A program made the translations under genes and the position numbers. Below, in pieces: positions 1 to 64,000 of a stretch of DNA of 64,000 bases. The notes beneath the pieces were generated by a model. It was given only the letters and a program-made list of their open reading frames with translations. It did no database searches and had not been told where the DNA came from. The DNA comes from Octopus vulgaris (taxonomy: Eukaryota), in NCBI GenBank assembly GCA_951406725.2, contig OX597825.1:76570001-76634000 (forward strand), read 5' to 3'. How positions within the stretch are numbered: position 1 is the stretch's first letter; each line of letters opens with the position of its first letter.

Positions 1-28849: not shown

Positions 28850-29122
28850 CTTTGTAAGCCTAGTACTTACAAAGAATAAGGGTATCTTTTGCTGAACCGC
28901 TAAGTTGCAGGGGCGTAAACACACCAGAATCGGTTCTCAGGCGATGTTAGGGTGGGGGACAAACACACACACATATATACGACGGGCTTCTTTCAGTTTC
29001 CGTCTACCAAATCCACTCACAAGGTTATGGTCGGCCTGAGGCTATAGTAGAAGACACTTGCCCTGAACCTGGAACCATGTAGTTGGTACGCAAGCTACTT
29101 ACCACCCAGCCACTCCTGCGCC
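28850..29122 (-). mobile_element. SINE family B copy with internal deletion
   Basis: Head ggcgcaggagtggctgggtggtaagtagcttgc on the minus strand; body matches the 18907 copy. Confidence 0.85.
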
Positions 29123-29177
29123 TATATATATATGTATACATATATAAATGCGTGTGGTATATGTGTATGTATGTAAG

Positions 29178-29263
<86 letters not shown>

Positions 29264-29289
29264 CACACACATATATACACATATGATGT

Positions 29290-29860
29290 CTGTCCACTCG
29301 TAACTGAGGTAAGCCATAACTGACCATTGCCCATGCAAAACACCAGCAGTCTCCGTGGATGAGGTTGTTATAGCAGCAGTCGGCTTCACCCGGATTCGTA
29401 TCTGTGGCTTCCAAGCTCACAGCGGGGCCTTCCTACCCGGCTGGGCATCGGATAGTCGTCTCGCCGGCAATTGCACAGCCTAAAACTTTAGATCTAATGA
29501 AGTTTGTAGCGTCCCTCACAGAGCTTCTCCATCCCCTCCTGACACAATCCAGAGACAAGTCAGGTTAAGATGGCCAAGACAGTGTGGGTCGCTGGCTCAA
29601 GTGCAAACAAAAAATCCCCAAAACGTTCGATGATATTCCCTACATATCAGAGTGACCGTCTCTGAGAGACATGCTTTATCAAAAGCTAAAGGGTGCCTCA
29701 CTCTTCCAGCACGCGGGACATCAACCTGGAATATCTGAGGGCCCAAGCTATTGCTAGATAGTTGTTGAACTTACAGTAGGTTCATCCGTTTATGATAGAC
29801 ATTGTTTTTGCTTTCTAGGAACTCTCCTAACCAGGCAAACCTAGTGGCAGTGCCCACAAA
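29290..29860 (-). mobile_element. Putative LINE (RTE-like) 5' UTR fragment
   Basis: GC-richer island; minus-strand ggcactgccactaggtttgcctggttaggag resembles ggcaaccccaccaagcttgcttggtgaggag near 50374. Confidence 0.35.
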
Positions 29861-29999
29861 CAAGCGTATGTATGTACGCATGTATGTATGTATGTATGTA
29901 TGTATGGATGGATGAATGGATGGATGGATGTATGTATGTATGTATGTATGTATGTATGGATTGATGTATGTATACACAAACACACAGACACAGATACAC

Positions 30000-30160
30000 A
30001 CACACACATATGTGCGATAGGTTCCTTTCAGTTTTCGTCCACTAAATTTGCTCGACCCGAGACTAAAAGAGATAAAAACCTTGCCCAAGGTGCCACACAC
30101 TGGGATTGAAGCAAGACCACATGGTTGAGAAACAAGCTTCTTAAAGACACAACCACGGCC
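30000..30160 (-). mobile_element. SINE family B, diverged 5' half
   Basis: ttgcccaaggtgccacacactgggattgaa..accacatggttg. Confidence 0.7.
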
Positions 30161-31259
30161 CTGTCATAAGAATATCTTCTTTTAAACAACTTTAGTAGTT
30201 TGGCTATACGTCGGGCAATATGATGTAACTTCTGTCGGTAGATTGGCAGATTCGGCCATCTTGGTAGCAGATGTTTGAGAGGTTTTGTTCATTATTATAT
30301 AATGGAAAAATGTTTGTGGGTGATTATCTATAGTGTGTATAAGTGGATGTATATACGTTTACGCACAGACGCATCATTACACACACGTATATATACATAC
30401 ATGCATACACAAATACATACATAAATGGGTATGTATATATGTATAAGTACACATATATATACATGTATTTATATATGTATATAAATTTATATATGTCTTT
30501 GTATGTGTATATATGCATATATATATATATATATGTATATATGTGTGTGTGTGCGTGAATATCTATATACATATATAATACGCATAATCTGTACGCACAC
30601 TCGAATATACATACATATACACACATATGTATATATGTAGAAAAGAGGTGTTATTCATGTTTGTAATTCACATTTTATACTCCTTCTCCAAACACACAAA
30701 GTCATACAAACACACGCAAACACTTACACACAGATGCATAAAGAAACGCACACATTACCACACACACATAAACACACACTCTCTCTCATACACACACAGT
30801 TACAACTTTAAGTCCACCGCAATAACAATTGCTGAACTAGAAAATTGACGTTCGATAATGCTAACCTTTATCGATCTCACTAATAAGACATATTGATTTT
30901 TTACACGGGAGGCCAGGAATGTATTGGGGGAAGGAAATCGAATTGTGTGACGTCCACATATATATTTATTTTAACAGTGATATTTGCTAGGAAATATTTT
31001 CACCTGGGACTCCAAACATTCTCTCCAGCTCGACTCATTGAAACCTTACCTCAGGCTAAACAAAAATTATCTCCTCATAACAGACACCTGGTCACTTGAT
31101 CACCTAGAAGTAATAGCAAGATACCCTCAAAACATTATCCAATGAGAAGAGGCCATATTTGATGACTGTGCTGAACGAAGACTTTTCAATTACAACATAA
31201 AACCAAAGATTTATCAAAGCAATCGTGTGGAAGGGATTCCGTAGTACGATGTGATGAAG

Positions 31260-31483
31260 GCGGCGAGCTGGCAGAACCGTTAGCACGCCGGGCGAAATGC
31301 ATAGTCGTATTTCGTCTGCCTCTACGTTCTGAGTTCAAATTCCGCCGAGGTCGACTTTCATCCTTTCGGGGTTGATAAATTAAGTACCAGTTACGCACTG
31401 GGGTCGATATAATCGACTTAATCCGTTTTTCTGTCTTTGCTTGTCCCCTCTGTGTTTAGCCCCTTAAGGGCAATAAAGAAACA
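31260..31483 (+). mobile_element. SINE family A, full length with 12-bp TSD
   Basis: A-box (tggcagaaccgttagc), B-box (gagttcaaattc); TSD gatgtgatgaag at 31248-31259 and 31484-31495. Confidence 0.92.
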
Positions 31484-31604
31484 GATGTGATGAAGCGCAT
31501 CCCATGCCCCGAATGTCCTTAAGAGAGTCGATAATTCTCCTCACTCAGCTTACTAAAAAACAAAAAAAAAAAGCAACAAAGCGATAAAAGATTCTATCAA
31601 CTTA

Positions 31605-31710
31605 AGCGCCGGCATGGTTGTGTGGTAAGAAATTTGCTCCCCAGCCATATGGTTCTGGGTTCAGTCCCACTGTGGACTTGGTAGACGGAAATTGAAAGAA
31701 GATCGTCGTA
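31605..31710 (+). mobile_element. SINE family B, internally deleted head
   Basis: ggttgtgtggtaag..gggttcagtcccactg..ttggtagacggaaa. Confidence 0.7.
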
Positions 31711-31716
31711 TGTACG

Positions 31717-31763
<47 letters not shown>

Positions 31764-31863
31764 TAATACAAACATGACAACACAAAGAGAAAAAAAAAAC
31801 AACGCGAGGACGTGGAACAAATAGAGCATTATTAGACGCTCAGGAAGGAAGGGAAGAAGCAGG

Positions 31864-31898
31864 GTTTAACGTTTCGAGCGGAGCTCTTCGTCGGAAAC
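31864..31898 (-). ncRNA. Minimal Penelope-type hammerhead motif within a pLTR-like segment (about 31770-31962)
   Basis: Minus strand: gttt-CCGACGAA-gagc-tcc-gctc-GAAACGTT-aaac; U4C core variant, palindromic stem III. Confidence 0.65.
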
Positions 31899-31977
31899 AT
31901 AGAAGGAAAGATCCTGAGAAGGGAAGACAGAGGAAAAAATCGCCAACGGTACACACGCGGTCGCATACATACATACA

Positions 31978-32030
<53 letters not shown>

Positions 32031-32353
32031 TGCCTGAATTTCATAGTGTTAATTATCCATCACGGCTGGTCTCACCTATCGGTTTCTCGCGAAATTATAT
32101 AACGGAGTGTTAAGCAACAAATCAGTTATATAATATACGCTCGTCAGAGATAGCCGACGTGGAAGGGGAAATGGCGACCGCTCTACACTTTTGGAAGTGG
32201 AAATGAGCACGACTGGTCGGCGTCTGCCGTGTAAAGTTGGTAGAATGAAAAAAATTCCAGGTTAATCAGTTATGAGTTATGTCCTTTGGTCAAGCCTTTT
32301 CGTAAGGGGTGTGTGAAATGCATGAGTCACACAAGCTAAAGTCACAAAGACTA

Positions 32354-33679
32354 CACTGAACCGCAAAAGAAACGCGAGACGTGTGTGACTGTGAAATATT
32401 TTTAAAATTCATTATGCCAGAGATAAATTTTGATAAATCTGATAAAGTCAATTTCTTGGATGCACTTTGACCACAGTCTATGGGTCGTTGTCATGTGTTC
32501 TGGTAGTGGGCGGATCCAGCGCAGCGAGATTGTTGGGCGTGACATGTTCAATACTGTGTATGCACTCCTTGAGTGTTCAAAACGGCCATACACCGTCGGT
32601 ACATTGAGTGCATGAGGCGGTTCACAAAAGCCATTGGCACCTGTGCCCACACACTGAGGAAAGTTGTTTCCAGTTCCACGCGAGTTGTCGGCCTTGAGAC
32701 CACTTGGTTCAGCCATCTCTGGATTTCATCCCACAGGTGTTCAATTGGGTTCAAATTCGAGCTGAGAGCCCGGCCACGGCATAATTCTGATTTTGTGCTG
32801 ATGCATGAAATCCATGGAGACTCTGGCCGTGTGGGAGGGAGCATTGTCCTGCTGGAACACGTGGCTATGTTGACGCGCGAAGAAAGGCACGATGTGAGGT
32901 CTTAGGATCTGATCAACGTAGCGCTGCGCTGTGATACCATTCCCTCTGCCTGCACCAACATTTTGGGACACATGGGGCCCAATTCTCTGATTCAGCCCAT
33001 AGCACCCTAAACCATGATGCTTTGACTATCCCGCGCGTCTCTCTCTATGACACATGCGTCTCTGTAGCGTTCACCTCTCCTTCGCCACATCGCCACTCTA
33101 CCATCTGAGGTGGAAACGCAGTACCGGCTCTCATCAGAAAAGACTATCGACCTCCATTGTTGATGCCACCAATGTCGGTGCTGTGTAGCCCACTGTAGTC
33201 GTGTCTGACGGTGGCGGGCGGTGAGGACAGGCCCTCAAACAGAACGACGGCAACGCAGGTTGTTGGCAGTCAGTCGACGTCGTACCATGTCGTCGCTGGT
33301 CATCGTAAGCTTTCGCAACAACCAGGTTACGCTGCCCTGCTTGCAAACGGCCGATAGCTTGTTCTCTCTGTGCTGTTGACAATCTGGTCATACCTGATGC
33401 GTCCAAAGTTCAAGTTGATTTTTATATCCATAACCTCCACGAGATGCACGTGCATTCCGGTTTCATAACAATTGTTTGCGACTGCCACACACGGCATTCA
33501 ACGCAGCTGCGTTTTGGCGTCTCGTTTTCGGGAAAGTTGAAAGGTTACCTGCAATTTGGGTCTCTGCCACAAACCAACATGTCTTAGAATATTTAAACTT
33601 ACATCACCGAAATAAATTTTCATAATATACCTTATAAAAATGACATTTGAAAAAAGTCGCATTTCTTTTGCGATTCATG
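32354..33679 (-). mobile_element. Tc1-like (DD34E) DNA transposon with pseudogenised transposase
   Basis: TA-flanked TIRs cactgaaccgcaaaagaaacgcga / tcgcatttcttttgcgattcatg; MTRLSTAQREQAIGRL HTH start, VFSDESRYC, FQQDNAPSH, NLNPIEHLW; 34 residues D-to-E after correcting one frameshift. Confidence 0.93.
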
Positions 33680-33689
33680 TATAAACTGA

Positions 33690-34690
33690 AGAAGTATAAA
33701 GCATCCAATCTAGACAGAATCGCACCCAAAATGATAAAATTTGAGGCGATCAACATCAAATTGTGCTCACACAATTGAATTTGGAAAATAGGTGAAATTC
33801 CTGCAAGATGGATGAAATAAATTGGAATGAAAGCATCCAGTGTAAGACACCGACCAGTCTCAACAAAAGCAGAACACGTCTGTCATTCTCGTGAATCTCT
33901 GCATCGATAATGTTCGTCACGCTTGTTGAGCACAAGAAGTTATGAGATGGATTTTTATCTCAGACAATTCCTTAGCATCTGTATTCTAACAGTGTCTTCT
34001 AACAGTGTGTATACATTTAGTGTGATACAGGGAGGACGATTTTAATTTAATGATGTTTCAATTGCATACACCGAGTTTTTCTACATTTCGACAAGCTTCT
34101 GCAATATCAGTGAATGTTTTATTCCCTGTTTCTTATATATCGAGAAACAAATTTCGTTTAAGCAGGTAACAAACGGATGCATACGGGATTGACAAGACTC
34201 AAGGATGGTGGAACGGGTCTGCCGTTCTTGTATTTCATAGCAGTGACGACGATTATTTCGTTCAAGTCTATAAATAAACTTTATCTCAGACAATTTCCCC
34301 GCTTCGTGTTTTCTGATTGTGTATATATATTCAGTATGATACACGAACGACGACCTAAAATAGGAGATTTAAGTGAATGTGGGGACTGGAAACGTTATCT
34401 ATGTCGATGAAAGTGTTCTATAGAATAATTTTAAGCAGAATTGAACCGTTGTTGGTAAGATTGTTGGTTAGACATGACAGCGCATCTAGTGATCCATTTT
34501 TCATGGTAAGACATATTATATAAGAGACAGACGATTAGGGGGTTTCCATTAACCCTTTAATCTTGCATTTGACTGATTTGCAGAACGCTTTTAAAATTAT
34601 ATAAAGACAAGCATTGCTACTGATAATAGGAAAATGCAGCATATCTCAAAAGAATATATTGACATTAATCTAGAGGTGCGTGAAGAAACA
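33690..34690 (+). mobile_element. Highly decayed RTE-like reverse-transcriptase remnants
   Basis: KASNLDRIAPKMIKF..IWKIGEIPARW and later TDLQNAF; many disruptions. Confidence 0.4.
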
Positions 34691-35132
34691 TTTTGATTAA
34701 ATAGTTCGATATTTTGAGTCTTCTAGGCAAAAGAGGTCGAGATGTTCGTAAAAAAAAGTCAGATTCAAAAGTGCTCCAGAGAAATAATAGTGTCTCGTAT
34801 AAGCTTTACAAGTACGACTCTACGTCCTCATTAACCAAGTGAAGATTGGTATTTGGAAGTGTATCTGCTTGTGCCTGTATCAATTTAGAGGAAAGCACCA
34901 TCAGTTCATCGTTTCTATCTTAAACCCTTTTAAGGTATTTTAGAAGGGTCAACAGAATGAAGGTCAAAAGCTTCTTAACAGGTCGAATTTTTTCTCAACT
35001 ATTTATTCAACCTGGAAAAGGGTTGTTGTCTTTTTTCGGAATACATACATTCATGCATGCACCAAATATAAAAACATACATACATACATGCATACATACA
35101 TACATACATACATACATACATACATACATACA

Positions 35133-35163
<31 letters not shown>

Positions 35164-35202
35164 GTATGTATATATGTGTGTCTGTGTGTGAATGTATGTA
35201 TG

Positions 35203-35276
<74 letters not shown>

Positions 35277-35382
35277 CATATATATATATATAGATGTATC
35301 TATGTATGTATATATATATTTATACACACATATATATGTATATATAAATATATATGTATATATATATATATAAACATGTATG

Positions 35383-35420
<38 letters not shown>

Positions 35421-35483
35421 TATATTTATAAGTATACACACACACCACGCACATATATGTATATATAACGTGTATAGATATGC

Positions 35484-35780
35484 ATATATACCTGACTCGA
35501 GTGATACCTTTAAAAGCCGCTTCATCAACTATGTTGCAACATTTTCTAATAAGAGCAAGAGTCATGCACATCGCTCGTGGGCTTTGTGTGGGAACTTAGG
35601 AACAAAGGGATAAGATATATGGTCAGTTTTCAGAAGCGCAAAGCCCTATGATGCACACGCCAGAGTTTGCAACTTATGCATGTAAGAAATTCTAGAGAGA
35701 ATTTTATGTAAGGACAAACTGATGAATAAGCATTTTGAATTTTATACTTACATGAAAACATAAGTTAAGAAGCTCCTATA
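35484..35780 (+). mobile_element. Penelope-like GIY-YIG endonuclease C-terminal remnant
   Basis: [50 protein letters not shown] matches the PLE pattern YIG..FK.R..W......PY.....CNLC..EK..LLNK. Confidence 0.7.
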
Positions 35781-36127
35781 TTTGGAAAAAAATAATATAG
35801 GGAACTCTAGATGATTTTGAAACTGCTTTTATCAAAACACGCATTGATATGAACGGATAACTTGTATTGGTAGGTTGGAATCGTTGCTTGTTTGCATGTT
35901 AAATGACTTGTAATATGTTGTATAAGTCGATTGGTATCCCATGAACAGATAACTCGTAATAAAGAGCAGACATTGCTGTGTGCCGGTTCGACAAAATTAT
36001 AGTAAAAATTTATGTTTATATAAGTCGTATGAAAAATAGCAATGATTACTATATATATCGGTTTTAATCACCTAAAGGGATGACTTTAAATAACTAATAA
36101 CCAGTCGACATCATCATTACACACACA

Positions 36128-36189
<62 letters not shown>

Positions 36190-36282
36190 CACATGCATAA
36201 CACCATAACACGTGTGTGCACATACATGCACTTATTTTTGCTTTAGATATAGCGTTCAGGGTCATAATAGGTATATATAAAC

Positions 36283-36358
<76 letters not shown>

Positions 36359-36435
36359 ACATACACACACGCACACACACATATATATATATTCATATGC
36401 ATATGTGTATATATAAATATATATATATTTTTATG

Positions 36436-36478
<43 letters not shown>

Positions 36479-36704
36479 CTCTGTCTCGGTTTATCTGTTT
36501 AGTTATCAATCTATAACATATACCTATGTATGTATATGCGTATATGTATGTATATATGTATGTATGTATATATGTATGCATGTACGTATGTATGTATGTA
36601 TGTATATATATTTATATGTATGTGAATATATATAAACGAACATTCATGCATATATACATATATGAATATATACACACATACGTGTGTATATATATGTATA
36701 TATG

Positions 36705-36752
<48 letters not shown>

Positions 36753-37381
36753 TATACATACATACATACGTACATATGTGCACTTGTGCATATTGGTAGA
36801 GTCATATCAGTCATTTGAAGTGAGTTTATCAATACGTAACAATATATATTCCAAGATAAAATCAGATTCGGTATCTAGATATACACATATAGGCGCATAT
36901 ACAAACATTCATCACTCACACTCTCTCTAACTCACCATCTCTATCACTCACCCTCTCTCTCTCTTTATATATGTGGTTTCTGTCTGTATTTGTGCGCGTG
37001 TTTCCATATAGCAATGCACACACACGCACACACATATATACAACCACATATACACATGCACACACGTTTATACATAGTGTATATATAGTTTAAAGCTACA
37101 TGTATAATTTTGTACGAGTGAGTGCGTGTGTATAACTCTCTGTGTGTAGAGTATATCTCTGTGTGTGTATATGTGTGTGTGTATGTATGTGTGTGTGTGT
37201 GTATGTGTGTATGTATGTGTGTGTGTATGTGTGTGTGTATGTATGTGTGTATGTATGTGTGTGTGTGTATGTATGTGTGTTGTGAGGTTATGTGTTTATG
37301 AGACATTTCCTTCTGTTGTCTTCATATATTCCCCACTTCTCTCTCCCTCCCTCCCTCTTTCCCTCTCACCCCCCCTTTCTC

Positions 37382-37412
<31 letters not shown>

Positions 37413-38319
37413 TTCTCTCCCCAGACACGTCCAATGTTGTATTCCTCACCACCACCACCACCACCACCTCCTCCTCTTTCTTCTCCTCCTTCTCGTTGTC
37501 GTCCTCCTCCTTGTCTTTCTCCTCCTCCAACCCTGACACCACAGTAAAAACTTGGCGAGTCTTGAAGGCAATCAATTCGGATTATTGTTGTAGCTGCAAA
37601 ATGGAATCATTTCGATGTTTTATTGTCTGCCAATGGCCGACAGCCAAAACAATGGCAAATCGAATATTTCCTTCTTTCCTTCCTTGCATGCTTCCTTCCT
37701 TCCTTCCATCCTTCCATTCTTCCTTCCTTCCTTCCTTTCTTCTTCTTCTTCTTCTTCTTCTTCTTCTTCTTCTTCTTCTTCTTCTTCTTCTTCTTCTTCT
37801 TCTTCTTCTTCTTCTTCTTCACGTTCTCCTCCTCCATCTTCCCATCCTCCTCCTCTTCCTTCTTCCCAATCTCCTCCTCCTCCTCCTCCTTCTCCTAATC
37901 TTCCTTCTGCTCCTCCTCCTTTTTTTCTTCTCCTCTTCCTTCTCCCACACGACTTCTTCACCATCAAAATGGCCTACTTCCGTCTCTTCAACACTGGTCG
38001 ACGAATCGCTCCATCGTTTTTCCTTTAAGAAGGCGCTAAAGCTATTGATAAGAACAACAATTCGTAAAGATACTTTATGATGGATTTATACGCATGCATC
38101 TATATTATATCCACGCGCGCGCACACACACACACAAATAAACACACATACACATATGCATATATTTTCATATAGAGAAATATATGCTTACATAAATCTTT
38201 ATAAATACATATCTAAATAGAAAGAAATGCCCTCATATGCATACATACATATACATACATATATACATGTATATATATATATATATACATGTATATATAT
38301 ATGTCTACTTACATATATT

Positions 38320-38367
<48 letters not shown>

Positions 38368-38421
38368 TATGTATACTTACATATATACATATATGTGTAT
38401 ACGTGTGTGTTTGTATGTATG

Positions 38422-38472
<51 letters not shown>

Positions 38473-38651
38473 TATGTGGATATGTGTATGTATAAATACA
38501 TGCATACATACATATGTATACATAGATACATGCACACACACACATATATATATATGTATGTATCCATGTATGTATACGTATGTATATATTTATACATACA
38601 CATATCCACATAAATGAATATAAATACACACACACATACACACACACACAA

Positions 38652-38682
<31 letters not shown>

Positions 38683-39029
38683 AACACATGTAAATTCGTA
38701 CATAAAAGTTCACACATACATATGTATATATATACCGAAAGAAGACAACCAGCCTTTTCCATGCTGAGTACATGTTTGAAAGAACTCCGACCCGAAACTG
38801 CCATGTCGAGAGCTTTCTGTCAAAAAGATTGGAAGATAAAGATAAGATGTCATTCAATGTGATGGGACAGATTCCAAAGTGACGTATTCTTCCTCAATAT
38901 GATCAATACTAAAATAACAGCGAGTTGTTACAATCTACACTGAGTGTTACCTCTTCATTTCCTGAGTTAAAATCTGCTGGGGGTTGATTCTCTTTGGTCC
39001 TCAATCGATCAAATATTTATCTACATATA

Positions 39030-39580
39030 TGTGGCTGCGTGGTTAAGAAGTTTCCGTGACAACCAAGTAGTTTCGGCTGGGTTCAATACCTATTTCTTTA
39101 TTACCCACAAGGGGCTAAACATAGAGGGGACAAACAAGGACAGACATAGGTATTAAGTCGATTACATCAACCCCAGTGTGTAACTGGTACTTAATTTATC
39201 AACCACCCCGAAAGGATGAAAGGCAAAGTCGACCTCGGCGGAATTTGAACTCAAAACGTAACGGTAGACGAGATACCTATTTCTTTATTACCCACAAGGG
39301 GCTAAACACAGAGGGAACAAACAAGGACAGACATAGGTATTAAGTCGATTACATCGACCCCAGTTCGTAACTGGTACTTAATTTATCGACCCCGAAAGAT
39401 GAAAGGCAAAGTCGACCTCGGCGGAATTTGAACTCAGAACGTAACGGCAGACGAGATACCGCTAAGCATTTCGCCCGGCATGCTAACGTTTCTGCCAGCT
39501 CACCACGGAAGGTGTCTTTTATTTTTAAAATAACCCCGGATGACTAAAGCTTTCTGAGTGAATTTGGTTGACGGAAACCC
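39030..39580 (+). mobile_element. SINE family B copy interrupted by a family A dimer
   Basis: Head gtggctgcgtggttaag..gggttcaatacc before 39090; body resumes after 39503 (gtgtctt..gagtgaatttggttgacggaaac). Confidence 0.7.
39090..39502 (-). mobile_element. Tandem dimer of SINE family A
   Basis: Two consecutive units starting tatttctttattacccacaagggg at about 39091 and 39278. Confidence 0.9.
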
Positions 39581-39794
39581 CGTAAGAAGTGAGAGCAGCG
39601 CGATCTGTGTGCGCGTGTATATGAGAAGGAGTGCTGCACACCGCATTGGCGGACAGAATTTCTTTATTTGTGAATTAAGTCTACCATTGGTTTCATGTTA
39701 AGGAAAAATAGGAAAATATTTTCAACAATTTTTCAAGCTGACAACATGGAGGAATGGTGTCTGTCTTCAATTTTGAAAAACATGTGAATATACA

Positions 39795-39895
<101 letters not shown>

Positions 39896-41089
39896 CTATA
39901 CTGTTGTATCGTAAGGTAAAATACCGGCTGTCTCCTTTTAATTACAATCCAGTATGTAAGGTACCTATTAGAGTGAGAAAGACCTGGAAATATTATTTGC
40001 AGAGTTAGTCATCTCAACCATCTAAACTACGCCTGATGGCTAACTAAATATGAACGCTTCTTCTAGATATAAAATTTGTATTATTTAATTCTCTGGTTGC
40101 CGGGTCATAGTGCTAGTTTTGTGCTAAATCCCTTTCTTTGTTTTCGGAAATTATGTTCGCCTTTCCATCGCATATGTTTTTTAACGCGTTTGACTGAGCC
40201 TCTGCAGATTCTGAGCCCACCCAGAGGTGCAGCTGCACTGGGTAATTAATCATCGTAAATTTGGCGGCTTTGTTGAAGATGAAGGGGGAGCATATTAGAA
40301 AATCGATAAAGACCACCATGAAAGCAAACCTTCACCAACGAAATGACATGAATAATCAGGCTTGACAAAGTTTTCAAATTTCCAAGCGAGTGGAAAAATG
40401 TGACTGGAAATTAATTAGCATCTCAATTTTCACTCGTATCTCAAAACACAAAAAGCATGAAATTTCGCTTAAGAAAATATTTGTATCTTAGGTCTTTCGT
40501 ATCTGAAGTTGGGGCTAAAAGAAAAGGTTGCAGTCAATTAAAATGCGGAAACCCGCAGGGAATAGTTTTATTGAGTTTCCACTGATTGATTGGCAATTTT
40601 GGTAAACTCGAATCAAATTAAGATTTCTTGCACCAAGGCTGAATGCAAACAAATAAACGTTTTTTATGAAAATCCCTTGGGGGGCGGGGGTCAACTTACC
40701 CATTTTTCATTTTTAATCCTACTTGAATAAAACATCCTGGGCTCTCGCTAGATAACTTAAATAAATTGAAAGCATAAAAGTAAAGTCCTTCCTAAATAGA
40801 TTCATTGAATGGATATGCCCATACCTTATGGGCACAAGGGGTCGGTTTAATGGCTTTCTGGGGTGACTGGAGAAATAAAAAGATCTTCATGACCACCCTC
40901 AGACAGTTTTGAAAGCCCATAGAAAATGTGAGCCTTTTACGTGAAAAACTGGGGATTTGTATAAAGGACACACAAACAGACACACAGATACACAGACATT
41001 TTGCCGTTTATAGATATAGGGATTAATATACAGTCACACCTCTGAGTATGTATGTCTCTATGCTTATATTATGTTTTTTTGCACCCCAC

Positions 41090-41275
41090 CACCGTTTGAC
41101 TACTGGTGTTAGTTTGCTTACGTCTGCGTAACTTATCGGCAAAAGAACCCAATAAAATAAGTACCAGATATTAAATAAAGAAAACTTTCGCTTGTTCGAC
41201 TAAACCCCTTGAAAGCGGTGTCCCCCAGCATGGCAGCAATCCAATGAATGGAACCAGTAAAAGATAAAAAGGTAA
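41090..41275 (+). mobile_element. SINE family B 3' half
   Basis: tttgactactggtgttagtttgcttacgtc..ccccagcatggc..gaatggaaccagtaaaagataaaa. Confidence 0.7.
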
Positions 41276-41349
41276 AGTGAATCGATCTCACATTTGACGC
41301 TTTCGGAGTCGATAGAATATGTAACAGTTTTTTTTTTATATCTTTTAGT

Positions 41350-41885
41350 CATGAAGGAAAGGCGGTGCCCAAATAGCTCCCGATGCCAAAGTTTGGTGTC
41401 AACCTCCTCAGGATCTTCCATACATATATCACTGCATATCACTCCCGTCTTCACTCCAGGGGGTAGAATCGTAGCTCTTTCAGTCTCACCTGGTAACTCA
41501 GCTGTTCCATCGATGCCACTTCTTGATGTAGCACCGCTGAACTGCCTCATATTTTGCTAATAATTTGACTGCGTGGGGAGACCATAATTGGCGTAGTAGT
41601 CCAAGAGGCTGAACACAAATGCTCTCCATAGAACCAGCATTGTTTCCTGGTCCCTCTTTCTAAAAGAGGTACTCCACTTACTATTACTGTCTACATGTAG
41701 AGGGCCTCATTGGCTATCACAGCCTAGCTTCTGTCTTTTAAGAAGTTAATTTAACCACTATCCCAGTTTTTCCACTATGCCGAGTCTCCGTAGCTTGTGA
41801 CATATCCTATGACCGAACTTACCAAAGGCCTCTGCAAAATCGGGATATCTTACATCCGCGTTTGAGCGATTCATTACTTGTTTCA
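41350..41885 (-). mobile_element. CR1-group LINE ORF2 fragment, internally deleted
   Basis: NADVRYPDFAEAFGKFGH..KLRRLGIVEKLG*WL..SGVP, then DQETMLVLWRAFVFSLLDY..LWSP..EQLSYQVRLKELRFYPLE*RRE*YAVIYVWKIL. Confidence 0.8.
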
Positions 41886-42819
41886 ATATACATTCACAGA
41901 CACATGCATGCATGCATGCATTTTCATACGAACATACATACATACACACATACACATACATACACACCTCCATACATACACACCTCCATACATACATACA
42001 TACACACCTCCATACATACATACATACATACATACATACATACATACATACATACATACATACATACATACATACACACACACACATACATACATACATA
42101 CATACATACATACATACATACATACATACATAGACTAGACACAAAAACTCACACGTACAAAACTTTAGTACTCTTCATTTCTCGGCCAGTTTTATTCCTC
42201 TGGTTTTCTTTTTCGCAGCAGCAGCAGCAGCAGCAGTAGCAGCAACAGTTGCAGCTGTATTAGGTATTTTAGTCATAGCTATTGGTGTTATCGTTCTTCT
42301 TGTAGATCTTGTAGCAGTAGCCACTGCCACCACCACCACCTCCTCCTCCTCCTCCTCTTCAAACACCTCCTCCTCCTCTTCAAACACCTCCTCCTCCAAC
42401 ACCATCTCCTCCTTGTCGGAACCCACATTCTGCTCCCACTATCACACTCTAACACATACCCACCACCGTCTTTCTATTCATTTCCTTTTTTTTCCTTCCT
42501 TCTATTGTCCCGCTCGTTGTCTCTATCGCCAAAATCTTCATCCACTCTTCATAGAAATCTGCAGAAGTAACAGACAAAGAGAGAGAAAGTGAGTGAGAGA
42601 TAGAGATATATAGATAGATAGAGAGAGAGAGGCTCTTATGGGAATTCTCACCAAACATCAACTCCGGCCCCGTCCCAACTCGCCCCCGCACTCTACTTTT
42701 CATCCACTTTGGCTCATAAAGGAGCTGAAGACCAACCCTACAAGTGGGGTTGTTTCAAATGACAGAATTTCATATATATATATATATATATATTGCAGAT
42801 ACACACATATATATATGCA

Positions 42820-42882
<63 letters not shown>

Positions 42883-42909
42883 TTATATATACATACATAC
42901 ATACATACA

Positions 42910-42945
<36 letters not shown>

Positions 42946-43180
42946 TATATATAAAGATATATAGGTATGTGTATATATATTCATTCAAGATGGTCAACCT
43001 CGTTTGGAGAGATACTTTAAAGATATGTCTTTCGGCTAAACAAGACGATTAAAATGCACGTAAGTGATCAAATATCGACCTTGCTGGGACGAATCGAATC
43101 GATCAGGATGTAATAATAACTTTTGTACAATGTTTTTCCTGCCAGACCTCATCACTCTAACCTTTGCTCCTTCATCTTTT

Positions 43181-43244
<64 letters not shown>

Positions 43245-43514
43245 TCGTCCCTTGTCTCTGTTTCCCTCTCACTCCTCACTCTCTCCGTTTTTTTGTTTTT
43301 GTCTCTGAAGAATGTCTTGTAAGTTCTCCATTGTCTGAACGACTGTGTTTATATCTACCAGTCTATCTGTCTGCCTGTTTGTCTTTCTGTCTTTCGATCT
43401 GTCTGCCTGTTTGTCTTTTTGTGTGTCTTTTGCTCTACCTGCCTATTTGCCAGTCAGAGTACCTACCTACCTACCTACCTACCTACCTACCTATTTTGGT
43501 CTAAAGAGTTGACT

Positions 43515-43720
43515 TACTCGACCAGAAGAAAATTCTAACTGGGCCCCACCTGCAAGGTCATGTGTTGTTTATCTTGATATGAGATCACCATGTCGCGCAC
43601 TTATGGTTGTGATGCACGTGCTTGGTGTACCCTTTTCAGACGGGTAGTCATGATGGGTATATTGGGCTTCGTATATTTTACCCCAGTGTCACTTTGATAG
43701 CATGCATTGCTCTCTCACTC
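43515..43720 (+). mobile_element. 5'-truncated copy of the 559-bp (AAT)n-associated element
   Basis: Matches the last 205 bp of 60490-61048; followed by (AAT)n. Confidence 0.88.
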
Positions 43721-43787
<67 letters not shown>

Positions 43788-43790
<3 letters not shown>

Positions 43791-44331
43791 CAGTACAAGG
43801 CAGTGGCTCTCATGGCTTCTGATCTTAACTGATGGAGTGTTATCATATACATTGTTTGTCTTAAAATAAAAGATGGGCTAAAGCAAATATTCTGCTCAGT
43901 ACTACAGATATGCTTGTCAGTTGTTTGACCTTAACAAGTTGAGCATGTTCCTTAGTGGCTGACAATATGTAGTTCTCTGATCACGGACAGAAGTAGTAGG
44001 GGAGCTTTATAGCCAGGTTTTGAGAGGAATTCTTTGGGGTTTGGATAATTCACCTTTGGAAACATGGGTGTTTCGTTCAATATCTTTAGACAATCCTTAT
44101 TCAGGGACCTTTTGAGCGGGATGGGCTTCACAACCTGAAGAAAAAAGTTTAACTGGACTCCACCTGCAAAGTCATGCGCTGTTAATCTTGATGTGGGATC
44201 ACTCTGTCGCGCACATATGGTTGTGATGCATGTGCCTGTTTACCCTCACCAGACGGGTAGTTATGATGGGTATACTGGACGTTGTATATTTTATTCCAGT
44301 ATCATTTTGATGGCATGCACTGCTTTCTTAC
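43788..44331 (+). mobile_element. Near-full-length diverged copy of the 559-bp (AAT)n-associated element
   Basis: Colinear with 60490-61048; (AAT)n on both sides. Confidence 0.88.
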
Positions 44332-44349
44332 GTAATAATAATAATAATA

Positions 44350-45170
44350 TTGACCCGGAACTATCAAGACAATGTGATGAAAAATGGCGTGGACCGAAAG
44401 TGCCGATATTGCAACGATGGGATAGAAACAGTGGACCACCTAATCTCTGAATATAAGGTTTTGGCACCTGCAGAGTACAAATCAAGACATGCCAGAGATG
44501 GTCAATATCTACATTGGATAATGTGTTGGGATTATAAAATCAAAATTGCTGACAAATGGTACAAGCGCCACCCTGAGGCTGTAACTGAGGGAGAAAATGT
44601 GACTATTCTCTGGACTTTCCATTATGTACAGATCGGATATTCAAGGCAAATAGACCAGATATTGTTGTGAAAGACAAAAGCAATAAAGTCTGTTCATTGA
44701 TTGTCATGAGCATACCCTGTCACCATATTATCTCGGCAAAAAAATTTGATAAGCTCAGAAAATATAAAGATTTGCTAATTGAGATTGAAAAGATGTGGCA
44801 TCTCAAGCTGGTTACAATACCAGTGATTGTAGGAGCACTTGGAATGATCAAACAAAGGAACTGATCCCTTGCTTACCATCCATGCAGGAAGTGCAAAAGA
44901 TTGTCTTAACTGGTTTGTCACACGTATTCAGAAGAGCATTGTCGCTGTAAATTTTCTTCCCCACCCCACTTTATTTTATTTGTTTACTTTTTTCTTTTTC
45001 ATTTTTATTTTTCTGTCTGTCTTCCCCCTTTTCTCTATCACATGACTCTGTAAATGAACAATCTCGTGTGCTTGTTTTAATGGCCTACCAATGTATACAG
45101 TACGTTTCTCTGCCCTGGGTGTCAGGAAGATACTCGGCAAGAAATAGAAACAGAACTGAAAGAAGATGCT
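44350..45170 (+). mobile_element. R4/Dong-clade non-LTR retrotransposon, 5'-truncated (CCHC knuckle, RLE, 3' UTR) in (AAT)n
   Basis: KCRYCNDGIETVDHLISE..RH..GQYLHW..ANRPDIVVKDK..KLRKYKDLLIEIEKMWHLK..IPVIVGALG; AAT repeats on both sides. Confidence 0.88.
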
Positions 45171-45192
45171 AATGAAAATAATAATAATAATG

Positions 45193-45288
<96 letters not shown>

Positions 45289-45325
45289 TTTTAAAAGGAT
45301 TGACTTAACTCTTCATGAAGGTAAA

Positions 45326-45492
45326 TAGACAATACGAAGGGCACGATGCGATTGCAACAGATATTTTATTAGTTTGAACGATATTTCGATAGTTTGCACG
45401 TCTTTGTCAAGTTCAAAATGAAAAGTGATGCATAGAAATTCAAAATTATAGAAATTCAAATTGCAATCGTATCGTGCTCTTCGCATTGTCTA
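45326..45492. mobile_element. Fold-back with 32-bp arms enclosing a degenerate minus-strand hammerhead (45375-45415)
   Basis: tagacaatacgaagggcacgatgcgattgcaa / ttgcaatcgtatcgtgctcttcgcattgtcta; inside tgaac-TTGACAA..GAAATATC-gttca. Confidence 0.7.
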
Positions 45493-45697
45493 ATTAATAA
45501 TAATAATAAGAAGAAGAACAACAACAAAAAGTTAAGCTGTAAATACACGTATTGCACCTGTTTTTCCCGCCTATTGTTGATTTACATTCAGTAAAAGTAA
45601 TCAATCCTGGTTTCACATTTTAATATGAAACAATAATTGTTGTATATTGAATATACGCAAAAGAAAATGTTTTGATTTATTTGTATGTATGTATGTG

Positions 45698-46200
45698 TGG
45701 GGGCACATAGCCTAGTGATTAGAGCGGCGGACTCGCGTTCGAGGGATCGCGAGTTTGAATCTCAGACCGGGCGATGTGTGTGTTTATGAGCGAAAACACC
45801 AAAGCTCCTCGAGGCTCTGGCAGGAGGTAATGGTAAACTCTTTCGCCACAACTTTCTCACAACATACATACATACATACATACATACATACATACATACA
45901 TACATACATACATACATACATACATACATACATACATACGTCCGTACGTATGTATGTATGATCGTGATTTCGTTGTGTTCTTGATCGTTGCGTTGTGTTC
46001 TTGAGTAAAGCACTTCATTTTACGTTGCTCTGCGATCATTTCGTTATCTGACATGTGGCACATGGTACAGGTAATGTAGATTTGATGGAGGGAGTGTGCT
46101 TAGGTGAGCACAAACACTTGATCACTCTAAACAGATCATCTCTGTGGTTGTTTGGCAAGAAACCCTCATACATCGTCTAACGGCAGGTGAGGCCATGATA
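45698..46200 (+). mobile_element. tRNA-derived SINE(s) related to family C, split by (TACA)n
   Basis: Head ggcacatagcctagtgattagagcggcggac..gagtttgaatctc; later ttgtgttcttgagtaaagcactt. Confidence 0.6.
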
Positions 46201-46205
46201 TATAT

Positions 46206-46377
46206 ATTCTTTTATTTGCTCCAGTCCTTTGACTTTGGCCATGCTGGTGCACCGCCTTTAGTCAAAGAAATCGAGCCCAGGATTGATTCTTTGTAAGCCT
46301 AATCTTTTACCCAACCGACAAGTTACGGGGACGTAAACACATCAACATCAGTTGTCAAGCGATGGTGGGAGAACAAA

Positions 46378-46458
<81 letters not shown>

Positions 46459-46816
46459 GACATGATTCTTTCAGTTTCTCTCTACAAGTTCCGCTTACAA
46501 GGCTTTGGTCGGACTGAAGCTATAGAAGAAGACACCTGTGTGGTTGAGAAGCAAGTTTCTTATTTCTTTATTGCCCACAAAGGGCTAAACATAGAGGAGA
46601 CAAACAAAGACAGACAAAGGGATTAAGTCGATTACATCGCCCCCAGTGCGTAACTGGTACTTAATTTATCGACCCGGAAACGATGAAAGGCAAAGTCGAC
46701 CTCGGCGGAATTTGAACTCAGAACGTAACGATAGACGAAATGCCGCTAAGCATTTCGCCTGGCCTGCTAACGTTTCTGCAGCTCGCCGCCTTCTTACCCA
46801 CACAGCCACACCTGCG

Positions 46817-46818
<2 letters not shown>
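46206..46818 (-). mobile_element. SINE family B with nested family A copy
   Basis: Tail at 46206, internal (CA)n, head ..cacagccacacctgcgcc ending at 46818. Confidence 0.8.
46561..46790 (-). mobile_element. SINE family A, full length, inserted in the family B head
   Basis: Complete unit; short ttctta duplication at the junctions. Confidence 0.9.
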
Positions 46819-46856
<38 letters not shown>

Positions 46857-47384
46857 TAGGAGGAAATGATACTTGATAATAGATACAAGCTATACAAATT
46901 AGAGTACAGCCACATAGTTTTCTACTTTCTCCGGACACGAGTTCGTGAAAGTCGTCAGCGGAAGAAAAAGAGGAAACCGAAAAAGGCATAGATCGCTTAT
47001 ATGCAGCTCAGTACATCCAGAAAATTTCCTGAAAAGGTACGAATGCAATCGAAATATTGATAAATGTTTTACGTCTTCTCATCTGTAAAATAATTTATAA
47101 GTATGCTTAAATCAATAGCCGATATATTTAATATGTGTAACCGATATTTATTTTTGGCCGTCTTTCCATCACAGCTATTTAATTATTTCCTTATATTATC
47201 GCTGTAACGATGAATTAATTTTCATATCTGTTGAGTTCATTGCTAAAACGCTTTACGCAAAAAGCACTTTCGTTATTCTTGTAAAACGCATGTTTTTATG
47301 ATGTATAAATAACAACAACGACACACATACTTGAAGATATATGTCCACAGTACAAGCGTGTATATATATATATATATATATATC

Positions 47385-47719
47385 GGAGACCCCCTTCGGT
47401 CACGACACAGACCATGGGATTGCAACTAGAAAGTTACCCTCCTAGACACAAGTCCGGGCGAGGTTGTTTATGGAAGACCAGCAGTCGCCCATGCATACCA
47501 GCCTCCCCTCCACGCCACCAGTGTTATCCAAGGGAAAGACAAAGGTCGATACAGCTTGGCACCAGTGACGTCGCAACTCATTTCTACAGCTGAGTGAACT
47601 GGAGCAACGTGAACTAAAGTGCCTTGCTCAAGAACACAACACGCAGCCCGGTCCGGGATTCGAGCCCACAACCTCACGATCGTAAGCTCGACGCTCTTAC
47701 CACTGAGTCATGCGCCTTC
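47385..47719 (-). mobile_element. SINE family C, full length, inserted in (TA)n
   Basis: Minus-strand tRNA-like head ggcgcatgactcagtggtaagagcgtc..ggctcgaatccc, then tgtgttcttgagcaaggcactt; RTE-like tail. Confidence 0.85.
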
Positions 47720-47817
47720 ACTTATATATATATATATATATATATAAACAAACTATGGAACTGTCGGATGTGTTTACAGAAAAGAAAGTAAATTTCTTTC
47801 AAGGTTATGTAGTAATA

Positions 47818-47889
<72 letters not shown>

Positions 47890-47895
47890 GTGATT

Positions 47896-48017
47896 AAGTA
47901 AACAGAAGATGAATTTGATATAGTGTTTATTTTGTACGACGATCGTTCCGACTCATCGTTTCGAAACGATCGTCGTACAAAATAAAGGCCAATACCAAAT
48001 CCATCTTCTGCTTAATT
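47896..48017. repeat. Imperfect hairpin containing the 3' half of a Penelope-type hammerhead
   Basis: tttattttgtacgacgatcgttccga / tcgaaacgatcgtcgtacaaaataaa; GAAACGATCGTC motif. Confidence 0.75.
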
Positions 48018-48207
48018 ATTCAATTATTATTATTTCAACTAACACTGCGGAATTTCTGAAGTAGATCCATTGGAAATAACCCCAACTGCGGATGACACCA
48101 GGTAGCCCAAACAGTGCCAGTGCTTTACTCAACACATCAACGCCCTAATCGACATATACCCATTAGTCCAAATTATTGAAAAAACTTTTGGAGTTAGCGG
48201 CCAATCA

Positions 48208-48239
<32 letters not shown>

Positions 48240-48740
48240 AGTTCAGGATTCAAGTGAATCAGGTCCATAAATAGTAAAGCTCCAAGATCTGGCTAATGAA
48301 ATCGCTACCGTGTAGAGAAGGAAATTAGAGGAACCAATACGTACATACCATATTTAAGTAGATTTATTATATGTCCCTTTGGATGTAAGCGGGTTTATTA
48401 GGACAAATATCCCTGCTGTAGGATTCATATCTGTTAATGTGTTTTTTTTTAGCCAGAACTCTGTCGTCTAGTTATTTAAAGATTAAAAATCAAATCAAAA
48501 TAATCCTATATTTTTGGGAGTTAGAGCGAGATATCAAATTCTTATCCCCTATTCTGTATTCATCCTCCGCTATAACAACTTTTCGCTTCCCGTTCCCACC
48601 CCGTTCCCACCCCGTTCCCATCACCTTACAAACTAGGGTAATTAAGTCATTCTCTGGCCGAAGATCGCGAAATAATCATGAAATGGCACCGACCTGGATT
48701 CGTGGTATGTTTTTTTAAAAATGTTTAATTCGTGCATATA

Positions 48741-48823
48741 TTCACCAGATGAAAACGGTTTGCTTCACATGATGTAATAATTTCATTCATCAATAAAAAC
48801 ACGTCTGAAACAACTGTGGTGAG
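48741..48823 (+). ncRNA. Degenerate hammerhead-like motif
   Basis: ttcac-CAGATGA-aaacg..cgtct-GAAAC-aact-GTG-gtgag; two core substitutions. Confidence 0.4.
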
Positions 48824-48850
48824 TGAACCACTATCCATCTGCTATTGTTT

Positions 48851-48976
<126 letters not shown>

Positions 48977-48994
48977 TTTAAGGTATCGCATCTA

Positions 48995-49510
48995 TTGTAT
49001 TTCAATTTCCCGGTTTTTATATTTACTTAATTTTTCATATTTCTTTACAGATATATTTTTATCCGTGGGAACACTTACATCTATTAGTCGTCAACTATTT
49101 TATTCCATATCTTTAATTACTATGTCTGGCCGATTAGCCTAAGTCGTTCTGTCGGTGTTGACTGGAAGATCCCAGATGATAGTGACATTTTTACCTTTAA
49201 TAACTGGCTCAAGATGATGTTCATTCAAGTAAGCAGGGTGTTTGATTTTGTAGTGTTTACATAGTTTCCAATGTAAATACTGTCCTAACCTGTCGTGGCA
49301 ATTTTTGTATTTGTTTGGTGTCAGCAGAGGACATCCCGACACGAAATGGTCTAGTGTTTCATCAAATTTATTGCACAATCTGCATTTAGAGTCAGAACTG
49401 TTTTGAAGAACGTTTGCTTGGTAGTTTTTTGTTAAGCAAGCTTTGATCCAGTGCCGCCAATATAAAATATTCACTCCCTACTTTCAGTTCAGAACTTCTC
49501 AGCCACTTAT
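48995..49510 (-). mobile_element. R4/Dong-clade ORF fragment (CCHC and RLE) with 5' junction in (AAT)n
   Basis: KWLRSSELK..ILAALDQSL..KCRLCNKFDETLDHFVSGCP..HDRLGQYLHW..IIWD..TDRT*ANRPDIVIKD..IDVSVP. Confidence 0.88.
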
Positions 49511-49537
49511 AATTATTATTATTATTATTATTGTTGC

Positions 49538-49571
<34 letters not shown>

Positions 49572-49628
49572 CTTCTTCTTCTTCTTCTTCTTCTTCTTCT
49601 TCTTCTTCTTCTTCTTCTTCTTCTTCTT

Positions 49629-49659
<31 letters not shown>

Positions 49660-49725
49660 TTATTATTATTATCATTATTGTTGTTGTTGCTGTTGTTGTT
49701 GTTGTTGTTGTTATTATTATTATTG
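49510..49725. repeat. Compound (TTA)-(TTG)-(TTC)-(TTA)-(TTG)-(TTA) microsatellite
   Basis: Direct. Confidence 0.95.
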
Positions 49726-49727
49726 TT

Positions 49728-49920
49728 GTGAGCGAGTAGAATCGTTAGCACGCCGGGCGAAATGCTTGGCAGCATTTCGTCGGTCTTTACATTCTGAGTT
49801 CAAATTCCGCCGAGGTCGACTTTGCCTTTCATCCTTTCGGGAGTCGATGAAATACGCACCAGTTACGCACTGTGGCCCTCTCCCCAAAAATGTCAGGCGT
49901 TGTGTCTAAAGAAGAAAAGA
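49728..49920 (+). mobile_element. SINE family A, diverged copy
   Basis: cgttagcacgccgggcgaaatgc..gagttcaaattccgccgaggtcgactttgcc. Confidence 0.85.
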
Positions 49921-49974
49921 TAACAACAACAATAACAACAACACCAACAACAATAATAATAATAATTATTATTA

Positions 49975-50200
49975 TATGTTTGACTTTTGCTTTGTATTTG
50001 TACAAGTTGGCTCCAAGTCTCACCCAGAGACCTCAAGAAACAACAAGTTAGATGTCCAGTGTGTCATATATTTGGTTTTGCACATGGTATTGTTCTAGAG
50101 AAGGTTTATTATTATTGTTGGAGCTCCTGGAGTCTTGCATTCGTAGCGGACTTACTACCTGCAGCTTACGGTACCATGTTATTCGTTCTTTTCAGCTATC
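49975..50200 (-). mobile_element. Probable R4/Dong-type 3' UTR ending in (AAT)n
   Basis: Minus strand ..gaggtctctgggtgagacttgg..aaagtcaaacat(aat)n; architecture resembles the 3' end at 45110-45170. Confidence 0.5.
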
Positions 50201-50296
50201 TAACACTTCCATTATTATATACATATATAATACGCACATTTTATATATGTATGTATGTATGTTTGAATGTATGTATGTATGTATGTATGTTATGTC

Positions 50297-50800
50297 AGGT
50301 CACTTTCGAGTGCTACTGGTAACATGTAACCTAGTACAACCTGTTGCATGGTCGGGTCGTCGGCGACTAAACCGGCAACCCCACCAAGCTTGCTTGGTGA
50401 GGAGGGTGTTTATTGGACACCCTGCGGGATGAAAAACAAAACCCGTCAAAGGGCGTAGGAACTCTTGACAGTCAACGGCCATCCAATAAATGTCTTGAGG
50501 CTGTATCATGCGCGGGATCATAGAAATAATCGGACTGAATACCCGATCGCGCGGTTAAACCATTGGGGGTGAAGGACATCTAGTCTTTGTTAGGGCATCC
50601 TTCTAGGAGAAGGTAACTCGGGTAACTGGGATAACTCCGACATAAAACCTGCGGCTCAGTGGTTACCGATGATGTTGACTTGTTCTTCTTTTCGGATTAT
50701 GACTGCTGTTGCTTAGTGAGTGGGATTGACTTAGTGCACAGCCTTTCCTCACTTTAAAAAAAAATCTTCTTGCACAGGCATTGCACGATAACAACATTGA
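50297..50800 (+). mobile_element. Putative RTE-like LINE 5' UTR / non-autonomous derivative
   Basis: GC-richer island with ggcatccttctaggagaaggtaactc, similar to RTE 5' leader motifs (recall only). Confidence 0.45.
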
Positions 50801-51463
50801 TTAAGCTTCGTGCAATGGCCATACTCGATAACAAGGGGGCAGCCACCATGTATTTATGCATGTATGTATGTATGTATGTATGTATGTGTGTATGTATGTA
50901 TGTATGTATGTATGTATGTATATCTATATCTATACCTATATATACACACACACGCAAACACACACAAATACACACGCGCGTGCACATATATATATAAATT
51001 ATAACAAATATATTTATGCATTCTACGCAAATGTATTGAGTTCTTTATCAGATAATATTTGCACTATGCAAAATATATATTGATAATATACATTTGTATA
51101 TATGTATGCATGTATATATGTATGCATATATATATATAATTTTGTTTTTTGTATATATATAAGGGTATGTTTTTACGCGCGCGTTGCAAGTAATACGCCA
51201 CAATTTGTGCGTGGAACTTTCTTAGATACCCTTGACCTTGGAACCTCGCAGAGAATGGAATGGTTACGTAAGCTATATGCCCGTGCGCATGCGTGAAATG
51301 CAAAATAAAACAAACAAACAAACAAACAAACAGTCAAACAAAAATCTCCAAATAAACAACCAAATAAACAAACAAACATTCGCGTGCAATTTCTTCGGCT
51401 AAAATATTCTTCTATTAGAAAGGCACCATTTGATAAAGATCTATAGCAATCGAGTTAAAAGCG

Positions 51464-51770
<307 letters not shown>

Positions 51771-51963
51771 ACCATCACTCTGGTTTAATGTTGCTGCTTT
51801 CTAGTGTGTCTAGCAAAATTAATAAGTTCTATAATCGATTATTGCCTGTTATTGATTTCTTCCTCAACGAAAGTCTCTTCAGCGAGTTCTTTTGCCTTCA
51901 TTTCGATTCCTAGGCTTTAATTAAATCTCGCTTTGTTTTGCATTGACTCTCGTCTGTGCGCAC

Positions 51964-52021
<58 letters not shown>

Positions 52022-52216
52022 GCGAATGTATTTGTGTGTATGTGTGTATGTGTGTTTGGATACATGTGCATATGTATACGCGTGTGTATGTATACGTGTG
52101 AGTATGTATACGTGTGCGTACCTATACGTGTATGAGTGCATCTGCGAGTGTGCGCGCGTGTGTGTATATATGCGGTGTTTTTTGTGTGCGTGTTTGTGTA
52201 AGTATATATATATATA

Positions 52217-52274
<58 letters not shown>

Positions 52275-52279
52275 GTATG

Positions 52280-52336
<57 letters not shown>

Positions 52337-52647
52337 GTATATATATATGTGTGTGTATATATGTGTGTATATAGATATATATATGTTGATATGTACGTTT
52401 GTATACGTATGTACACGTGTGGGCATTTGTGTGTGTAGTTTTCTGTGGAGAGTATGTTTATATTTTTATTGGTGAGTTAGTGTGCTAGTGTATGTGTGTG
52501 TGTGTGTGTGCGTTGTGTAAGTATATTTGTGTGTATTAGTTAATATTTGCGCGTATGTGGGGTTAGTATGTATATATATGCATATATAGTGTACATGTGT
52601 TGGTATATGTAAATGTGTGTATATGCGAATATATTGTATGCTTATCC

Positions 52648-52687
<40 letters not shown>

Positions 52688-52694
52688 GTATATA

Positions 52695-52760
<66 letters not shown>

Positions 52761-52780
52761 TATATGCATACATATATATG

Positions 52781-52861
<81 letters not shown>

Positions 52862-54448
52862 AAAGGTTGCTATGTATGTATATATATATATGTATATATA
52901 TGCATAGTAAGTATTTGAATATGTTTATGTATATCAATGTGTGTGTAGTTATGTATATGTATCAATATATGTGTATCCATGTACCTATGTATACGTATAC
53001 ATGTGTATATACGTTTGTGTATACGAATGTGTATGTACTTGTACATATGTGTATGTACGTGTCTGTGCGTTATGTTATTAACGCACCTCGAGTTTTTTGT
53101 CCCTATTTCAGATATTATGACGATTGATGTGTAATAATTTCTTTAGACTAAGCAGAACACCTTAGATCTAAATGCGAAGGAGAAACGGGATGTTTTGACC
53201 TCATGCCTTTCCTAAACTGCGTTATTAACCAACCAGGAAAAATCAGGTGTACATACACAAGTTGTGTAGCGGATTCAAACTTGTGAAGGTCTTATTTATT
53301 TCTTATAGCATTGGGCTAAAAATATTAATTCTTAATTCTAATTTTGTAGACACCATATTAAAAAGGTTTACATGATACGTACTGGAGTGATTTCGTGAAA
53401 AAATGCATTGCTTATTGGTGTAGTATTGTAGAATAAGATAGTTTAACTATAGCCGAGAAACGGAAATGGGATTGGGCCAAGTTTGGAAGCATATATTCTG
53501 GTCACTGGTGGAACATATAAAATGTGGGCCCGCTTCCTGAACCGGGCGGTGAGTTGTGACTATTTGCTCCAGGCTACTCACCTGTAAATGGGCATCAACC
53601 AAACGGTGGGGCAGCCCCATCTCTCTCCCTCTCCCTCTGCCTCTCTATCTCTTTGCCATCTGCCTCTCTCTTTCTCTCTTTCCCTCTCCCTCTACCTGTC
53701 TGCCTGCTGCCTGCCTGCCTGCCTGTCTGGCTGTATGCCTGTTTGCTTGTCTACCTGTCTGCCTGTCTGTTTATCTGTCTGTATGCCTGTCTGTCTGTCT
53801 GTTTGTCTGTCTTCTTGTCTGTATGTTTCTCTGTTTCTCTCTCTCTCTCTGCCTCCCTGTGTGTCGGTCTGTCTGTATGCCTGCCTGCCTGCCTGCCTAC
53901 CTGTCTGTCTTTCTGTCTGTCTGTCTGTCTTTCTGTCTTTCTGTCTGTTTCTCTCTCTCTCTGCCTCTCTGTCTGTCTAACTGTCTGCCTGCCTATTTTT
54001 CTCTGCCTCTACCTTTCTCTTCCACTGTCTCTCTCACTAGCTGTCACATTCTCAGTGTTTTGCTGTGTCAAAGATGTGAAGGCTGAGAGGGTTTCTGTGC
54101 TTGCTCGTCACTACACAGGCACCAAAGACAATTAACGAAAACATGGTACATGTTACCAAGCCGTCCACGCTTACATATGGCGGCTACGGCTTTCTTTTTC
54201 TATGTAAACTCAGTTTTAAAATACCACTTCGTTTTAAAACGTCACATAATATATGATCTTAAGATATATACTATACAATGTCGCGGTTTCAAAATATGCT
54301 ATATATTGTTTTATTTTGTTTAGGATAAAAGATATTTAAGGAAATAATGTCTGGTTAATCATTTTAGAATGTAATATAATATACTACGATGTTGCATAAA
54401 GTGTCTTGGTTTGCAATGATATATGGCGTCTCACTGTTTTAGAATATA

Positions 54449-55332
54449 CAGGGTGCGGTGATTAAATTGTCACCATTTTATATTTTTAATTTCGCACGTG
54501 TCCATTGTTTATTTTTGATTTGGTCGACTACACAGTATAGTAGGGTCAGTTGGGGACCGTCTGTGAGAAAAACAATACCCTGATGCAATTCACTCTGCCA
54601 GAAATTTGGAAAAGACATGCTGTACTGCTTGGCATTCGCGCCGGAAGCCCCAATACGAACATATGGGGAACACACAGAACAACCGTTGGCTTGCCGTGTC
54701 CCCAAAACATGTACCGAGAGTGATAAAAATCAAACATCCAGTCAACATCATGCAGTTTGGAGTGATCACTAGTGATGGCATCGTTATGCTTCCATTCATC
54801 TTTCCACACGGTCTCTGACTCAACGCGTCGGCATACATCAAGTATCTGGAGGAGGTAGTACTGCCCTGGGTCAGAAGGGTGGCTGCTGGAAGACCCTAAG
54901 TCTGGCAACAGGACTCTGCACCCTATCACTCAAGCAGGAGAATCCAGTCATGTCTGTAAGACAATTTCTGCAACCAAATCATCCCTAACATTAGGCCACC
55001 TAACTTCCCAGACTGCAACCCCCTTTATTATGTGTGGGGCGAAGTTGAGTGAGAGACCAACAAAACTCCTTGTAACACCAAAGATGGACAGAAGGCAAGG
55101 ATTGGCAGCATTCGACAACTTAAACAAGAAGACCGCCCGGAAGAGTTGCAGGAGATTCCGAAGTCATCTGGAGGCTGTGGTTGAAGTCAAAAGCGATTTT
55201 AACCAATAAATTTACTCTTTAGTTTTTCAACATATCTTTATGCACTTTTGGTAAATATATCTGTTAAAATGAAATGCCAGTGTTATTTTCATTTTTGCGG
55301 AATTTAGAGGACGATTTATTCACCGCACCCAA
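54449..55332 (+). mobile_element. DD37D (maT-like) Tc1/mariner-superfamily transposon, internally deleted pseudogene
   Basis: TA-flanked TIRs cagggtgcggtgattaaattgtc / gacgatttattcaccgcaccc; NTQNNRWLA..KHPVNIMQFGVITSDG..VWQQDSAPYH..PPNFPDCNPLYYVW with 37 residues between the second D and the expected third D (which is missing). Confidence 0.88.
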
Positions 55333-55529
55333 TATATATGTAGTTTATCAGGTTTTTAGAGTGTATATGGTGCCTCCTGCTTCTAAAATATGGTGTCAAA
55401 CTCTTCAAAGTATAATATATAGTGTCTCAGGTTTTAGACTATGATATATGATGTCTCGCTTTTTGAATATAAACATGGCATCAAGTTTGAGAACAAAATA
55501 TATGGTATCTTAGTATTAGTATAATAAAT

Positions 55530-55732
55530 ATCAATTTGAAATTTTGTCACAAGTCCAGCAGTTTTTGGGAAGGGAGTAAGTTGATTACATCGATTCCAGT
55601 GGTCAACTGGTACTTATTTTATCGACCCCAAAATGAGGAAAGACAGAATCTCGACTGAGAACGTGAAGATGGCCGAAATCCCGGTAAGCATTTTGCCAGA
55701 CATGCAAGCGATTCTCTACAGTTCGCCGCCTA
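55530..55732 (-). mobile_element. SINE family A, diverged copy
   Basis: aactggtacttattttatcgacccc..taagcattttgcc..ttcgccgcc. Confidence 0.7.
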
Positions 55733-55832
55733 AATATAATAAATATTGCCACTAGATTTTAGAATATAACACAAAATTTTGTTATTAGCGACGGAAGCAG
55801 TATTAGTTCAAATTCATCACATGCGTATCATA

Positions 55833-55999
55833 CTTAAAGCATATATATTGTTGAAAGCCTTCTAAACTGCGTTATTTGTCTCGAGACAGCAACTGATATA
55901 TTTCTGTGTTTATTTTTTTACATTATACATCTATTAGAAATGCTTTCTCGAAACGAGTGCCACAGCTTAGAAGGCCTTCAGCTGTATATGTGCTTTAAG
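55833..55999. repeat. Imperfect fold-back, arms about 58 bp
   Basis: cttaaagcatatata..gaaagccttctaaactg..tctcgagacagca / tgctttctcgaaac..cagcttagaaggccttc..tatatgtgctttaag. Confidence 0.75.
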
Positions 56000-56509
56000 C
56001 ATAATAAACAGATCGATAACATGCAGTGTCTCAGTCTTGAGATATAATACGTAACGCCAGACTTTTAAAATATGATGTAAAATGTCTCGGTTATAATATA
56101 TGATGAATGATGTCTCAGTTTTAAGATCTAATGCACAATGTTTGAGAAGAAACTGGTGTCTGGATGTTTCGCCGTAAAATCAATTTAGCATGTACTCTAA
56201 CAAAATTGACCCCCATAACTCAGCGAAATTAGCCAGTCATAGAGAGGACCACTGATTTAAATACAAGATTAAAACAACACAGCACCAGCGACTGTTATGG
56301 AGATTTGATCACTCGATCCTGAAGCTCAAATGGTTCAAACATCTTATCTTTGGAGTCATTGTAATTTTTAAACAACTCAGAAACGTCTGTATGGTCTAAA
56401 ATATGAGGTATCGGGTTCGAATTTCCAGGGAGTATCTTTGGCATATGTCTTCTAACATAACCTGAGATCAATCAGAGCCTAATGAATGAAATTAAATAGA
56501 CGCATTATT

Positions 56510-56662
56510 GCTTCACATGGCTGCTTCATATTATTACTTCACAACACTACTTCACATTACTAATTCACATAACTAGTTCAGATTACTGCAGTACTCAACT
56601 GCTTCACATGACTGCTTCACATTACTGCTCCATATGACCGCTTCACATAACTGCTTCACACA
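56510..56662. repeat. 13-bp minisatellite (GCTTCACATNACT), about 12 units
   Basis: Direct degenerate tandem copies. Confidence 0.85.
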
Positions 56663-57211
56663 GCATAATGGCCACGCACCTATTACAAATGTAGGATTTT
56701 TTCTGTGCGAGAAAATACTTTATCACTGAAGCATTGATGTTGTTGGCTTTCTTTCTTCTTCTCTCCACATGCTTCAAGCTATAGGAGACTAGCCAATGAG
56801 GGAAGCCTCTTCCATGTCACATGACTTTCTTAAATTTGGGACAAAACCGCTACCTAGAATATATCCTATCGGTTTTTAAAAGGAACATTGTATAATATAG
56901 TCTGGGTGACGCTAGTTCTTGAAAAGACAGGATGGCTATAGCTGGGATATTTTAGATCAATGATCGGCTCAGTAACGATTGACCTGGGGTTAAACAGCAA
57001 AATAATAACAGCAATCTACAGAGAGCTCAATCTGGACAAATGCATCAGCTTTAGACTTCTCATTTAAGTTATATACAATATCTATAATACATACCAATCA
57101 ATTTTATCATATACAAACTTACTTGGAAATCGATGCGTGTCATTCAACTAAATAATAATATAATATAATATAATATAATATAATATAATATAATATAATA
57201 TAATATAATAT

Positions 57212-57275
<64 letters not shown>

Positions 57276-57311
57276 AATCTCTGAGCGAGTTACAAACAGT
57301 AGCTGCACGAC

Positions 57312-57599
57312 ATCGTGAAGTATACTTGTCACTTAAATGTGGCTAACCCTTAAGGGTCGATGCTACTGTAGTTTGTAGCCCCAGGACACCTCCTCCAGCT
57401 GGCTATAGACACACCTACTGTGCCCTATCAGTATTTGCAAAGTGAAGATAGAAAGGATGGCTTCCCTTTGCAAACACTGATAGGGCACAGAAAGTGTGTC
57501 TATAGTTAGCTGGACGAGGTGTCCTCCTGGGGCTACAAGTTACAGTAGCATCCACCCTTAAGGGTTAGTCACATTTAAGTGGCAAATATACTTCACGAT
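57312..57599. mobile_element. About 290-bp hairpin (fold-back/MITE-like) element
   Basis: Arms of about 135 bp from atcgtgaagtata to tatacttcacgat, with 13 substitutions and one 3-bp indel by manual alignment; short loop. Confidence 0.88.
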
Positions 57600-57827
57600 A
57601 TATATATGTTTAATTTCCAAGGAAAGATCCGGAGAAATAGTTCCCAGGGTAGCCAAATGTCACATACACACTGTAAGATAAGATAGTAACCACACATAGA
57701 TGGGTAATAATTCCAAGGAGAATTCGTCGAAACAATGATATAAATGATTTAAATAACATCTTGTGCGTTTGTCCCCATTTTCCATTTATATGTATGTATA
57801 TATATATATGTATATATATATATATGT

Positions 57828-57864
<37 letters not shown>

Positions 57865-58244
57865 CATACATACATAAATGTGTATTTGGAAACTACTAAT
57901 ATCTTTCATTCAAAATATTCATCATTTCTATATCTGTGTTTTCTGGCTGCTCACGTTCCGTTGACGATATATTTCGCATACTTAGCATACGAAATCCCGA
58001 CTCAATATCATGATCCGCGTGCTTGGCTATTCGTGAAACAACTGAAACTGACTCTATTTTTTAATCACAACAACTCTGCATTATGTTTATATTCCGTATG
58101 TAACTTGAATGTTTTTCTAGTGATTCCAAATGGTTTTCTTTTTCATTTTTTTATTTTAATCTAGATACACCCGTTCATGAAGACACTACTTCTACACACC
58201 TTTGTTAGGCATTTTCAGCACCACTTTTCAGTTGCAGTTCAAGC

Positions 58245-58278
<34 letters not shown>

Positions 58279-58363
58279 TGCTTGAACTGTAACGGAAAAT
58301 GTATATAAATAAATATATATACACTCACGCACACATATATACATACATACATACATACATACA

Positions 58364-58435
<72 letters not shown>

Positions 58436-58853
58436 CGCACACGCACACGCACACGCGCGCACACACACTTACACACATATATGTGATAACTGTGAAAATA
58501 TTTAAGATCCAGACTTTCACTTCGGCAGAACTTCTTGCAAGGTCATGGCTAGTAAAGTGCTCAAAGTGTGGTGTAAAAAAGTAGATGTATTAATCAGCTA
58601 AAGAATGTTCTTCTTTAATTCATTAGCTAATTAATAGTGGAGCACTCTACAAATCGGGTGTATGTGTGACAAATAGTTGTGTTACAATCTACGCAGAGTA
58701 AATGTAAATAATTTTAACAAAGGAATGGAGAAGTAAATTTAATGTTACGTACGTTTCAATGAATAGCTTCATCAGACATTTTCACCTCCATCGGTAATCA
58801 ACCTGCCGAGATTTATATATATATTTACATTCATACATCCATCAAAACACACA

Positions 58854-58921
<68 letters not shown>

Positions 58922-58946
58922 TACATACATACATACATACATACAT

Positions 58947-59176
58947 CTCTTTACTACCCACAAGGAGCTAAACATAGAGGGGACAAATAAAGACAGACAA
59001 ACAGATTAAGTCGATAACATCGACCCCAGTGCGTAACTGGTACTTAATTTATCGACCCCGAAAGGATGAAAGGCAAAGTCGACCTCGGCGGAATTTGAAC
59101 CCAGAACGTAACGGCAGATGAAATACGGCTACACATTTCGCCCGACGTGCTAACGTTTCTGCCAGCTCGCCGCCTT
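58947..59176 (-). mobile_element. SINE family A, full length, in (TACA)n
   Basis: Complete unit ending gccagctcgccgcct. Confidence 0.92.
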
Positions 59177-59430
59177 AAATACATACATACATACATACAT
59201 ACATACATACATACATACATACATACATACATACATACATACATACATACATACATACATACATGCATGCATGCATACATACATGCACACATGCATATAT
59301 GAGTAGTTGTCTGGTAAGGAGTTTTACTTTTTGCTTCCCAGCCGCATAGTATCGGATCCAGTTCTGCTGTAGGCACTTTGTGCATGTGTCTTCTATTATA
59401 GTTCCAGACCAAATCAGCAGTATATCTATA

Positions 59431-59529
<99 letters not shown>

Positions 59530-59595
59530 ACTACATACATACATACATACATACATACATACATACATACATACATACATACATACATACATACA

Positions 59596-59732
59596 TCATT
59601 CATCATCATTGTTCGATCGTGGTCGAGACAATGGAATTTGCCATGCTACGCCAGACTTCACGGTCCACCATAGCATTACGGAGGTCCTGTTGCTGGATGC
59701 CTGTATCCCTGGAGATTACATCAGGGTAGGAG
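59596..59732 (-). mobile_element. RTE-group LINE extreme 3' end
   Basis: SYPDVISRDTGIQQQDLRNAMVDREVWRSMANSIV.. then stop and (TGA)n tail. Confidence 0.7.
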
Positions 59733-60399
59733 AGTGTGCATACGTACATACATACATGCATACATACATAATACATACATACATACATGCATGCATACAT
59801 ACATACACACACACATGCATACATACATACATACATACATACATACATACATACATACATACATACATACATACATACATACATACATACATACATACAT
59901 ACATACATACATACATACATACATACATACATGCATACATACATACATACATACATACATATACATACATACATACATACATACATACATACATACATAC
60001 ATACATACATACATTTCAAACTACGCAGTACAAACATATACATACGTCCTGAAGCAAGATTAACGTTGGTCTGACACGTGGCTAGCTCTGACCGATGGAG
60101 GATTGTAATAGGTTGTTTTGTTGAGTCTGGTATGAAACCAAACCTGTAATTATTCTTAACTGCAAGGTTAGCTAATTGCAAGATTTGGGCTTGAGATAAA
60201 AGCTTTTGACACTCACCAAGGCAGCTTGTGCCTTGAAAGCAATGTCGTCAGAAAAATGAAAAGCCGACAACAGATTTGAATCCAAAGCGTGCGAGCATGT
60301 AATCTTATCCCTTACGATGCAGGCTTCACTAAATCTCTGTTTGATATTGATAAAAAAACAAAGCAGCTAACAATTAGGTTGAATGTAACAGTAATCTTC

Positions 60400-60486
<87 letters not shown>

Positions 60487-60489
60487 TAT

Positions 60490-61048
60490 AAATGCCCTGA
60501 TGCAGTACCAGGCAGTGGCTCTCATGGCTTCTGATCTTAACTGATTGGAAGTGTTATCATGTACATTGTTTTGTCTTGGTATAAAAGATGGGCTACAGCA
60601 AATATTCTGCTCAATACCACAGATTTGCTTGTCAGTTGTTTGACCATAACCAGTTGACCATGTCCCTTAGTGGCTGACGATATGTGCATCTCTGATCACG
60701 AGCAGAAGTAGTGGGGGAGCATCATAGCCATGTGTTAGAGAGGGATTCTTTGGGGTTTGAATAATTCACCTCTGGAAACATGGGTGTTTCGTTCAACATC
60801 TTTAAACAACCCTTATTCAGGGACCTTTTGAGCAGGATGGGCTACTCGACCAGAAGAACATTCTAACTGGGCCCCACCTGCAAGGTCATGTGCTGTTTAT
60901 CTTGATATAAGATCACCATGTCGCGCACATATGGTTGTGATGCATGTGCCTGGTGTACCCTTATCAGACGGGTAGTCATGATGGGTATATTGGGCTTCGT
61001 ATATTTTACTCCAGTGTCACTTTGATGGCATGAACTGCTCTCTCACTC
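60490..61048 (+). mobile_element. 559-bp non-coding (AAT)n-associated element, full-length copy 1
   Basis: Starts aaatgccctgatgcagtacc, ends ctctctcactc; (AAT)n on both sides. Confidence 0.9.
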
Positions 61049-61060
61049 AATAATAATAAT

Positions 61061-61619
61061 AAATGCCCTGATGCAGTACCAGGCAGTGGTTCTCATGACT
61101 TCTGATTTTAACTGATTGGAAGTGTTATCATGTACATTGTTTTGTTTTGGTATAAAAGATGTGCTACAGCAAATATTCTGCTCAATATCACAGATTTGCT
61201 TGTCAGTTGTTTGACCTTAACCAGTTGACCATGTCCCTTAGTGGCTGATGATATGTGCATCTCCGATCACGAGCAGAAGTAGTGGGGGAGTATCATAGCC
61301 ATGTGTTGAGAGGGATTCTCTGGGGTTTGAATAATTCACCTCTGGAAACATGGGTGTTTCGTTCAACATCCTTAAACAACCCTTACTCAGGGACCTTTTG
61401 AGCGGGATGGGTTACTCGACCAGAAGAACATTCTAACTGGGCCCCACCTGCAAGGTCATGTGCTGTTTATCTTGATATAAGATCATCATGTCGCGCACAT
61501 TATGGTCGTGATGCATGTGCCTGGTGTACCGTTATCAGACGGGTAGTCATGATGGGTATACTGGGCTTCGTATATTTTACCCCAGTGTCACTTTGATGGC
61601 ATGCACTTCTCTCTGACTC
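61061..61619 (+). mobile_element. 559-bp non-coding (AAT)n-associated element, full-length copy 2 (tandem)
   Basis: Same 5' end, near-identical 3' end; separated from copy 1 by (AAT)4. Confidence 0.9.
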
Positions 61620-61711
<92 letters not shown>

Positions 61712-62093
61712 AAATGATAATCCTTTCTACTGGAGGCACAAGGTCTCAGATTTGTGGTGAGTGGACTAGTCGATTACATCGACCCCAGTATTTCACTGGT
61801 ACTTATTATTATTAATAGATCTCTGGTGGAACCCGGTGTGTACAATGCTCAAGGATAGTGGCCTTCTTGCATGCTAAGAGAACTGGATGAGGACCACACT
61901 AAATGTTATTCTCCAAGTAAAACCTCACCACCCGGAAAGGATCCCAGATCTTACCTCTTACCGAATGGGGCAGAAGTGAAAGCAATTGTGGGGGACAGAC
62001 AACTGAGATGCCAAGTCTGACCGTCTCCGCTTTTTCTGCCCACGCAAACAAAACAGGTAAGGGGAAAGGGGGGGCTCCACTTCTGCCGATACC

Positions 62094-62320
62094 TGTTTCT
62101 TTACTACCCACAAGGGGCTAAACACAGAGGGGACAAACAAGGACAGACAAAGGGATTAAGTCGATTATATCGACCTCAGTGCGTAACTGGTACTTAATTT
62201 ATCGACCCCGAAAGGATGAAAGGCAAAGTCGACTTCGGCGGAATTCGAACTCAGAACGTAACGGCAGACGAAATACGGCTACGCATTTCGCCCGGCGTGC
62301 TAACGTTTCTGCCAGCTCGC
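62094..62320 (-). mobile_element. SINE family A with 11-bp TSD
   Basis: TSD ctgccgatacc at 62083-62093 and 62321-62331. Confidence 0.92.
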
Positions 62321-62694
62321 CTGCCGATACCATCGCTGCCACAACAGCAGCATCAGCATCAGCAGCAGCAGCAGTAGCAACAACAACACAACAAAAGCAA
62401 CAACAAGACCACCACCAACAACAGTAACAAGAACGGCACAGCTATCACTCACTCGATCACTAACTAGTTCACCCTCTACTCTTGAATTCTTTATCGTTAT
62501 TTCCTTACTAAACCTTTTCGGTTCTAATCTAATTGTTCTTTTCAGAGCTGACAATCATCGGGCGTTGCTCCCATCAACTCACTCTCAATTAGTTCTCTGA
62601 CCTTACAGTTCTATATTTAAGAGATGAGGAATTATGTACATCATTTAAATTATTTACATTTGATGGAATTAGTTAAGCCACTGTCAACAACAAA

Positions 62695-62960
62695 TGGTGG
62701 TTTGCTCTGAAAAGGGGAATTAAAATAGAATCCATTAGGTTTAGTAAAGCATTAGCGATAGAAAGAAATAAAACAGAGGGAAACAGTCAGAAACTTAGAA
62801 GAGTCGCTTAGGGAAGTCATCCCAAGCCTCATGCTCACGATGAGATTGGCCTTGGGCCAATTCAACCCTATCCACGAGGGATGCATTGTTAGTGCTAAGG
62901 TGCGTTCTCTAAGAAATGAGGGGACAAAACCTGCTCGATGGGCCTGAATGACAGAAACGT
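62695..62960 (+). mobile_element. L1/Tx1-like LINE ORF2 fragment (between endonuclease and RT)
   Basis: WWFALKRGIKIESIRFSKALAIERNK..HEGCIVSAKVRSLRNEGTK resembles the Tx1 WW...K..I / G..VR.R....GE pattern. Confidence 0.55.
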
Positions 62961-63145
62961 AACGTGACAACAAAGCAACAATTCAGTCTTTCGTGGGTCA
63001 AAATGAACAACTCCAGGAAAATCTGCCTCTTTTGAGAAATTTTTCGTTGTTATTGTTTTCACTGATGATACGCTTCTAATTATCTACCCCCACATTGTAT
63101 TGTCCTGTGCCATAGCCAATACTTTTGGGAAACCTTAGTGGTGAA

Positions 63146-63355
63146 TGGCGCGAGTTGGCATAATCGTTAGCACGCCGGGCCAAATGCTTAGCGGTGTTTC
63201 GCCCGTCGCTATGTTCTGAATTCAAATTCCGCAGAGGTCGACTTTGCCTTTAATCCTTACGGGGTCAATAAAATAAGTACCAGTTGAACACGAGAACCGA
63301 TATAATCGACTAGTCCCCTTCCCCAAATTTCAGGTATTGTGCCTATAGTAGAAAC
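63146..63355 (+). mobile_element. SINE family A, diverged copy
   Basis: tggcataatcgttagcacgccgggc..ttcaaattccgcagaggtcgactttgcc. Confidence 0.85.
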
Positions 63356-63356
63356 G

Positions 63357-63491
63357 ATTCTTCTTCTTCTTCTTCTTCTTCTTCTTCTTCTTCTTCTTCT
63401 TCTTCTTCTTCTTCTTCTTCTTCTTCTTCTTCTTCTTCTTCTTCTTCTTCTTCTTCTTCTTCTTCTTCTTCTTCTTCTTCTTCTTCTTCTT

Positions 63492-63571
<80 letters not shown>

Positions 63572-63587
63572 CATTATTATTATTATT
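63357..63587. repeat. (TTC)n-(TTA)n compound tract forming the tail of the adjacent element
   Basis: Direct. Confidence 0.97.
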
Positions 63588-64000
63588 GAGTGAGAGGGCA
63601 GTGCATGTCATCAAAGTGACACAGGGGTAAAATATACGAAGCTCAGTATACCCATCATGACTACCCATCTGATAAGGGTACACCAGGCACATGCATCACA
63701 ACCATAAGTGCGCGACATAGTGATCTCATATTAAGATAAACAGCGCATGACCATTGCACATGGGGCCCAGTTAGAATGGTCCCTGAATATGGATTGTTTA
63801 AGGATGTTGAACAAACCACCCATGTTTCCAGAGGTGAATTATCCAAACCTCTAAGAATTCCTTTCAACACATTGCTATGATGATCCCCCACTACTCCTGC
63901 ACATATTGTCACTAAGGGACATGATCAACTGGTTAAGATCAAACAACTGTCAAGCAAATCTGTGATATTGAGCAGAATATTTGCTGTAGCCCATCTTTTA
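63588..64000 (-). mobile_element. 559-bp (AAT)n-associated element, diverged copy running off the window
   Basis: Reverse complement of the 3' part with small deletions; (AAT)n tail on its own strand. Confidence 0.88.

Follow-up and report, generated by a model that had tools for sequence, protein, structure and literature searches.

A non-coding retroposon family of octopus (AAT)n microsatellites, likely mobilised by Dong/R4 elements

Introduction

A 64,000-nt stretch of Octopus vulgaris DNA (contig OX597825.1; hereafter the window) holds two head-to-tail copies of a short sequence, the unit, with (AAT)n repeats before, between and after them. This locus raises the question of what the unit is and which enzyme places it in microsatellites. 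The original prediction, made from the letters of the window alone, described six copies of a non-coding, site-specific element and proposed that it is a SIDE- or SINE-like parasite of an R4/Dong enzyme. A SINE is defined in SINEBase as a non-autonomous retroposon of less than 700 nt with a tRNA, 7SL or 5S head and transcription by Pol III (PMC3531059), and the SIDE label requires homology to a partner element. One paper reports that Dong-R4 elements are numerous in octopus and have been active in recent times (PMC13282606), and its supplement lists 51 Dong-R4 consensus families in the octopus annotation. In the sections of a 2018 survey on which we draw, the only clades with reported bipartite non-autonomous derivatives are RTE, Ingi, Vingi and R2 (PMC5786205); a high-copy Dong/R4 passenger would extend this list. 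We found no description of the unit family in the literature searched, which included the accessible text of PMC9115989 and PMC8967140; Dfam and Repbase lay outside this search. Automated octopus libraries probably contain the unit, without a name, as one of their unclassified consensus sequences.

Results

All six copies that had been predicted in the window are present at their positions (Table 1). Their ends agree with the original prediction in part: the two full-length copies share one 5' end and two further copies are 5'-truncated, as proposed, but the copy at 43788, which had been grouped with the full-length ones, lacks about the first 10 nt. Likewise, a shared 3' end holds overall, except that the last 10 nt of the 43788 copy have diverged. 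The copy at 43514 is bordered on its 5' side by non-AAT sequence. The two full-length copies are 95.5% identical to each other and carry different subfamily variants, which suggests that they likely come from separate insertions. Dong/R4 sequences also lie in the window, including two R4-type 3' ends (45068-45176, plus strand; 49975-50075, minus strand), and the Dong/R4 fragment at 44347 is inserted within the AAT tail of the 43788 unit copy in the same polarity. Elsewhere in the window, an ORF fragment at 9650-9982, which by eye resembles the C-terminal region of a Penelope-like element, adjoins a 100-N gap.

Table 1. Copies of the unit, AAT tracts and Dong/R4 sequences in the window
Feature	Position	Strand	Remark
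5'-truncated unit copy, consensus 448-558	12878..12988	+	between two AAT tracts
5'-truncated unit copy, consensus 352-558	43514..43720	+	non-AAT 5' flank; (AAT)23 after it
Older near-full unit copy, starts at consensus 11	43788..44333	+	88% identity
Broken 5'-truncated Dong/R4 element	44347..45176	+	zinc knuckle, endonuclease, 3' UTR
(AAT)37 after Dong/R4 fragment	45177-45288		
Broken Dong/R4 fragment of another family	48974..49511	-	
3' end of a further Dong/R4 family	49975..50203	-	
(AAT)n target tract upstream of full-length pair	60400..60489	+	
Full-length unit copy	60490..61048	+	97.9% to family consensus
(AAT)4 spacer between the two full-length copies	61049..61060	+	
Full-length unit copy	61061..61619	+	96.2% to family consensus
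(AAT)n tract downstream of full-length pair	61620..61709	+	
Unit copy leaving the window edge, consensus 93-558	63588..64000	-	82%, internal deletions

The unit is a non-coding retroposon of 556-558 nt and belongs to a real family. As had been predicted, it has no ORF, stops interrupting all six reading frames, and no TIR; in self-BLAST and flank tables we found neither the terminal repeats of a MITE nor, as for an LTR, two copies flanking an ORF. In its size (558 nt, below 700 nt), its lack of an ORF and its TPRT-type ends the unit resembles a SINE, but it has no tRNA, 7SL or 5S head with an internal Pol III promoter: a tRNA search called none, and Rfam at E<=10 returned only chance matches and no tRNA, 5S, 7SL or snRNA. 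No A box is present and the sole B-box-like word is at position 301; the sense strand contains three internal T4 runs and no run of five T. The unit thus has no recognisable Pol III head, in line with the original prediction, and may be transcribed without one.

The family is abundant far beyond chance. A 29-nt pattern from its 3' end (two mismatches or fewer) gave 23,260 matches in the 2.8-Gb genome, a lower bound on the copy number, and the reversed control gave 0. A blind sample of 100 genomic windows of 10 kb contained 30 matches in 17 windows, or 10,122 bp per Mb (bootstrap ranges, 16-46 matches and 5.6-15.1 kb per Mb), which is about 1% of the sequence in this 1-Mb sample. Matches longer than 100 bp in the sample are 78-99% identical to the consensus, a spread that points to long-lasting activity. 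Unit sequence was found in sequencing runs from five organisms, and a genome search that started from an old copy led back to this family and to no distant subfamily.

The 3' end was reached by 21 of the 30 blind matches and the 5' end by 11 (both by 7), so the polarity of the unit is fixed. AAT follows the last unit base immediately in 103 of 119 copies. Flanks were AAT-like on the 5' side of 17 and the 3' side of 18 of the 26 scored matches, against a background of 0.87%, whereas a control tRNA-headed, AAT-tailed repeat gave 0/12 (5') and 9/12 (3') and the abundant tRNA SINE gave 2/182 (5') and 8/182 (3'). Therefore, AAT at both flanks characterises the unit family and not octopus SINEs in general, and the association with (AAT)n seen in the window holds in the sample, contrary to the case in which most copies would have non-AAT flanks. 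A preferred 5' end also exists, sharp and at one position: patterns of the same design counted 5,884 AAT-joined heads against 4 AAT-joined starts at position 176 and 12 at position 201, and 74 of 100 AAT-joined heads among the matches listed have the same 5' junction form.

Truncated 5' ends combined with a fixed 3' end bear out the earlier view of a TPRT-type element. The truncation junctions of the unit and of two Dong elements, Dong A and Dong B, are alike, with mixed registers and 0-6 nt of microhomology, and all three show short reiterations of the 5' end, which in the unit and Dong B would be expected from the template jumping described for R2 (PMC3414825). We found no head-only insertion followed by AAT (0 cases), and the junctions examined contained neither a target duplication outside the microsatellite nor an adjacent inverted 5' copy. 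Among 4 loci with non-AAT upstream tracts, one is suggestive of an AAT tail borne by the RNA.

In 116 blind windows, 93 segments lie between AAT tracts of the same strand. The unit stands at the end of 24 of them and Dong at the end of 19, in every case in the sense orientation; 7 end in a tRNA SINE (6 of them antisense) and 43 matched no assigned element. Dong elements were the only RT elements recognised as filling such segments; none of seven other RT or repeat ends inspected did so. The unit, with (AAT)n on both flanks, has the polarity of Dong and the 3' AAT register of Dong 3' ends. (Dong flank counts at match level are low, 3/19 and 8/22; they include internal cross-family matches and are not used as support.) At least 11 types of Dong/R4 3' end share (AAT)n tracts in the genome. 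Dong A has an intact ORF of 1,235 aa (RVT_1, E 1e-29) with a cysteine knuckle and a C-terminal endonuclease-like region, and its best solved relatives are R2 proteins; seed fragments of rarer Dong families contain stop codons. From the shared target, polarity, 3' register and junction style, the unit is likely mobilised by Dong/R4, and to this extent the proposal of a site-specific, non-autonomous element moved by Dong/R4 is supported. Of additional note, several Dong 3' ends by eye have hairpins that look alike, each with a bulge of 4 nt and located 40-60 nt ahead of the tail, and the 5' end of Dong A carries a 131-nt tandem monomer, present in at least 16 copies at locus L076 and also found at L063.

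Homology of the unit to Dong is another matter. We sorted 130 Dong 3' ends into 14 clusters, 11 of them real types and 3 artefacts, and no alignment with the unit exceeded those of shuffles (best z 2.6 over the 14 clusters). Three full-length Dong 5' UTRs did not match either, and nhmmer over 1.55 Mb with known copies masked returned only unit remnants. Since a SIDE requires homology to its partner and none was found in these sets, the label is unsupported; the suggestion that a different Dong family supplies the matching 3' end likewise fails among the 11 types and the three 5' UTRs. Three of the real 3'-end types were seen once only, so the sampling of Dong families is not saturated. By eye, the 3' end of the unit lacks the A-rich end and the bulged hairpin of Dong 3' UTRs. 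No unit copy examined in the blind sample, the junction tables or the AAT-segment tables was attached to an ORF or ran into one. When loose ends of the unit were followed in the reads and contigs of related organisms, the best-supported rows pointed to a TIR element, single loci and unit variants, and to no LINE; a longer parent element that loose read ends had suggested was rejected, being traced to the TIR element.

This TIR element is about 490 bp long, has more than 1,100 copies and imperfect arms of about 130 bp, and carries unit positions 105-274 at 96% identity (L211-L240); at one further locus (L205) its left arm is fused to the 3' part of the unit in a chimera. The unit piece in the TIR element has its starting point in common with several truncated copies and splits a predicted helix down the middle, which makes capture from the retroposon the likelier direction.

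The sense RNA of the unit is predicted to be strongly structured. Its fold has a z of -3.7 (0/60 shuffles as good), the antisense strand +0.2 and region 218-558 -5.5, and a single genomic copy gave -3.2 and -0.6; the controls are weaker (tRNA SINE -2.1, Dong B 3' UTR -2.6, Dong ORF -1.3). In the predicted fold a long stem is closed by the last unique bases, which border the AAU tail, and 23 of the 145 confident pairs are G-U. The fold is a prediction only, because the variants shared among copies do not favour it: beyond position 110, 12 keep pairing and 10 break it, and over all rows 13 of 26 keep it. The idea of an HDV-like ribozyme in the 5' 150 nt was not borne out, with no Rfam match and no P1 at the 5' end by a relaxed descriptor, which is itself uninformative in that shuffles match as well. 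Neither search found an HDV-like ribozyme in the Dong A or Dong B 5' UTR. A resemblance of the first 30 nt of the unit to twister was weighed by eye against consensus features of that ribozyme and dropped.

RNA reads of a related organism contain the unit (8,014 in 12.9, 6,755 in 12.0 and 5,988 in 11.5 million records). They cover it whole, evenly in both mate directions and with no pile-up at a start or end; because the libraries are unstranded and pile-ups are absent, these reads place the unit in RNA and do not imply a discrete transcript. A joint of position 140 to position 2 is present in 684 and 471 of these reads, or 26% and 21% of the local depth. The same joint has 344 matches in the genome, and at least 91 of the first 100 among the matches listed lie on one small contig, a concentration for which ectopic conversion would be a guess. 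Tandem arrays of the 139-nt head, with up to about 26 monomers, precede an ordinary unit body (L250-L264, L272; contig C30). Most arrays combine heads that differ from the consensus at no more than about 4 positions with bodies that have many private changes. Given this tandem reiteration and the over-representation in RNA of the related organism, the 139-nt head is a candidate promoter. Alternatively, the head arrays merely lie in expressed genes.

Discussion

Based on our findings, we lean with some confidence towards a non-coding retroposon that likely uses Dong/R4 proteins in trans and is not itself derived from a Dong element. The Dong endonuclease would nick an (AAT)n tract, and Dong reverse transcriptase would then copy the unit RNA from its 3' end. 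Recognition would come from pairing of the AAU tail with the nicked strand together with the shape of the RNA, rather than from a borrowed Dong 3' UTR. The RNA itself could be made by Pol II, with a start signal in the head of about 140 nt or by read-through, and not from a tRNA-type promoter or with a known ribozyme; this is the least certain step. Such a passenger without homology is unexpected, since R2 and R1 are reported to be stringent for their own 3' UTRs (PMC3414825). A bolder version, which we put forward tentatively and consider rather doubtful as a whole, is that the passenger has an independent origin and is recognised by nothing other than its AAU tail and the shape of its RNA. 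In this version its own 139-nt head starts the transcript and can multiply in tandem like a promoter monomer. If so, the octopus Dong enzyme would be relaxed and microsatellite-specific, with the capacity to insert unrelated RNAs into (AAT)n.

Several other readings of the same data have to be weighed. The unit could be a SIDE after all, formed by joining both ends of some rare or extinct Dong/R4 family that our sample missed: it has the target and junctions of Dong, and there is room for such a family among the coexisting 3'-end types, at least 11 with three real ones seen once in an unsaturated sample, and among the 51 listed consensus families (PMC13282606 supplement). We nevertheless think this unlikely, as the unit resembles none of the 130 Dong 3' ends, the three full-length 5' UTRs or the other 1.55 Mb, none of the copies examined continued into an ORF, the best loose ends led elsewhere, and by eye neither an A-rich end nor a bulged hairpin is present at its 3' end. 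That the unit is a true SINE, moved by Dong and dependent on Pol III for transcription from a head that has degenerated or escaped recognition, seems distinctly improbable: no match to tRNA, 5S, 7SL or snRNA, no A box, a B-box-like word at position 301 alone and three internal T4 runs all speak against it, even if a sharp 5' end at a purine, a length below 700 nt, a sense strand free of five-T runs and a structured RNA are what one would look for in a SINE.

The remaining two readings replace the mode of insertion. Another enzyme, an APE-type LINE or a Penelope-like element, might prime at AAT repeats, and both a tRNA-headed repeat with AAT on its 3' side and a CR1-like end with an ATT tail exist. 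We give this little credence, because the controls lack AAT on the 5' side (0/12; 2/182), no inspected non-Dong RT fragment filled an AAT-to-AAT segment, and the unit has neither a target duplication outside the microsatellite nor an adjacent inverted 5' copy. In a retrozyme-like scheme, which we regard as very improbable, a hammerhead would cut tandem transcripts, the monomer would circularise with its AAU tract, and Dong would copy the circle. This scheme predicts that copies share one 5' junction and have AAT at both ends, 16 and 10 RNA reads join the unit end to its start, and a candidate hammerhead-like motif (GUC at 173-175, CUGACGA at 185, GAAAC at 285) has a type III-like topology with a 5-bp stem III whose exact form occurs in 0/5,000 shuffles. 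But stems I and II of this motif are 2 bp each, a U-G pair lies beside the core, the forced fold costs 45 kcal/mol, and with strand order left free an equally good motif turns up in 5-12% of shuffles; no Rfam hammerhead matches, and AAT-joined starts show no excess at the cut site (4 vs 12). We thus rejected the motif as a well-formed hammerhead. Moreover, the tandem neighbours in the window differ by several percent (95.5% identity, different subfamilies), unlike the products of one pass round a circle.

The unit appears to work like R2 SIDEs and like EhSINE1, the partner LINE of which is presumably placed near R4, but it shows neither the homology and ribozyme of a SIDE nor the Pol III head of a SINE. 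It also resembles the tRNA-derived octopus SINEs, which we take to be of the OK and OR types, in being abundant, short, non-autonomous and sometimes located in AAT tracts; unlike the unit, these have tRNA heads, an AAT-like 5' flank in 2/182 and, inside AAT, mostly the opposite polarity. R2 SIDEs and R2/R1 hybrid SIDEs of Drosophila are described as short, non-coding, site-specific and not transcribed by Pol III (PMC3414825). According to the same source, R2 SIDEs keep the R2 5' ribozyme and an R2/R1-homologous 3' end and are confined to rDNA, whereas the unit shows neither this homology nor a ribozyme that can be recognised, and its copies are scattered over tens of thousands of microsatellites. 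The Entamoeba histolytica element EhSINE1 is likewise described as about 500-600 nt long, with no ORF, no known small-RNA precursor and no canonical A/B boxes; it has about 70 nt of 3' end in common with EhLINE1, T-rich sites with target duplications and polyadenylation (PMC2996970), in contrast to the unit, which has no shared tail and a microsatellite target. A reference title in that paper assigns the partner LINE a restriction-like endonuclease. Dong of Bombyx mori, DongAg and DongBg share with the unit a TAA-repeat target, an upstream junction ending in TAA and 5' truncation (PMC3812793, PMC3774820), but Dong is autonomous, and the 5' ribozyme of B. mori Dong, which is HDV-like and active (PMC3774820), is of a kind found neither in the unit nor in the Dong A and B 5' UTRs.

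A passenger without homology would bear on whether retrotransposons with a restriction-like endonuclease must recognise their own 3' UTR. Because the octopus genome supplies both an intact Dong enzyme ORF and a short natural cargo, this question is directly testable. The unit accounts for about 1% of the octopus genome, and AAT microsatellite markers in octopus would often be transposon junctions.

Three further observations came from the sampled loci. A short tRNA-headed repeat with AAT or AAC on its 3' side and a non-AAT 5' flank sometimes has an inverted 5' duplication (L087:1000-1072, L100:1272-1339, L126:7358-7416). L083:4411-6800 holds a broken RT element whose C-terminus is R2/NeSL-like and whose end is non-AAT, and a mir-980/mir-745-like hairpin at L068:8195-8264 scores 42 bits against an Rfam threshold of 47.
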